This document shows positions 1 to 64,000 of a DNA stretch of 64,000 nucleotides, one piece after another (positions within the stretch are counted from its first letter, which is position 1; every line of letters starts with the position of its first letter). This stretch comes from Vulcanimicrobiota bacterium (GTDB lineage: Bacteria; Vulcanimicrobiota; Vulcanimicrobiia; Vulcanimicrobiales; Vulcanimicrobiaceae). The notes beneath the pieces are model-generated. The model made no database searches. It worked only from the letters and a program-made list of their open reading frames with translations, and had not been told where the DNA came from. Location of the stretch: NCBI GenBank assembly GCA_963723515.1, contig CAVRQT010000002.1:480001-544000 (forward strand). The letters run 5' to 3'. Made by a program: the position numbers and the translations under genes.

Positions 1-751
1 TTCTGCGCGCCGTAGGTTGCGTTCGCCGAACCGATCCATGCCCGCGTTCCTGCGACGGCGAACTTCTCGCTTGCATCCGTCACGCGAACCGCTACGCCGC
101 TTCGCGCTAACGCGCGAGCGGCCACGAACGAGGCCTCCTTGAGATCATTTTCGCAGATCAGCAGCTTAACGTGCACTCCGCTGCGCGCTAAGGCTTTCAA
201 TTCTCCGTAAGGCGGCGAGCCGGCGGTGAACGATTCGCTTTGCATGCAGACGCTGCGTCCCGCTCGAACGTCGGCTGCCAGCACGCCGGCTTCTTGAAAG
301 AGCGCGGCTCCCTTTGTCACCGCGACGGCGCCCGCACTATAGGTCTTTCCATGCATCGCATCATGCAGGACCTGAACGTCGTTGGCATCGCTATCAGCAA
401 CCACGACGTTGCGGCGATCTGCCGGCCAATTGCGATCGTCCAAGAAGGCGACGCCGTCTACGATCGCCGCCTTCATATGATGGGCGGCGAGCCTGAACGG
501 TCGGCCAACTTGGCGCAGACGCCGGCGGCGCGGAGTTCTGCAACAGTATCGTGATTGATCTGAGCGAGCTTGCCGCCCGTATCAGCATAAGGATGCGCCT
601 CCAACTGCACGCTCACTCGTGATCCATGCTGCGCCGCAAACTCCAACGTTCGAAGCATGCGCTTGGAACGCAATACGTAAGCGCACATTTCGATGTCATG
701 TGCCGAGCGCATCCGGTCCGTGACCTGCGCCGTCGTCGTGAACGAAATCAC
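1..751 (-). CDS. Phospholipase D-superfamily protein, 3' end runs off the window; apparent 1-nt frameshift near 480
   Basis: ORF 473..751 joins an open frame from 479 to the left edge reading HMKAAIVDGVAFLDDRNW (HxKxxxxD) and later SEKFAVAGTRAWIGSAN (degenerate second PLD motif). Confidence 0.75.
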
Positions 752-836
752 GCACGTCGCTCACGACAAAAGTAGCGCATCGCAAGTGCGGAAGGGTACC
801 TTCGCTAGCCTCGGAAAGCACAGCGCGGACCACAAT

Positions 837-1564
837 ATGACCTCAACGCACGATCGCACGCAAACCGCCTCCAAAAGCGCTTACGTTAAGGAGATGTTCG
901 CGTCGATCCACCGCGCTACGATCTCGCGAACCGCGTGCTGACCGCCGGTTTTGACGAACTCTGGCGCAGTCGCGCGATCGATCACCTCGGCTTGCAGCAC
1001 CGCGATGCAATCCTCGATCTGTGCTGTGGCACCGGAGACATCTGCTTTCATTTGATCCGCCGCGACCCAACGCTGCAGATCGTGGGCGTCGATTTTTGCG
1101 CGCCGATGCTGGAGCGTGCCAGAGAGCGGGCACAGCGCGGAGCGCGACATGCGAGCGTGAAATTCGCGGAAGCAGATGTAATGGCGCTGCCCTTTGACGA
1201 CGGAACCTTCGATGGTGCGACGATGGGCTTCTCGTTGCGCAACGTCGTCGATATCGACGCGACCTTGCGTGAAATCAGACGGGTGCTAAAGTCTGGCGCG
1301 CGATTCGTTAATCTGGATGTCTCGAAGGCGCCGAATAGACTCTTCAAGCGCGCCTTCGACGTCTACTTTTACGGCATCGTGCCGATCGTCGGCGGGATCG
1401 TCGGCGGCTCGCGCACCGCATATCGCTATCTGCCTGCATCGCTGACGCATCATCCCGATGCCGCTGCGCTTGCAGAACGCTTCAGTGCCGCTGGGTTCGT
1501 CGAGTGCGGTTACAAACGGCTTTGCGGCGGAACGATCGCCATTCATTTCGGAGCCGCGCCGTGA
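837..1564 (+). CDS. menG: Demethylmenaquinone methyltransferase (UbiE/MenG); frameshift near 910
   Basis: N-terminus YVKEMFASI continues as PRYDLANRVLTAG after a 1-nt shift; SAM motif LDLCCGTGD; GFSLRNV; AYRYLPAS. Confidence 0.92.
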
Positions 1565-2520
1565 TCGAATCCACCGCGACATTCGATCACCAAAGCGCAG
1601 TTGAGGAGTTCGTCCGCTCGCATTTCGTCGCCGATAATCCGATCGTCACGGAAGCCGTGCGGCGTATGATCGCTGCCGGCGGCAAGCGCATCCGTCCGCG
1701 CTTAACGCTCTTAGCAACGCAAGCCGCAGGCGCAGATCCGGCCGAGCATCTCGAGCTAGCAGCCTATATGGAGCTGATTCACGTCGCCACGCTGATTCAC
1801 GATGACGTCGTCGACCGCGCAGATACGCGCCGCGGCGTCAATGCGACGGCGGTTGACTACGGGAATCGCATCAGCGTGCTGGCCGGCGACTATCTCTTTG
1901 CATGGATCTTCCGCAACGTTACCGCGCACTATATCGCGCCGATTCCGCATATACTCTCGGCCACGCTCGCTGAAATCTGCGCCGGTGAGGTGCTGCAATT
2001 GCGCGCCCTGGGCAACACCGCGCTGGGATTAAACGCCTACCTTGACATCATCGAAAAGAAAACCGCTTCACTGTTCGCGGCGGCGGCGGAATGCGGCGCG
2101 ATCGCCGCGGGCGCGCCCCCGCAAGAGCGAAAGGCCCTGCGTGAATTCGGACGTGATTACGGCATCGCTTTTCAGATCAAGGACGATCTGCTCGATGTAA
2201 CCTCGGATGCAGAGCAGTTGGGCAAGCCCGCCGGCAACGACCTTCGCGAGCACAAGGTGACGATTCCATTAATTTTCGCGCTGCGCAGCGGTGATAGTGA
2301 ATTTCGGCGTGCCGTCGAACGTTTCTTTACGCAAGGCGACGATGCGCAACTCGAACGCATCGTCAACGGCGTAACGTCCGCCGGAGCGGTTGAAGCGACG
2401 CGCGAGCAAATCGAACACTATGCCAAGCGAGCGAGCCGTGCGCTCGATGCGATTGAGGACGGTCGCGCGCGAGCATCGTTGATCGAAATGGCAGACGCTC
2501 TCGTGACGGAGCGCTATTAG
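1561..2520 (+). CDS. Polyprenyl (hepta/octaprenyl) diphosphate synthase
   Basis: GGKRIRP, FARM HDDVVD, RRG, KKTA, SARM FQIKDDLLD, GKPAGNDLRE; GTG start overlaps the menG stop. Confidence 0.93.
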   Translation: MIESTATFDHQSAVEEFVRSHFVADNPIVTEAVRRMIAAGGKRIRPRLTLLATQAAGADPAEHLELAAYMELIHVATLIHDDVVDRADTRRGVNATAVDYGNRISVLAGDYLFAWIFRNVTAHYIAPIPHILSATLAEICAGEVLQLRALGNTALGLNAYLDIIEKKTASLFAAAAECGAIAAGAPPQERKALREFGRDYGIAFQIKDDLLDVTSDAEQLGKPAGNDLREHKVTIPLIFALRSGDSEFRRAVERFFTQGDDAQLERIVNGVTSAGAVEATREQIEHYAKRASRALDAIEDGRARASLIEMADALVTERY

Positions 2521-2566
2521 CGGCGAAGCGCAAGGCGCGAAGCCTTTAAGGTAGGAAAAAGTAAAG

Positions 2567-2869
2567 ATGCAGTTCACACTTTTGTTCGGCTGGGCGAGCC
2601 CGGAGATCATCGGCATCATCGTCGTCGGCGCGCTCTTGCTTTTCGGCGCTGAGAAGCTCCCGAAGCTCGCGCGCAGCGCCGGCCAAGCGAAAAAAGAGTT
2701 TCTCGTCGGTCAAGCCGAGGCTGATGAAGCCGCGACGCGAGCGCGCGAAGAGGCGCGGCTGCGCGCAGAGACCGCGCACCGCGATCAGATGGAAGATCTG
2801 CCGCAAAACACAGGCATCGGACAGCAAATCCCACCGCCGACTCCCGGCGGAGGCACGCAAAGCGGCTAA
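2567..2869 (+). CDS. tatA: Twin-arginine translocase TatA
   Basis: N-terminal TM helix, LLFGAEKLPKLARSAGQAKKEF, charged tail. Confidence 0.92.
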   Translation: MQFTLLFGWASPEIIGIIVVGALLLFGAEKLPKLARSAGQAKKEFLVGQAEADEAATRAREEARLRAETAHRDQMEDLPQNTGIGQQIPPPTPGGGTQSG

Positions 2870-2884
2870 CAGCGCGGCGCGCGA

Positions 2885-3657
2885 ATGTTGACGACGGCCT
2901 CCCACGAGCTCGGCGAATCCCAAGAGCAGTGGGATCAAAAAGAGATGACCTTTACGGAGCACCTCAGGGAGCTCCGTAAGCGTCTTATTATCGCGCTAGG
3001 AACAGTCTTTGTTCTGGCGATCCTCGCATTCTATCCCTCGCAATTCGTCATCCCGTGGCTGAGCAACCAATACTTTCCGGGCGTCAAGCTGAACGCGTTC
3101 GGGCCGGCCGACGTCATCATGCTCGAACTGAAGTTCTCCATCTACGCCGGGGTCGTGGTCGGCTTGCCGGTCATCTTCTACCAGCTCTGGATGTTCATCG
3201 TGCCGGCGTTCGCACCGCGAACGCGGCGGCTCGTCTACCTTTATATAGCGCCTTCCGTCGTCTTGGCCGCGCTGGGGCTTGCGTTCGCGCATTTTCTGGT
3301 GCTGCCACGCGTCGGTCATGCGCTGATCGCGCAAACCGGAAAGATCGCGACGGCAACCTTCGGCATCTCGCAGACGCTGAATTTCGTGCTGCTGCTCTTG
3401 TTGCTTTTCGTCTTGATCTTTCAGACGCCGGTCGTCATGCTTGGCGCTCGCGCGGATCGGCATCGTGACGCCGAGCATTCTTGCGACGTTATCGCCGGCA
3501 TGCGCTCTTTGGATTTTTTGTCTTCGGCGGGATCGTCGCGCCCGACGGCAATCCGTTGACGATGGCGCTCTTGGCGATCCCGATGTACGCGCTGTACGAG
3601 ATCAGCATTTGGCTCATCATTCTCTTGGAGCGAACGTGGCGGCCCGCGCCGGCATAA
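2885..3657 (+). CDS. tatC: Twin-arginine translocase TatC; two apparent indels near 3441 and 3490
   Basis: MTFTEHLRELRKRL, YQLWMFIVPA, FQTPVV; shifted frames give IVAPDGNPLTMALLAIPMYALYEISI ending at TAA 3655-3657. Confidence 0.92.
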
Positions 3658-4991
3658 ACGACCTCTTCGGCGACTTCGTGCGCACGTGGTCGAACGTGCT
3701 CTTCGCCGTCTCGCTGTTCGTCGTTTGGGGAATCTTGACGCTGCTCGGAGTCATCATCGATCAGAATCGCGATGCGAGCGTCTACTTCGCGACGTATGCG
3801 GCGCCGCTCGCACGGCTCATTCTGCGTCTGGGCCTCGATAACGTCTACCACAGCGCCGCGTATATCGGCATCATTGCGTTGATTCTCTCCTCGCTTGCCG
3901 TCTGCACGTTCAGGCGCGTCATTCCGGCACGGCTGCCGCCGCTGCGGCCGGTAAAGATCGACCGCCTTCCGCTTCACTCGCGCATCGAGACGCCGTTGGA
4001 TGCGACGGCCGCGCGTTCACGCGTCGAGGAATTTTTTCGCAAGCGCGGCTGGCAGGTTCGCAACCGCGAGTTGGGCGGCGTCGAGTGGACGTTTGCCGAC
4101 AAGCAGGACTGGGCGCGTTTCGGCGTCTTGGTCGCGCACTTAGGTTTTGTGATCATTGCGATCGGCACGACGATCTACTGGGCAACCGGATTCTCCGGCG
4201 AGACGGCGGTGCTGACCGGCCAAACCGTCGCAATTCCGCGCGCGCAAGCGAAGTTGACGCTGCACAATTTTCAATATCGCATCCAGCCGATCGCAACGAA
4301 AGGCGGAATCGTCTACCAGCCGATCGACTACGTCTCGCACGTAACGGTGACTGGGCGAGATCGCGTGCCGCGCAAGGCAACGATTCGCGTGAACCATCCA
4401 ATTGACGTTAACGGCACGCTCTTCTACCAGGCCGCCTACGGATTCGGCGTTCGCTTTGCGGTCTTGTATGATGGAAAGCCGCTGCACGATCTCTCCGGTC
4501 AGATGCTCAAAGAGGGCGACGTCCTAACGCTTCCGCAGACGACGCGTGAAGTGCAGTACTCGCAATTCGTCGGCACGATCGACCGCCAAACCGGCGTGCC
4601 ATCGGCCGATCCGCGCCCCAACGATCCCGGCGTTATGCTTAACGTTTTCGATGGCGGCGAGCCGCTCGGCACGCTGCTCGCACCGTTCGGCAAATCCGTC
4701 GCTCTCGGGGGCGGTTTTTCGGTTTTGCCGCAGCGCTACACGATGTACAGCGGCTTGCAATATCGTTACGATCCCGGCATTCCGCTCGTAGGAATCGGCG
4801 CTGCGGTCTTGCTTGCGGGCCTCTGCATCTCGTTCTATCTGTTGCCGGCTCGCATGCACGTGCGCGTCGATGCTGAAAACAGCGGGAGCTCCGTCGCCGT
4901 CGCGGCAACGACCGTAAAGGGATACGATATCTTCGAATCGCAATTCGCCGACCTCGCCGCAGCCCTGCCGCGCGCATTAGAGGCCGCGTGA
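3636..4991 (+). CDS. ccsB: Cytochrome c biogenesis protein ResB/CcsB (system II)
   Basis: LGVIIDQN, LGLDNVYHS, conserved His in VAHLGF, IRVNHPI, C-terminal RYDPGIPLV; probable GTG start at 3636. Confidence 0.88.
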   Translation: MAARAGINDLFGDFVRTWSNVLFAVSLFVVWGILTLLGVIIDQNRDASVYFATYAAPLARLILRLGLDNVYHSAAYIGIIALILSSLAVCTFRRVIPARLPPLRPVKIDRLPLHSRIETPLDATAARSRVEEFFRKRGWQVRNRELGGVEWTFADKQDWARFGVLVAHLGFVIIAIGTTIYWATGFSGETAVLTGQTVAIPRAQAKLTLHNFQYRIQPIATKGGIVYQPIDYVSHVTVTGRDRVPRKATIRVNHPIDVNGTLFYQAAYGFGVRFAVLYDGKPLHDLSGQMLKEGDVLTLPQTTREVQYSQFVGTIDRQTGVPSADPRPNDPGVMLNVFDGGEPLGTLLAPFGKSVALGGGFSVLPQRYTMYSGLQYRYDPGIPLVGIGAAVLLAGLCISFYLLPARMHVRVDAENSGSSVAVAATTVKGYDIFESQFADLAAALPRALEAA

Positions 4992-5972
4992 CGTCTGCAA
5001 TGCCGCTCGATCAAGTCTTGATGGCGATCGCGCTTTCGACGTACATCGTTGGCGCGATTGCGCTGATCGCGTACTTCTTCTCGCGGGCTGAGTGGCAACG
5101 CAATCTGGGCGCGCCGCTCATCATCGCCGGTTGCGTCGCGCAATTCGCTCAACTCGTCGCGCGTTACGAATTGACGCACATCTGGCCGCTGCTCAATCTC
5201 TACGGTTCGCTCTCGCTCTTCAGCGCGATGTCGGTCTTGATCTTCATCATCTTTGCCTTCCGCTATCGGTTATGGTTCGCCGGCGGATTCGTCGTCGCAA
5301 TTGCGTCGGTGTTTCTTGCGTACGGCCTGACGTGGAATGAGGGAACGCTGCCTGCCGTTCCGTCGCTGCAATCGTACTGGGCAAAGATTCACGTCCCGAT
5401 CGTCGTCTCGTCATATGCCGCCTTCACCGTGGCCGCAGTCTTATCGGCGCTCTATCTCCTCAAGCATTACTTCGATCGCTCGCTGACGACGCGCAAGGCA
5501 ACGGCCGCCTTCGCAACGGCTGGAGGCCCCGCTGCCGGCATCAGCGCGATGCAATTTGAGAGCGCAGATGCAATGCGTCTGCGGCGCGATACGCCGTCGA
5601 TCGAAGTTGCCGCCGAGGGAGGCAATATGGCGGCCCGGTGGTTTAAGACGCTTCCGACGCTTGCACAACTCGACGTGCTGATGTACCGCGTGGTCGCGGT
5701 CGGCTTGCCGCTGCTCACGATCGGCATCATTACGGGCGCGTGGTGGGCGAAAGAAGCGTGGGGCGCATACTGGCAATGGGATCCCAAAGAAACCGCCGCA
5801 TTGGCGCTCTGGATTTACTATGCGATCTACATGCATTTACATACGCGCAACGCATGGCGTGGCGTTCGCAGTGCGTGGCTCGGCGTGTGGGGTTTGCCGC
5901 TGATGATGTTCGTCTATCTCGGCGTGAACGTCTTTATCGGCAACGGCAGCCTGCACAGCTACAAGCTTGTAG
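4988..5972 (+). CDS. ccsA: Cytochrome c biogenesis protein CcsA/ResC
   Basis: LQSYWAKIHV, WWD domain WAKEAWGAYWQWDPKET, SLHSY. True stop is probably TAG at about 5970-5972 after a 1-nt indel; the listed ORF runs on to 6184 over the antisense gene. Confidence 0.92.
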
Positions 5973-5983
5973 CGACGTGCTTC

Positions 5984-6793
5984 TCAGTGTGCGTACTTTG
6001 CGATAAAGTCGAGCAACGTTCGCTGCTCCGGCGTATTGCTTCGCGAAAGATTTGCGACGACGCCGGTGTGCGTTGCCGATGCATCGGCATCCATTTGCAC
6101 GGTCGCTCCGGCGCCGACGAGTGCGGCGAAAAGTTGATCCCGCTGTCCGCACGCAGACGCATCGTAAATACCACCGCAGAATAATTCCGTCGGCGGAGCC
6201 GTCTTCGCCACGTATGTGATCGGCGATAAGGCGGCCCGCGCCTCGGCGCTCGGGCCGAAAAATTGTTGCAACAACGTGCGGTCCGCGGGAGTCGCCTCTG
6301 GATCGATTTCGCGCACATCGTAGATTCCGGAAAAGCCGGCGATGCCGCGGATGACCGAAGTTGAAACACCATCCGCCGCCAAGAATTCGGGATCGAGCCC
6401 GACGAGTGTCGCCAGATAACCGCCGGAAGAATGCCCGCTCAGCACGAGGGCGCGCGGGTTTCCGCCATAGGACGCGACGTGTTTGGACGTCCAGGCAACG
6501 GCCGCGGCAATGTCGGACGCCGCGCCCCGTGCGTCGATCTGCGGATAGAGCCGGTAACTCGGCACGACGACGACGATGCCGGTCGATGCGATCGACATCG
6601 CGAGACCGTTGTAGTCGCGCCGATCTCCCTGAACGAATCCACCGCCGTGAATGAAGAGCAGCACCGGCGCGCTTCGCACTCCAAGAGGCGCGTAGATATC
6701 CAAGCGATGTTTGTCGCCGGGCACATCGACGGCGTACGCGATGTCTTTTGTCACATTGACCGCCGCGAGCAGCGCAAAGATCGTAGCATGCAT
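5984..6793 (-). CDS. Alpha/beta hydrolase (HSL-like esterase), probably secreted
   Basis: HGGG oxyanion motif, GHSSG nucleophile elbow, LDIYAP, short hydrophobic N-terminus. Confidence 0.88.
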   Translation of the reverse strand: MHATIFALLAAVNVTKDIAYAVDVPGDKHRLDIYAPLGVRSAPVLLFIHGGGFVQGDRRDYNGLAMSIASTGIVVVVPSYRLYPQIDARGAASDIAAAVAWTSKHVASYGGNPRALVLSGHSSGGYLATLVGLDPEFLAADGVSTSVIRGIAGFSGIYDVREIDPEATPADRTLLQQFFGPSAEARAALSPITYVAKTAPPTELFCGGIYDASACGQRDQLFAALVGAGATVQMDADASATHTGVVANLSRSNTPEQRTLLDFIAKYAH

Positions 6794-6879
6794 CTTTTGT
6801 CGATGATTTTTACGAAAGGGCGGGCGTATCTTCGTATTAAAGAGGAATCGGCCTAGTAAACTTCTCGGAGAAATCGCCT

Positions 6880-7557
6880 TTGTCGAATTCGGTTGATGCC
6901 GCCCGGGCGCAGGCCGCGAAGAGAAAGATCTTAAGCGCCTACGACGATCCCGGGACGTATGAAGAAATCACGCGCCGCACGTTCATGGCGAACGCAACGC
7001 TGACGATCAGTGGCATCATCGGGCTCGGTCTGGTCATTCCCATCATCGGTTCGGTGCTGCCGCACGGCGGCGAAGGGCAAGGCACGTGGTCGCCCTTGAG
7101 TCCGAACGAATGGAAGCAGCTGCAACAGTCGACCAATCAGCCGGTCAAATTGAGCTTCAGTCTCGACTATAAGGATGCATATCTGCCCAAAGCGACGATC
7201 GATCAGTTCGTCTGGGGCATCAAATCAACGGAAGAGAAGATGCGAAAGGCGCGGCCCGATCTCTTTTCGAGTCCAAAAGCCGAAGTGCCGTATCCGGTCG
7301 TCACGATGGGGTTTGTGATCTTCAGCCCGATCTGCCCGCATCTTGGATGCCGCTTCAATTGGGATCAAGGCGTCAACAAATTTCTCTGCCCGTGTCACGG
7401 CTCGCAATACACCTACGAAGGCGCGCATATCGCGGGGCCGGCGCCTCGCGGGCTCGATCCCTTACCGCTTCGCGAACACAGCGGCACCGCAGAAGTGACG
7501 TGGATTCGATACGACAAGAGCACACCCGATCGAATCGTCGTCTCATACGCAGTGTAA
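6880..7557 (+). CDS. qcrA: Rieske iron-sulfur subunit of menaquinol:cytochrome c reductase
   Basis: Tat-like TRRTFM plus TM helix; CPHLGC and CPCHGSQY boxes; GPAPRGL. Confidence 0.93.
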
Positions 7558-7572
7558 GGTAGGAGCGGCAGC

Positions 7573-9022
7573 ATGTTGACTTGGCTCGAGCAGCGCACCG
7601 GCATGGTCACGATGATCAAGGATTTCCTGACCGAGGACATTCCGGGTGGCGCAAGTTACTGGTATGTCTTCGGCTCCGCGACGCTCTTTGCGATGATCGT
7701 GCAGATCGTCACGGGCATCTTCTTGACGTTTTGGTACGCGCCGTCCGCCGCAACGGCGTGGGAATCAACAAAAGCCATCTACAACAACGGCTTCCAACAC
7801 TTCGTTTTGAGCGTCCATTATTGGGGCGCCTCGGCGATGATCGCGCTCGTCTTCTTGCACATGCTGCAAGCGCTGATTTGGGGCGCCTACAAATCGCCGC
7901 GCGAACTGCAGTGGATTGTCGGCGTCTTGCTCTTCATCGTGACGCTCGTCCTCGGATTGACCGGCTACTTGCTGCCGTGGGACATGAACGCCTATTTTGC
8001 GTCGCAGGTCGCAATCAACATCTCCGGCACCGCCCCGATTCTCGGTCCGTTCATTCAGCGATTGCTGCAAGACGGCCCCGTCATGGGCACGCTGACGATC
8101 AACCGATTCTTCGGCGTTCACGTATGGCTGATGCCGGCGGCGCTCGTGGCGCTCGTCGGCGCGCATCTCTTCATCTTCCGCCACAACGGGCCGGCCGGTC
8201 CGCCGGTGGAAGATCCGCGCCCGCTTCGTCCCGGACGGTTTTGGCCCGATCAAATGTTCATGGATACGGTGATCTCGTTTTTCGTCTTCATCGTCATCCT
8301 GTTCTTAGCGATCTTCGCGCCGCCGTTCTTAGATCAAAAAGCCGATCCGACGAACATCACGTTCGTGCCCTATCCCGCCTGGTATTTCTTGGCGCTCTTC
8401 GGCTTGTTGAACATCATGCCGCCGAGCTTGGAACTCGTCGGTACGATCATCATCCCAACGGTCGTTGTGATCGTGCTGCTCTTGCTTCCGTGGCTCGATC
8501 GCAGCACGCTGCGAACGTTTGGTTCGCGCGTGCCGATCCTTTGGGCGACGACGCTCGTGGTGGCGATCGTCGTCGTACTGTCCGCTCTACAGCCAAGTTT
8601 CGATTCAAGCCAAACAAGCGGCGGCAGCACAAAACCCCGTGCCGGCAGCTGCGCCGGCGGCAGCGGTTGCCAATAAGACGACGAGCGTCAGTTCGGCACC
8701 GGGAAATGCCGGGCAAAAAGTCTTCAGCGCCAACTGCTCGTCATGTCACGGTGCTGCGGGAGCCGGCGTCCCGGGCGCATTTCCGCCGCTGGCCGGCAAT
8801 CCGGTCGTGACCGGCGCGGGAACGAAGGTCATTCAAATCGTCGTCAATGGCTTGCACGGCCAAATCAGTGTCAAGGGCAGCAACTACAACGGCCAGATGC
8901 CGGCCTGGAAAGGAAATCTTTCCAACAGCGACATCGCGAATGTGATCACCTACATTCGCAATTCATGGGGAAATAAAGCGCCGGCGGTGACCACCGCCGA
9001 CGTCTCAAAGATCGCGAAATAG
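7573..9022 (+). CDS. qcrB: Cytochrome b (b6 and subunit IV regions fused) with a C-terminal monoheme cytochrome c domain; apparent indel near 8584
   Basis: Four heme His (VHYWG, FLHM, GVHV, GAHL); TGYLLPWD; PAWY; the next frame continues YSQVSIQAKQ...CSSCHG...FPPLAG...MPAW with no start or signal peptide of its own. Confidence 0.88.
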
Positions 9023-9044
9023 ATCCGCCGTTAGATTAGCCCAC

Positions 9045-9281
9045 TTACGTGTCGCGACGGACGTCGCGCTTGGTCTTGTCCCACTCCGCCTGCGCGCGAT
9101 TCTTTCCTTCGTTCACTAAGGACTCTGCCTTCTCGCCGGGTGTCATCACGTCGCCCGCGACTCGCCGTTTCTCTCGTTCCGCGTCGCCTTCGGAGCGATG
9201 CGACGCTTCGTTCACGGTGTCGCGGACATTCTTGACAGTGTCTTCGACCGCATCGGCCGCTCGATTGAATGTATCCTTCAT
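9045..9281 (-). CDS. Small hydrophilic protein (CsbD/LEA-like)
   Basis: 78 aa, highly charged, helical repeat-like composition; fills an intergenic gap. Confidence 0.6.
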   Translation of the reverse strand: MKDTFNRAADAVEDTVKNVRDTVNEASHRSEGDAEREKRRVAGDVMTPGEKAESLVNEGKNRAQAEWDKTKRDVRRDT

Positions 9282-9342
9282 AGCGTGAATATTACCCGCG
9301 CGCTTCGAATCCTATAACATCACGCTACCGCTTCTTATTATT

Positions 9343-11019
9343 TCATAACGAAATTGCTTGCAATTTCTTTGATTTTCTGCACGGTGGACCATCGTAGATA
9401 AACAGCGCGTCGTTATGATCGACGACGATTTCGTGCTGGTGTCTTCCGTACGCCGGATCGTTCGCTCCGCGCTGACGTGAGGCAACGACAAAGGCGCGCG
9501 GCGCGGAGCAAATTACCATGCGCGGCGACGTTTGCGCCGCGGAACTTGGAAGATTAGCGGCGCCGAGGCTCGTGATGGGCGGCTGCGTATAGAAGAGCAA
9601 CGCGTTTCCGCCCGGCACTCCTTCGATCGCCACAACGTCTCCGGCCAGCCGATGCTCTTGAATGACCGCGGCGAGACGCGGAACCGGCTTAAACTCCTCG
9701 GCCTTCGGCAAAATCAAGAAGACCAGCATCAATATCGATGCGCACGCCGTCACGCCAAGTGCATATGCCGCGAATTGATTGGCATTGCGAAAGACGAAGA
9801 ACACTCCAGTGATGATCGAGCCGACGAAGACAAGCGCTGCAACGATCACCATATCACCCGAGATCGCATGAATGTCGCCGGTGAGCCGGTTATTTCGCAA
9901 AAAGATTGCAATCGCAACCGCAAGCAGCACGATCGTCAGTGGAATCATCGCACTCGAGATCAACGCCGAGCGACGGCGAAGGCCGCGCACGGCCGCATCG
10001 AAGTACAATGCAACAATCAGGGCCAAGGGTGGGAGTTCGAGGGCAATGTAGTTCGGCAACTTCGTCTTTGCAAAACTGAAGAACAAGAACGGCATCACGA
10101 TCCACGCGACTGAGAGCCGCATGAGCGGCGCCGACGGCTCCTCATCCGCGCCGCGATGTAACTGTGGCGCCGCGAAGCCTATGGCGGCGGGGAGAAACGC
10201 GATCCACGGAAAGAATCCGAGGATCAATACCGGCACGTAGTACCAAAACGGTCCGGCCTGATTCTCGATCGTGCTCGTATACCGGGCGATCGTGTAATGG
10301 CCGATCAATTGGCCGATCGACGTTGCGCCCGTCCGCAAGTAGAGCGCCACAAACCAGGGGGCAACGATCAGCGCGAAGATCCCGCAAGCGGCGGCAATCG
10401 CGCGCCACGACGGCATGATCGTCGCGCTTGTTCGCCGGTTCCAAAGGGAGAAGACCGCAATGACGATCAGCGCGATAACGGGCGCAACGGGTCCTTTCGC
10501 TAAAAAACCAAGCGCGGCCGCTGCGGAACCCGCATAAAGGTATGCGCCGGCGCCGGTTTGCAGCGCGCGGAACCACCAGAAAATCGTGCATGCTACCGCC
10601 AGATCGAGCAGCGCATCCATGATCGCAAGCCGTCCGACCACGGCCTGCATCAAGCTCGTCGAGAGAATCACCGTCGCATAGAGTCCCGCGCGCGTGCCGG
10701 CCGCGCGACTGACCGCGTAGGCCACCATGGCGCCCATTGCAATCGTCGCCAGCGCGGAGGGCAGCCGCAGCGCAAAGCTGCTCAACCCAAGAAGTTTGAC
10801 GAATGCCGCTGCGATCCAGAAGTAGAGCGGCGGTTGCACGAACCACGGCGAGCCGTTCAAGTGCATGACGACGGCATCGTGAAAACGTAAAATCTCACGC
10901 GCGACCTCGCCGTAGGCCGTCTCGCTGTTGTCCCAAAGTGTGCCGATGCCCAAACCGGGCAACGTCATGACGGCTGCGATTGCCGCGCCAATGAACGCGG
11001 TACGCGCTGGCGGCTGCAT
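9343..11019 (-). CDS. ArnT/PMT-family (GT-C) membrane glycosyltransferase
   Basis: LWDNSETAYGEVAREI, QPPLYFW, RLPSALA, LAKGPV, KLPNYI, many TM helices; ATG at 11019 chosen to avoid overlap with the divergent gene. Confidence 0.88.
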   Translation of the reverse strand: MQPPARTAFIGAAIAAVMTLPGLGIGTLWDNSETAYGEVAREILRFHDAVVMHLNGSPWFVQPPLYFWIAAAFVKLLGLSSFALRLPSALATIAMGAMVAYAVSRAAGTRAGLYATVILSTSLMQAVVGRLAIMDALLDLAVACTIFWWFRALQTGAGAYLYAGSAAAALGFLAKGPVAPVIALIVIAVFSLWNRRTSATIMPSWRAIAAACGIFALIVAPWFVALYLRTGATSIGQLIGHYTIARYTSTIENQAGPFWYYVPVLILGFFPWIAFLPAAIGFAAPQLHRGADEEPSAPLMRLSVAWIVMPFLFFSFAKTKLPNYIALELPPLALIVALYFDAAVRGLRRRSALISSAMIPLTIVLLAVAIAIFLRNNRLTGDIHAISGDMVIVAALVFVGSIITGVFFVFRNANQFAAYALGVTACASILMLVFLILPKAEEFKPVPRLAAVIQEHRLAGDVVAIEGVPGGNALLFYTQPPITSLGAANLPSSAAQTSPRMVICSAPRAFVVASRQRGANDPAYGRHQHEIVVDHNDALFIYDGPPCRKSKKLQAISL

Positions 11020-11075
11020 GAACGCGAAGTGAGTTCCGGAAAGTACAAACCGACTCATCTTGAGAAGCAAAGCGC

Positions 11076-13025
11076 GTGAAGGCGCTCTCAATCAATCTGC
11101 GCGTCGCAGATCGCTTGGCGGTCATCGTCGGCGGCGGCCGGGTTGCGGCACGCAGAGCAGCGACGCTATTAAACGCCGGCGCAGAGGTACGCCTTGTCGC
11201 GCCGGAGTTTTGCGCCGAACTCGCAGCGATGCAAAACGTTCGCCTGAGATTGATCGAGCGACCATACGAGCGCGGCGATCTCGCTGAAGCCTTCATCGCG
11301 GTGGCCGCGACGGACGACGAAGCGACCAACGCTCGAGTATCGGCCGACTCAGCGAGCGCGGGCATCTTCTGCAACGACGCGTCGCAGCCCGAACGCGGTG
11401 ACTTCACCCTTCCCGCCGTGGCGCACCAGGGAGCGATCACGATCGCCGTGGACACCGGTGGCGCCTCGCCAAGATTTGCAAAGCGACTCTTGGACAAATT
11501 GGGGGCTGCAGTCGATCCGCGCGCTCCGATCGCAGCCGAAACCTTGATGCTCATGCGCCGGCATGCACGGCAAATCGCAAGCGGGCACGAACGGCGCCGC
11601 ATCCTAAACGACGCCGCAGAACTTCCTTTAGAAGTGTTGGCGGCGATGAGCGCCGACGAGGCGCGCGAGCACATCGAAGGCGCGAAAGACCCAAGCGCTC
11701 TTGACGATGAAACGGCGTCTGCTCAGACCGTGACCTGCGCGTCGCGGGGGAGCCGGCTCGCGCTCGCGCAAACGCGCTCGATTACAGCGAAACTTCAAAG
11801 AATCGGAATTCGCTCGCGCATCGTCACGATCGCAACGCATGGCGACCTTGCGCCGGATCGGCCGCTCAGCACGATGAACGCTGAAAATTTCTTCGTCAAG
11901 GAAATCGAAGCTGCGCTGCTCGACGGACGCGCGGACTACGCCGTGCATTCATGCAAAGATCTGCCAAGCACGCTCGATTCGCAGCTGCAGCTCGTCGCAA
12001 TCTCGGCACGCGAAGATCCGCGGGATGCGTTCTGCAGCGAGCGCTTTGGCTCGTTCTACGATCTGCCTTCCGGGGCACGCGTCGGAACGTCGAGTCCGCG
12101 CCGGCGCGCGCAGCTGATGTCCTTGCGCTCAGACCTCGACTACATCGATTGTCGCGGCAACGTTGACACGCGTTTGCGCAAGCTGGCCGAAGGTCAATTT
12201 GACGCGCTCGTCTTGGCGATGGCCGGATTGCGACGGCTCAACGCAGCAGCGCCAACGACGGTCGCGTTCGAGCCGGAAGAGATCGTTCCGGCCGTTGGCC
12301 AGGGAGCGCTCGCAATCGAGATGCGGCACGGCGACAGCGACTTACACAGAACGATACGGCAGACGCTCAACAACCACGTCGACGAACTGGCAATCGTCTG
12401 CGAGCGGACCGCTTTGGCAGCGCTAGGCGGCGGATGTAGCGCTCCGATCGGCATTCATGCGCGCTTCGACGGCGAGACGCTCGTCGCGCACGGCGCTGTT
12501 TGTTCGGATGATGGATCGCAGATTGTGACCGCCCGCATCTCTGCGCCGATTGTCCAGGTCGAAGATGCAAGTGACCTCGGTGAACGTCTTGCGGGGCAGC
12601 TCCTGATTTCGGGAGCCGCGCAATTGCTCGCGGCGGAGGGCGACATGGCGCTGCCGCTGGCCGGCAAGCTTATCCTCTTGCCGCGCACACAGGAACGGGC
12701 CAGCCGCATCTCGCCGGCCCTCGAGCGAGCCGGCGCCCGTGTCCTGCAGGTGCGTGGCGCTGAAGAAGCCCTGCGAACGCTCGCCGAACAGAGTGTCGAC
12801 ATGGTCGTTTTCCCTTCGAGCGGCGCGGTGGATACTGTTGAGGAGATGTTTCGAACCTGGCGCGTAGACGCGATGCGGCCTGCGATCGCTGCGATGGGCG
12901 AGAAATCGGCCAATGCGGCCAGGGTCCGCGGCGTCGAGCCCGATGTCGTCGCCGATGAGCCGTCGATGGAATCGCTCGTCCAAGCCGTACGCCAATACTT
13001 TTCGCGAGGGATGCGGGCGACATGA
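11076..13025 (+). CDS. hemC: Fusion of SirC/Met8-type precorrin-2 dehydrogenase, hydroxymethylbilane synthase and a short HemD-like domain
   Basis: [20 protein letters not shown] (SirC/CysG-B); [40 protein letters not shown] (HemC); [26 protein letters not shown] (HemD). Confidence 0.9.
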
Positions 13026-14011
13026 TTGGTGAATCGGTTTTTCTGCAATTGATCCGCCCGCGTCGCAATCGCGCCTCCGAAGGACGGCGCGCGCTCGTAC
13101 GCGAGCACCGGATTGCGATCGAGCAACTCGTTCAGCCCATCTTCGTCGCTGAAGATGAGACGGCGGCCGGACCGATCGACAGCATGCCGGGCATATCACG
13201 GTTGACGATCGATCAAGCGAGTGCGTATGCTCGGCGCCTGCATGCGCTGAACATCGGCGCGGTGATGCTGTTCGGACTACCAAAGCACAAAGATGCGCTC
13301 GCCACGAGCAATTACAATTCAGAAGGCGTCGTTCAGCGCGCCATTCGTGCGATCAAAGGCGCCGTACCCGAACTGACCGTTTGTGCCGATCTCTGTAACT
13401 GCGAATACACCGACCACGGTCACTGCGGTCTGCTCGATGCACGCGGTGAAGTCGACAACGATCGAACCGTAGAACTGCTGATTCGAACGGCGCTCACATA
13501 CGCGCAAGCGGGCGTCGATGTCGTCGCGCCCTCAGATATGATGGACGGTCGCGTCGGCGCGATACGCAGAGCGCTCGACGAAGCGCAATTCACGCAGATT
13601 GCGATTCTCTCGTATGCCGCGAAATATGCGTCGGCGTTCTACGGTCCGTTTCGTGAAGCGGCGGCATGCGCGCCGCAGTTCGGCGATCGCCGCAGTTATC
13701 AAATGGATCCGGCCAACGCCCGCGAGGCGATGCGCGAGATCGAGCTCGACATTCGCGAAGGCGCCGACATCGTCATGATCAAACCGGCGCTGCCGTACTT
13801 AGACATTATTCGAGCGGCAAGAGAACGATTCGATGTCCCGATTGCAGCCTTCAACGTCAGCGGCGAGTATGCGATGGTTCATGCGGCCGCGGCAAAGGGC
13901 TGGCTCGATCTGCCGCGAGCGATCGATGAGGTCTTAACTTCGATCAAACGCGCCGGTGCCGACGTCATCGTCACCTACTTCGCGCAGGAGTATGCCGAGC
14001 GCCATGGATGA
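13022..14011 (+). CDS. hemB: Porphobilinogen synthase (Zn type)
   Basis: [39 protein letters not shown]. Confidence 0.97.
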
Positions 14012-14586
14012 CGTTGCGCTCGTCATTTTGGCCGGTGGCGCCGCGACACGCTGTGCGGGCAAACTCGAGCGTCCGCTGGGCGACCTGCCGATGCTCGTTC
14101 GCATTTACCGGAACTTGCGTGGATCGTCTTCCGACATACATCTCGTTGAGCCACGAGCTGAGCGCACCGCTCAAAGAGCAGATCGACGCCGAATTCATCT
14201 ACGATCGCGCGCCGCAGCGAGGACCGCTGCAGGCGTTGCTGACGGCTTTCGGCGTCGTTCGCGAGCCGCGCGCATTTGTCGTCGCTGCAGATATGCCGTT
14301 TGTCCAACCTGCAACCTTGTCTGAAATTGGCGGCCAATGGCAACACGGCGATGAGGCCGTCGTGACAATCGATCGCAATCGTTTGCAACCGCTGCTGGCG
14401 CTCTATGATGTTCATGCTTTCACTCGCGCGGCGCAGTCTATAGAGGTGGAAAACAGCGGCGTCAAAGATGTCTTGGCGCGCCTTCGCGCACGTCGTGTCG
14501 TGTTACGCGAGGCAATGGCGATGCTCAATATCAACACCGAAGAAGAATATCGCAGGGCAACCAAGATGGTCGCCATCGGCGCATGA
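14004..14586 (+). CDS. mobA: MobA-like nucleotidyltransferase; frameshift near 14125
   Basis: [41 protein letters not shown]. Confidence 0.82.
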
Positions 14587-15914
14587 AACTCGAGCGTTCG
14601 CTCTCCGCCTATGCGCGTGCGCGACGCGTGCTTGCCGGCGGCGTCAATTCGCCCGTGCGGGCCTTCAAAGCGGTCGGCGGCTCGCCGGTCTTCGTCAAGT
14701 CAGCAACGGGCGCGATCGTCCGAGATCTCGACGATCACGAATACGTGGACTACATCCTCGGATGGGGACCGTTGATCTTCGGGCACGCCCATCCAACGAT
14801 CGTTCGCGCGATTCAACTCGCCGCGGCAAGAGGAACGTGCTACGGTACGCCGACCGAAATCGAAAGCGAGCTCGCCGAGCTGATCTGCGCTATGATGCCG
14901 TCGATCGAACGCATCCGTTTTACATCGAGCGGAACGGAAGCGACGATGACGGCCGTGCGCTTAGCGCGCGCTTTTACCAATCGCCGGTTGATCGTCAAGT
15001 TTGCGGGATGCTACCACGGGCATGCGGACGGATTTCTGATCGAAGCGGGGAGCGGCGCGCTGACGAACGGCGTTCCGAACTCGCCCGGGGTCACCGACGC
15101 AACTGCGGGCGATGTGCGCGTGCTTCCGTACAACGACGCGGAGGCGGTTCAAAGCTTATTCAGCCGTCACGCAGACGATATCGCTGCGATTATCGTGGAG
15201 CCGTATGCGGGAAACATGGGACTCGTGTTGCCGAAACCGGGCTATCTCCAGGCCTTGCGCGATATCAGCCGGCGCGCCGATGCTTTGCTGATTTTCGATG
15301 AAGTGATGAGCGGTTTTCGGGCCGGTCCCGCAGGCGCTCAGGGCGCAGAAGGGATTGCTCCGGATCTGACCACGCTCGGCAAGGTGATCGGCGGCGGCTT
15401 AGCGGCCGGCGCTTATGGTGGCCGCGCCGACGTCATGGCGACCGTCGCTCCTGACGGCCCTGTGTATGCCGCCGGAACGCTTTCCGGCAATCCGGTTGCG
15501 ATGGCCGCCGGCGTCGCTGCGCTGCGCATGCTGCGCGAGCCCGGCGTCTACGAACGGTTGGAAAGGTCAACGGGCACCATCTGCGATGGACTCGAGCACG
15601 TTTTTACGACGCATGCGATCAGCCATCAGATCGTTCATCGCGGCTCGATGTTCTGCACGTATTTTACCGACACGCCGGTGAACGATCTCGATGACGCACG
15701 CCGTTCGGACGCGGCGCTCTTTGCGAAATACTTCCATGCGATGCTGGAGCGCGGCATACTGTTGCCGCCCTCACAGTTTGAAACGTGCTTTCTTTCCACC
15801 GCGCATACTGCTGCCGAGATCGACCACACGATTGCAGCGGCAAACGATGCGCTCGAAACCCTTGGGCAAGTCCAGGGTGACATGTTCGTGCCGCTCGCAC
15901 GGTCGGGACGCTAG
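14583..15914 (+). CDS. hemL: Glutamate-1-semialdehyde 2,1-aminomutase
   Basis: GGVNSPVRAF, SGTEATM, GCYHGH, FDEVMSGFR, LGKVIGGG, GTLSGNP, PPSQFE. Confidence 0.97.
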   Translation: MKLERSLSAYARARRVLAGGVNSPVRAFKAVGGSPVFVKSATGAIVRDLDDHEYVDYILGWGPLIFGHAHPTIVRAIQLAAARGTCYGTPTEIESELAELICAMMPSIERIRFTSSGTEATMTAVRLARAFTNRRLIVKFAGCYHGHADGFLIEAGSGALTNGVPNSPGVTDATAGDVRVLPYNDAEAVQSLFSRHADDIAAIIVEPYAGNMGLVLPKPGYLQALRDISRRADALLIFDEVMSGFRAGPAGAQGAEGIAPDLTTLGKVIGGGLAAGAYGGRADVMATVAPDGPVYAAGTLSGNPVAMAAGVAALRMLREPGVYERLERSTGTICDGLEHVFTTHAISHQIVHRGSMFCTYFTDTPVNDLDDARRSDAALFAKYFHAMLERGILLPPSQFETCFLSTAHTAAEIDHTIAAANDALETLGQVQGDMFVPLARSGR

Positions 15915-17212
15915 ATGCCGCTCGTTGCCTTAGGGCTATCGCATCGAACCGCGCCCGTTGATGTGCGCGAACGTCACGCATTCGCGCCTGAGCGAATGGC
16001 CGAAGCGCTGACCGCGCTTCGCGATTACGAAGCCGTGCATGAAGCTGCGATGCTTTCAACGTGCGGACGCCTGGAAATTTACGCCGAGCTGGACGACTAC
16101 GAAGCGGGCGTCGAGCAACTCAAGTCGTTCTTACAGAATTTCCGCCACGGCGAAATCGAAGACTTGGAATCGTATCTCTACACGCTGCTGGGTCGGGACG
16201 CGATCGAGCATCTCTTTCGCGTGAGCACGGGACTCGATTCGATGCTGATCGGTGAGGCGGAGATCCTCGGTCAAGTCAAGGACGCGTACGTTCAGGCGCA
16301 AGCCGCGCGATCGGTCGGCAAGACGCTGCACCGGCTTTTCAAAGATGCGATCCATGCCGGCAAAGCGGCGCGTTCGCAGACCGCGATCGGCAAGGATTCG
16401 GTCAGCATCGCATCCGCCGCAATCGAGACCGCGCGGCAACATCTTGGCACGCTCGAAGGCAAATCGATTGCCATCGTGGGTGCCGGAAAGATGGGCCGCA
16501 CGGCCAGCAAGCGATTGCGTGCGCACAATATATCGGCGCTGTACATCGTCAATCGCACGCCGGAGCGAGCCCGACAGCTCATCGAAGAAGCACAAGGCGA
16601 AGCGGTCGATCTTGCATCGCTCGGCAGTGCGCTTGCACGCGCCGACGTCGTGATCACCTCAACGGGCGCATCCCATTTCATCTTAACGACACGCAATGTT
16701 GCCGCGGCGATGGAGCAGCGTCCCGAGCGTCCGCTCTTCGTCGTCGATATCGCGGTGCCCAGAGACGCGGATCCGCTGATCGAGCAGCTTCCGAACGTTT
16801 CGCTCGTGGACATCGACGCACTCAAGAATACTGTCGATACGACGCTGCAAGTGCGGCGCGAAGCGATCCCGCAGGTCGAGGAAATCATCGCTGAATACGT
16901 CAAGCGCTTCAGCGATTGGTACCGCACGCGGAGCACGATTCCGGTCATCGCGTCGTTAACGCAAAAAGCTGAGGCGCTCGGCAAACGGAGATCGAACGGC
17001 TTTTTGCGCGTTGTCCGGAGTTGAGCGAACGCGAGCGCATGCTGATCACGGGCAGCTCGCTTTCGATCATCTCAAAATTGCTGCACACCGTTATCACGCG
17101 CATCCGTGAGGGCGCGGCGGAAGATGCGGAGCAAACCCGCTTGCACGAGCGGCTGCTCCATGAACTCTTCGATCTGCAGCCCGTTTCAGGCGGCGAGGAG
17201 CAGCGCAAGTAG
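15915..17212 (+). CDS. hemA: Glutamyl-tRNA reductase; frameshift near 16980
   Basis: GLSHRTAP, STCGRLEIY, GLDSMLIGEAEILGQVK, VGAGKMG, VNRT, DIAVPRD; C-terminal SKLLH lies in the next frame. Confidence 0.93.
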
Positions 17213-18729
17213 GAAAAGTCTATCTCGTCGGCGCGGGGCCGGGCGATCCCGGCTTGTTGACGTTGAAGGCCGCGCGCCTCATTCGCTCCGCGGACGTCAT
17301 TCTCTACGATCACCTTGCATCGCCGCCAATCGTTGAACTAGCAGGTGCAACGAGCGAACGAATCTATGCCGGCAAAGAAGCCGAACGTCACGCGCTCCCA
17401 CAATCGGAGATCAACACGCTCTTGATCGAGAAGGCGCGCAGCGGCGCAACAGTCGTTCGGCTCAAAGGCGGCGATCCGTTCGTTTTCGGCCGCGGCGGCG
17501 AAGAAGCTGAGGCGCTGGCAGCGGCCGGGATTGCGTTCGAAGTCGTCCCCGGCGTGACTTCCGCGGTTGCGGCCCCAGCCTACGCCGGCATCCCACTGAC
17601 CCATCGCGCGCATAACGCGTCCTTCGCGGTCGTTACGGGGCACGAAGATCCGCGCAAGAAATTAGCGACGGTCGATTGGGCGCGTTTCGCCGATGCAAAG
17701 AGCACGCTGGTGGTCATGATGGGGCTCGCAAATCTTGAAACAATCGTCGGCGAGCTGCGGCGCAGCGGCATGAAAGATCGCACGCCAATCGCCGTTATTG
17801 CGGACGGCACGTTGCCGTCGCAAAAGACGGCGCGCGGAACGCTCGCGACGATTCTGAGCGACGTGCGAAGGGCGCGCCTCACGCCGCCCGCTGTAGTTGT
17901 CGTCGGCGACGTCGTGAAGTTGCGCGATCGCATTGCGTGGTTCGATCGCTCGCCGCTCTTCGGAAGGCGCGTGTTGATTACGCGCCCCGTCGATCTGACG
18001 GACCGCTTTGCCGGCGAACTCTACGAACGCGGCGCGCAGCCGATCTTCGCGCCGATGATCGAAATCGGCGCTCCGGACGATCCCGATAGTGCGCGAGACG
18101 CCGTTGCAGGCGCGGCAGATCATCAATGGCTCGTCTTCACCTCGCAGAACGGGGTTCGCCGATTCTTCGAAACGCTAGCTGCGCTCGGACGCGATGCCCG
18201 AGCACTCGGCGGCACGAAGATTGCCGCCATCGGTCCGCAGACGGCTGAGACGCTTGCGGGCTTCGGCGTGCGCGCCGACCTCATTCCAAAGCGCTTCATC
18301 AGCGAAGAGATCGCGCGCGAATTGATCGCCGCAACGCGGCCCGAAGATCGAATTCTGCTCTATCGCGCTCAAGAAACGCGCGATGTGCTCGCGAAGATGC
18401 TGCATGAGGCCGGGCGCACCGTGCGCAACATTGCCGCCTATAAAACGTCCGTTCGCAACGATCCGGATCTCAAAGCGAAACTGAAAGAATCGGACATCGT
18501 GACGTTTACGAGCGCAAGCACCGTCTCCGGATTCTTGCGCAATTTGCGCGGTGCAGCCGTAAAGGCGACGAACAATAAAGTCGTTGCGTGCATCGGTCCG
18601 GTCACCGCTGATGCAGCGCGCAGCGCCGGCCTGCACGTTGGCGTCGTCGCGGAAGAGTACACCGTCGCCGGCCTCCTGACGGCGCTCGAAGGTGCGCTGC
18701 AATCGACCGCCTCACCCTCGCCCCGTTAA
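17209..18729 (+). CDS. cobA: Uroporphyrinogen-III C-methyltransferase / uroporphyrinogen-III synthase fusion; no canonical start visible
   Basis: GKVYLVGAGPGDPGLLT, RLKGGDPFVFGRGGEE, VPGVTS; HemD part LITRP, VFTSQNGV, AIGPQTA, TFTSASTV, CIGPVT. Confidence 0.93.
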   Translation, partial: VGKVYLVGAGPGDPGLLTLKAARLIRSADVILYDHLASPPIVELAGATSERIYAGKEAERHALPQSEINTLLIEKARSGATVVRLKGGDPFVFGRGGEEAEALAAAGIAFEVVPGVTSAVAAPAYAGIPLTHRAHNASFAVVTGHEDPRKKLATVDWARFADAKSTLVVMMGLANLETIVGELRRSGMKDRTPIAVIADGTLPSQKTARGTLATILSDVRRARLTPPAVVVVGDVVKLRDRIAWFDRSPLFGRRVLITRPVDLTDRFAGELYERGAQPIFAPMIEIGAPDDPDSARDAVAGAADHQWLVFTSQNGVRRFFETLAALGRDARALGGTKIAAIGPQTAETLAGFGVRADLIPKRFISEEIARELIAATRPEDRILLYRAQETRDVLAKMLHEAGRTVRNIAAYKTSVRNDPDLKAKLKESDIVTFTSASTVSGFLRNLRGAAVKATNNKVVACIGPVTADAARSAGLHVGVVAEEYTVAGLLTALEGALQSTASPSPR

Positions 18730-19509
18730 CCAACTTCGATTTCGGCGCGCTGCTCGCGGCGATCATCGCTATCGTTGCCTATCGCGCGCGTGTGCTGACG
18801 TCGAGCGGAGCGATCGCTGCCGCGCTCGTTGGAACAGCCATCTTCGGCAGCGGCGGATGGCGTAACGCCGTCGTGCTGCTCGTCTTCTTTGTCAGCTCCT
18901 CCGTGCTCTCGCAACTCGGGAGAGGCAGCGCCGCAAAACGTTCGCTGCTGCGAATCGGCAAGAGCGGCGCACGTGACGGCGCACAGGTTCTCGCCAACGG
19001 CGGAATCGCTGCGGTATGCGCGCTCGCCGCAATGACCGGCAATCCGTTGTGGCAAGTTGCGTTCGTCGGCGCGGTCGCCGCCGCGACATCGGACACGTGG
19101 GGAACCGAAGTCGGCACGTTGCAAGAGAAGCAGCCGCGTTCGATTCTCACGCGGAAAGCCAATCGCGCCCGGTATCTCGGGCGGCGTTTCACTTCTCGGT
19201 TCGCTGGCTGAAGTAGCGGGCGCGCTTATCCTCGCCGCCGTTGCGTGGGGGATTCATGCTTCGCCGGCGTTTCTTGCCGTCGTCGCCGGCGGCTTCGGTG
19301 GCGCGCTGATCGACTCGCTGCTCGGCGCAAGCGTGCAAGCATTGCGTTTCTGTCGCGGTTGCAATGCGCTCTGCGAATCCGATCCGCATCATTGCGGCGC
19401 CGACACGACGCTGGTTCGCGGCGTCGCTTGGATCACCAACGACGGCGTGAATTTTCTCTGCACGGCGGGCGGTGCGGCGATCGCGGCGGCCATCTATGCG
19501 AGTCGCTAG
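18726..19509 (+). CDS. DUF92 (TMEM19-like) membrane protein; frameshift near 19155, start uncertain
   Basis: RDGAQVLANGG, AATSDTWGTEVG, PGISGGVSLLG, DSLLGASVQ, CxxC..C..HC, NDGVNF. Confidence 0.85.
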
Positions 19510-19541
19510 CAACCCGCGTTGAGCCAACGAAGGAGAGTCCG

Positions 19542-20329
19542 ATGTTGTGGCTCGTGCTGAGGCGGCGTTGGAAGGAGAACGCGCGCTTTCGCGATCGCGC
19601 TCTATATCTCACTGGCGTTGCACGCGATTGCCGCACTGCTCTTTCCTGCGTTCGTGACGCCACCGGCACCCAACAACCGAGACGGTGACGACGATTTCCT
19701 ACCAGCGCATTCAACGCGTCGCCTTACAATCGCGTCCCTCGACGCCGCATTCGACCGCGGCCGTCATTGCAAAGCGCGTTGTTCTGCCGAAAATCGTGAA
19801 GCCGCACGCCGCCGCACCGGTGCATAAAGCGCCTGCACTCAAACCGCGCCGTCACGCGATCGCGAAGCCGACGCCCGGCGCCATTGCGCAAAGGCGAATC
19901 TTCACAGTTGGCGTTCCAAACGCTTCGCCGCTTCCAGCAACACCCGCGCCCGTTGCCATCACGAAAACCGCCGCTCCGGCCGTCGCCGCGCCATCGGCTG
20001 CCCCGGCGCCGGCGCAACAACATCGAGAAGTTCCGAATGCGCGAGGCAGCGGCGCGCGCAGCGGCATCGGCATGTTCGGTGAAGTGCAAGATCCCGCGCT
20101 CGAAAAACCGATCATGGATCAGCTGGTGCGCCGCTTCAAGCTCAACGTGACGCTGATCGTCACGGTCGGTGACGATGGACGAACCAAGCAGATCGAATTT
20201 CATCCGCCGGTGACGCCGGCGATCGAAAATCAAATCCGCTCGTTGCTCGCCGATGCGAACTGGGATCCGGCGCTCTGCGGCGGCGGAATCGCGTGCGAAG
20301 GAAAGGCAACGATCAAACTGTCGGAGTGA
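19542..20329 (+). CDS. TonB-like protein (TM anchor, Pro/Ala/Lys-rich linker, TonB_C-like domain); indels near 19600 and 19670
   Basis: AGGAG then ATG at 19542; SLALHAIAALLFP TM with SxxxH; Pro-rich linker; VTVGDDG..WDPA in the C-terminal domain. Confidence 0.6.
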
Positions 20330-20879
20330 GTCGCAGCCCCGCCAAGAGAGGGCGACCGATTCCGCGGTGGTCCTCGCCGTCGTAGCTTGCATCCGCTACG
20401 CCGAGATTACGAGCGAAGATAGCCTCATGGTCTAAGCCGCTGACGAGTTTTTGAAAACCGAGATCGCTCACGCCGATCTTCGCATCCGGTAAGACAGCCA
20501 GCAGCAAGCACCGTGAACCGATGCGCCGCAGCGAGCTGCGCAGATGACGCAATTCGCGCACGCGCTGCTCGCGCTGGGGCGCCACTTGCGTCGCGATCAA
20601 CTCGAGCGCTTCATCGTTCAGCCGAATTGAGACACGCAGCAAGCCACGACGCTCCAGCGGACGAAGCGGCGCTCGCGGCAAGTAGGCGCCGCGCACGCGC
20701 ATCTGCTGCAGGCGAGGCTTCCAAATGAGCGCCTGCGATCCCCGATAAGCCCACTGACGTGCAAAGCGCGTTGCAAGCGCGAGCGCATCGCCGGCGTCGA
20801 TCTCACAGAGCGCGAGCACATCGGGGTCGACGCGATCGATAAATGCTGCGAGCGAGCGCATTGCGCCCGCTCGCCACAA
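20313..20879 (-). CDS. Endonuclease/exonuclease/phosphatase-fold protein (divergent)
   Basis: DPDVLALCEID, RRGLLRV, LDHEAIF and DHRG resemble EEP motifs. Confidence 0.6.
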   Translation of the reverse strand: MWRAGAMRSLAAFIDRVDPDVLALCEIDAGDALALATRFARQWAYRGSQALIWKPRLQQMRVRGAYLPRAPLRPLERRGLLRVSIRLNDEALELIATQVAPQREQRVRELRHLRSSLRRIGSRCLLLAVLPDAKIGVSDLGFQKLVSGLDHEAIFARNLGVADASYDGEDHRGIGRPLLAGLRLTPTV

Positions 20880-20905
20880 TCGATATACGCGAACGTAGGC
20901 GGCGC

Positions 20906-21798
20906 TTACAAGATCGATTTTCCCAACCCTGAGAGGATCAAGCCGACGGCCAGTATCGCGGTTTGATTGCGCTGATCCAAGATCGGATTGATTTCAACCA
21001 TTTCAATCGAGCCAAGCACCCCGGATTCTGCCAAGATCTCCATCGCAAGGTGCGCTTCGCGGTAACTGAGTCCGCCTTTCACCGGCGTTCCGGTGCCAGG
21101 GGCTTCGCTCGGATCGATGCCGTCCATATCAAAGGAAACATGCACCGATCTTTCGCCGGCGCCGGTGATCTCGATCGTGCGTTCCATCACCGCCGTCATG
21201 CCTTGCTTATCGATGTCGCTCATCGAAAAGGCGGTCACGCCCGCCTCCCGCAAGATCTGCTTCTCTCCGCGGTCGACGTCCCGCAACCCAATCTGGACGG
21301 TCCGTTCGCCTTCCGCATAGCCGTGCTTGAGCGCGAACCATAGCGGCATGCCGTGAACGTTTCCGGAGATCGACGTTTGCGGCGTGTTGATATCGCTGTG
21401 CGCGTCGATCCAGACCAACCCGCGGCGCGTCCGCGCGCATCGCGTAAGCCTTTGAGCGTGCCCATCGCGATCGAGTGGTCGCCGCCAAGGATAACCGGAA
21501 AACCGCCTTCGCGAACGATCGCCGCAACTTTCTCCGCGAGCTTCGTGCACACCGATTCGATGACCGGAAAATATTTCGCGTCGCGCGCATGTTCGTTCGC
21601 GGATTCGCGATCCGGCACGTGCAAATTCCCGTGATCTTCAACGCGCTCGATGCCCAATTTGCGTAGTTTCTCGCGCAATTGCGCATAGCGCACGGCCGAC
21701 GGCCCCATGTCAACGCCGCGGCGGCTTGCACCCAAGTCCATCGGAACGCCGATAATGTCAACGCGATCGATCGTCCGATGCAGCTCCGTTGCGCTCAC
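20906..21798 (-). CDS. rocF: Arginase; frameshift near 21425
   Basis: GVDMGPSA, LGGDHS, WIDAHSDIN, SGNVHGMP, SFDMDGIDP, GTGTPV, VEINP. Confidence 0.93.
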
Positions 21799-21814
21799 TG
21801 CAAAACCGTTCGCT

Positions 21815-22985
21815 TCACTTTCGTTTTTCGCCTACGGTTTGCGGGTGTCCAACCGTTTCATCGCGCGGTGCTTCCGTCAGCGCAGGTTGCGCTTCCGCAA
21901 CGCTTGCCTTGGGTGGAATCACGTGAAAGGTCAAAACGCGCAACATGCCTGCGGCGGGCACCGCCAAGAACATGCCGACGATTCCCATCAGCTCGCCGCC
22001 GATCAACAACGCAAGCAGCACCGCCAACGGTGAAAGCGCAACCGTGCGGCTGACGATGTTGGGCGCGATCAAATGGCCTTCCATCTCGAAGATCAGAATG
22101 AAAAGCACGCCGACGATCAGCGCGTTTGCCGGCCCGTGGGTGAAGAGTGCGATGCCGACCGCCGGAATAAACGTCGCAACGGCGCCGACGTATGGAATGA
22201 TGTCGAGTATGGCGGCGGCGACGCCGATCAGCACGGCGTACTGGACGTGCATGACGATCAGCATAATCGTGATGAGAAATCCGACGGAGGCGCCGACGAG
22301 GATCTGTCCGCGGATGAATCCGCCGATCACCATCTCGAGCTCGGAAAGAATTTGCAGGCTCGCGTCGCGCTGACGCTGAGGAATCAGGGCGACGAAGTAG
22401 CGTTTGATGTTTTCGGAATCGAGCAGCAAGTATGCGGCAAGGACCGGAACGATCACGAAGGCCGCGAACACCGTGACGGCGCTCGTGATCACGGTGAGCG
22501 CGCTGCGCATCGCGTCGTAGCCGTGCGTGCGCATCCAATACGCCGTGCTTCCGGGAAGATTTGCGAGCGCGTGGCGCATCCAATCGGGCAGACGGCTAAA
22601 GAACGGCGTGTGAGGATTCGGTGATCTCGGCTTGGTAGAACGCGACAGCGCGCGGATAGTTTTGGATCAGCTGATTGACGTCGTAGCCGAGCGCGGGCAC
22701 GATGAACGCCAAGATCAAGCCGATGACGAGAATCAAGCCGGCATAGACGATCAAGACCGCTAAGGCCAGCGGCAGCCGCCGATTCAAGTAGCGAACGAGC
22801 GGATAGATGATGTAGGCAAAGAAGATCGACGCGATTATGACGATGGCGATCGATTGGATGCGCGCGAGAAACGCCAGTACACCGGCGAAGATGTAGAAGC
22901 CCAGAACGAACAGCAGCAGCACCTTGAGCCAATAGGTGACGTGTGCTTCCGTGAACCAGCTGTAGACTTTTGGCCGGTTGGGCAT
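21815..22985 (-). CDS. AI-2E (PerM) family transporter; frameshift near 22590
   Basis: AYIIYPLV, GGFIRGQ, IPYVG, EGHLIAP, LSPL, GMFLAVP. Confidence 0.9.
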
Positions 22986-23002
22986 GCGGGTATCTTCCCG
23001 CT

Positions 23003-23140
23003 ATGAAATCGAGAGCATCCCGAGCGGAAATGCCCCAGCCGGGCGGCCCGACGGCGCCGCCTGGTCCCGAACAGCCGCTTCCCGACGAACCGGAATCACC
23101 GACGATTCCACCGATTCCCGGACCGACGCCTCAAGCATAA
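23003..23140 (+). CDS. Putative 45-aa proline-rich small protein
   Basis: Manual translation MKSRASRAEMPQPGGPTAPPGPEQPLPDEPESPTIPPIPGPTPQA, followed by a hairpin and T-rich tract. Confidence 0.45.
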   Translation: MKSRASRAEMPQPGGPTAPPGPEQPLPDEPESPTIPPIPGPTPQA

Positions 23141-23149
23141 TTGGGGTCC

Positions 23150-23182
23150 AAGGATCGCGCGAAGTGCGATCTTTAACTTTTT
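23150..23182 (+). terminator. Putative intrinsic terminator
   Basis: AAGGATCGCGC-GAA-GTGCGATCTTT stem followed by AACTTTTT. Confidence 0.5.
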
Positions 23183-23207
23183 AAAGGGCTGGCCGCGCGG
23201 CGGCAGT

Positions 23208-24224
23208 ATGTCCTCATGCAACGACATGCGACCAATCGTTACGGTGACGGCCGCAGTGTGCTTTGTATTTGCGCCGGCGATGGCGAGCGCGACGATCGTG
23301 CCAGGGCCGCTCGCTGATCTGCGCGCGCAACTCGCAACAATCTCTTCCCGTGCGCCCGGTCACGTCGCGATGGAGATCGAGGATCTGCAAACGGGACTCG
23401 GTTCCGCAATCAATCCGACGGCAAGCATGCCGGCGGCTTCAACGATCAAGATTCCGGTGATGGTGGAAGTCTTTCGTCAATTGGCCGCCGGCAATTTTGA
23501 TTTGAATACGCGCGTCACGCTCCACTATGCGGACAAAGACTGGGGATCCGGATCGCTGTGCGACGCTCGTCCGGGAACGCAGTATGCGGTACTTGCCCTG
23601 TTGCGCGCGATGATCGACGTCAGCGACAACACCGCCAGCAACATGCTGCTGCGCCTCGTCGGCCGCCCGAATGTCAACCACACGATGTCCGGCCTCGGCC
23701 TGCTGCAAACGTATTTGCGCGACTACATCCGAACGAATGGGAGCGGCATTCGATATGCCTTGCGCAGCTCGCCGCGCGACATGGTGCGGCTGCTCACCGA
23801 CATGGCGAAGTACGAATTGATCGACGAATGGTCGTCGCGCGAAATGATCGCGATTCTCGAGGGGCAGCGCCACAACACGCTGATTCCGGAGCCGTTGCCG
23901 AGCGGACTGCAGATCGCGCATAAGACCGGAACCCTCGACGATACGCTCAACGACGTCGGAATCGTCTATGGCGACCCGGGAATTTACGTGATCGCAGTCA
24001 TGACGACCGATCTGCCCTCGCTGACCGCCGGACGCCGATTCATCCGCAGCGTTTCGAGCCTGGCGTATCGGGACTTGGAACGCCTGGCCCTGTGGCGGCA
24101 AAACAATACCGACAGCTTGGACGACACGGGCTCCTCAACGAACACGGACGCGAACATGACGCCGAATGATTCAACCTTGCCGTCGTCCGACGAGCCGCAA
24201 CCCGTCCCAACGCCCTTCAAATAG
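23208..24224 (+). CDS. Class A beta-lactamase-related serine hydrolase, secreted
   Basis: Signal peptide, SxxK (ASTIK), SDN, HKTG; acidic low-complexity tail. Confidence 0.88.
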   Translation: MSSCNDMRPIVTVTAAVCFVFAPAMASATIVPGPLADLRAQLATISSRAPGHVAMEIEDLQTGLGSAINPTASMPAASTIKIPVMVEVFRQLAAGNFDLNTRVTLHYADKDWGSGSLCDARPGTQYAVLALLRAMIDVSDNTASNMLLRLVGRPNVNHTMSGLGLLQTYLRDYIRTNGSGIRYALRSSPRDMVRLLTDMAKYELIDEWSSREMIAILEGQRHNTLIPEPLPSGLQIAHKTGTLDDTLNDVGIVYGDPGIYVIAVMTTDLPSLTAGRRFIRSVSSLAYRDLERLALWRQNNTDSLDDTGSSTNTDANMTPNDSTLPSSDEPQPVPTPFK

Positions 24225-24322
24225 CGCTGCACTGACACGCAGCGCTTGGCGCTCCATCTCGCTTCCGACACGATGCGTCGGAAGCGGATTCCGCCGCCCC
24301 CGCCCAAACTAACGCGGGCGGG
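24223..24322. repeat. Three consecutive GC-rich hairpins between convergent genes
   Basis: AGCGCTGC/GCAGCGCT at 24223-24246; CGCTTCCGAC/GTCGGAAGCG at 24260-24286; CCCGCCC/GGGCGGG at 24299-24322. Confidence 0.6.
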
Positions 24323-24330
24323 CCCCCAAG

Positions 24331-25281
24331 CTAGGCGACCACCGGCGCACGCCGAGCGCCGTACACCATCGTGAGCCACTGGCGGTAGCGCGGTTCGGCA
24401 CCGCGCACGATACGCCCGTAATATTCCTCAATCTTCCGCGTGATCGGACCGATGCTGCCGTCGCCGACGATGCGATGGTCGACGGAAGCGACATGCACGA
24501 TACCGACCGCAGTTCCCGTGAAGAAAATCTCTTGCGCCGCATAGAGCTCACCGCGATCGATCGCGCGCTCGACGATCGGGATATCGAACTGCTCCCGTGC
24601 AATGTGCAGCACCGACCGTCGCGTGCAGCCTTCGAGGATGTTCTGCGAGGGATCCGGCGTGTAGAGCACGCCGTGCCGGACGAGGAAGATGTTTTCCGCC
24701 GAGCCTTCGGAGACATGACCGTCGGCCGAGAGCATGATCGCTTCATCGAAGCCGTTCTGATGCGCTTCGCTCTTTGCGAGCGCGGAGTTGACGTAGAGTC
24801 CCGTAATCTTTGCGCGCGGCGGCGCGCAGGCGTCATCGACGCGCCGCCAGGAACTCACGCAGGTTCGTAATCCCGATGAGCCGTCAAGATAGCGCGTGAA
24901 CGGCACGGGAACGATCGCCAGCTGCTCGGGGACGTCGTGCAGACGCACGCCGATATCTTCCTCCGACTTGTACATGAACGGCCGGAGGTAGACGTCCATC
25001 TCGAAGTTGTTGCGCCGGCAAAGTTCGACCGCGATCTCGCACAACTCGGGAACGGAATGCGGCAAGCGCATCGTCAGAATTTTCGCCGACGTTTCGAGCC
25101 GTTCGAAGTGCTCTTTGAGTTGAACGAGGTAGATTTCTCGCTCTTGGCCGTCCCAGTAGCCGCGAATCCCTTCGAAGCATCCGGTCCCATACTGCAAGCC
25201 ATGCGTCAACAGACCGACGTGCGCCTCAGCATACGTGCAGAATCTGCCTTGCGCGTAGACGATCGTCTCCGAGAGCTTCAC
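24331..25281 (-). CDS. ilvE: Branched-chain amino acid aminotransferase
   Basis: HGLQYGTGCFEGIR, AKITGLYVNS, SEGSAENIF, ILEGCTR, FTGTA. Confidence 0.95.
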   Translation of the reverse strand: MKLSETIVYAQGRFCTYAEAHVGLLTHGLQYGTGCFEGIRGYWDGQEREIYLVQLKEHFERLETSAKILTMRLPHSVPELCEIAVELCRRNNFEMDVYLRPFMYKSEEDIGVRLHDVPEQLAIVPVPFTRYLDGSSGLRTCVSSWRRVDDACAPPRAKITGLYVNSALAKSEAHQNGFDEAIMLSADGHVSEGSAENIFLVRHGVLYTPDPSQNILEGCTRRSVLHIAREQFDIPIVERAIDRGELYAAQEIFFTGTAVGIVHVASVDHRIVGDGSIGPITRKIEEYYGRIVRGAEPRYRQWLTMVYGARRAPVVA

Positions 25282-25351
25282 CCACGAGCGCTTTTATGAA
25301 GCGCTGGAAACCGCCTGCGCCTTCTTCATGAAGCGACTTCGCCACTGAGGC

Positions 25352-25375
25352 TGTCACCCTGAGCCTGTCGAAGGG
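25352..25375 (-). repeat. REP-like element, CTTCGAC...GCTCAG...TGACA family
   Basis: Reverse complement CCCTTCGACAGGCTCAGGGTGACA matches copies at 38773, 60845 and 60927. Confidence 0.75.
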
Positions 25376-25382
25376 CCGCGTC

Positions 25383-26105
25383 GTGCATCCACTTTTCTTA
25401 GCCGGTACGGCCTTCGTCGCGTCTACTGTCGAGGCAGTCGAGGCGGTAACGATCGTCTTGGCTGTCGGTTATACGCAGGGCTGGAGCGCGGCGCTGCGAG
25501 GTGCCGCGTGGGCGTGCGTTGCTCTCGCTGCGATCATCGCCATCGCCGGTCCCGCGCTCGTGCATTTCGTGCCGCTTGCCGCGTTGCAGCTGGTCATTGG
25601 GCTATTTCTGGTGCTTTTCGGGTTCACATGGCTGCGCAAAGCGATTTGGCGGGCCTGCGGGCGCAAAGCGCTGCACGACGAGAGCGCAATTTACGAACGC
25701 AAAGTCAAAGCGCTCACCGATGTGAGCCAACGCCGCCTCGGGTTCGCAACCTCGTTCAACGGCGTCTTCATCGAAGGCTTGGAGATCGCAATTATCGTGA
25801 TCACGCTCGGTGCGGCCGCAGGCGGCGGCTTCACGTGGGCGTCGATCGGTGCAGCGGCGGCGGCGCTTGTCGTGATTGCGGTCGCTTTTGTTTTGCGTCG
25901 CCCGTTTTCGCGCGTTCCGGAAAATACAATGAAGTTCGTCGTCGGCATCATGCTCGTTTCGTTCGGCACATATTGGACGGGAGAGGGCCTGCGCATCGTG
26001 TGGCCCTTCGGCGACGTGACGCTGCTCTTGATCATCGCGATCTACATCTTGGCGAGCCTTACGCTCGTCGCGTTGCTGCGACTCGCACGCCCGGCTACCG
26101 TATGA
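25383..26105 (+). CDS. Uncharacterised membrane protein (COG4280-like)
   Basis: Two intramembrane ExxE motifs (VEAVEA, IEGLEI), WLRKAI, SRVPENTMKF, multiple TM helices. Confidence 0.78.
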   Translation: MHPLFLAGTAFVASTVEAVEAVTIVLAVGYTQGWSAALRGAAWACVALAAIIAIAGPALVHFVPLAALQLVIGLFLVLFGFTWLRKAIWRACGRKALHDESAIYERKVKALTDVSQRRLGFATSFNGVFIEGLEIAIIVITLGAAAGGGFTWASIGAAAAALVVIAVAFVLRRPFSRVPENTMKFVVGIMLVSFGTYWTGEGLRIVWPFGDVTLLLIIAIYILASLTLVALLRLARPATV

Positions 26106-26278
26106 AAGCCGCATACGAATTCATTGCCGGCAACTCGTTTGTCACGCCGGTGGGATTGGCGCTCGCCGTTTTGGCAGCTTACCTCTTAGAGCATGCGCGG
26201 CTCCCATATGCGGGCCTGGCGCTGGTGGTTATCTTACTCGCAACGCTGACCGTCAGCGTCTTCGAAAGAGTGAATTAA
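26102..26278 (+). CDS. Small membrane protein (58 aa, 2 TM)
   Basis: ATGA overlap with the upstream gene; MKAAYEFIAGNSFVTPVGLAL... Confidence 0.65.
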   Translation: MKAAYEFIAGNSFVTPVGLALAVLAAYLLEHARLPYAGLALVVILLATLTVSVFERVN

Positions 26279-27993
26279 TCTTGCGCCGGGTCTTCGGTGA
26301 CGCTGCGCATTTTGCTCGCCGTGCTTTGAAATGGACGCGGATTGAACCACGCCGGCGGCGCATCGCTAATGCCCGGCGGCGGCGTTGCGGGAACGACGCC
26401 GATATCGCCGCAGGTCAAACGCGGTGGAATCGTCAGAATCGCCTGCTGATCGAAGGTCGCATCGCCTGCGGGAATCGGCGCCTTCGTTCCGGCCAGGCGA
26501 TCGTCGTCGAACGCGCCTGAGAGATTTGAAAGCATCGCATTTCCGTCGCGTGGTCCCAGCGGCAGATAGGGCTTCTCATCGGGCAACGAGGCAAGCGCGG
26601 GTAACTTGAAGATCGTCTCCGCGAATTTCAACACCGAATCCTGATCGCTGTACGCACCGACGATGGCGCCGGATTTTGCAAACGGCGAGATCACGATCGC
26701 CGGAACACGCTCACCGTCGCCGCAAGGAAGGCCATCGGGACAACGTTCGAAGTCCTTGGGTGGAACGTGATCCCAATAGCCGCCTGAGTCGTCCCATGTG
26801 ATCACGATCGCGGAATCATTCCAGTAGCGCGACGTCGCGATCGCGCTCACAAGCGACGCGACAAACGCTTCGGAAATCTGTTGGTCCGTGTATCCCGGAT
26901 GGTCGTCGTCACCGTCGAACGTCCGCTGCACCGCCGGATCTTTGTTTGCAGGATGCAAGCCGAGCGCGTTATGCGAGCCGCCTTTGAGATAGAACAGCCC
27001 GCGCGCGGGTAACGCGCCATTCGCTAAGTCTGAATAGAACGCGGAAAGGTCGCGCATCTGGTCTCGCATGATGCCGTTCTTTACGACATATCCGAAGTAT
27101 TGCGGCGCGACATGGTGCGCGATCAAACCGGTATGAGGCGCGGCATAGCCTTCTTCGTACCAGCGCCACGGAATAGCAGTCGGCCCAAATCTCGCGATAG
27201 CAGCTTTGTCGCGGCCAATGTCCATCGTATCGTTGACGACGGCGTTGGTGGTTCGCCGCTGCAGCATCAACAGGATCGTTGCATACGTCTGGTCGATCTG
27301 CATTTGCTTGGGCTGACCTTCATACGGCCCGAACTGCGGATCGAGATCGACGAAGATCGGATCCCCAGGCAGATTGACTTGCGCCGGAAGCAAATTCGGA
27401 TGACGCGCATACTGCGTCAAGCCGTTCTGCGCCGCAATGATTTCGACGTTGCTCGGCGTCGATGGGCTGCGCAGCGCTTGAAAGAAATTGTCGAAAAGGA
27501 CAAATCGTTTCGCGTACGCCCATGTGAATGGAATCGTGTCGCAGTCGAGGTGGTACATCGCTTCAGCGCCCACGGAAGCCCGCTGCGCATCCGTGCCCTG
27601 CTTCAGTGCGCCGGCTTGCGCGGCAACGAAGTTGTCCATCTTTCCGCCGTTGATTCCGGCGTTTAAGACGGCGCGCGCGTTGTTTTCATAGTAGACGTTG
27701 GGATCGGTCAGCTTGAATGGCGTGATGACGGGGCCGTTCGGCGTGGCCTGCTGATAGAAGCCATGCGTGCGTGCAGCATCCGACCAGACGCCGTTCGCGC
27801 CGGGAAATGTCCCGAACTCGTTATCGAAAGAACGGTTCTCTTCGTAGATGATGAAGACGTGGTTGATGCGATGGGCGAGCAATTGATCTCGAGCAGCTTC
27901 CGTCAACGGCGGGGAGACCGCGCGCGCCTCACGGGCGAAAAGGATGCCGGCGCTAACCGCAAGCGCCGCGAGCAGAAATGCGATGCGCTTCAC
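26275..27993 (-). CDS. Phosphoesterase family protein (AcpA / phospholipase C type), secreted
   Basis: Signal peptide, IYEENRSFDNEFG, LFDNFF, DDHPG, WDDSGGYWDHV, RVPAIVISP. Confidence 0.9.
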   Translation of the reverse strand: MKRIAFLLAALAVSAGILFAREARAVSPPLTEAARDQLLAHRINHVFIIYEENRSFDNEFGTFPGANGVWSDAARTHGFYQQATPNGPVITPFKLTDPNVYYENNARAVLNAGINGGKMDNFVAAQAGALKQGTDAQRASVGAEAMYHLDCDTIPFTWAYAKRFVLFDNFFQALRSPSTPSNVEIIAAQNGLTQYARHPNLLPAQVNLPGDPIFVDLDPQFGPYEGQPKQMQIDQTYATILLMLQRRTTNAVVNDTMDIGRDKAAIARFGPTAIPWRWYEEGYAAPHTGLIAHHVAPQYFGYVVKNGIMRDQMRDLSAFYSDLANGALPARGLFYLKGGSHNALGLHPANKDPAVQRTFDGDDDHPGYTDQQISEAFVASLVSAIATSRYWNDSAIVITWDDSGGYWDHVPPKDFERCPDGLPCGDGERVPAIVISPFAKSGAIVGAYSDQDSVLKFAETIFKLPALASLPDEKPYLPLGPRDGNAMLSNLSGAFDDDRLAGTKAPIPAGDATFDQQAILTIPPRLTCGDIGVVPATPPPGISDAPPAWFNPRPFQSTASKMRSVTEDPAQD

Positions 27994-28066
27994 GACGCGC
28001 AGTTACAAGGTGAAGGTCGTCGCTCCCTGGCCCGCTTCACGCACATCGCGCCGCGGGTTTCTGCGG

Positions 28067-28909
28067 ATGCCTGAATCGTCGATTCGCGGGGGTGCGGACG
28101 CCGTGCAGATTACCAGCTTCAGCGACGGCCGCGCGGAGCCGCGTTTCGACGAAGTCGCCAAAGAGGAGCCGCTCCAGATTCGTGTGGCAGCGGCCGGGAC
28201 GACCCATGACGTTGCGGTGACGATGCGCACGCCGGGAAACGATTTTGAATTGGCGGCCGGCTTCTTATTTAGCGAAGGACTGATCCGCTCGCGCGGTGAT
28301 ATCGTTTCGCTCTCCTACTGCCTTGACGACACGATTGATATTGAGCAGCGCTACAACATCGTTACCGTTGAACTGCACCGCGACGCCGCTTTCGACCTCA
28401 AGCGTCTGGAGCGGCACTTTGCGATCGGAAGCTCGTGCGGCATTTGCGGGAAGGCGCAACTCGAGAGTCTGCAGATGCGTGTGGAGCGTATCGACAGTGC
28501 TGCGACCGTTGCCGCCGATACGCTGATCGCCTTACCCGAACGACTGCAAGAAGAGCAGCGCGTTTTCGCATTCACCGGCGGGCTGCACGCAAGTGCGCTG
28601 TTCGATATGTCCGGCAAAATACAAGCGGTTCGGGAAGACGTCGGACGCCACAACGCGATAGACAAGCTCGCCGGTTGGGGGCTTTTAAACGATCGGCTAC
28701 CGTACAACGATCGCATCTTACTTGTCAGTGGTCGCTTGAGCTTCGAGATCGTGCAGAAAGCGGCGGTGGCTTCGATTCCGATCGTCTGTGCCGTTTCGGC
28801 GCCGAGCAGCCTCGCAATTGAGGCCGCTCAGGCGTTCAACGTGACGCTGGTCGGATTCTTACGTGGCCGGCGATTTAACGTTTACTGCGGCGCGGAGCGC
28901 ATCGTTTAA
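28067..28909 (+). CDS. fdhD: Formate dehydrogenase accessory sulfurtransferase FdhD
   Basis: EEPLQI, MRTPG, SSCGICG, TGGLH, REDVGRHNAIDK, SGRLSFE, SAPSSLA. Confidence 0.96.
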   Translation: MPESSIRGGADAVQITSFSDGRAEPRFDEVAKEEPLQIRVAAAGTTHDVAVTMRTPGNDFELAAGFLFSEGLIRSRGDIVSLSYCLDDTIDIEQRYNIVTVELHRDAAFDLKRLERHFAIGSSCGICGKAQLESLQMRVERIDSAATVAADTLIALPERLQEEQRVFAFTGGLHASALFDMSGKIQAVREDVGRHNAIDKLAGWGLLNDRLPYNDRILLVSGRLSFEIVQKAAVASIPIVCAVSAPSSLAIEAAQAFNVTLVGFLRGRRFNVYCGAERIV

Positions 28910-29692
28910 GAAGGGATCGAGCAGCGCATTAAAGCGCTCCGGAGCATCGGCGTTGCAGACGTGATTGGCGCCTGGAACGACGGCCAATTTTGCGCCGGGT
29001 ATGCCGTCGGCAATCTCCTTCGATAAGGCGAGCGGCGCGATCGGATCGAGCTCGCCGCAGATGACGAGCGTCGGGACCGTGATCGTCGGCAAATCCTTTC
29101 GGTAATCGCCGCCCCACGTCGCTCTTGTTGACGCGACGTAGCTGGGAATCGATTTGCAAGCGTACTGCTCGATCGTTTCGGTGTAGCGCTTCTCGGGCGC
29201 GTTCGGCGCCAACACGCGAGCCGCGCGCGCCTTCGCAAAGTCGCGTAAGTTGCCGGCAGCCGTTGCCGCGTCGATTATTGACTGCGCCGTCTGTTCCGCG
29301 TTCGGGTAGACGGCGAAACTGTCAACGAACGTCAACGAGGCGACCCGTTCTTTGGCTCGCCGCCAGAGCTCAAAGCCGACAACGCCGCCCAGACTGCATC
29401 CGACGAAATGGAAACATTCAAGGTCCGCATCATCGGCGACAGTGAGAACGTCTTGCACGAACCCGGCACGGGTGATCGATGCGGGATCCGGATCCTTCGC
29501 CGCTGCGCCGTTGCCGCGCAACTCGATGGCGAAACAGCGATACCGCGGTGAAAAGGCCGTTAATTGATCGTCCCAAATCGCGGCGGTCGAGCCCACACCG
29601 TGAACGAAAATCAGCCCCGGCCCCCGATCGCCGCTGCTGCGCGCGCCGACCGTAACACCGTCGCTCGCGGTTAACCAGCGTGTTTCGATCAC
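28859..29692 (-). CDS. Alpha/beta fold hydrolase (enol-lactonase-like)
   Basis: FVHGVG, GCSLGG, GELDPIAP, ANH; GTG start overlaps the polX stop. Confidence 0.88.
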   Translation of the reverse strand: MIETRWLTASDGVTVGARSSGDRGPGLIFVHGVGSTAAIWDDQLTAFSPRYRCFAIELRGNGAAAKDPDPASITRAGFVQDVLTVADDADLECFHFVGCSLGGVVGFELWRRAKERVASLTFVDSFAVYPNAEQTAQSIIDAATAAGNLRDFAKARAARVLAPNAPEKRYTETIEQYACKSIPSYVASTRATWGGDYRKDLPTITVPTLVICGELDPIAPLALSKEIADGIPGAKLAVVPGANHVCNADAPERFNALLDPFLNDALRAAVNVKSPAT

Positions 29693-31425
29693 TGCCGTGC
29701 GCGCTTCCGCCGCACGAAGGCGCGGACATCTTCGAGCGGCCACGCATTGACAACGTCGTTCCGCGTGAGCCATGCACGGCGCGCCTGACCGACCGCAAGC
29801 GCGATATTGTTCAATCCGGCCACATCGTGCGCATCGCTGTCGACGGTGAAGACGACACCGAATTCTTTGGCGCGGCGCGCGAGCGCTGACGGTAGATCGA
29901 GACGCTTTCCCTGTCCGTCGATCTCGAGCGCGGTTCCCGTTCTTGCAGCGGCCGTAAAGACGGCATCGCAATCAAATTCATAACCGGGGCTATGCCCGAT
30001 CATCCGTCCAGTCGGATGGCCGATGATGTTCAAATAGCGATTCTCGCAGGCCCGAATCAAACGGCGCGTCATCTCATCTTTGCTTTGCTGCATGGCCGAA
30101 TGCACGCTGCCGACGACGATGTCCAGTTGCGCGAGCGTATCGTCATCGAAATCGAGCGATCCGTCGGCCCGAATGTCCACTTCGCTGCTGCACAAGGTCG
30201 TAATGCCGTGTTTTCGATCGAGCTGTGCGATCAGCGGCCGCTGCGAGAGCAGTTCTTCGGGGGATAAGCCGATTCGACCGCGTCCCTGCGAGTGGTCCGA
30301 CATCGAGTGATACTCGTAGCCGAGCTGCGCAGCCGCGGCGACCATCTCTTCGAGCGAATCGCGACCGTCGCTCCAGGTCGAATGCATGTGGAAGTCGCCC
30401 CGTATCTCTGAAAGCTCGACGAGTTTGGGCAGCGCGCGGTCGCGCGCAGCATCGATTTCGCCGGAACCGGAGCGCAGCTCCGGCGCGATGTGCTCCATAT
30501 CGAGCGCTTCGTAAACCTCTTTCTCTGTTCGGCAGATGATCGTACGCCCGGACTCGAGCTCTAAGATGCCGTTCTCGCTCACGCGCAGGCCCTTGCGTAC
30601 AGCATACTCGCGCAATTGAATGTTGTGCTCGCGGCTGCCCGTGAAATGCTGCAGCAGATTTCCGTACAGCTCGTCCGGCAAAACGCGCAGATCGATCTGC
30701 AAACCGCCGTCGAGCCAAATCGTTCCTTTCGTCGGACCGTCCGCAAGCACGGCGCGCGCGCGATCCCACCCGACGAAGGTTTTAATGACGGCCGGTGCAT
30801 CGAGCGACGTGCAGACGATGTCGATATCGCCGACCGTCGCTTCAGCACGCCGCAAGCTCCCCGCAAAGGAAATTCGATCGAGCGGAACGCGGCTGCGCAA
30901 ATAATCGACCGTCTCGCCCGCAACGATCAGCGCCGTCGCTAATGGAGTGCGATGGGTGCGTCCTTTGTACGCCAGAATGCCGCGCCGAATGTTGTCGAGC
31001 GTCTTGGGTCCCATGCGCGGCGCACCGGCGAGCGTTCCGGATTCAATCGCCGCCTCCAAGTCGCCGACCGAACCGATGCCGTATTGCTGGAAGAGAATCG
31101 CCGCGGTCTTCGTCCCGATCCCAGAGACGCTGAGCAGTTCGAAAATCGTCGGTGGAAAGAGGCCGTATAACTCGGCCAAAAGCGAACATGAGCCGCTTTC
31201 GCACAGCTCTGAAATCGTCGTGGCAATCGACTTGCCGACGCCGGGCAGTTTGAGCAGTTCTTCGCCCGAGAGTTGCGAAATCGGCGCCGCGTTCTCAACG
31301 GCCGTTGCGGCTCGCTCGTACGCCATGAACTTGTAGAACGGCTCGCCTGCCAACTCCATGAGGGTGCGAATCTCGTTGAGCTTGCGCGCAATTTCGGCGT
31401 TACCGAGCACAACCGCGTTCCGCAT
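29689..31425 (-). CDS. polX: DNA polymerase X with PHP domain
   Basis: HhH motif LPGVGKS, AGSLRR, GDID, QIDLR, FTGS; PHP motifs HMHS..SDG, DHS, SVHS, GHPTGR, DSDAH. Confidence 0.95.
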   Translation of the reverse strand: MRNAVVLGNAEIARKLNEIRTLMELAGEPFYKFMAYERAATAVENAAPISQLSGEELLKLPGVGKSIATTISELCESGSCSLLAELYGLFPPTIFELLSVSGIGTKTAAILFQQYGIGSVGDLEAAIESGTLAGAPRMGPKTLDNIRRGILAYKGRTHRTPLATALIVAGETVDYLRSRVPLDRISFAGSLRRAEATVGDIDIVCTSLDAPAVIKTFVGWDRARAVLADGPTKGTIWLDGGLQIDLRVLPDELYGNLLQHFTGSREHNIQLREYAVRKGLRVSENGILELESGRTIICRTEKEVYEALDMEHIAPELRSGSGEIDAARDRALPKLVELSEIRGDFHMHSTWSDGRDSLEEMVAAAAQLGYEYHSMSDHSQGRGRIGLSPEELLSQRPLIAQLDRKHGITTLCSSEVDIRADGSLDFDDDTLAQLDIVVGSVHSAMQQSKDEMTRRLIRACENRYLNIIGHPTGRMIGHSPGYEFDCDAVFTAAARTGTALEIDGQGKRLDLPSALARRAKEFGVVFTVDSDAHDVAGLNNIALAVGQARRAWLTRNDVVNAWPLEDVRAFVRRKRARQ

Positions 31426-31466
31426 CACCAGGATTGTGTTCGACGGATGAAAAGCTTGTCCACCAC

Positions 31467-32036
31467 ATGCCGATCTTGGACATGCGCGCCGCAACATTTT
31501 CCGATCGCAAGACGATTGTAACGCCGATCACCGTTGCGCTCGATCAGGGTGAGAGCGCCGACATCGTTTTTGAAAGCGGTCTCGCCGCCGGTATTGCGGC
31601 GCGCTTAGCGGCCGGCATCATCAAATGCAGCGGTGGAACCGTATTCATCGGCGGCTTCGATCCGAAGATCCAACCGGTGCAAGCGAAACGCATCGTCGGC
31701 TTCGTCCCCCACGAGCATGCCGGCAGCATGCCCAACGCGCGCGCCTACTTCGCATACCGCGCCGCACTTTGGGAAATTGACCCTGGGCAGGCGATCTTAG
31801 AGGGTGAAGCGCTTCTACAGCGTTTCGATGGACTTGCGCTCGATCAATCGATCGCGTTGGCAGGCGCGCTCTTGCATCGGCCGCGCTTGCTCTTGCTGGA
31901 CCGGCCCACGCAGTTGATGCGCGAAGCGGCGGAAGACGCGGCGCGAGACGCCGCGCTCTTTGCGGCGCACGGACCGGGTGAAGGCGCTCCGAGCGCTTCC
32001 GAAGCGCGCCTCGAAATGGCCGGCGCGATTCAATGA
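31467..32036 (+). CDS. Degenerate ABC ATPase-like protein
   Basis: NBD-like scaffold (SGGTVFIGG, IVGFVPH, ALAGALLHRPRLLLLD) but no Walker A, no LSGGQ, and Walker B Glu replaced by Arg. Confidence 0.7.
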   Translation: MPILDMRAATFSDRKTIVTPITVALDQGESADIVFESGLAAGIAARLAAGIIKCSGGTVFIGGFDPKIQPVQAKRIVGFVPHEHAGSMPNARAYFAYRAALWEIDPGQAILEGEALLQRFDGLALDQSIALAGALLHRPRLLLLDRPTQLMREAAEDAARDAALFAAHGPGEGAPSASEARLEMAGAIQ

Positions 32037-32662
32037 GAAGCGCCGCGACGTTTGCCATCGTCGCTTCACGCGGGCGTCTCTTGTGGCCGGCTGCGGCGCT
32101 GCTGATTGCAATCAGCGCTTTGGCCGGCGCGGCGATCCAAGCCGTGAGCCCAATCACGACGCGCATCGCCGCGAACGCCCTAGTGACCGCGCTCGTCGCG
32201 ATCGCGGTCGCTTATGCCAATGGCACGGCCACGCGAACCGACCCATTCGCCACCGTCGAAGAAGCTGCGCCGCTTTTTGGGCGGCAACGTGCGCGCGCTA
32301 ATGCAATCGTTCCGGGAGCGGTTGTGGTGCTGTGCGCGGTCGCGCAATATCTGGGCGCGATGTGGCGGCTGAGCGCCGGCTTTACGCTGACCCCGTTCAT
32401 CGTCGATACCGCCGCTGCTCTGGCGGCACTGTCGATCGGGCTTTCGGTTCCGGTGCGCTCAAAGTGGAACAGGGTGCTTTATGCCCTTTTTGCCCTGGGA
32501 GCAGCATTGCTTTGCGCCGCATTCGGCAGCGCGGTCGGCAACTCAACGCAAAGCAATTTGGGTGCAATCGCCGCGTCGAGCGGCGTCGCAGCGATGATCG
32601 GCTTCTTAGCGCTTCGGCAGTACGGTGAAACGCTGGCGCGTTACGATCCGCTGCCCCGTTAG
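32033..32662 (+). CDS. Membrane protein of about 6 TM helices (ABC-2 permease-like)
   Basis: Hydrophobic helices; ATGA overlap with the upstream gene. Confidence 0.7.
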   Translation: MRSAATFAIVASRGRLLWPAAALLIAISALAGAAIQAVSPITTRIAANALVTALVAIAVAYANGTATRTDPFATVEEAAPLFGRQRARANAIVPGAVVVLCAVAQYLGAMWRLSAGFTLTPFIVDTAAALAALSIGLSVPVRSKWNRVLYALFALGAALLCAAFGSAVGNSTQSNLGAIAASSGVAAMIGFLALRQYGETLARYDPLPR

Positions 32663-32670
32663 CAACTTCT

Positions 32671-33243
32671 TTACGAAGATACGGCGGGTGCGACCGGCTG
32701 CGCGGCGGCCAGCTTCTCAAGCATCGCACGATTGAACTGCGGAATGTCGTCCGGATTGCGTGAGGACACCCAATTCGCATCGATGACGACGGGTTGGTCG
32801 CGATACAGACCGCCCGCATTACGAATGTCATCGGCGATAGAAGCAAACCCGGTTAGCTGGCGCCCGCGTACGACATTCGCCGAGATCAAGACTTGCGGCC
32901 CGTGGCAAATGACGAACATCGGCTTCTTGACCGCATCGAATTCCCGCACAAACCGCTGGACTTCTTTGTTCGTGCGAATGTGGTCGGGAGACTGACCGCC
33001 CGGAATCAAGAGCGCATCGAAATCTTCTGACGTCACGTCGGCAACGAGCTCTTCAGCCTTGACAGTGATGCCGTCGTCGAGGCCGCGTTTGCCGCGGATG
33101 CGCTGCTTTGCTTTCTCGTCGACGCCGACAACCGTTACGATGCAGCCGGCCTCTTCGAGCGCGCGCCGCGTTTCCGTCAATTCAACTTCTTCGAATCCAT
33201 CGCCGATCAGCGCGGCGATCCGTTTTCCTTCCACTGGTTGCAT
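32671..33243 (-). CDS. PfpI/DJ-1 family deglycase/protease
   Basis: GFEEVE, LIPGG, ICHGP, SRNPDD. Confidence 0.93.
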   Translation of the reverse strand: MQPVEGKRIAALIGDGFEEVELTETRRALEEAGCIVTVVGVDEKAKQRIRGKRGLDDGITVKAEELVADVTSEDFDALLIPGGQSPDHIRTNKEVQRFVREFDAVKKPMFVICHGPQVLISANVVRGRQLTGFASIADDIRNAGGLYRDQPVVIDANWVSSRNPDDIPQFNRAMLEKLAAAQPVAPAVSS

Positions 33244-33266
33244 GGGCCGTCAGGTTCTCTGCCCGC

Positions 33267-33782
33267 TCACAGGGTCCCACCGGTTTGCTCCGACGCGGCG
33301 CGGAGCAAGTATGCAAGTTCGATCTCAAGTTTGCCGGCATCGTCCAACAACGGATCCGCGCCGAGCGCACTCAGCGTCGGATTGCGGCGTGTCATGTCGG
33401 CCTCGGGAACCGGGTGGCGCGGATTGATTTCGCGCATGTAGATGCGGGCATCGTAACGGATCGGACCCTCGGGCAGAAAATAGAGCGGATCGAGCCCGGC
33501 AGCGTACACCTCGAGCGACAGAAAGCCGAGTTGCTGCAAGAATTCAATCGGACGCAGCCGCAGAGCTCGTGCCAAGCGCGCGAGCACGCTGATGGTGAGA
33601 CGGCGGTCGCCGGACAAAATCTCACGCAAGCCGGCGTCATCGAGTTCGGCTGCGCGCGCGAGCGCAGCGTCATCAACGCCTTGCGCTTGCGCGACTCGCC
33701 GCAGCGCCTCGGCGAACCGCGCACCGCCGGCCGTTCCCGATGCCGCATCCCACAGCGGCCTTTCCGCGCGTTGCTCAGCCAT
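33267..33782 (-). CDS. XRE-family HTH protein with an unknown C-terminal domain
   Basis: LARAAEL..GLREILSGDRR..VLARLARAL HTH pattern. Confidence 0.7.
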   Translation of the reverse strand: MAEQRAERPLWDAASGTAGGARFAEALRRVAQAQGVDDAALARAAELDDAGLREILSGDRRLTISVLARLARALRLRPIEFLQQLGFLSLEVYAAGLDPLYFLPEGPIRYDARIYMREINPRHPVPEADMTRRNPTLSALGADPLLDDAGKLEIELAYLLRAASEQTGGTL

Positions 33783-34546
33783 CAGAACAGCGAGCTCCCC
33801 AATCCGCCGTCGACCCCGATCGTTTGTCCCGTGATGTAACTGGCGGGCGCCGAACAGAGGAATGCAATCAACGGCGCATACTCATCAGGCTGGGCAATAT
33901 GTCCGGCGGGAATCTCGCGTTCTGCACGCTGCCACTCTTCTTCGGTTTTGTAAAGTTCACGTAAACGATCCGTTGCGACACGGCCCGTAGCGATGCAGTT
34001 GACCGTGATGCCTTCGGCCGCCACTTCGACCGAGAGCGTCTTCATCGCGGCAACGACCGCAACGCGAAAGGCGCTTGAAAGCGTGAGCGCCGGCGAAGGC
34101 TCTTTGACGGTCGTCGATGTTAAGGCAACGATTCGCCCCCAATGCCGTTCGCGCATCGAGGGCAACGCCTGATCGATCAACAGCAGAAAGCTTTGCAGCG
34201 TCGAGCGGTACGCGACATCCCAGTCGGATGGTTGAAGTTCCAAGTACCGTCCGGGCTTCGGGCCGCCCGAGTTGGCGACGAGAATCTCGAGCTCGCCGCA
34301 CCGTTCGCGAATCGTGTGACCGAGGCGCGCGATCGACTCCGAATCCTCCATGTCGACGGCGAACGCATCGGAAGCAACGGCGCCTCGCGCTTCGGCTTCT
34401 TTAGCGACATCCTGGAGCTCGTTGATCCGCCTGGCCGCAACGACGAGATGAACACCCTCGGCAGCCAGCGCCAGCGCACATGCTCGTCCTATCCCCGAGC
34501 TAGCGCCCGTTACGAGCGCAACCTTATTTCGAATGCCAAAGTCCAT
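33782..34546 (-). CDS. SDR oxidoreductase
   Basis: TGASSGIG, NSGGP, WGRIV, ITVN, YITGQ..VDGG. Confidence 0.93.
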   Translation of the reverse strand: MDFGIRNKVALVTGASSGIGRACALALAAEGVHLVVAARRINELQDVAKEAEARGAVASDAFAVDMEDSESIARLGHTIRERCGELEILVANSGGPKPGRYLELQPSDWDVAYRSTLQSFLLLIDQALPSMRERHWGRIVALTSTTVKEPSPALTLSSAFRVAVVAAMKTLSVEVAAEGITVNCIATGRVATDRLRELYKTEEEWQRAEREIPAGHIAQPDEYAPLIAFLCSAPASYITGQTIGVDGGLGSSLF

Positions 34547-34567
34547 CGTGCAGAGAAGGTCAGCGCC

Positions 34568-35080
34568 ATGAAGATCGTTTCCTTCGTTGCGTTGCTTGCT
34601 TTTTATATGGCTCCCGCGCTCGCTGCCGACACGTCTTCTCCGGCTGAGAAACTCTCGGTGTTCGCGGGTTCGTGGCGTTCGGAAGGCACGGTACAGATCA
34701 ATGGTAAGCCGGTGCCTCTCACCGGAAACATCACCTGCGCATGGTCTTCACCTGCACATGTCTTTCTTGTTTGTGACGGCGTCGCGACGCTCGAAGGCAA
34801 CCCTGCTCCGCAACATCAACTTTCCGTCTACACGTACGACGCCGCTTCAAAGCAATATGGCTTCGCGAACGTAACAACCAACACGCTGACAAGTCCCGAC
34901 CTCGTTCTCAACGGCAACACGTGGACGTATAGCGGCAAGGCTACCAACGCTGGGAAGACGACCTACTTTCGCACGTTCAATACCTTTGAATCCGCCGATC
35001 TCTACCGGTTCCGAGCCGAGTCGAGCACGGATAACGCGACCTGGAGCGTCGTCGTGCAAGGCGTCTCCCGTCGCCTTTGA
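34568..35080 (+). CDS. Secreted beta-rich protein (DUF1579/lipocalin-like)
   Basis: Signal peptide MKIVSFVALLAF..ALA, LSVFAGSW, YTYD, a Cys pair, STDNATW. Confidence 0.7.
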   Translation: MKIVSFVALLAFYMAPALAADTSSPAEKLSVFAGSWRSEGTVQINGKPVPLTGNITCAWSSPAHVFLVCDGVATLEGNPAPQHQLSVYTYDAASKQYGFANVTTNTLTSPDLVLNGNTWTYSGKATNAGKTTYFRTFNTFESADLYRFRAESSTDNATWSVVVQGVSRRL

Positions 35081-35106
35081 CAGCCTTCTTCGCGCTTTGA
35101 TATGAT
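35077..35106 (+). promoter_or_regulatory. Sigma70 promoter of rpsO
   Basis: TTGACA at 35077-35082, 18-nt spacer ending in TGn, TATGAT at 35101-35106. Confidence 0.8.
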
Positions 35107-35112
35107 GCGCCG

Positions 35113-35185
35113 GTCGCCGGGACGGACTCTATAGGCCTGTACCCGTGACGAGGCCATCCTTGAATGAGGAGTTCAACGTTCCAGC
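35113..35185 (+). promoter_or_regulatory. Structured rpsO 5' leader, candidate S15 autoregulatory RNA
   Basis: Hairpin GTCG-CGGG-ACGG / CTGT-CCCG-TGAC, then TTGAA/TTCAA enclosing GAGGAG. Confidence 0.5.
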
Positions 35186-35455
35186 ATGCCGCTAACAAAA
35201 GAACAGAAGGCGGAAATCGCCGCCAAACACGCGCGCAATCCGGGCGACACCGGCTCGGCCGACGTGCAGGTTGCGGTGCTGACCGCATCGATCAACCAGC
35301 TGACCGAACATCTGAAGATTCATAAGAAAGACAACCACAGCCGTCGCGGGCTGCTGTTGCAGGTTGGGCAGCGCCGGCGTTTGCTCAATTATCTTCAGAA
35401 GACCGATCTCGACCGCTATCGCAAGCTGATCGCCGATCTCGGCCTGCGCCGCTAA
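35186..35455 (+). CDS. rpsO: 30S ribosomal protein S15
   Basis: [27 protein letters not shown]. Confidence 0.99.
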
Positions 35456-35943
35456 GCCTTAGCGGCCTGAAGTCCGGCGAGCTCACGGCGCATGCCGCGC
35501 TCGCCGTCGCGCATCGTCCAATTGTGATTGGCGGCAAAGAGCGGCCGCATGAACCAACCGAAGCGCCGAATGAACGGTTGGTTCGCGCGTACGCGCCAAT
35601 CGTACCCCACGTTTACGTTTGCGCCGTCTTGGATGATTTGCCAGCGACCTTCGCCGTCGAGATCGCCGCTTGCAATTAAGCGAGACCCATTCGGGTAATG
35701 TACTTCCACGACTTCGTATCGCCAGCGCAACGTATAGGGCAACGGCCCCTTCGTTTCAACATCGACGATCTTGCCGAGTGAATGTTCGCCGCCCTGACGA
35801 ACAATCTGCACGCGGTGGTACACTGAAGGCCACCATTGCGGAATGCGCTCGGTGTCTTCGAGCAGCGCGGAAACTTCTTCGCAGGTTCCTTGGAAGCGCC
35901 AATGCGTCGCGAACCGATAGAAGTTTGGGGCTTCGCGGGGCAC
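35452..35943 (-). CDS. SRPBCC family protein
   Basis: YRFATHW, PQWWP, LPYTL, GDLDGEG, YDWRV, ANHNWTM..GE. Confidence 0.8.
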
Positions 35944-35944
35944 C

Positions 35945-37636
35945 CTAGTAGCCCAGTGCGGCGCCGGATGAACGACGGCGGTCCGTGCCGCCGTAAAGCG
36001 TGCCTGTCGTCGGGTCGACCAATATCGCTTGTGCGCTGCCCCAAGGCGCATACTCTTTGAGCCGGTAACCCATCGCTTGCAGCGTGAGACGATCCGCGCT
36101 TTTGATCGCGTTCGGCTCAATTTGAATTTCATCGGGCAGCCATTGGTGGTGAAAACGCGGCGCGTCAACTGCGGCTTGGATGTTCATGCCGTAGTCGATC
36201 ACGTTCTGAAGAATGCCGAGCGTGATCGTAATGATGCGCGCCCCGCCGGGACTTCCCGCGACCATAAACAGCTTTCCGTCTTTCGTTACCATCGTCGGCG
36301 CCATCGAAGAGAGCGGACGTTTTGCGGGCTGCACCTCGTTGCGCTCGCCTTGCACTAAGCCGTAGAGATTCCCGGCACCGGCTTTGACGGTGAAGTCATC
36401 CATCTCGTCGTTGAGTAGGAAGCCGGTGTCCCCGGCAATGAGGTCTGAGCCGAACGTATCGTTGATCGTGTAAGTGAGGGCAACCGCGTTCCCCCAGCGG
36501 TCCACGATCGAATAATGCGTCGTCTGGCGATGCTCTTGCGGCGGCCCGAGTCCGCCAGAGATCTGTGCCGAGGGCGTGGCTCGATCCGGCATAATCTGCG
36601 AACGAAGCTTGGTAGCATATTGCGAGGATAGCAGTTGTCCGATCGGATTTGCGGCGAATGCCGGATCGCCTAAGTAGGTGTTCCGATCCGCGAAGGCGCG
36701 CCGTTCGGCTTCGACCATGTCATGAATGCTGCGCGCAGAGTTCCAACCATAACTCTGCAGCGGAAATGCGCCCACGATATCGAGGATTTCGCACATCGTC
36801 GCGCCGCCGGAGCTCGGCGGCGGCGCCGATGCAATGTCGTAGCCGTGGTAGCGGCAGTGAATCGGTGCCGATTCATCGACGCGGTAATTCGCAAAGTCGC
36901 GCAGAGTGAGCACTCCGCCCTGCGTGCGACTCGCGGCAACGATTTCGCGTGCGACGCGTCCACGATAGAAGGCAGCCGCGCCGTCTCGCGCGATCGCTTT
37001 GAGCGTAAGCGCCAGTTGCGGCTGCCGCAAACGCGCGCCGGCAGCGTAGGATTTCCCCGAACGCGTAAAGACGGCGCGCGCAACGGGTGATGCATCGAGC
37101 TCGTTCAGCGAACTGTTGAAGACGCGCACGTCACCCGTATCTAAGACGTAGCCGTCTCGCGCCAGCGCGATCGCGGGCGCCAGCAATTGCGCTCGCGACA
37201 ACGTGCCGTAGCGCCTGCGCGCATATTCTAGTCCGGCAACCGTCCCCGGAACGCCGACCGACAGAAACGATTTGGTGCTCGCGTTTGGAACGACGTTGCC
37301 GCGCGCATCCAAAAACATCTTCGGCCGTGCGGCAAACGGGGCTTTTTCTCGAAAATCGATGAACGTTTCCTTACCGTTCGAAAAACGAATCAGCATGAAG
37401 CCCCCGCCGCCGATGTTGCCGCAACACGGATCGACGACGGCCAGCGCATAGCCGACCGCGACTGCCGCGTCGACAGCGTTGCCGTCTGAGCGAAGCACAT
37501 CTAGACCGACACGTGATGCATAATGTTGATCGGTGACGACCATCACATGCCGTGCCCCGACCGGCGCCGTCGGCGCCGTTACTCCAAGCAGAAAGAAACA
37601 GAGCGCTGCGGCTGCATCGCGCCCAACGGTATTCAT
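35945..37636 (-). CDS. ggt: Gamma-glutamyltransferase
   Basis: GNAVDAAVA, IGGGGF, DFRE, PPPSSGG, catalytic TTHYS, NDEMDDF, RPLSSM, GSPGG. Confidence 0.96.
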   Translation of the reverse strand: MNTVGRDAAAALCFFLLGVTAPTAPVGARHVMVVTDQHYASRVGLDVLRSDGNAVDAAVAVGYALAVVDPCCGNIGGGGFMLIRFSNGKETFIDFREKAPFAARPKMFLDARGNVVPNASTKSFLSVGVPGTVAGLEYARRRYGTLSRAQLLAPAIALARDGYVLDTGDVRVFNSSLNELDASPVARAVFTRSGKSYAAGARLRQPQLALTLKAIARDGAAAFYRGRVAREIVAASRTQGGVLTLRDFANYRVDESAPIHCRYHGYDIASAPPPSSGGATMCEILDIVGAFPLQSYGWNSARSIHDMVEAERRAFADRNTYLGDPAFAANPIGQLLSSQYATKLRSQIMPDRATPSAQISGGLGPPQEHRQTTHYSIVDRWGNAVALTYTINDTFGSDLIAGDTGFLLNDEMDDFTVKAGAGNLYGLVQGERNEVQPAKRPLSSMAPTMVTKDGKLFMVAGSPGGARIITITLGILQNVIDYGMNIQAAVDAPRFHHQWLPDEIQIEPNAIKSADRLTLQAMGYRLKEYAPWGSAQAILVDPTTGTLYGGTDRRRSSGAALGY

Positions 37637-38178
37637 CTTACTTTGACTTCCTCGTAACGCGGTACGCCCGCCGGGTACGCGCCATTCGGATGTGACTTGA
37701 TCCAGAGCGACGCTTTCACGGCGAGGTATTCGAAATTCTCGAAAAGCGCTCGATTGCCGCCGGCCTCGCGCATTCGCTCGATACATGGCCGAATCGCTTC
37801 ATATAAGGAACTCACCGTGATGCAGCCCACGTCGAGAAACGATGCCTGATCGATAAGCCGGTACTTCATGTACGAGCCGACCTGTTCGTAGTAGTCGCAG
37901 ATGTGAAGCCATGGATGCAACGACCGATCACCCCTCGTCTGCGGAAGATTGCGTAGATACTCGGGATCACGCAATTTATCCGTGAGCCCACCGCCGCGTA
38001 CGAATTGCACCCACGCCTGCATCTCCGGTTTCTGCCAATCTTCCAAGAGCGTGATGAGCGCGCTTAACTGATTGCTCGCGTGCAGATGCCGCAATTGAAT
38101 CGTCGCAGCAACCGCCGTAACCGCAATGACCACAAACGTCGCCGCCGAGAAGATCGTATTCCACACTTCAATCGCCAT
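37633..38178 (-). CDS. Membrane-anchored protein (DUF4760-like)
   Basis: N-terminal TM followed by QLRH, DYYEQVG..KYRLID, FENFEYLA. Confidence 0.65.
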   Translation of the reverse strand: MAIEVWNTIFSAATFVVIAVTAVAATIQLRHLHASNQLSALITLLEDWQKPEMQAWVQFVRGGGLTDKLRDPEYLRNLPQTRGDRSLHPWLHICDYYEQVGSYMKYRLIDQASFLDVGCITVSSLYEAIRPCIERMREAGGNRALFENFEYLAVKASLWIKSHPNGAYPAGVPRYEEVKVR

Positions 38179-38255
38179 GGGCGTTCGCTTTGACGTTTGC
38201 AGCGTGAAAACTGCCCTCTCTTGCGCCTCCGCGGCGTTCGTGCTATAGGTCACCA

Positions 38256-38744
38256 ATGACGACTTCTCAAGAAACGACGGTGGTAGGGAATCCGCCTAAA
38301 GACTCGCCCCGAATTCGCCCGCATCTGATCTACGACGATCCAGGCGCAGCACTCGAGTGGTTAACGCGCGCATTTGGATTTCGCGAGCGCGCGCGGCGCA
38401 TAGCGGATGGAGCTGTGGAGCGCGCACAGATTGAGGTCGTTGACAGTTTGATCACGATCGGGCGTCCGTCGATTCATGGACAGAGCCCAAGAGAGGGCGT
38501 CAGCTCGATGCTCTACATTTATGTAGACGCAGTTGACGAACATTATCGCCGCGCAAAGAACGCTGGCGCAAGGATCGTGCTTGAGCTTGAAGATGCTCCA
38601 TGGGGAGATCGCCGGTATCAAGCGAGTGATCCTGAAGGCCACCAATGGACGTTCGCGCAGCGCATGCGCGACGTGCCGCTCGAGGACTTGCGCAGCGGGC
38701 AAGGGCATTGGCAGACGGCGCCCGAACCTGGCGCGGTTCAATAA
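38256..38744 (+). CDS. VOC/glyoxalase family protein
   Basis: ALEWLTRAFGF, YVDAVDEHY.RA, PWGDR..DPEGHQW. Confidence 0.9.
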   Translation: MTTSQETTVVGNPPKDSPRIRPHLIYDDPGAALEWLTRAFGFRERARRIADGAVERAQIEVVDSLITIGRPSIHGQSPREGVSSMLYIYVDAVDEHYRRAKNAGARIVLELEDAPWGDRRYQASDPEGHQWTFAQRMRDVPLEDLRSGQGHWQTAPEPGAVQ

Positions 38745-38772
38745 AAACCGAGAAAACATAAATTTAGGACCG

Positions 38773-38820
38773 TTCGACCCTTCGGCATCGCTCAGGGCAG
38801 GCTCGCTGCTCAGGGCGACA
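38773..38820 (+). repeat. Nested REP-like element
   Basis: TTCGAC[CCTTCGGCATCGCTCAGGGCAGG]CTCGCTGCTCAGGGCGACA. Confidence 0.75.
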
Positions 38821-38854
38821 CGCACGCTGAGAGGCGAGGTCCAAGGAGATATTT

Positions 38855-41071
38855 GTGCCAGAATCCGTCTCGTTAGAGATGGGCGGGCGCACCCTGGTCA
38901 TTGAGACCGGCGAACTTGCAAAACAAGCCAATGGGTCAGCTCTCGTCCGGTACGGCGATCAAAACGTCGTACTTTGTGCCGCTACCGCGTCCGATCGGCC
39001 ACGTGAAGGCATCGACTTTTTTCCGTTAACCTGTGACTTCGAAGAGAAGATGTATGCGTCGGGTAAAATTCCCGGCGGCTACATCAAGCGCGAAGGCCGG
39101 CCCTCGGAGCATGCGATTCTATCGTCGCGGCAGATCGACCGTCCGATTCGGCCTCTTTTCCCCCAAGGGTTTCGCAACGACATACAAGTCGTTGCCACGG
39201 CGCTCTCAACGGATCCGGAACTCGATCCGGACGTCTTAGGTGTCTGTGCTGCGGGCGCAGCGCTCGCCATCTCCGATATCCCATTTGAGAAAACCGTCGC
39301 TGCCGTTCGCGTCGGACGCAACGAAAACGGCGAATACGTCATTAATCCGCGCATTCCGGAATACGAAACGGGCGGCATGGAGATTGTCGTGGCCGGTACC
39401 GCCGATGCGGTCATGATGGTCGAAGGTAGCGCAAACCGCATCTCCGAGGAAGACTTTCTCGGCGCGATCGCATTCGCGCACGAGAGCATCAAACAGATCG
39501 TCGCGGCGATCGATGAACTTGCGAAGAAAGCAGGCAAACCGAAACGCGAGTTTCCGCTGCTCAAAGCGGACCGCGATCTCGCCGAATGGACCCGCAAGGC
39601 GTTCGCATCGGACGTCGCTGCGGCGATGCGCGTCGTTGAGAAAAGCGCGCGGAACGAAGCATTTGAGCGCATCAATCGCGAGCAGGCGCTTGCGCGCCTC
39701 GGAGAAGGCTCACCTGAATTGCGCGCGCTGCTCGAAGATCCGAAGAGTTCTGATTTTGAGAAGACGATCAAAGCGATGCAAGAGGAAGAGCTGCGCACGA
39801 TGGTCGTCGATGAGAAGCTTCGCCCGGACGGCCGCAAGCCCGATGAAATACGTGAAATTTGGTGCAAGGTCGGTTACGTTCCGCGCGTGCACGGCTCAGC
39901 AGTCTTCACGCGCGGCCAAACGCAAGTCTTTACGGCGGCAACACTCGGTTCGGTTTCGGATGCGCAACGCGTCGATGTCATGCTTGATTCCGGCAACAAG
40001 CGCTACATGCACTACTATAATTTCCCGCCCTATTCGGTCGGTGAGACGCGCCCGATGCGCGGTCCCGGCCGGCGTGAGATCGGACATGGACATCTTGCTG
40101 AACGCGCGCTCTTGCCGGTGCTGCCGAAGGAAGATGAATTTCCGTATACGCTACGCGTCATTAGTGAGATCCTCGAATCGAACGGCTCCTCTTCAATGGC
40201 ATCGGTTTGCGGCAGTACGCTCGCTTTGATGGATGCCGGCGTACCGCTCAAAGACCACGTCGCCGGCGTGGCGATGGGGCTTATTCTCAAAGACGATCGC
40301 TACGCGATTCTCACCGACATTCAGGGGCTTGAAGATGCGCTCGGCGAGATGGACTTCAAAGTCGCCGGAACCAAAGACGGCATCACGGCCGTGCAAATGG
40401 ACATCAAAGTCGCCGGTGTCACGATCGACATCATGCGCGAAGCGATGGCGCAAGCGAAAAAATCGCGACTCTTCATCATCGAGAAGTTGCAAGAGACGAT
40501 CGCCACGCCGCGCTCGGAGCTCTCGAAGTTCGCGCCTCGCATGATGATCGTACAGATCAATCCCGAAAAGATCAAAGACGTTATCGGCCCCGGCGGCAAG
40601 ATCATCAACAAGATCATCGCGGACACGGGCGTCAAGATCGATATCGAGGATGACGGCCGGGTCTTCATCACCTCCACCGACGGTGAAGCCGGCGAGAAGG
40701 CGCGCGAAATCGTCGAATCGCTGACCAAAGACGTCGTCGTCGGCGAAACCTATCTTGGCACCGTCACGCGGCTGATGAATTTCGGCGCATTCGTCGCGAT
40801 CTTGCCGGGCAAAGAGGGGCTCGTGCACATCAGCCAGCTCGCGCCGACGCGCATCGAGCGCGTTGAAGATGCAGTCAAGATCGGCGACGAGATCATGGTC
40901 AAGGTTGTCGAGATCGACGATAAGGGCCGCATCAATCTCTCTCGTAAGGCGGTCTTAGGCGGAGCAAGCGGCAACGGGGAATCCGATTTCGTTTCTCGGC
41001 GGCCGCCGCCACGTGAACGAAGCGGCGAAGGCGGCGTAAGCCGCATGCGCCGGCGCCGCCGCCCGGAGTAA
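38855..41071 (+). CDS. pnp: Polyribonucleotide nucleotidyltransferase
   Basis: DFFPLT, RQIDRPIRPLF, FTRGQTQ, RREIGHG, SNGSSSMAS, MDFKVAG, KH and S1 domains. Confidence 0.99.
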   Translation: MPESVSLEMGGRTLVIETGELAKQANGSALVRYGDQNVVLCAATASDRPREGIDFFPLTCDFEEKMYASGKIPGGYIKREGRPSEHAILSSRQIDRPIRPLFPQGFRNDIQVVATALSTDPELDPDVLGVCAAGAALAISDIPFEKTVAAVRVGRNENGEYVINPRIPEYETGGMEIVVAGTADAVMMVEGSANRISEEDFLGAIAFAHESIKQIVAAIDELAKKAGKPKREFPLLKADRDLAEWTRKAFASDVAAAMRVVEKSARNEAFERINREQALARLGEGSPELRALLEDPKSSDFEKTIKAMQEEELRTMVVDEKLRPDGRKPDEIREIWCKVGYVPRVHGSAVFTRGQTQVFTAATLGSVSDAQRVDVMLDSGNKRYMHYYNFPPYSVGETRPMRGPGRREIGHGHLAERALLPVLPKEDEFPYTLRVISEILESNGSSSMASVCGSTLALMDAGVPLKDHVAGVAMGLILKDDRYAILTDIQGLEDALGEMDFKVAGTKDGITAVQMDIKVAGVTIDIMREAMAQAKKSRLFIIEKLQETIATPRSELSKFAPRMMIVQINPEKIKDVIGPGGKIINKIIADTGVKIDIEDDGRVFITSTDGEAGEKAREIVESLTKDVVVGETYLGTVTRLMNFGAFVAILPGKEGLVHISQLAPTRIERVEDAVKIGDEIMVKVVEIDDKGRINLSRKAVLGGASGNGESDFVSRRPPPRERSGEGGVSRMRRRRRPE

Positions 41072-41072
41072 A

Positions 41073-41667
41073 ATGCTTCAGCGGTTCAATGAAGACGGGT
41101 ACGTCATCGTACCTGGCTTCATTGACGCCGCCATGTTCACGCAATTGAAAACGCGTAACGAGACTTGTAGCGATGGCGCGGCGGACACCGGAATTCATTG
41201 CCGGCGCCAAGGGAACGATCAACCTCGCGAATTTGGACGACGAATTTCCGGACATCGTGCAGATGTTGGCTGATTCGCCTGTCAGCGAATTGCTAGAGGC
41301 GCACATCGGAGCGCGTTACTCACGCCGGCTGTCATACCGCAGCCCGCAACCAGGACATGGCGCGCAAACGCTGCACACGGATTGGACAGGTAACGTTCCA
41401 ATCGGTCAGTGGGTCGTCGCAAACGCCTTTATCGCCCTGTGCGACATCAACGCATCAAACGGCGGAACGCGCCTTGTACCTGGTTCGCATCGCGAGTTCA
41501 GCCGTTTTCGCGCAAAATCACCAGTCGATCGTCATCCGAAGGAAATCGTTCCGCAACTTCACGCGGGCGATGCGCTCGTCTTCAGCGGTCATGTCTTGCA
41601 CTCCGGAACGAAGAACACGTCGGCGCGCGAAAGGCCGCTGCTCATGGCAAACTACCAACGCACCTAG
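41073..41667 (+). CDS. Phytanoyl-CoA dioxygenase (PhyH) family; frameshift near 41160
   Basis: FNEDGYVIVPG, LHTD, NGGTRLVPGSH, AGDALVF..VLH, N...R. Confidence 0.85.
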
Positions 41668-41719
41668 GCCGCTAGCGCGCTGCAGGCCTCCTGATTCGAC
41701 GCGCCCGAAGAGTGGCGCG

Positions 41720-43226
41720 ATGCCCTTCAACTCGCTGCACGATTTCGTCGACCGATTGCAACGCGCGGGCGAGCTGCAGATCGTAGCCGCACAGGTTGAC
41801 CCGCATCTCGAGATCAGCGAGATCAGCAATCGTGCGGTAAAGGCGGGCGGACCGGCACTGCTTTTCCAAAACGTGCGCGGTTCGCGATTCCCGGTGTTGA
41901 CGAACCAGTTCGGCACGCGCCGGCGCATGGCGATGGCATTCGAATCTGCTTCGTTGGACGAAGTCGCGGCGCGCATCCGGCGACTCCTCGATCTGCGCAT
42001 TCCAGCGACCTTGAGCGAACGTTTGCTCAAGCTTGCGTCGCTCGCTCCGCTCAGGAACCTCATTCCACGAACGGTGACGAACGCGCCCTGTCAAGAAGTC
42101 GTTCTCGAATCACCGAATCTGCGGGCGCTTCCGGCATTAACGACGTGGCCTTTGGATGCCGGGCCGTTCATCACGTTGCCGCTCGTCATCACGAAAGATG
42201 CGCGCAGCGGCGGTTACAACGCGGGAATGTACCGGATGCAGATCTTCGATGAGCGCACCGCCGCGATGCATTGGCAACGTCATAAGCAAGGCCGCTCGCA
42301 TGCCGCTGGGTGGGGCGATCGCATTCCGGTTGCGGTTGCAATTGGGACTGAACCGGTTCTGACGTACGCCGCGAGCGCACCGCTTCCGCCGGTCATCGAC
42401 GAATTTGCTTTCGCAGGCTTGCTGCGGCGAAAAGCCGTGCCGCTCGTCGGCATGCAAAACGATCGATCTGAAGGTGCCGGCCGAAGCGGAGTTCGTTCTT
42501 GAAGGGTACGTTGACAATCGCGATTTGCGCACCGAAGGGCCGTTCGGCGATCACACCGGCGTTTACAGTCTTGCCGATCAATATCCGGCGTTTCACGTTC
42601 AGTGCATGACGCATCGCAAGGACGCAATCTATCCGGCAACGGTCGTCGGCAAGCCGCCCATGGAAGACGCCTGGCTTGGAAAGGCGACCGAACGGATATT
42701 CTTGCCGCTGCTGCAGCTTATTCTGCCCGAAATCGTCGACATGAATTTGCCCGTCGAGGGCGGCTTTCATAACCTCGCGATCGTCTCGATCAAGAAAAGC
42801 TATCCCGGTCAAGCGAAAAAGGTCATGAACGCGCTGTGGGGCTTGGGTCATATGATGATGCTGACGCGCGTGCTCGTCATCGTCGATGAAGACGTCGACG
42901 TCCAAGACGTTCGTTACGCCGCGTGGTTCATTCTCAACAACCTCGAACCGCAACACGACGTCGTCATGATGCCCGGACCGGTTGATGATCTCGACCACGC
43001 ATCCTACACGCCGGCGCTCGGAATGAAGATCGGCATTGACGCAACGCGCAAAGGTCCAAGCGAAGGCTACACGCGGCCTTGGCCGCCCGACATGGAGATG
43101 GACGCTGCAACGCGCGAGCTCGTCGATCGGCGCTGGAAGGAGTACGGGCTCGATCGCATGCGCAGCTCGGAAGATGCGTGGTCCGGCCAGGGAGCGGCGG
43201 CGCTTCGCCGTTTGTTGCACAAATGA
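41720..43226 (+). CDS. ubiD: UbiD-family decarboxylase (menaquinone biosynthesis type); frameshift near 42450
   Basis: GPALLF, NQFGT, DAGPFIT, GMYRMQ, EGPFGDHTG.Y, GKPPMED, LDHA, GIDAT. Confidence 0.92.
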
Positions 43227-44081
43227 GTGCTGTGCGCGCTTTCTTCAGGGAGATACGCGTCGAGCATACGCTCTTCGCGTTGCCGTTCGCGTATGTCGGC
43301 GCAATCGTCGCCGCACACGGCTTGCCGTCTTGGCGCGCGTTGTTTTGGATCACGATCGCAACACTTGGCGCACGCACCGCGGCCATGGCGGCAAACCGCT
43401 ACTTCGATCGCGACATCGATGCACGCAATCCACGCACCGCGATGCGCGGATTGGCGAGCGGCAGGATCGACCCAAAGCTCATGGTCGTGCGCGATGCTTG
43501 CCGGGCTCGCCCTTTTGACGCTCGGCGCGGCGATGCTCGCGCCGCTGTGCCTGCGGCTGCTTCCGATCGCCGTGCTTGGCGTGTTGCTCTATCCGCTTTG
43601 CAAACGGTTTTGGTGGGGAAGTCACTTTGTGCTCGGCGCCGTGGACGCGTTGGCGCCGCTCGGCGGATACATCGCGGTCGCAAACACAATCAATCCGACC
43701 GCGCTGCTGCTCTTTGCCGCCGTGCTGCTGTGGGTCGCCGGTTTCGACATCGTCTACGCCCTGATGGATGTGAACGTCGATCGGGCGCAAGGGCTTGCGT
43801 TCGCTTCCGGCACGATTCGGCAACGGTGCCGCGTATGTGCTGCCGACCGCTCTTGCATGCCTTGATGGTTGCCGCGCTTGCCGTGGCCGGCTACCTTGCT
43901 CGTGCATCGTGGTGGTATTTCATCGGCGTTGCCGCGGCGGCAATCGTGTTGTTGCTCGAACGCCGTGAATTCATACGTGCACCGAACGTCTTTGTCCTGA
44001 ACGACCGAATCTTCGTGACGAACATGGCCTTCTCGGTTGCGTTTCTTGGGGACAACGGTGGCCGGTTTCGCGTTAAAATGA
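43223..44081 (+). CDS. ubiA: UbiA-family prenyltransferase (MqnP-like); several indels
   Basis: EHTLFALPFAY, NRYFDRDIDARNPRT, YPLCKRF, WVAGFDIVYALMD..D. Confidence 0.9.
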
Positions 44082-44082
44082 G

Positions 44083-45234
44083 GTGACGTTGAGACGGCGA
44101 CATTTTTTGGCCGGATCCGCGGCCGCGATTTCAGCGGCCGGCGCGCGTCCCGCATTCGGCATCACCTTTTCGCAGCAGGTCACGATCGCCGTTGTCGCGC
44201 CGCTGACGGGACCGCAAAGCGACGCCGGCATGCAGATCGTCAACGGCGTTCAACAAGCAGTCGACGAGACGAACCGAATCACCGGCGCGCTCGACCGCGC
44301 CTTTGCGATCCGTTCGTTCGATGACCAAAATTCCAACGTCGGCGCGGTGATGGGAGCGCAATTTGCCGCATCCGATCCGACCGTGATCGCGACGGTCGGT
44401 CATCTGAGCGGTTCCGTGACCGCGACCGCTTTACCGCAGTATGCAAATGCGCGCATGCCGTTGATCGTGCCCGCCTCGAGCGCGGATATCATCACGAACC
44501 GTGGGTATCGCAACGTCTTCCGGCTGCCGACGAAGGACTCGGTTGAAGGGCAACTCTTTGCGCGCTACGTTATCCCAAAGGTTCGGCCGGCGCGTGCGGT
44601 TGCGCTAACGCCGGATGGCGATTACGGCCCAGATGTTGCGCAGGCATTCACGGGTGAAGCATCGGCTGAAAAAGTGTCCACGACGACGATCGCGATCGAT
44701 TCGAAGAACCCGAATCTGGCGGACGGCGCCAAACGCGTGCTCTCATTTACGCCGGACTATGTTTTTCTCGCCGGCAACGTGCAGACGCTGGGCCCAATCG
44801 TGCCGCTGTTGCGAACGCTCGGCTATAAAGGGAGCTTCGGCGCCTCTCAAGGCTTCTATACACGCGCGGCGGCGCAATATGCTAGCGAGCTTGCGGGAGC
44901 GCTCATTTCGACCTCGATGCCGCCGCTCGATCGCGTAACATCCGCCCTGCAGTATCTCGGCGATCTCAACTCGCGGTACGGTCAGGTCACGCCGCTGATT
45001 GCCTTTGGCTTTGCGGCCGCGCAGATTCCGATCGCCGCCTCCAGGCGAACCGGCAGCACCGACCGGCTCTCGATGATTCGCGCGCTGAGCACCGGCGGCT
45101 CGTTCGATACGCTGATCGGCTCGTTCAGTTTTTCATTCAGCGGAGATCCGATCGATCCGAACCTCTATTTTTACACCCTGGATAACGGCAATTTCAAGTA
45201 CGCCGGCGAGTCGCACCCAAGTTCAATACTCTAG
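44083..45234 (+). CDS. LivJ-type ABC substrate-binding protein with Tat signal
   Basis: RRRHFL signal, VAPLTG, VGHL, NVFRL, DYG. Confidence 0.85.
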   Translation: MTLRRRHFLAGSAAAISAAGARPAFGITFSQQVTIAVVAPLTGPQSDAGMQIVNGVQQAVDETNRITGALDRAFAIRSFDDQNSNVGAVMGAQFAASDPTVIATVGHLSGSVTATALPQYANARMPLIVPASSADIITNRGYRNVFRLPTKDSVEGQLFARYVIPKVRPARAVALTPDGDYGPDVAQAFTGEASAEKVSTTTIAIDSKNPNLADGAKRVLSFTPDYVFLAGNVQTLGPIVPLLRTLGYKGSFGASQGFYTRAAAQYASELAGALISTSMPPLDRVTSALQYLGDLNSRYGQVTPLIAFGFAAAQIPIAASRRTGSTDRLSMIRALSTGGSFDTLIGSFSFSFSGDPIDPNLYFYTLDNGNFKYAGESHPSSIL

Positions 45235-45290
45235 TAGGCGGAGCCAGAATCCGGCAGCTCTCGCGTACGATCGCGGCGATCGCACCGCCA

Positions 45291-45443
45291 TCAGCGGACG
45301 GCCGACCGTTCGCGCGGGACCGTCACATGGTGCGGCTTAGGATACTCGCGCGTCGCGTCGTCGTTCGCTTCTTCGAGCGAAAGCACGAAACGCAGTCGCC
45401 ATGCACCGAGCGTGATTGAAAATTTCGTTCCAATGAACTCCAT
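45291..45443 (-). CDS. 50-aa small protein, last gene of the Ytr-type operon
   Basis: GGAGG upstream, ATG 3 nt after the permease stop; MEFIGTKFSITLGAWRLRFVLSLEEANDDATREYPKPHHVTVPRERSAVR. Confidence 0.6.
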   Translation of the reverse strand: MEFIGTKFSITLGAWRLRFVLSLEEANDDATREYPKPHHVTVPRERSAVR

Positions 45444-45446
45444 GCT

Positions 45447-46456
45447 CTACGCCTCCAATCGCCGCCACTGACCGATCGAAGCCAGCAGCCCGACGGCTGT
45501 AATGATCCCGAGCGCCGCGATGCCGTAGCCCATCCCGGCGGGGACGCAGCGTGAAATCGGCCTCGCCTGTGAAGTCAATGCTGTAGAAGTATGCGACCGG
45601 ATTGACCGTATTGATGACGCGGGCGATCGTGCCGATGTTCAGCCAATTGATGTCTGTGCAGATCCCGGCAAAATCAGAGCGGCCGGCCACAAGATCGCCA
45701 GCGCAACGCGCGCTCGCCCGCCGTAGCGATGCGGTCGTTGCCATGACGAAGGCAAAGAACGCGAGCACGAAGACGATGCACCATGCGATGCGTCGCAAGC
45801 GTCCCGGCGTCCGCAGCAATGTGCCTCGGCGCAGACCGAAGATCGCCATCGCTGCAATCTCGACGACGACGCGTGATCGCCATCAACGCGAGCGCTGCTG
45901 CGAAGTCGACCGACAACGATTGACGGCAAGAGCGTATCCTTCGCGGCTGACCGGCTTCGTCCAAGCCAGCTCCAGATGCCCGTCGTTTTCGGCGCGAAAG
46001 ACTCAAGTCCCAAGATCGACGCGAAGATCGATACGAAGAACGCCGCGATGATGAAGAGGACGTCGAGCGGGATGCGGTTGCTGTTGTGAATGATCGTCGT
46101 CATGAGCTTGCCGTGCGCGGCTTTGCGAAATGGTAACCGTGCCGACCTGAGACTGTCTCGGTCTTCGCATCGCGTTCTTCGCCGGCTCCGTTACGTGACG
46201 GTCTGCACGTCGTTCGCATCGGTTCGCACGACGACGACGACTCCGGTCTTTGCCGTCAGTAGGTTCGTTACGCTGCTTCCATCCGGCGCGACGAGTGGAC
46301 GGCTCGCGTACGCCTGAAGGCGCCATGAAACTTTCGGTATTCATCTCACCGTGGCCCGAGAGCCGGCCGATAACGCATAGCACAAACAGCACGCCTAAAA
46401 TGATCAAGAAAGACGCGCATCACGCGCCACGCGCGCAATCTCTCAACGTAGTACAT
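45447..46456 (-). CDS. ABC permease-like membrane protein; multiple indels
   Basis: Stitched frames MYYVERLRAW..IILGVLFVL, SLSRENDGHLELAWTKPVSR, INTVNPVAY, GQWRRLEA-stop. Confidence 0.7.
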
Positions 46457-46483
46457 CTAAAGCTTGCTCCTTTGGACGCGCTC

Positions 46484-47350
46484 TCAACGGCGCCCTAAAA
46501 AGATGTCTTCAAGGTTCAAGTCCAGCGTGCGCACGTCTCGAGCGCCGAGCTCCGCCATGCGCTTGGCGATGCCGTAGCTGTCACTGCGCACCGAGACGCG
46601 CAGAATGCGGCCGGTCCGCTCGATTCGTTGCACATCCGGATCCGAAGCGATCCCATCGATTGAAAACTGGTCGGACTCGAAGATGCCTTCGACGATCTTC
46701 CAGCCGCTCTTCAAATCATCAACGGCGCCGCTCAAGAGCAGCTTACCGTCTTTGAGGATCGCGATCGTTTCCGCCGCGCGCTCGACTTGTCCGATCTGAT
46801 GCGATGAAAAGATGATCGTCTTGCCTTGCGCGGACGCATCGATCATCAGTTTGAGAACCGCGCGTTGATTGACGGGATCGAGCCCCGTCGTCGGCTCATC
46901 GAGCACCAGAATGTCGGGATCGACCGCAAACGCCATGACGACTGCCGCGGCGGTGCGCATGCCCTTTGAGAGCGAGCGGACGCGCTTATGCGGATCGAGC
47001 GAAAATAGCGAAAGGAGATCAGCCGCGCGCTTCTCGTCGTAACGCGCAAACGCACGCCGCTGCATTTCAAGATGCTCGGCGATCGTCATCCAATCGTAGA
47101 GCACGCTGCGCTCCGGGATGTAGCCGATGCGTTCGAACATCTGCGGTTCGAGCGGCTCGCCTTCAAAAAAGACTTGCCCTGTATCGGGGCGCGCAAGTCC
47201 AAGCATGCACTTGAAGGCCGTCGTCTTGCCGGCGCCGTTCGGGCCTAAGAGACCGAAGACGCTGCCTTTTTCGATGTTAACGGTGAAGTCGCTTAGCGCC
47301 GCGACGCGGCCGTACGACTTCGAAAGATTTTGAATCGAGATCGTGCTCAT
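46484..47350 (-). CDS. ABC transporter ATP-binding protein (YtrB-like)
   Basis: GPNGAGKTT, LSKGM, LVLDEP, SSH, LEDIF. Confidence 0.95.
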   Translation of the reverse strand: MSTISIQNLSKSYGRVAALSDFTVNIEKGSVFGLLGPNGAGKTTAFKCMLGLARPDTGQVFFEGEPLEPQMFERIGYIPERSVLYDWMTIAEHLEMQRRAFARYDEKRAADLLSLFSLDPHKRVRSLSKGMRTAAAVVMAFAVDPDILVLDEPTTGLDPVNQRAVLKLMIDASAQGKTIIFSSHQIGQVERAAETIAILKDGKLLLSGAVDDLKSGWKIVEGIFESDQFSIDGIASDPDVQRIERTGRILRVSVRSDSYGIAKRMAELGARDVRTLDLNLEDIFLGRR

Positions 47351-47352
47351 CT

Positions 47353-47757
47353 TTAACTCGCTTCTTCCTTGGAAAACCAGCGCTCGAGCGTTTGCTCTAA
47401 GAGCGCGCTTATGGCGGTTCGGGAAAGGCCGAGCGATTTTGCTTCACGCACCGCATCGTTGAGCACATCGCCCGCGACGTCGTCTCGCGTTTTCGTTGCT
47501 ACATCTTGCGCGCCGTCCGTTCGCACAAAGGAGCCGCGGCCCGGCGAAGTTTCGATCACGGCGTCGCGCTCGAGATCGCGGTATGCCCGCGCGACGGTGT
47601 TCGGGTTGATCGTGAGCTCCAGTGCAAGCTGCTTGACCGTCGGCAGCTGCTCGCCAGGCGTTAAGGCGCCGACGGCGACCGAGCGTTTGACCTGCTCGAT
47701 CAACTGGAGGTAGATCGGAACACCGCTGCGCGGATCTACCGTGAAAACAGACGGCAT
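47353..47757 (-). CDS. GntR-family regulator (YtrA subfamily)
   Basis: PIYLQL, LPTVKQLA, INPNTVARAY, GRGSFV, short C-terminal domain. Confidence 0.93.
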   Translation of the reverse strand: MPSVFTVDPRSGVPIYLQLIEQVKRSVAVGALTPGEQLPTVKQLALELTINPNTVARAYRDLERDAVIETSPGRGSFVRTDGAQDVATKTRDDVAGDVLNDAVREAKSLGLSRTAISALLEQTLERWFSKEEAS

Positions 47758-47764
47758 GGCGCTC

Positions 47765-47872
47765 TTAAGCCCGCGGTCCCCAACCGCTGAATAGACGAAT
47801 GCCGATGTCGGCGGGGCGAACGGGGCAGCGCAGCTCGACTGCGGAGCGGGACTCAGAACGGTAGGTTGTCAT
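47765..47872 (-). CDS. 35-aa small protein leading the Ytr-type operon
   Basis: Strong AGAAGGAGG upstream of ATG; MTTYRSESRSAVELRCPVRPADIGIRLFSGWGPRA; stop 7 nt before the GntR start. Confidence 0.6.
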   Translation of the reverse strand: MTTYRSESRSAVELRCPVRPADIGIRLFSGWGPRA

Positions 47873-47908
47873 TTTAAGGGCCTCCTTCTGCCTAATACCA
47901 ACATGCTG

Positions 47909-47954
47909 TTGTACTAGTACACTAGTATAATAGCACGATTTTCCACTGTGTCAA
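47909..47954 (-). promoter_or_regulatory. Sigma70 promoter with overlapping YtrA-type operator
   Basis: TTGACA at 47954-47949, TATTAT at 47932-47927; inverted repeat TTGTACTAGT-AC-ACTAGTATAA at 47909-47930. Confidence 0.8.
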
Positions 47955-48003
47955 CCCTTGAAAGAAAAATCTCGCGCCGGGTCGAAGAGTCAACTGCCAT
48001 GCC

Positions 48004-49389
48004 GTGACGGAGTTGTTTGCCGGGCGGTGGTCGCTGCGGTACCCGTGGCGAGCGAGCCGCCCTCTTCTTTACGATCCTCGTCGCGCCGCGCGGCGCTCGC
48101 GGTGATCGGTGGTTTCCTGCACGAGACGCTTGGGAATGTCAACAATCGCCGTGGTCGTCGTCGCGAGCGATGGTCTACGTCACGCTTGCGCGCGGGCAGC
48201 TGCTCGGAAGCAGCGTGCTCATCACGCGCACGCACTTTCCGCAGGTCTTTGAAGTCGTCGAGCGCTGCGCATCGCTCCTGCACGTGCCGATGCCGCTGAT
48301 CTTCGTTCGCGACGATATGTTCGTGCCGATCGTCGCCCTCGGTTTCGGCGAACCGTACTCGCTCGTGATCTCCAGCCACTGGCTCGACCACTTTCAAGAG
48401 GATGAGCTGACGTTCATGATCGGCCGCGAGCTCGGCCACGTTGCTGCCGGCCACACGCGGCTGACCTCGCTGCTCAGCGTGAACGGAAGAGAGAATGCGC
48501 TAGTCTCGATCATCTTCGGCGCTTGGCTGCGCCGGACGGAATACACCGCCGATCGCTTGGGTTGCTTTGCTGCGGTTCAGTCGATGCCGCTCGCAACGAG
48601 CGATCGCCGTCGCGACACTTCATCGATTCGCGCGCAACATCGACCTCGAAACCTTTTCTCGCCAAAAAGAAGATATGATCCGGCGATTCGATTTTGCGTC
48701 TCGGCGAGTGGTTTGCCGCGCAACCGTACGCAACGAATCGAATCGCGCAGCTGCGCGAGTTTTTTGCCTCGCAGCTCTACCGTTATTGGGAAGAGCGCTT
48801 GCTCAGCGACCGAGCGTCGTATGCCGCTCTTGGCCCGACGCCACGCTCCGGCGCCGTGCAGGGCGCGGATTGCGCCGGCTTTGGGCGCCGCATCGCGGCG
48901 CTCGCGATCGATCTCGTCCTCGTCGCCGCGCTCTCGCAAGCGATTCCGACGTTCTTCACCGCAAGTGCGCTCAAACGACAGTCACGTCACGGTAAAGATG
49001 ACGCCGCAAGAGATGCATAACGTTGAGAGCTTACGCTCCAACGCCCGTTGAACTGGATCTCGAAAGCGCTCCAGAGCACAAGCGGTACGTTCAGATTTCG
49101 ATATTTCGGTGCTCACCGGAATGCTGTTGAAGATTGCGATCTACAGTTTCATTCTCGTCACGATCGCCGGACAGACGTTCGGCATGATGATTCTTGGCGA
49201 TCAAGGTGACAACCAAACACTTTCGCCGGCCGCCGATTTGGCTTGCGCTCTGGCGCTATATCGGTGGCGATTCCGCTCGGTATCATCTCCTACGTTTTTG
49301 GATCCTTGATGCGCGTGCAACTGATCGACCATCTCTCCGGCACTCGCGTGGTGCGCTTGGAACGCGCCCTGGAACGAACGTCGTCCTAG
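48004..49389 (+). CDS. M48 (HtpX-like) peptidase domain fused to an RDD domain; multiple indels
   Basis: DELTFMIGRELGHVAAGH, WLRRTEYTADR, QPYATNRIAQL; RDD motifs AGFGRRIAALAID, GQTFGMMILG, DHLSGTRVV. Confidence 0.78.
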
Positions 49390-49421
49390 ACGCGAACGTC
49401 CGAGGGCACGCAGCTGCCTCT

Positions 49422-50024
49422 TCACTTGTTACGACGCTTGGAGTACTCATCGATACCCCTAGCAAGCAAGAAATAGACCACGATGATCCAGTAAATCGCA
49501 TACGATACAAGCGGCAGAAAGAATGCAAATATCAGAGCGGCCACGCGAACGTAGATGATAACGGTGAGTCGACGGCCGCCTTCTGTTGCGGAAAACGGAA
49601 CCTGCCCGCCATAGGCGTGCGACGCGATCAAGTGGTTAACGAGCGCTTTTCCAGCGAGGTTGGCCAACAAGGGTGTGAACGAATAGAGAACTGCGGCCGA
49701 CGGCAAGTTCGGGTACGTGCCCGCAACGTTCGTGGTGTACGGTATGGACGCGACCATCACTAGGAGGATGGCGTTGTACATCGTCGTCTTATGGTCAATC
49801 ACTTTGACATTGCGGAAGATCGCGCTGTGGAGACGCCAGTAATTCGTGATCACTCCAAAGCTGAGCAGGTACACCAACGCCTTCGGCCATTGCGCGATCA
49901 ACCGATACATCAGCTCTGTGTTGTTTCCCGACGAAACTATCGGTACCGCAAAGTTCAGAATAAGGAGCGTCGCGGCGATGGCGAAGATGCCGTCAGCGTA
50001 AGCCTCGATCCGGTGCTGATTCAC
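49422..50024 (-). CDS. TMEM175 (DUF1211) potassium-channel-like protein
   Basis: RIEAYADGIFAIAATLL, YLLSF, YWRLH, IPYTT; 6 TM helices. Confidence 0.88.
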   Translation of the reverse strand: MNQHRIEAYADGIFAIAATLLILNFAVPIVSSGNNTELMYRLIAQWPKALVYLLSFGVITNYWRLHSAIFRNVKVIDHKTTMYNAILLVMVASIPYTTNVAGTYPNLPSAAVLYSFTPLLANLAGKALVNHLIASHAYGGQVPFSATEGGRRLTVIIYVRVAALIFAFFLPLVSYAIYWIIVVYFLLARGIDEYSKRRNK

Positions 50025-50563
50025 TTCGTAACTTCTATTTGCAGCGCGTTATTGACGCGGTTGAAGTAGTTGAAGAGGCCGATCGTGCAGATGATTTCGA
50101 CGATCTGTCCATCATCGAAGTGGTTCCGTAAACCTTCCCAAACCGATTCCGGCATCGCCCGCGGCTCGCGCGTCATTGCGACAGCTGCCGCAAGCGCCGC
50201 TCGTTCGGCCGCCGAGAAACGCTCGCTGCGCGCGTAGTCCCAGAGTTCGTCGAGCATCGCATCCTCAACGCCGAGACGCCTTGCCAAGGCGCCGTGCGAG
50301 CTCATTCAATAGTCGCAATCGTTCAGCGCGGAAACGAGTACGACGCACAGTTCTTTGAGACGCTGCGGCACGGTGCCACCCTCGGTGACGGCCGCCATGT
50401 GCTCCGCTGCAGTGCGCATGATTTCCGGCCGCGCGGCGAGCGTGCGAAACATGTTTGGGTAGTTGCCGCGCCGTTCGTAAAATTGCTGGAGAACCGCCCG
50501 AGCTTCGGGCGGCGCGGACTGCGGCTCAATGGCGGGCAGCCGCGCCCGTCTGCTGCCGCTCAG
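50021..50563 (-). CDS. AhpD/CMD-family protein with in-frame UGA, putative selenoprotein (CxxU)
   Basis: Two in-frame ORF halves PNMFRTLA..LKEL..VSALNDCDY-TGA-MSSHG..FSAAERAAL..FNYFNRVNNAL; TGA at 50308-50306; start uncertain (CTG 50563 or TTG 50629). Confidence 0.85.
50275..50293 (-). promoter_or_regulatory. Candidate bacterial SECIS hairpin
   Basis: GGCGCCUU-GGC-AAGGCGUC beginning 12 nt after the UGA; G at the first loop position. Confidence 0.6.
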
Positions 50564-50574
50564 AGTGGGCTTCT

Positions 50575-51974
50575 TTATCCTGCTCTGACCCAGCGCCGGA
50601 AGCGCGAGTCGCCTCGCACCGGATCCCAACGCGGATCAAGCGCGTACCACATACTCTCGTTTTTCGGCGGCGCGTGACGCAGGTACGCGAGAGCGCGATC
50701 CCGATTTCCGAGCGCGAGATAGACGAGCGCGATTTGATCGGGCGAAATCTCACGCGGATCGCGGCGAGCGCTTTGCAGTGCTGCGAGCGCGTCGTGCACC
50801 CGCCCGCGCCGCGCATACATCTCAGCCAGCAGAATTTCCGCGTCGGCACGGTGGTGCGCGAAGCGGCCGAGACGTTCAAAGCTCGCGGCCGCGCCCACGT
50901 AGTCGCGCATCTGCTCCTGTGCGAGTCCCTGGATCATGATGCTGTCGAGGTGCGTGCTATTCAGATCGAGCGCCTCACGCATGTAGCGCACGGCATCGCC
51001 GTAACGGCGATCGAAGTAGGCTTCCGTTCCCAGCCACGCGTTCGTCGCCGTCGCCGTCGGATCGAGGGTAATCGCGGCCTCGAGCTGCTCCCTGGACTCC
51101 GCCATGCGTCCTCTCATCAGCAACGATGTGCCGTACCATTCGTGCGCGAGGGCATAGTTGGGATTGAGCGCCAGTGCATGTTTGTACTCGTCATCCGATT
51201 TTGCCAGGCGGTGATCAAAGAGCTCTAAGACCATTGCATAAGAAGTCCGCGCTTCAGGTGAATTAGGATCGAGCCGGAGTGCGTGCAGCGCATTTACGCG
51301 TGCCTTGCGGGAAACATGCTGACACTCCATCGACGCGCAGCTATAGTCTTCGATCATCGAATACGCGTCGGCGAGGCCTGCGTAACCAAGTGCGCTATTT
51401 GGATCGGTCTTTACGACATCCTTAAAATAGCGAACGCTTTTCGCCAGCGCTTCCGAGCTGCGCAAGTTCCAATAATATCTGCCGAGCGCATATTCACGCG
51501 CGCCTTGAGCGCTCAAGCGCGGCGTTGTCACGCCCTGCGAATGGCTCGAACCGGCAGCGATCGTCATCAAGAGCACTGCCGCGGCGACCGCCGTCGGCCA
51601 GCGAAGGGCGCGCCGTGCGACCGGTAGCGGCGTTGCAAAGACGGCTTTAACATCAGCGACGAGACGATAGCCGCGCCTCGGTATCGTTTCAATGCGACAG
51701 GCGGCGTGGTGCGCCCGCATCATCTTGCGCAGCACGTAGATATTCTGAGACAGATTGGATTCTTCAACGTAGCCGTCCGGCCACACAATCTCCATAAGGC
51801 TGCTCTTTGGAAACAATTTCATTGCTGCGCTCTACGAGCGCGAGCAGCGTTTGAACCACTCGCGGCCCCAGCGCGAACCGGCTCACTGCCCGTACCGCAC
51901 GCAGCAACGGCGTAATTTCGAGCTCGAAACCAGTCAAACTCGTACGCGACCGGCAATCTCTCGAGCTGTTCCAT
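50575..51974 (-). CDS. OmpR/CadC-type winged-helix regulator with TM segment and TPR repeats; indels near 51820-51920
   Basis: VAYEFDWFR, LMEIVWPDGYVEESNLSQNIYVLRK, IETIPRRGYRL, TM helix, TPR repeats, LDPRWDPVRGDSRF. Confidence 0.85.
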
Positions 51975-52039
51975 CAATTTGACCCTTTTTTGAGGACAAG
52001 CGGCCGAATCTTCTGGCATCTTCTTACCGTACCAATACC

Positions 52040-54339
52040 ATGGGCGGCTGGGCATCGTTGCATAAGATACTCATAGTGATTCTCGCTGTGGCGGCGCCGC
52101 TACTCGCGGCGCTGCCGCACCCGGCCGCTGCCAGCGTCTTGGCATCGCAAACCTTCCAGGCCGTCCTGGCGCCGCACCCGCTGCCGCTGGACCCCTCACT
52201 GAGCGATCCGCTGTGGGCGACGGGTGCAGTGCCCGAAGTTGCCTACCAAAACCTCACCACGCGTCAACGCGCACCCTTCACCACGGGCGTCGACGTGCTC
52301 TATGACGCAAACAACCTGTACGTCGCTTTCCACGCGGAGCAAGGCTCGACGCCAATTACCGCGACGCAGACGGCCAACGACATCGGCTTCGGAATCGACG
52401 ATTTCGTCGGCATTGGGGTCGACACGAGCGGCAACGCGTCGCAGGTGTACTTCTTCGAAACGACGCCGCGCGGCGTCAAGTACGAGCAGGCAACGGAGAA
52501 TTCGCGCTACCGTCCCGATTGGCAAGCGGCAGCGAAAGTCGTTGGAACGGCGTGGAACGCGGTCATGATCATTCCGCTCAAAGCGATGCGCATCAACGGC
52601 CAATCGAGCTGGCGAATCAACTTCGTTCGCGGCATCGCTGCGGTCGGGGAGCACTACACCTGGGCGTACGACGGCGTGATGTCGGATGCACCGGCGGGAC
52701 AGTGGCCACTTGCGACCGCGAGCGACGCGCGCTTTTGGCCCAGGCTCTCGGGGTTAAAACTTCCCGCCAACGGCGCTACCCGCGCTCGGCCGCGCGCGGA
52801 GATCTACGCTCTGTCCAGTTCAGGGCAAAACCGCAACCTCTTCGCAGCAGTCCAACGGCACGTTTCTTCCCGAGAACGTTCGCAACGCCGGCGTCGATTT
52901 GACGATCCCGGTGACGAACACGATCAACTTTGTCGGAACGGCGAACCCTGATTTCTCGAACGTCGAGATCGATCAGCAGACGATTGCGCCGCAAGAATTC
53001 CGGCGGGCGTTGCAAGAGTATCGGCCATTCTTTGCGCAAGGCGCGAATTTCATCAATCCGAACGTCGCGCCGTATGGCGGATTCATCAATCCGCAGAACC
53101 TGATCTTCTACTCGCCCAGCATCGGACCGTTCGATCGCGGCGCGAAGATCGAGGGCACGTACGGAAAGCAATCGTTTGGTGTCATGAGCTTCCGCGGCTT
53201 CGATCAGGTGAGCGGCAACGAGTTCGACGATGTGGCCTATGGGTTCAAGCATGCGTTGCCCGACCGCACGTTCTTACTCTGGGCGGACGGTGTCCTCGCG
53301 CATCACTCGATCAGCGGAAACGATTCAACCAATGAAGCCGGAATCGCCGGACGGAATCTCAAGACGGGTTTTGTGTGGGCACTCGATCAAGCGTTTGAAA
53401 AAGGATCGTGGGTCCCGGCGCCGGGCTTTGCACGTTCATTCAACGGGTTTGTCGACGTGCACAAGCCGTTCTATGAAACGCTGCTGCAGTATGCCGATAT
53501 CTCGCCGAACTACAACCCGATTGACGGCTTTACGACCGTTTCGGATATCCGAGGATTCAATTTCTATTTCTCGCCGCAAGGCAGCACGCCGGGCATCAAG
53601 AACTGGAATCTCTTCACCTTCGCAGATCGGCTCTTCGATCGTTCGGGCGCTGTCCATCAGGCCGACGCGCAATTTTTTCTCAACGCAACCTTTAAGAACG
53701 GCTTCAGCTTAAACGGCTTGGGGGCACAAGTCGGGCTGCTGCGCAAGCTACGCCGCGGACGATCCCAACCGCACCGACCCGACGACGCATGCTCTGATCT
53801 ATCCCGGCGGTTGTTCCGATCCGAACTTGCCCTTTACCAGCTTCACGGGCTATCCGAACTATTTTTGCGGCGAAACCGAGCGCTTCAATCTTGCGCAGAT
53901 CGGCATCGGCTATCGTGACGGCACGCCGCGACCGATTGATTTTACGTTCGCCGTTGGTCCGTTCGGTCAAAACTTCACCCACCTGTATACGCTCACGACG
54001 TCGCGGCCGCTCGGCACGCGTTTTTCGCTGGCTGCGGAATATGATGGAACGGTTGAACGATCGTTCACCACCGGTGCATTGGAGTCGCAATGGCTGCGGC
54101 GGATCACACTCGGCGAAACCTTGGGGCCCGATTCCAATATTTCGTTCTCGCTGCGCTCGATCAACGGTCTGGGCGGCTTCGCGATTCCGGGAGTGAACTT
54201 TTCGGCCAGCTACCACCGTCACTTCGCAAACGGCGGCGATCTCTATGTCAATTACGGAACGCCGGCCGCAACCGCAACGCTGAACCGTTTGATCGTTAAG
54301 TACGTCTTTCGAGTCGGGGGCAGCGGGGCGGGCACGTAA
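52040..54339 (+). CDS. CBM9-like plus DUF5916-type outer-membrane beta-barrel protein; indels near 52845 and 53745
   Basis: Signal peptide, LYDANNLYVAF, WRINF.R, NPDFSNVEID, EYRPFF, FYSPSIG, beta-rich C-terminal part. Confidence 0.75.
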
Positions 54340-54349
54340 CCGCGATCGC

Positions 54350-54508
54350 TTAAGCGCCTTCTTTGTCTTCCTCCATGAACTCATCGCCGGCTTGCGAGTC
54401 GACGTCCGGATCCATCTCTTCGGTCTCCGCTTCATCTTCGCGTTTTGCGCCGGAGGGTAGATCTTCTTCGGTCAATTCGTTTTCGTAAACATCTCTGCGT
54501 TCGCTCAT
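54350..54508 (-). CDS. 52-aa highly acidic small protein
   Basis: GAGG SD, ATGA overlap; MSERRDVYENELTEEDLPSGAKREDEAETEEMDPDVDSQAGDEFMEEDKEGA. Confidence 0.65.
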   Translation of the reverse strand: MSERRDVYENELTEEDLPSGAKREDEAETEEMDPDVDSQAGDEFMEEDKEGA

Positions 54509-54693
54509 TGCGATTCCTCATCGGCTTCGGCTTGTTCGCCTTCGAAGATCTGACGCTCTCCGGCAATCAGGCCGGTGTCATCCGCGCTTATAACCGCATC
54601 ATCGCGATCGTCGCCATCCCCTTCGACGTTTGAATCGTCGTTCTCGTTAACGACCCGCTCGACGTCATCAGATTCGCGTCTGCGTTCGCTCAT
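54505..54693 (-). CDS. 62-aa highly acidic small protein
   Basis: AGGAG SD; MSERRRESDDVERVVNENDDSNVEGDGDDRDDAVISADDTGLIAGERQIFEGEQAEADEESQ. Confidence 0.65.
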   Translation of the reverse strand: MSERRRESDDVERVVNENDDSNVEGDGDDRDDAVISADDTGLIAGERQIFEGEQAEADEESQ

Positions 54694-54707
54694 CTCGTTT
54701 CTCCTAT

Positions 54708-55682
54708 TTACGCTAAGTAAGGCTCCTCGACCACTACCGGCTCGAGAATTCGATCGGCCTCCGCAAGTATCGCCGGATCGATGCGCAATTCCGCTGCGCG
54801 CAGGTTCTCCTCCACATGTTTCACGCTTGTTGCGCCGACGATGACGCTCGTAACGGCCGGCTGCCGCAGACACCACGCGAGCGCCAGTTCGGGCAGCGCA
54901 TGGCCGGCACGCTTTGCGATGGGAAGCAGCCGCTGTACAGCATCGAGCACGGGCTGCGTGAAGTAATCCTCCATCATCTCGGCCGCCGGTCCTGCGGCGC
55001 GCGTTCCCTTCGGAGGATGTTTCGCGTCGGTGTACTTGCCGGTCAGAACGCCCTGGGCCAGCGGCGACCAAACGACATTGCCTAATCCATATTGCTCGCA
55101 GATCGGTAAGACGCGCCGTTCGATTCGTCGCGCGAGGAGGCTGTATTCCGGCTGATTGCTGATCGGCATCGCCCATCGGTTCGCGCGACAGACGTTCACC
55201 GCGGAAACGATTTGATCCGCATTCCACTCGGAGACACCCCAATAAAGCGTCTTCCCTGCGCGCACGAGATCGTTCATCATAGCGCACGTCTCTTCGATCG
55301 GTGTCTGGAGATCGTAACGGTGGCATTGGTACAGATCGACGTAGTCCACTTGCAGCCGCCGCAGCGAGGCATCGATTTGGCCGCGAATGTGCTTGCGCGA
55401 GAGCCCGCGTTCGTTCGGATCATCGCCCATCGGAAAGTACACCTTGCTGGCGATCACGATCGCATCGCGCTCTAACTCTTTGAGAATCGGCGCGAGCGTT
55501 TTCTCGGCGGCGCCTCGAGCATAGACGTTCGCGGTATCGAAGAAGTTGACACCGCCTTCGTATGCGCGCAGGACGCAGCGGCGAGCAGTTTCTGCCTCAA
55601 CGCTGCTGCCGTATGTCAGCCACGAACCAAGACCGATAACCGAAAGCTGCAATCCCGAGTGTCCGAGCGAGCGATACTGCAT
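54708..55682 (-). CDS. Aldo/keto reductase (Kv-beta-like)
   Basis: GLGSW, FDTANVY, ASK, DLYQCH, GVSEW, WSPLAQG. Confidence 0.94.
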   Translation of the reverse strand: MQYRSLGHSGLQLSVIGLGSWLTYGSSVEAETARRCVLRAYEGGVNFFDTANVYARGAAEKTLAPILKELERDAIVIASKVYFPMGDDPNERGLSRKHIRGQIDASLRRLQVDYVDLYQCHRYDLQTPIEETCAMMNDLVRAGKTLYWGVSEWNADQIVSAVNVCRANRWAMPISNQPEYSLLARRIERRVLPICEQYGLGNVVWSPLAQGVLTGKYTDAKHPPKGTRAAGPAAEMMEDYFTQPVLDAVQRLLPIAKRAGHALPELALAWCLRQPAVTSVIVGATSVKHVEENLRAAELRIDPAILAEADRILEPVVVEEPYLA

Positions 55683-55693
55683 CGACTTCCTTT

Positions 55694-56197
55694 CTATGTG
55701 CGCGGCGTGCGCTCTATCAAGAGCCGTTCGATGAGGCGCGTGAAGCGCATCCACCACTGCTCGCGTGCGACGATCGGCTCCGTCAAAATGACCTTCATAC
55801 CGAAACGTTTCGCGCCTAAGACGTCGGTAAAGAGTTGATCGCCGATGACAACGGTATCCGCATGCGAGGTTCCCAGGGCTTTCAAAGCGGCATGGAATCC
55901 GCGAAACAACGGCTTGCGGGCGTTCGGGATGCACGGTACACGCAGCGCTTGTGCGGTCCTTACCGCCCAATCGGTCGCGTTATTGGTGACGATGATCGCG
56001 CGCAAGCCACGTTGCTTCGCATTCTCGATCCAAGCGGCGACATTCGCTTCCGGTTCGTTCAATTTGTACCCCACCAGCGTATTATCTAAGTCCATGATGA
56101 TGCCGCGGACGCCGTCTGAGACTAGCGCATCGAGGTCAACCTCCTCGATTCGCCGCGCATATGACGTTGGCCGCAGGAAGCGACCGCGCACCCTCAA
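55694..56197 (-). CDS. YqeG-family HAD IIIA phosphatase
   Basis: DLDNTL, VTNN, ARKP, IGDQLFTDVLG. Confidence 0.92.
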   Translation of the reverse strand: MRVRGRFLRPTSYARRIEEVDLDALVSDGVRGIIMDLDNTLVGYKLNEPEANVAAWIENAKQRGLRAIIVTNNATDWAVRTAQALRVPCIPNARKPLFRGFHAALKALGTSHADTVVIGDQLFTDVLGAKRFGMKVILTEPIVAREQWWMRFTRLIERLLIERTPRT

Positions 56198-57069
56198 GCG
56201 GACCGCTCTTTCGCCGGAACGCAGACGGTAATGGCATGCGGGAGCACTTCAAAGGTTGCCGGCGTCATCGTCGCGGGCTCCCCATCTGCAAAGATGTGCC
56301 GCGGCCGCCGCGTCGTAACCTCAAACTTTGTGGATCGTCGGGTTGTGATCGCGGGTGAATCACGTACCTCTCGCTTCACAATCGGCTTGAGCAACCGAAA
56401 GACGTCCGGCCAGCGCTTGATGCGCAAACTATAGAGTTCGAGCTGACCATCATCCAGTTGCGCGGTTCGATTCGTGATAAGGCCGCCGAAATGAAAGCTG
56501 TTTGCAACGGTCAGTTGGATGGTCTTCAGATGTTCGGTTTGCCCATCGTGCGAAACGGTCGCTTCGAACGGCCGTGCATGCCAGATCGTCGTCGCGGTCG
56601 TCGTGAGCGCGGAAACGACGCCTAAAGAGCGCTTGAGGTTCGCCGTCTGCCGTCGCGCGATGTGCGTGCTTATTCCAAGGCTCGCTTCCGTTAAGAAATA
56701 GCGGCCGTTCACGCAGCCGACGTCGATTGGACGACGGCGGCCGGAGAGGACCACATCGACCGCCTCTGCAGGATCCAACGGAATCGCCAAGGCGCGCGCC
56801 AGGTCGTTAAACGTTCCGAGCGGGATGATACCGACCGGCAGCGAGCGGCCGACGAACGCGTCGAGGCTCGACATCAGGGTTCCGTCGCCGCCTCCAATGA
56901 CCGCAATATCGATGCGATCGCGATATTTTTCGAGAATTTGCGCCGCAGAGCGACCGTCGAGCGGCTCGGTAATCGTCTCCGCGCGTGCCGCCGCAAAGGC
57001 GCCCTCAATCTCATGCGCGCGCTCGGTTCCCAGCCGCGCACGCGAATTCATGATCAGAAGAATGCGCAC
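56194..57069 (-). CDS. Diacylglycerol/lipid kinase family (YegS/BmrU)
   Basis: GGDGT, PLGTFNDLAR, IDVG, DDG, ADGE. Confidence 0.92.
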   Translation of the reverse strand: MRILLIMNSRARLGTERAHEIEGAFAAARAETITEPLDGRSAAQILEKYRDRIDIAVIGGGDGTLMSSLDAFVGRSLPVGIIPLGTFNDLARALAIPLDPAEAVDVVLSGRRRPIDVGCVNGRYFLTEASLGISTHIARRQTANLKRSLGVVSALTTTATTIWHARPFEATVSHDGQTEHLKTIQLTVANSFHFGGLITNRTAQLDDGQLELYSLRIKRWPDVFRLLKPIVKREVRDSPAITTRRSTKFEVTTRRPRHIFADGEPATMTPATFEVLPHAITVCVPAKERSA

Positions 57070-57120
57070 GATTTAAACTTTCTTCATGCGCGGGGCGTTA
57101 CAATGCCTTAGGAGGGCCTT

Positions 57121-57462
57121 ATGGCATTACGATCCGTCCTGCTCGTATTTTTTGTCGCGGCCGCGATGGCGATCGCCGTGGCGCAAAGCAGTTCGACTGC
57201 TCCCCAAACAACTGTCGTTCATATCGCCTCATTTTCGTTTCACCCCGACAATCTGACCGTTCATACCGGCGACACGGTAACATTTCAAAACGATGACGGC
57301 GTTGCGCACACCGTTACTGCGGATGATAAGTCCTTTGACTCGAGCAATCTCGATCCGAAGGCGAAGTTTTCACATACCTTCGCGTCAGCCGGAACATTTA
57401 AATACAGCTGCAGCTACCACCCGATGATGAAAGGAACAATCGTCGTCAAAGACACTCAGTGA
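57121..57462 (+). CDS. Type 1 blue copper cupredoxin (amicyanin/plastocyanin-like)
   Basis: Signal peptide, AHTVT, CSYHPMM ligand loop. Confidence 0.92.
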   Translation: MALRSVLLVFFVAAAMAIAVAQSSSTAPQTTVVHIASFSFHPDNLTVHTGDTVTFQNDDGVAHTVTADDKSFDSSNLDPKAKFSHTFASAGTFKYSCSYHPMMKGTIVVKDTQ

Positions 57463-57473
57463 CGCGAAACGCG

Positions 57474-57866
57474 TTATAACTTCCGCTTGTGAAGGAAGAT
57501 GCTGTTGCCTTCAGGATCGGTGATCGTCGCCATATTGCAAACGGCGGTCTCACGTTCCACTATTTCAATGCCGCGGTCCTGGAGCGCCTGAACGGCGGCC
57601 TCCAAGTCGTCGACTGCAAATAAAATTCCATTACCCGGCTGAAACGGCATCACTTTTCCTCCACCACCGAACAGACCGAAAGTCGTTCCGTCGGGTAGCG
57701 CATACTCTGCGCCGCGGTCGTCCGGATAGACCAGCACCGGCTCTAAACCAAGCACGTCGCGATACCACTCGATCGCCCGCGCCGCATCTTTGCACATGTA
57801 GCCGCTGAGATCCATCCCCGTGATTCGAAAGGGTCGCTCGGTTGCGCGCTCTTGCGTTTGTTGCAT
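57474..57866 (-). CDS. VOC/glyoxalase family protein
   Basis: AIEWYRDVLGL, FAVDD, DPEGN. Confidence 0.9.
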   Translation of the reverse strand: MQQTQERATERPFRITGMDLSGYMCKDAARAIEWYRDVLGLEPVLVYPDDRGAEYALPDGTTFGLFGGGGKVMPFQPGNGILFAVDDLEAAVQALQDRGIEIVERETAVCNMATITDPEGNSIFLHKRKL

Positions 57867-57991
57867 CTTTCATCTCCAAATGATCGGGAAGGCTGTTACA
57901 TAGTTCGCCGCTATCTTTCTTGGAGGTCTCAAAATGGCCGCTTCGCCGCGCACGGTCCCAAGCTGATCGTCTCCCGCCCCGGATTCGGCTG

Positions 57992-58556
57992 CTAAGCCGT
58001 AACCCTTTCGATCCACAGATCGACCGCGGCATCGATTCGTCGCCGGTCGCGCGTCGCGCACAAATCCAACATGAAGCCGCGGTAGCCGGCGATCAACACC
58101 GTCGCAAAAGCGGTCGCCTCGCTGCGGCGCCAGCCTTGCACAACCAACGGCTCCGTGATGAAGAGCAGCCAATCTTGTACAACACGCTTCAGGAATCCGG
58201 CGAAGCGCTTACGATTCTGAAGCGCTAAACCATAAACTTCAAAGAACAAGCGGAAAACCGGCTCAGATGCCGGAGCGCTCATCGTATCCCAAATCTGCGC
58301 GACACGCCTTGCGGCTGCCCATGCCACCGGTCTTGAGCTGCGCAAAAATCTCCCGCTGGCGCTCAGCGGCTCGCGTCAACACAGCCTCAATCAGCTTTTC
58401 CTTCGAGCCGAAGTGATAAAGGATGCCGCGAGGACTGCTGTTCACGGCCTCCGCCAGCGGGCGCAGCGAGAGATCGGAGATTCCGTTCGCGACGATATAC
58501 CGCACCACGGCATCGAGAAGATCTTCCCGCAGCTGCGGGTCAGCAACGCGTGTCAC
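57992..58556 (-). CDS. TetR/AcrR regulator; indel near 58310
   Basis: LSLRPLAEAV..ILYHFGSKEKL; C-terminal half RLFFEVYG..RGFMLDL. Confidence 0.88.
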
Positions 58557-58575
58557 CTTACACAGGATAACATAC

Positions 58576-58593
58576 TTGAAACACTCGTTTCAA
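58576..58593. promoter_or_regulatory. Putative TetR operator
   Basis: TTGAAAC-ACTC-GTTTCAA in the short divergent intergenic region. Confidence 0.75.
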
Positions 58594-58611
58594 CTGTGAT
58601 ATAGTGGCGCT

Positions 58612-59860
58612 GTGAAGCGCAATGCTCTGACGTTCATCTTTATCAGCGTCCTGCTCGACATGTTGGCGCTTGGGCGTTATGGCGCCGGTATTGGCGCCGC
58701 TGATCAAGACCTTCACGCACCATGACGTCAGCGCGGCGCAATGGATCGGGATCTTTTCGACACTCTTTGCGGTCATGCAATTTTTCTTCTCGCCGCTGCT
58801 CGGCGTCATTTCCGACCGCTTCGGACGACGTCCGGTCATCTTGCTTTCGAACCTCGGGCTCGGACTCGATTATGTAATCATGGCGCTCGCGCCGACGCTC
58901 GGATGGCTCTTGGTCGGCCGCATCATCTCCGGCATCACGTCGTCAAACATCAGTGTTGCCTACGCCTATATTTCGGACGTCGCGCCGCCGGAAAAACGCG
59001 CGCGCGGCTTCGGCATGATCGGTGCGGCGTTCGGCGTCGGCTTCGTGCTCGGACCAGCGATCGGAGGAGTGCTCTCACAGCATGGGGATCTCCGATTGCC
59101 GTTTTGGGTCAGCGCTGGACTGAGCCTCTTGAATTTTATCTACGGACTGCTCGTGCTACCCGAAAGCTTGCCGCATGAAAAGCGCAATGCATTTCGGTTC
59201 GCGCGTGCCAATCCGCTTGGGTCCTTACGACTCCTGCGCTCGCACCGCGAACTCCTCGGTATCGGCGCCGCGTACTTGTTTGCGATGATTGCGCACGACG
59301 TCTTGCCGACCGTTTGGACGATTTACGGCATTCACCGTTATGCATGGAATCTGCGTACGATCGGCTTCTCTTTAGCCACGATCGGCATCTCGCAGATTGT
59401 CGTTTCGAGCTTGCTTGTAGGGCCGGCCGTAAAATGGCTGGGCGACCGTGCGGCGATGCTCGTCGGTTATGGATTCGGCGTCGTCGCATTTTGCGTCTTT
59501 GCCGCGGCAAATGCGAGCTGGGTCTTTTTCTTGGGCATTCCGATCTTGGCACTGTGGGCAATCGCCACGCCCGGATTGCAGGCGATTGCGGCGCGCCATA
59601 TTTCGGCTTCCGAACAAGGCGAATTGCAAGGCGCGCTCGGCAGCGTGCGCGGTATCTCCACGATCATCGGTCCGCCGCTTTTCGCGGGAGCGTTTGCGGT
59701 CTTCATCGGGCCGCTAGCGTCGATTCACGTGCCCGGTGCGCCATGGTATATGGCGGCGTTGCTGCTCGTGGGCACGTGCGCGATCGGGTACGCTGCAACC
59801 CAACGGGATCGCGATCTACACGTGCCGGCAACTCCGGTGCTGGAGGAACTGCAGGTGTAG
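58612..59860 (+). CDS. TetA-like (TCR/Tet, DHA1) MFS efflux transporter; indel near 58670
   Basis: VKRNALTFIFISVLLD, GVISDRFGRRPV, GRIISG, GFVLGPAIGG, LPES, EQGELQG. Confidence 0.92.
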
Positions 59861-59939
59861 CGCAGTGAGCAGCCTGCCGCACTCAAAGCGCTCCTCCGAC
59901 CTCGACCTTAATTTACGAACCTTTTTCGCTCAGCACATC

Positions 59940-59970
59940 CGGCCGCGGCGCACGATGAACACCGCGGCCG
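59940..59970. terminator. Hairpin between convergent genes
   Basis: CGGCCGCGG ... CCGCGGCCG perfect 9-bp stem; no adjacent U tract. Confidence 0.35.
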
Positions 59971-59986
59971 CTTGCAAGAGGCCCTG

Positions 59987-60433
59987 TTAGCGCGAGAGCT
60001 GCGCGGCAAGTTTGTCCAGGCACTGGCCCCAGCCACTCTCGTGCGAAACGCGGGATTGTTGACGCGAGAAGCGATCGTGCTGCAATGTGAGCTCCGTGCC
60101 GTCGCCGTCGGGCGCGAACTCGAGCGTCAGCAGCGTGTGCTGTTCGTCTTTGGGATCGTCCTCGGTCCAAATCCACGTGAGTGCCAGACGGTTCGGCTGA
60201 GAAACCTCGCGATACGTTCCGTGCAGCGTCCACAAGTCGTCATCTGGCATACGAAAGACGATTTTGTAGTCGCCGCCTTCACGCACGTCGGCTGCGGCTT
60301 CCACGAGTTTGACGTTATCGGGCCGCATGAGTTCGGCAAAGGTGTCGATATTCGCAAAGGCGTTGTAGACGCGCTGCGGCGGCGCGCCGAAGCGGCGGCG
60401 AATGAACACCGCCGGAAGCGTTGTTTGATTCAC
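59987..60433 (-). CDS. SRPBCC/AHSA1 domain protein
   Basis: RRFGAPPQRVY, DVREGG.Y, GTYREV..RLALTW, HESGW..LDKL. Confidence 0.9.
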   Translation of the reverse strand: MNQTTLPAVFIRRRFGAPPQRVYNAFANIDTFAELMRPDNVKLVEAAADVREGGDYKIVFRMPDDDLWTLHGTYREVSQPNRLALTWIWTEDDPKDEQHTLLTLEFAPDGDGTELTLQHDRFSRQQSRVSHESGWGQCLDKLAAQLSR

Positions 60434-60765
60434 GGTTTCCTCTTTTCGTTTGATGGTTTGGTGAGAAGGCTCTCGAGGCGATCGAGAGCGTTGTTCCAAT
60501 AACGGCGCTGCCGCTCGATCCAGCCCGAAACCTCTTGCATAGCTTGCGGTGAGATTATGCAGTAATGCACGCGCCCTTCGACCGTACGCTGGAGCAAGCC
60601 GGCTTCTTCAAGCACGCGAACGTGCCGTGAGATAGCAGGCTGCGAGATCGGAAATTCCGAGCCGATCTGCCCGATAGTTAGCGGCCTGCGCGCGAGACGC
60701 TCCACGATCCGGCGACGCGTAGGATCCGCGAGAGCGGCAAAGACGTCGTCGAGCTTCATAACCAT
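60430..60765 (-). CDS. ArsR/SmtB family regulator
   Basis: FAALADPTRRRI, SQPAISRHVRVLEEAGL, YWNNALDRL. Confidence 0.93.
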   Translation of the reverse strand: MVMKLDDVFAALADPTRRRIVERLARRPLTIGQIGSEFPISQPAISRHVRVLEEAGLLQRTVEGRVHYCIISPQAMQEVSGWIERQRRYWNNALDRLESLLTKPSNEKRKP

Positions 60766-60805
60766 TTTGTTATATAACCATACGGTTATATAGCTCCAAT
60801 GTCAA
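60758..60805 (-). promoter_or_regulatory. Promoter and ArsR-type operator palindromes
   Basis: TATATAACC-ATAC-GGTTATATA at 60771-60792, weaker ATAACC-ATTT-TGTTAT at 60758-60773; TTGACA at 60805-60800. Confidence 0.78.
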
Positions 60806-60844
60806 GCCCCGCAAGAGGCCGCACTGGGCGCAACTAGCGTCCTG

Positions 60845-61028
60845 CTTCGACAAGCTCAGCATGACACAACGGTCAAGCGCGCCGCTATTTTCTTTCGTGG
60901 CTAGGATTTGCGCGATTACGGTGGTGCTTCGACCCTTCGACGCCGCTCAGGGCAGGCTAAGCTCAGCATGACACAGCAGTGAAGGTCAGCGCGGCACAAC
61001 AGTCCAGCGCGCAGCTATTTTCTTTCGT
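60845..61028 (+). repeat. REP-like cluster with tandem duplication
   Basis: CTTCGACAAGCTCAGCATGACA at 60845-60866; nested copy at 60927-60973; 34-nt direct repeat at 60865-60898 and 60995-61028 with 3 mismatches. Confidence 0.8.
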
Positions 61029-61036
61029 CGGTCAGT

Positions 61037-61145
61037 AATTTCGGTGCTGTTTTTTCGTCCAGCGAGGCATCGTCGCCCGCAGTGTATATCGGCTCATACA
61101 CAAGGGCGACGATAACAAAGCTGGACGGAAAAAGAGCCCGAAATT
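61037..61145. repeat. 109-nt imperfect inverted repeat abutting the tRNA 3' end
   Basis: AATTTCGG/CCGAAATT, TTTTT/AAAAA, CGTCCAGC/GCTGGACG, ATCGTCGCCC/GGGCGACGAT, GTGTAT/ATACAC. Confidence 0.85.
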
Positions 61146-61229
61146 TGCCCAGAAAGGGACTCGAACCCCCACGACCTTGCGGCCACTGATACCTGAAACC
61201 AGCGCGTCTACCAATTCCGCCATCTGGGC
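61146..61229 (-). tRNA. tRNA-Leu(CAG), CCA not encoded
   Basis: GCCCAGA/TCTGGGC acceptor stem, GGCGGAATTGGTAGACGC D arm, TTCAGGT anticodon loop, long variable arm, GTTCGAGTC. Confidence 0.97.
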
Positions 61230-61314
61230 TTGCGGGCTTTAAAGGCCACCGGCGATTCGTCGGTCGCACGCTGAAACCCTCACGGCCGCTTGAGGTTTTG
61301 TTAGCCACCTACAG

Positions 61315-62268
61315 ATGAGCGTTCCATTGAAACTGATCAGCGCCGAGCCTGCCGACGAGGTCCTCGACGCATATTCTGAGGCCGTCATCACGGCAGCACA
61401 ACGCGTCAGTCCGTCCGTCGTGAACATCGACGTTCGCGGCAACCACTCCGGCAACGGATCCGGCTTCGTCTTCACGCCCGACGGATTCGTTCTCACGAAC
61501 AGTCACGTCGTTCACGGTGCGCGCCGCATCACGATTTCGCTGCTCGACGGAAGAGAATTGCCGGCTTCCCTCATCGGATCGGATCCGCACACCGATCTTG
61601 CGGTCGTGCGCGTCGATGCGCCTGATCTGACTCCGGCACAGCTTGGTGATTCAGCGCGTTTGCGCCCAGGGCAACTGGTCGTCGCGGTCGGAAATCCGTT
61701 CGGTCTTCAATATACCGTGACCGCCGGCGTCGTCAGCGCAGTTGGCCGCTCGCTGCGTTCGCAATCAGGACGATTGATGGACAACATCATTCAGACCGAT
61801 GCCGCACTCAATCCCGGTAATTCCGGAGGGCCGCTCGTCGCCGCGGACGGCTCGGTCATCGGCGTGAATACCGCCGTCTTTCCGGGCCAAGGCATTTGCT
61901 TTGCGATCGGCGTGAACACGGCAAAACATATTGCGAGTCTCTTGATGCGTGACGGCCGCGTGCGGCGTGGTTATCTTGGCATCGCCGGGCAAGACGTGGA
62001 GCTGCCGCGCCACTTCGCACGGCGTCACGAACTCACGCAGAAAAGCGCTGTGCTCGTGATTTCCGTTGAAGCAGGCAGTCCCGCGCAAACCGCGCGCGTC
62101 AAAGAAGGCGACGTCATCGTGGGATTCGATGAGACGCCGCTAACCGGCATCGACGAGTTGCACAAGGTGCTGACGACAATCGATCTCTCTCGCAGCCGCA
62201 AGTTGACGATCGCACGCAAAGGCGAGCGCATCGATACCTTTGTGCTGCCGATTGAAGCGGAAAGCTAA
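61315..62268 (+). CDS. HtrA/DegP-like serine protease with one PDZ domain, no signal peptide
   Basis: [37 protein letters not shown] domain. Confidence 0.94.
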
Positions 62269-62332
62269 GCGCACCAGCGCGAGGGGCGACCTGCTTCTCG
62301 CCGAAATCGGCGCACCTCCATGGAGCGTCTAG

Positions 62333-63544
62333 TTGTTTAAGCGGCTGTTCCCGATTCTCGGGATCACGTTCATCGACATCGTGGGATTCAGCATTATGGT
62401 CCCGCTGCTTCCGTACTTTGCAAAGCATTTCCGAGTCTCTGACTTTACGGTCGGCGTACTGTTCTCGACATTTGCCCTCTGCGGTCTGATCGCCGGACCA
62501 ATTTGGGGAAATATTTCCGATCGCATCGGGCGCAAAGGCGTCCTGATCATCAGTCAAATCGGCGCGACGATCGGATGGGTCATCCTCGCCTTTGCGCCAA
62601 CAATCACGATCGTTTTCATCGCGCGCATCATCGAGGGACTTTCGGGCGGCAACATCGGCGTGACGCAGGCGTACGCCACCGATCTCGTCGATTCGAAAGA
62701 GCGGACACGCGCGTACTCATATATTGCCGCCGCTTTCAGTGCAGGATTCACGCTGGGTCCGGCTATCGGCGGCTTGGTGAACGGACGCCTCGGCTTTGCG
62801 GCTACATTTTTGCTGGCGGCGGCACTTCAGCTGCTGACATTGATTCTCACGATAACGATGCTTCCTGAATCGACGAGCCGTCAGAACCGCGAGGATGTTG
62901 CCTCGTTCAACGAGATCGTTTCCAATCTCAAAGATAAGCGAACCGCTCCCGTGCTTTGGCAAAAACTGGCAATCTCGCTCGGGCTCTACGCGTGGTTCGC
63001 GGTGTTCGCGCTGTACCTGCAGTCGGCGCTCGGCTTTTCGGCATCGCAAACGATGTTCATGTTCGCGGGATATGGCGTCTTCAACACGCTGCTGCAAGTA
63101 TTGCTCGTCGGCAAACTGTCCGACGCCCTTGGAGATCGCCGGACGTCAAATCTGGGCCTTGCGATCCTGGTCGTTGCTTTTGCGCTCATCCCCTTCGTCC
63201 ATACGTTCTGGGGCGTCGTCGTCGCTTTTGCGCTCTTCGGAATCGGGATGTGTCTGACGCAACCGACGATCACGTCGCTATTAAGTCATGCCGCTCCCGC
63301 AAACCAACGCGGCACGATCCTCAGCGTGGCTTCGAGTTTAGACAGTTTTTCCGGCGTCGTGACGCCGATGGCTTCAACGGCCGTTCTCGGACGCTTTGGA
63401 TCGCCGTTTGCAGGCATCGTTTCGATGTGCTTCGAGCTGATCGCATTCGTGCTCGGCCTTTTTTCGACGAAACGAGAGCGGCGGCAAGAAAAAAGCGACG
63501 TCGCGGCAACGTCGCTTTCTGAAGAAAAGCTCGTAGGGGTCTAA
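62333..63544 (+). CDS. DHA1-type MFS transporter
   Basis: GNISDRIGRK, ARIIEG, GFTLGPAIGG, LPES; 12 TM helices. Confidence 0.92.
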   Translation: MFKRLFPILGITFIDIVGFSIMVPLLPYFAKHFRVSDFTVGVLFSTFALCGLIAGPIWGNISDRIGRKGVLIISQIGATIGWVILAFAPTITIVFIARIIEGLSGGNIGVTQAYATDLVDSKERTRAYSYIAAAFSAGFTLGPAIGGLVNGRLGFAATFLLAAALQLLTLILTITMLPESTSRQNREDVASFNEIVSNLKDKRTAPVLWQKLAISLGLYAWFAVFALYLQSALGFSASQTMFMFAGYGVFNTLLQVLLVGKLSDALGDRRTSNLGLAILVVAFALIPFVHTFWGVVVAFALFGIGMCLTQPTITSLLSHAAPANQRGTILSVASSLDSFSGVVTPMASTAVLGRFGSPFAGIVSMCFELIAFVLGLFSTKRERRQEKSDVAATSLSEEKLVGV

Positions 63545-64000
63545 GCGGCTTTTCGTTTCCTTCGCGCAGCCGCCGCTTTCTTTGCGGAAGTGGCCGCAGG
63601 CGCACGATGTTTCTTCGTCTCCTCCAAACTCTGCTGAAGCACGTCCATAAGGTTGACGACCTTGGCGCGCGGCGCGGGTTTCGCCGCCTTGGGTAGCTCT
63701 TTGCCGGCGGCACGCGCTTCAATCATCGCCATCAACTCGTCGTGATACTTGTTTTCAAAGTTCTCGGGCTCGAATTTGCGCGCCGACATCGTGTCGATCA
63801 GCATCTTCGCCATCTTCAACTCTGCCGGCGGCATCTTCTCGGCTTTCGGGAAATCGTACGTGTCGGCCGGGACAATCTCGTCCGCCCAATTCATCAGTTC
63901 GAGCACGAGCGCATCGCCGATCGGCTTAACGGCGGCGATATGCTCCTTGGTCCGAATGACGACGCGCGCGATGGCGACTTTGTTTGCGTTGTTCAGCGAC
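63541..64000 (-). CDS. ku: Ku protein (NHEJ), 5' part outside the window
   Basis: KVAIARVVIRTKEH, WADEI, ELKMAKMLI, VVNLMDVLQQSL, basic tail. Confidence 0.95.
   Translation of the reverse strand, partial: SLNNANKVAIARVVIRTKEHIAAVKPIGDALVLELMNWADEIVPADTYDFPKAEKMPPAELKMAKMLIDTMSARKFEPENFENKYHDELMAMIEARAAGKELPKAAKPAPRAKVVNLMDVLQQSLEETKKHRAPAATSAKKAAAARRKRKAA

Follow-up and report, generated by a model that had tools for sequence, protein, structure and literature searches.

On the minus strand of a contig from a Vulcanimicrobiota bacterium, two short open reading frames, 50306..50629 (107 aa) and 50021..50305 (94 aa), lie in a common frame with only a TGA (50308-50306) between them. Does this codon end one protein, or does it encode selenocysteine (Sec) inside another? 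The window that we analysed is a stretch of 64,000 nucleotides (C2:480001-544000) from a genome of 2.11 Mb in 4 contigs, 88% complete (G000). With TGA read as U, the translation runs VSALND-C-D-Y-U-MSSH, and the read-through product around the Sec site is ...KELCVVLVSALNDCDY-U-MSSH... The original prediction had taken the two same-frame ORFs, parted by the TGA only, for a recoded Sec gene that gene callers split. The ORF list and the translation agree with that arrangement, and the recoding is backed by the sel genes of the genome, by Cys homologues and by a covarying hairpin, all of which speak for Sec insertion at the level of sequence. The two short ORFs are parts of a single gene, coding for a predicted small redox enzyme, and its internal stop codon is very likely translated as Sec; we put the probability that the UGA is decoded as selenocysteine at about 95% (Table 1). 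An exact look-up of four sequences in the protein collection (the two halves and read-through forms) returned 0/4, which has little weight given the uncertain start codon, and a scan for promoters and terminators at the locus gave results at chance level.

Table 1. Features of the selenoprotein locus in window coordinates, in the order of transcription
Feature	Position	Strand	Remarks
Winged-helix (Trans_reg_C) + TPR gene, upstream	50575..51822	-	conserved neighbour
Candidate non-canonical coupled start, ATA	50576..50578	-	in frame; overlaps the TAA stop of the upstream gene; same ATA/stop overlap in G001
AhpD/CMD-family selenoprotein gene (predicted), ~180 aa	50021..50578	-	stop TGA 50023-50021; 5' end uncertain (ATA 50578 or CTG 50563)
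Glu71, predicted proton relay	50351..50353	-	12 residues N-terminal of Cys83, cf. Glu36/Cys48 of PA0269 (PMC3141380); nearly invariant in alignment A2
Cys83, first residue of CxxU	50315..50317 (TGC)	-	nearly invariant in alignment A2
In-frame UGA, predicted selenocysteine U86	50306..50308	-	residue numbering from CTG 50563
His90, predicted proton relay	50294..50296	-	4 residues past U86, cf. His55/Cys51 of PA0269 (PMC3141380); nearly invariant in alignment A2
Bacterial SECIS hairpin (predicted), GGCGCCUU-GGC-AAGGCGUC	50275..50293	-	8 pairs, G-first 3-nt loop
TMEM175-family (potassium channel) gene, downstream	49422..50024	-	its GTG overlaps the stop of the selenoprotein gene (GTGA)

The read-through protein scores 56.3 bits against PF02627 (cut-off 23) and 97.1 bits against TIGR01926 (cut-off 81.8), and exceeds the cut-off of TIGR00778 as well; its C-terminal half by itself has no Pfam match and falls below the TIGR01926 cut-off. 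E71, C83, Y85, U86 and H90 correspond to Glu36, Cys48, Tyr50, Cys51 and His55 of PA0269 and to their M. tuberculosis equivalents (PMC3141380), and the full set of relay residues is conserved among homologues (alignment A2). The motif residues (E71, C83-D-Y-U86, H90) and the family scores thus place the UGA on the second Cys of the AhpD/CMD motif, as had been proposed. The AlphaFold2 model is all helical (pLDDT 95.9), and the 13 solved structures matched by sequence belong to AhpD-like proteins (2PRR, 2OYO, 6K40 and 2O4D among them). The E-x11-C-x-Y/H-C-x3-H spacing is common to the window protein, PA0269 (2O4D, P. aeruginosa), DR1765 (6K40, D. radiodurans) and M. tuberculosis AhpD, and the all-helical predicted model of the window protein would fit their fold; these three proteins use Cys, whereas the window protein is predicted to use Sec, and identity to them is low.

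The original prediction was right to state that AhpD-like proteins with Sec are already known. A description of AhpD-like selenoproteins with CxxU dates from 2005 (PMC1088965), PMC2398784 gives counts for ocean samples, and the proteins appear under TIGR01926 and PF02627 in a listing of 2026 (PMC13188914) and also in BSepDB (PMC13326102). By its predicted sequence the window gene is a member of this family (TIGR01926/COG2128 'AhpD-like 1'; CMD-like PF02627). Like the known members it passes the TIGR01926 and PF02627 cut-offs, has U at the second Cys and a downstream bSECIS with a G in the loop; unlike them, its host, judged by its nearest named relatives, belongs to a Vulcanimicrobiota (Eremiobacterota) lineage and not to marine metagenomes. 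It is not an AhpD orthologue, with 19.7 bits against TIGR00777 (true AhpD; cut-off 191.95). Two other NCBIfam models, both of AhpD-fold (seleno)proteins, are homologous without including it: NF053654 'YciW-related (seleno)protein' (E 1e-21, 77.5 bits, cut-off 310; E 7.8e-28 for the best A2 member), and NF041238 AhpD_rel_CFYUT (E 5e-10, 39.1 bits, cut-off 175). None of the selenoprotein-specific models of NCBIfam reaches its cut-off with the window protein.

The original prediction had also placed an 8-bp hairpin with a G-first loop 12 nt past the TGA and had proposed to score it with a bSECIS model. The hairpin is indeed found at 50293-50275, and its loop begins 20 nt past the UGA. Published bSECIS criteria (loop of 3-9 nt, stem of 4-16 bp, G in loop positions 1-2, spacing of 16-37 nt, MFE <= -7.5; PMC13188914) were applied through our own filter, not bSECISearch, and the hairpin agrees with them on four counts out of four (3-nt GGC loop, 8 bp, 20 nt, -10.2 kcal/mol). 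Pieces of 28 and 40 nt are predicted to fold into the 8-bp hairpin; in those of 47 and 60 nt the lowest-energy structure is another hairpin, with interruptions, on the same bases. Compared with shuffled sequences, the four pieces have z values of -0.58, +0.15, -1.33 and -2.47, so stability alone is modest, and 1106 of the 15436 open-frame TGAs of the genome (7%) pass the loose bSECIS filter. Because it is weak in a GC-rich genome (60% GC) where so many TGAs pass, we rejected hairpin stability alone as evidence. The exact form (at least 7 pairs, G-first triloop) follows 24 of 59049 TGAs when the register is held to that of the window gene, and 559 of them when any register is allowed. Genome-wide, a scan for motif plus hairpin returned 168 candidates, mostly noise; it found the window gene and SelD, missed the three other UGA genes described below, and is no count of the selenoproteome. 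The actual support for a SECIS element is comparative, drawn from aligned homologous loci.

Searches of 61 relatives, of 301 genomes of the phylum and of a genome collection gave 136 loci; setting aside 19 duplicates, 2 loci without alignment and 1 that does not cover the column left 114, including four distant paralogues at 30-35% identity. The Sec column holds TGA in 80 of these distinct loci, Cys in 26 and other codons in 8. The loci come from Vulcanimicrobiota, Acidobacteriota and Chloroflexota; the nearest named relatives are Vulcanimicrobiota (Eremiobacterota), and farther ones Acidobacteriota and Chloroflexota. The register was taken from the window's own hairpin, and a locus counted as positive with 6/8 pairs or more plus a loop G; by this rule 78/80 TGA loci, 0/26 Cys loci and 0/8 others have the hairpin, counts that are not independent, since the rows are related and rich in Thermoanaerobaculia and the collection search used query-derived patterns. 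Unpublished genomes enter the counts and the trees (G022, G048 and G263 with TGA, G029 with Cys) and the selA count given below (G234); no conclusion rests on them.

The hairpin is conserved by compensatory change. Across 73 distinct TGA rows, 90% of cells are paired and two-sided changes are seen in 7/8 pairs, with a covariation score of 0.549 as compared with 0.159 for shuffled and at most 0.126 for slid alignments. The outermost pair is unpaired in 49/73 TGA rows; this pair is poorly kept and the conserved stem is therefore 7 bp. The 26 Cys rows serve as a control and show no covariation (36% paired, with a score of 0.085 that equals their own shuffles). In 13 close TGA orthologues, synonymous change is 0.18 in stem codons versus 0.50 elsewhere. 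A further 19 orthologues, picked to include all nine flagged with TGA, comprise 8 with TGA, all of them with 8/8 pairs, 9 with Cys and 2 with other codons, the non-TGA loci having at most 4/8 pairs; the hairpin is present in 8/8 TGA versus 0/11 non-TGA loci.

Among full-length proteins of the protein collection, the column is Cys in 120/120 of the matches listed, 45 of which read TxYC. None of the matches listed is more than 68% identical to the query, yet genomic orthologues at 73-89% exist; to judge from these sequences, the UGA forms are evidently absent from the collection as full-length proteins and split by gene callers. The alignment of homologues suggested in the original prediction thus finds, beside the eight other codons, Cys or the same TGA at the column, and the Cys homologues are single full-length proteins rather than paired polypeptides. 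This bears on the reading in which translation truly ends at the TGA and begins anew at the adjoining ATG, the locus making two polypeptides. An AUG does follow the UGA directly in the window and in several relatives, and gene callers list two ORFs; in most TGA loci, however, the next codon is not ATG (AAC, CTG, CTC, ACG and others are found). The cut would moreover fall inside the catalytic helix of the AlphaFold2 model and lose the very residue that is Cys in the full-length matches, and there would be no reason for the hairpin to covary with TGA only. We consider two separate polypeptides very improbable.

Relatives at 63-89% identity, whose genomes were assembled separately, also carry this TGA. 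The original prediction had held that the TGA was unlikely to be an error, the other lesions of the region being indels rather than substitutions; its conclusion stands, and the relatives make that argument unnecessary. The assembly is error-prone, with frame breaks in selB, selD, fusA (L017) and lpd (C2:147872-149267), and there is another in the M48 peptidase region (window 48017-49300), which could speak for an assembly error, a recent nonsense mutation or a decaying Sec system in this strain. Against an error or a pseudogene stand the shared TGA and the mostly synonymous differences of both halves from G001, a genome of the same genus (18/3 and 29/9, synonymous/non-synonymous); the comparative evidence effectively excludes both. 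As for decay of the Sec system, G001 has an unbroken selB frame of 641 codons, and fusA, an essential gene, shows the same kind of break, which points to assembly indels. Taken together, this group of explanations is scarcely credible.

If the UGA encodes Sec, the host should decode it, and a search for selA, selB, selC and selD had been proposed. All four are present: selA (506.6 bits), selB (244.4 bits, over its cut-off, with two indels near the 5' end in this assembly, C2:432826-434673), selD (357.9 bits, with a UGA of its own and, in the assembly, its frame break near the 3' end) and selC, the tRNA-Sec (69.4 bits). The selB indels are probably assembly errors, given the frame breaks in selD, fusA and lpd and the unbroken selB of G001. 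Since selA occurs in 76/80 genomes tested, including all 22 with the UGA form, its presence does not tell UGA forms from Cys forms. One could also suppose that UGA is translated as Trp or Cys, either across the whole genome or through leaky read-through. Nothing specific favours this; TGA ends 197/529 long ORFs, TGG is in normal use, and in the standard scan the tRNA-Sec is the only tRNA with a TCA anticodon (a low-threshold scan allowing introns gave noise), which leaves this the least probable of all the explanations considered here.

By family searches, four more genes of the genome were found to hold a UGA and a G-loop hairpin. SelD (L019, C2:781096, minus strand) has its UGA in a CAG-U motif; its 8-bp hairpin, 33 nt downstream and with a GUC loop, is built like that of the window gene. 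Directly behind selD lies a second AhpD-like gene (L186, C2:779839, minus strand) with GCPF-UGA and a hairpin whose loop contains a G; its protein is 24% identical to that of the window, and its best model is NF053654 (78.7 bits, under the cut-off). The others are a BCP/PrxQ-like peroxiredoxin (L191, C2:30901, minus strand), which has a TPG-UGA motif with a G-loop hairpin and may be a redox partner, and a formate-dehydrogenase-like molybdopterin enzyme (L188, C3:1002362, plus strand) with an in-frame UGA, a 7-bp hairpin and a GUU loop. A third CMD/AhpD-like gene (L173/L184, C2:364282-364533) has an ordinary CxxC.

Where does the gene begin? Relatives start with M-[P/A]-R-L-P, and at the corresponding place our genome has no ATG, GTG or TTG, position 50563 being CTG; G001 likewise has none of the three at the homologous position. 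A far TTG at 50629 exists in our genome only. Between our genome and G001, the 30 codons ahead of the first internal ATG differ by 10 synonymous and 4 non-synonymous changes. Six other close relatives from the own family were compared; in five of them the TPR gene lies alongside, and an ATG, GTG or TTG coincides with its stop or follows it closely. With no standard start at the homologous position and an in-frame ATA at the upstream stop (Table 1), AUA or CUG is a possible start codon, as judged from sequence.

The TPR gene adjoins in 54/55 loci of the own family's clade, and the link was not found in more distant UGA loci. The TMEM175 neighbour occurs, among the loci tested, in our genome and G001 only and is not conserved. 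No redox partner is encoded among the neighbours, and no ahpC adjoins.

How might the enzyme be made and work? By established bacterial Sec biology, SelB-GTP-Sec-tRNA(Sec) would insert Sec on binding the loop of the hairpin, which lies 20 nt past the UGA; without insertion, the ribosome would stop after about 85 residues. By AhpD chemistry, an E71-H90-water relay would activate U86, whose selenolate would attack a peroxide or disulfide, with C83 resolving to a selenenyl-sulfide. In M. tuberculosis AhpD the second Cys is the attacking residue. Re-reduction would proceed via lipoylated E2/Lpd/NADH; a lipoamide dehydrogenase gene is present in the genome, and a lipoamide-linked electron path has been described for AhpD (PMC8945050, PMC12028322, PMC10460364). 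By analogy, the protein is probably a thiol/selenol oxidoreductase in peroxide defence, in which U86 would attack, C83 resolve and re-reduction be lipoamide-linked, and its substrates are likely to be peroxides or oxidised peroxiredoxins. PA0269 is only a weak peroxidase, and no substrate site is known for the family (PMC3141380), which leaves room for a specific substrate or a regulatory role. We therefore weighed a reading in which the UGA still encodes Sec and the enzyme acts on a specific small molecule, as Bmp8 does, or as a redox switch for the TPR regulator. The 13 solved relatives include the AhpD-fold debrominase Bmp8 (6OHI, E 1.6e-11), the TPR regulator is a near-constant neighbour in the own clade, and the persistence of Cxx[S/A/L] and TxxC orthologues fits relaxed or changed chemistry. 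The best-matching solved structures are nevertheless peroxidase-related AhpD-like proteins, the full relay is conserved, and the absence of the TPR link from more distant UGA loci argues against a switch; a small-molecule or switch function is the less likely reading, and we favour the oxidoreductase.

The 55 loci of the own clade divide into 20 with TGA, 25 with Cys and 10 with Ser, Ala or Leu (L031, L034, L038, L041, L044, L147, L154, L155, L180 and L183): in genomes that decode Sec, the syntenic orthologue of the Vulcanimicrobiota family has CxxU, CxxC and Cxx[S/A/L] versions. The ten Ser/Ala/Leu loci imply that the Sec/Cys residue is not essential in every lineage; nine of them were placed on a tree and form one clade, and two of the ten carry TCA, one base from TGA. 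Cys forms (S-[T/A]-P-Y-C, TxYC) in which both the first Cys and the hairpin have been lost are found in L030, L140, L060 and the 45 database matches mentioned above. One genome with such a form (G052) has kept selA, selB and selC. G255 has two UGA-type copies of different subgroups (L141, L169), the second on a 3-kb contig that may be mis-binned.

A quick tree of 67 selected rows, with the motif and the SECIS-coded columns left out, has at least 7 state changes, and in each of the two families the earliest branches are UGA forms. Monophyly of the 32 Vulcanimicrobiota rows without UGA, a group defined by codon after a first tree had been seen, was rejected (p-AU 2.5e-85). We infer the direction of change from a root placed on UGA-bearing outgroups, which come from a biased search; the identical hairpin register of all UGA forms favours ancestral Sec with repeated loss. 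On these sequences we lean towards a history in which Sec and the SECIS were ancestral in Vulcanimicrobiota and were replaced several times, by Cys (one clade also losing the first Cys: [T/A]xxC) and by Ser/Ala/Leu, in Sec-decoding genomes, with a stop-overlapping AUA start in the genus. An early survey (PMC1794560) reports 15 Sec-to-Cys events in four families, a rare change, and none of them in AhpD-like proteins.

A literature search found no report joining Eremiobacterota with selenocysteine or selenoprotein. In the BSepDB supplement (PMC13326102), at least two 'Eremiobacter' genomes stand under other phyla, and BSepDB may already list such genes. Our results correct the annotation from two ORFs to one predicted selenoprotein gene and indicate the use of Sec in Vulcanimicrobiota. 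They imply no new mechanism. With U, C and S/A/L orthologues in the same syntenic place, one could test directly how much an AhpD-like enzyme gains from Sec.
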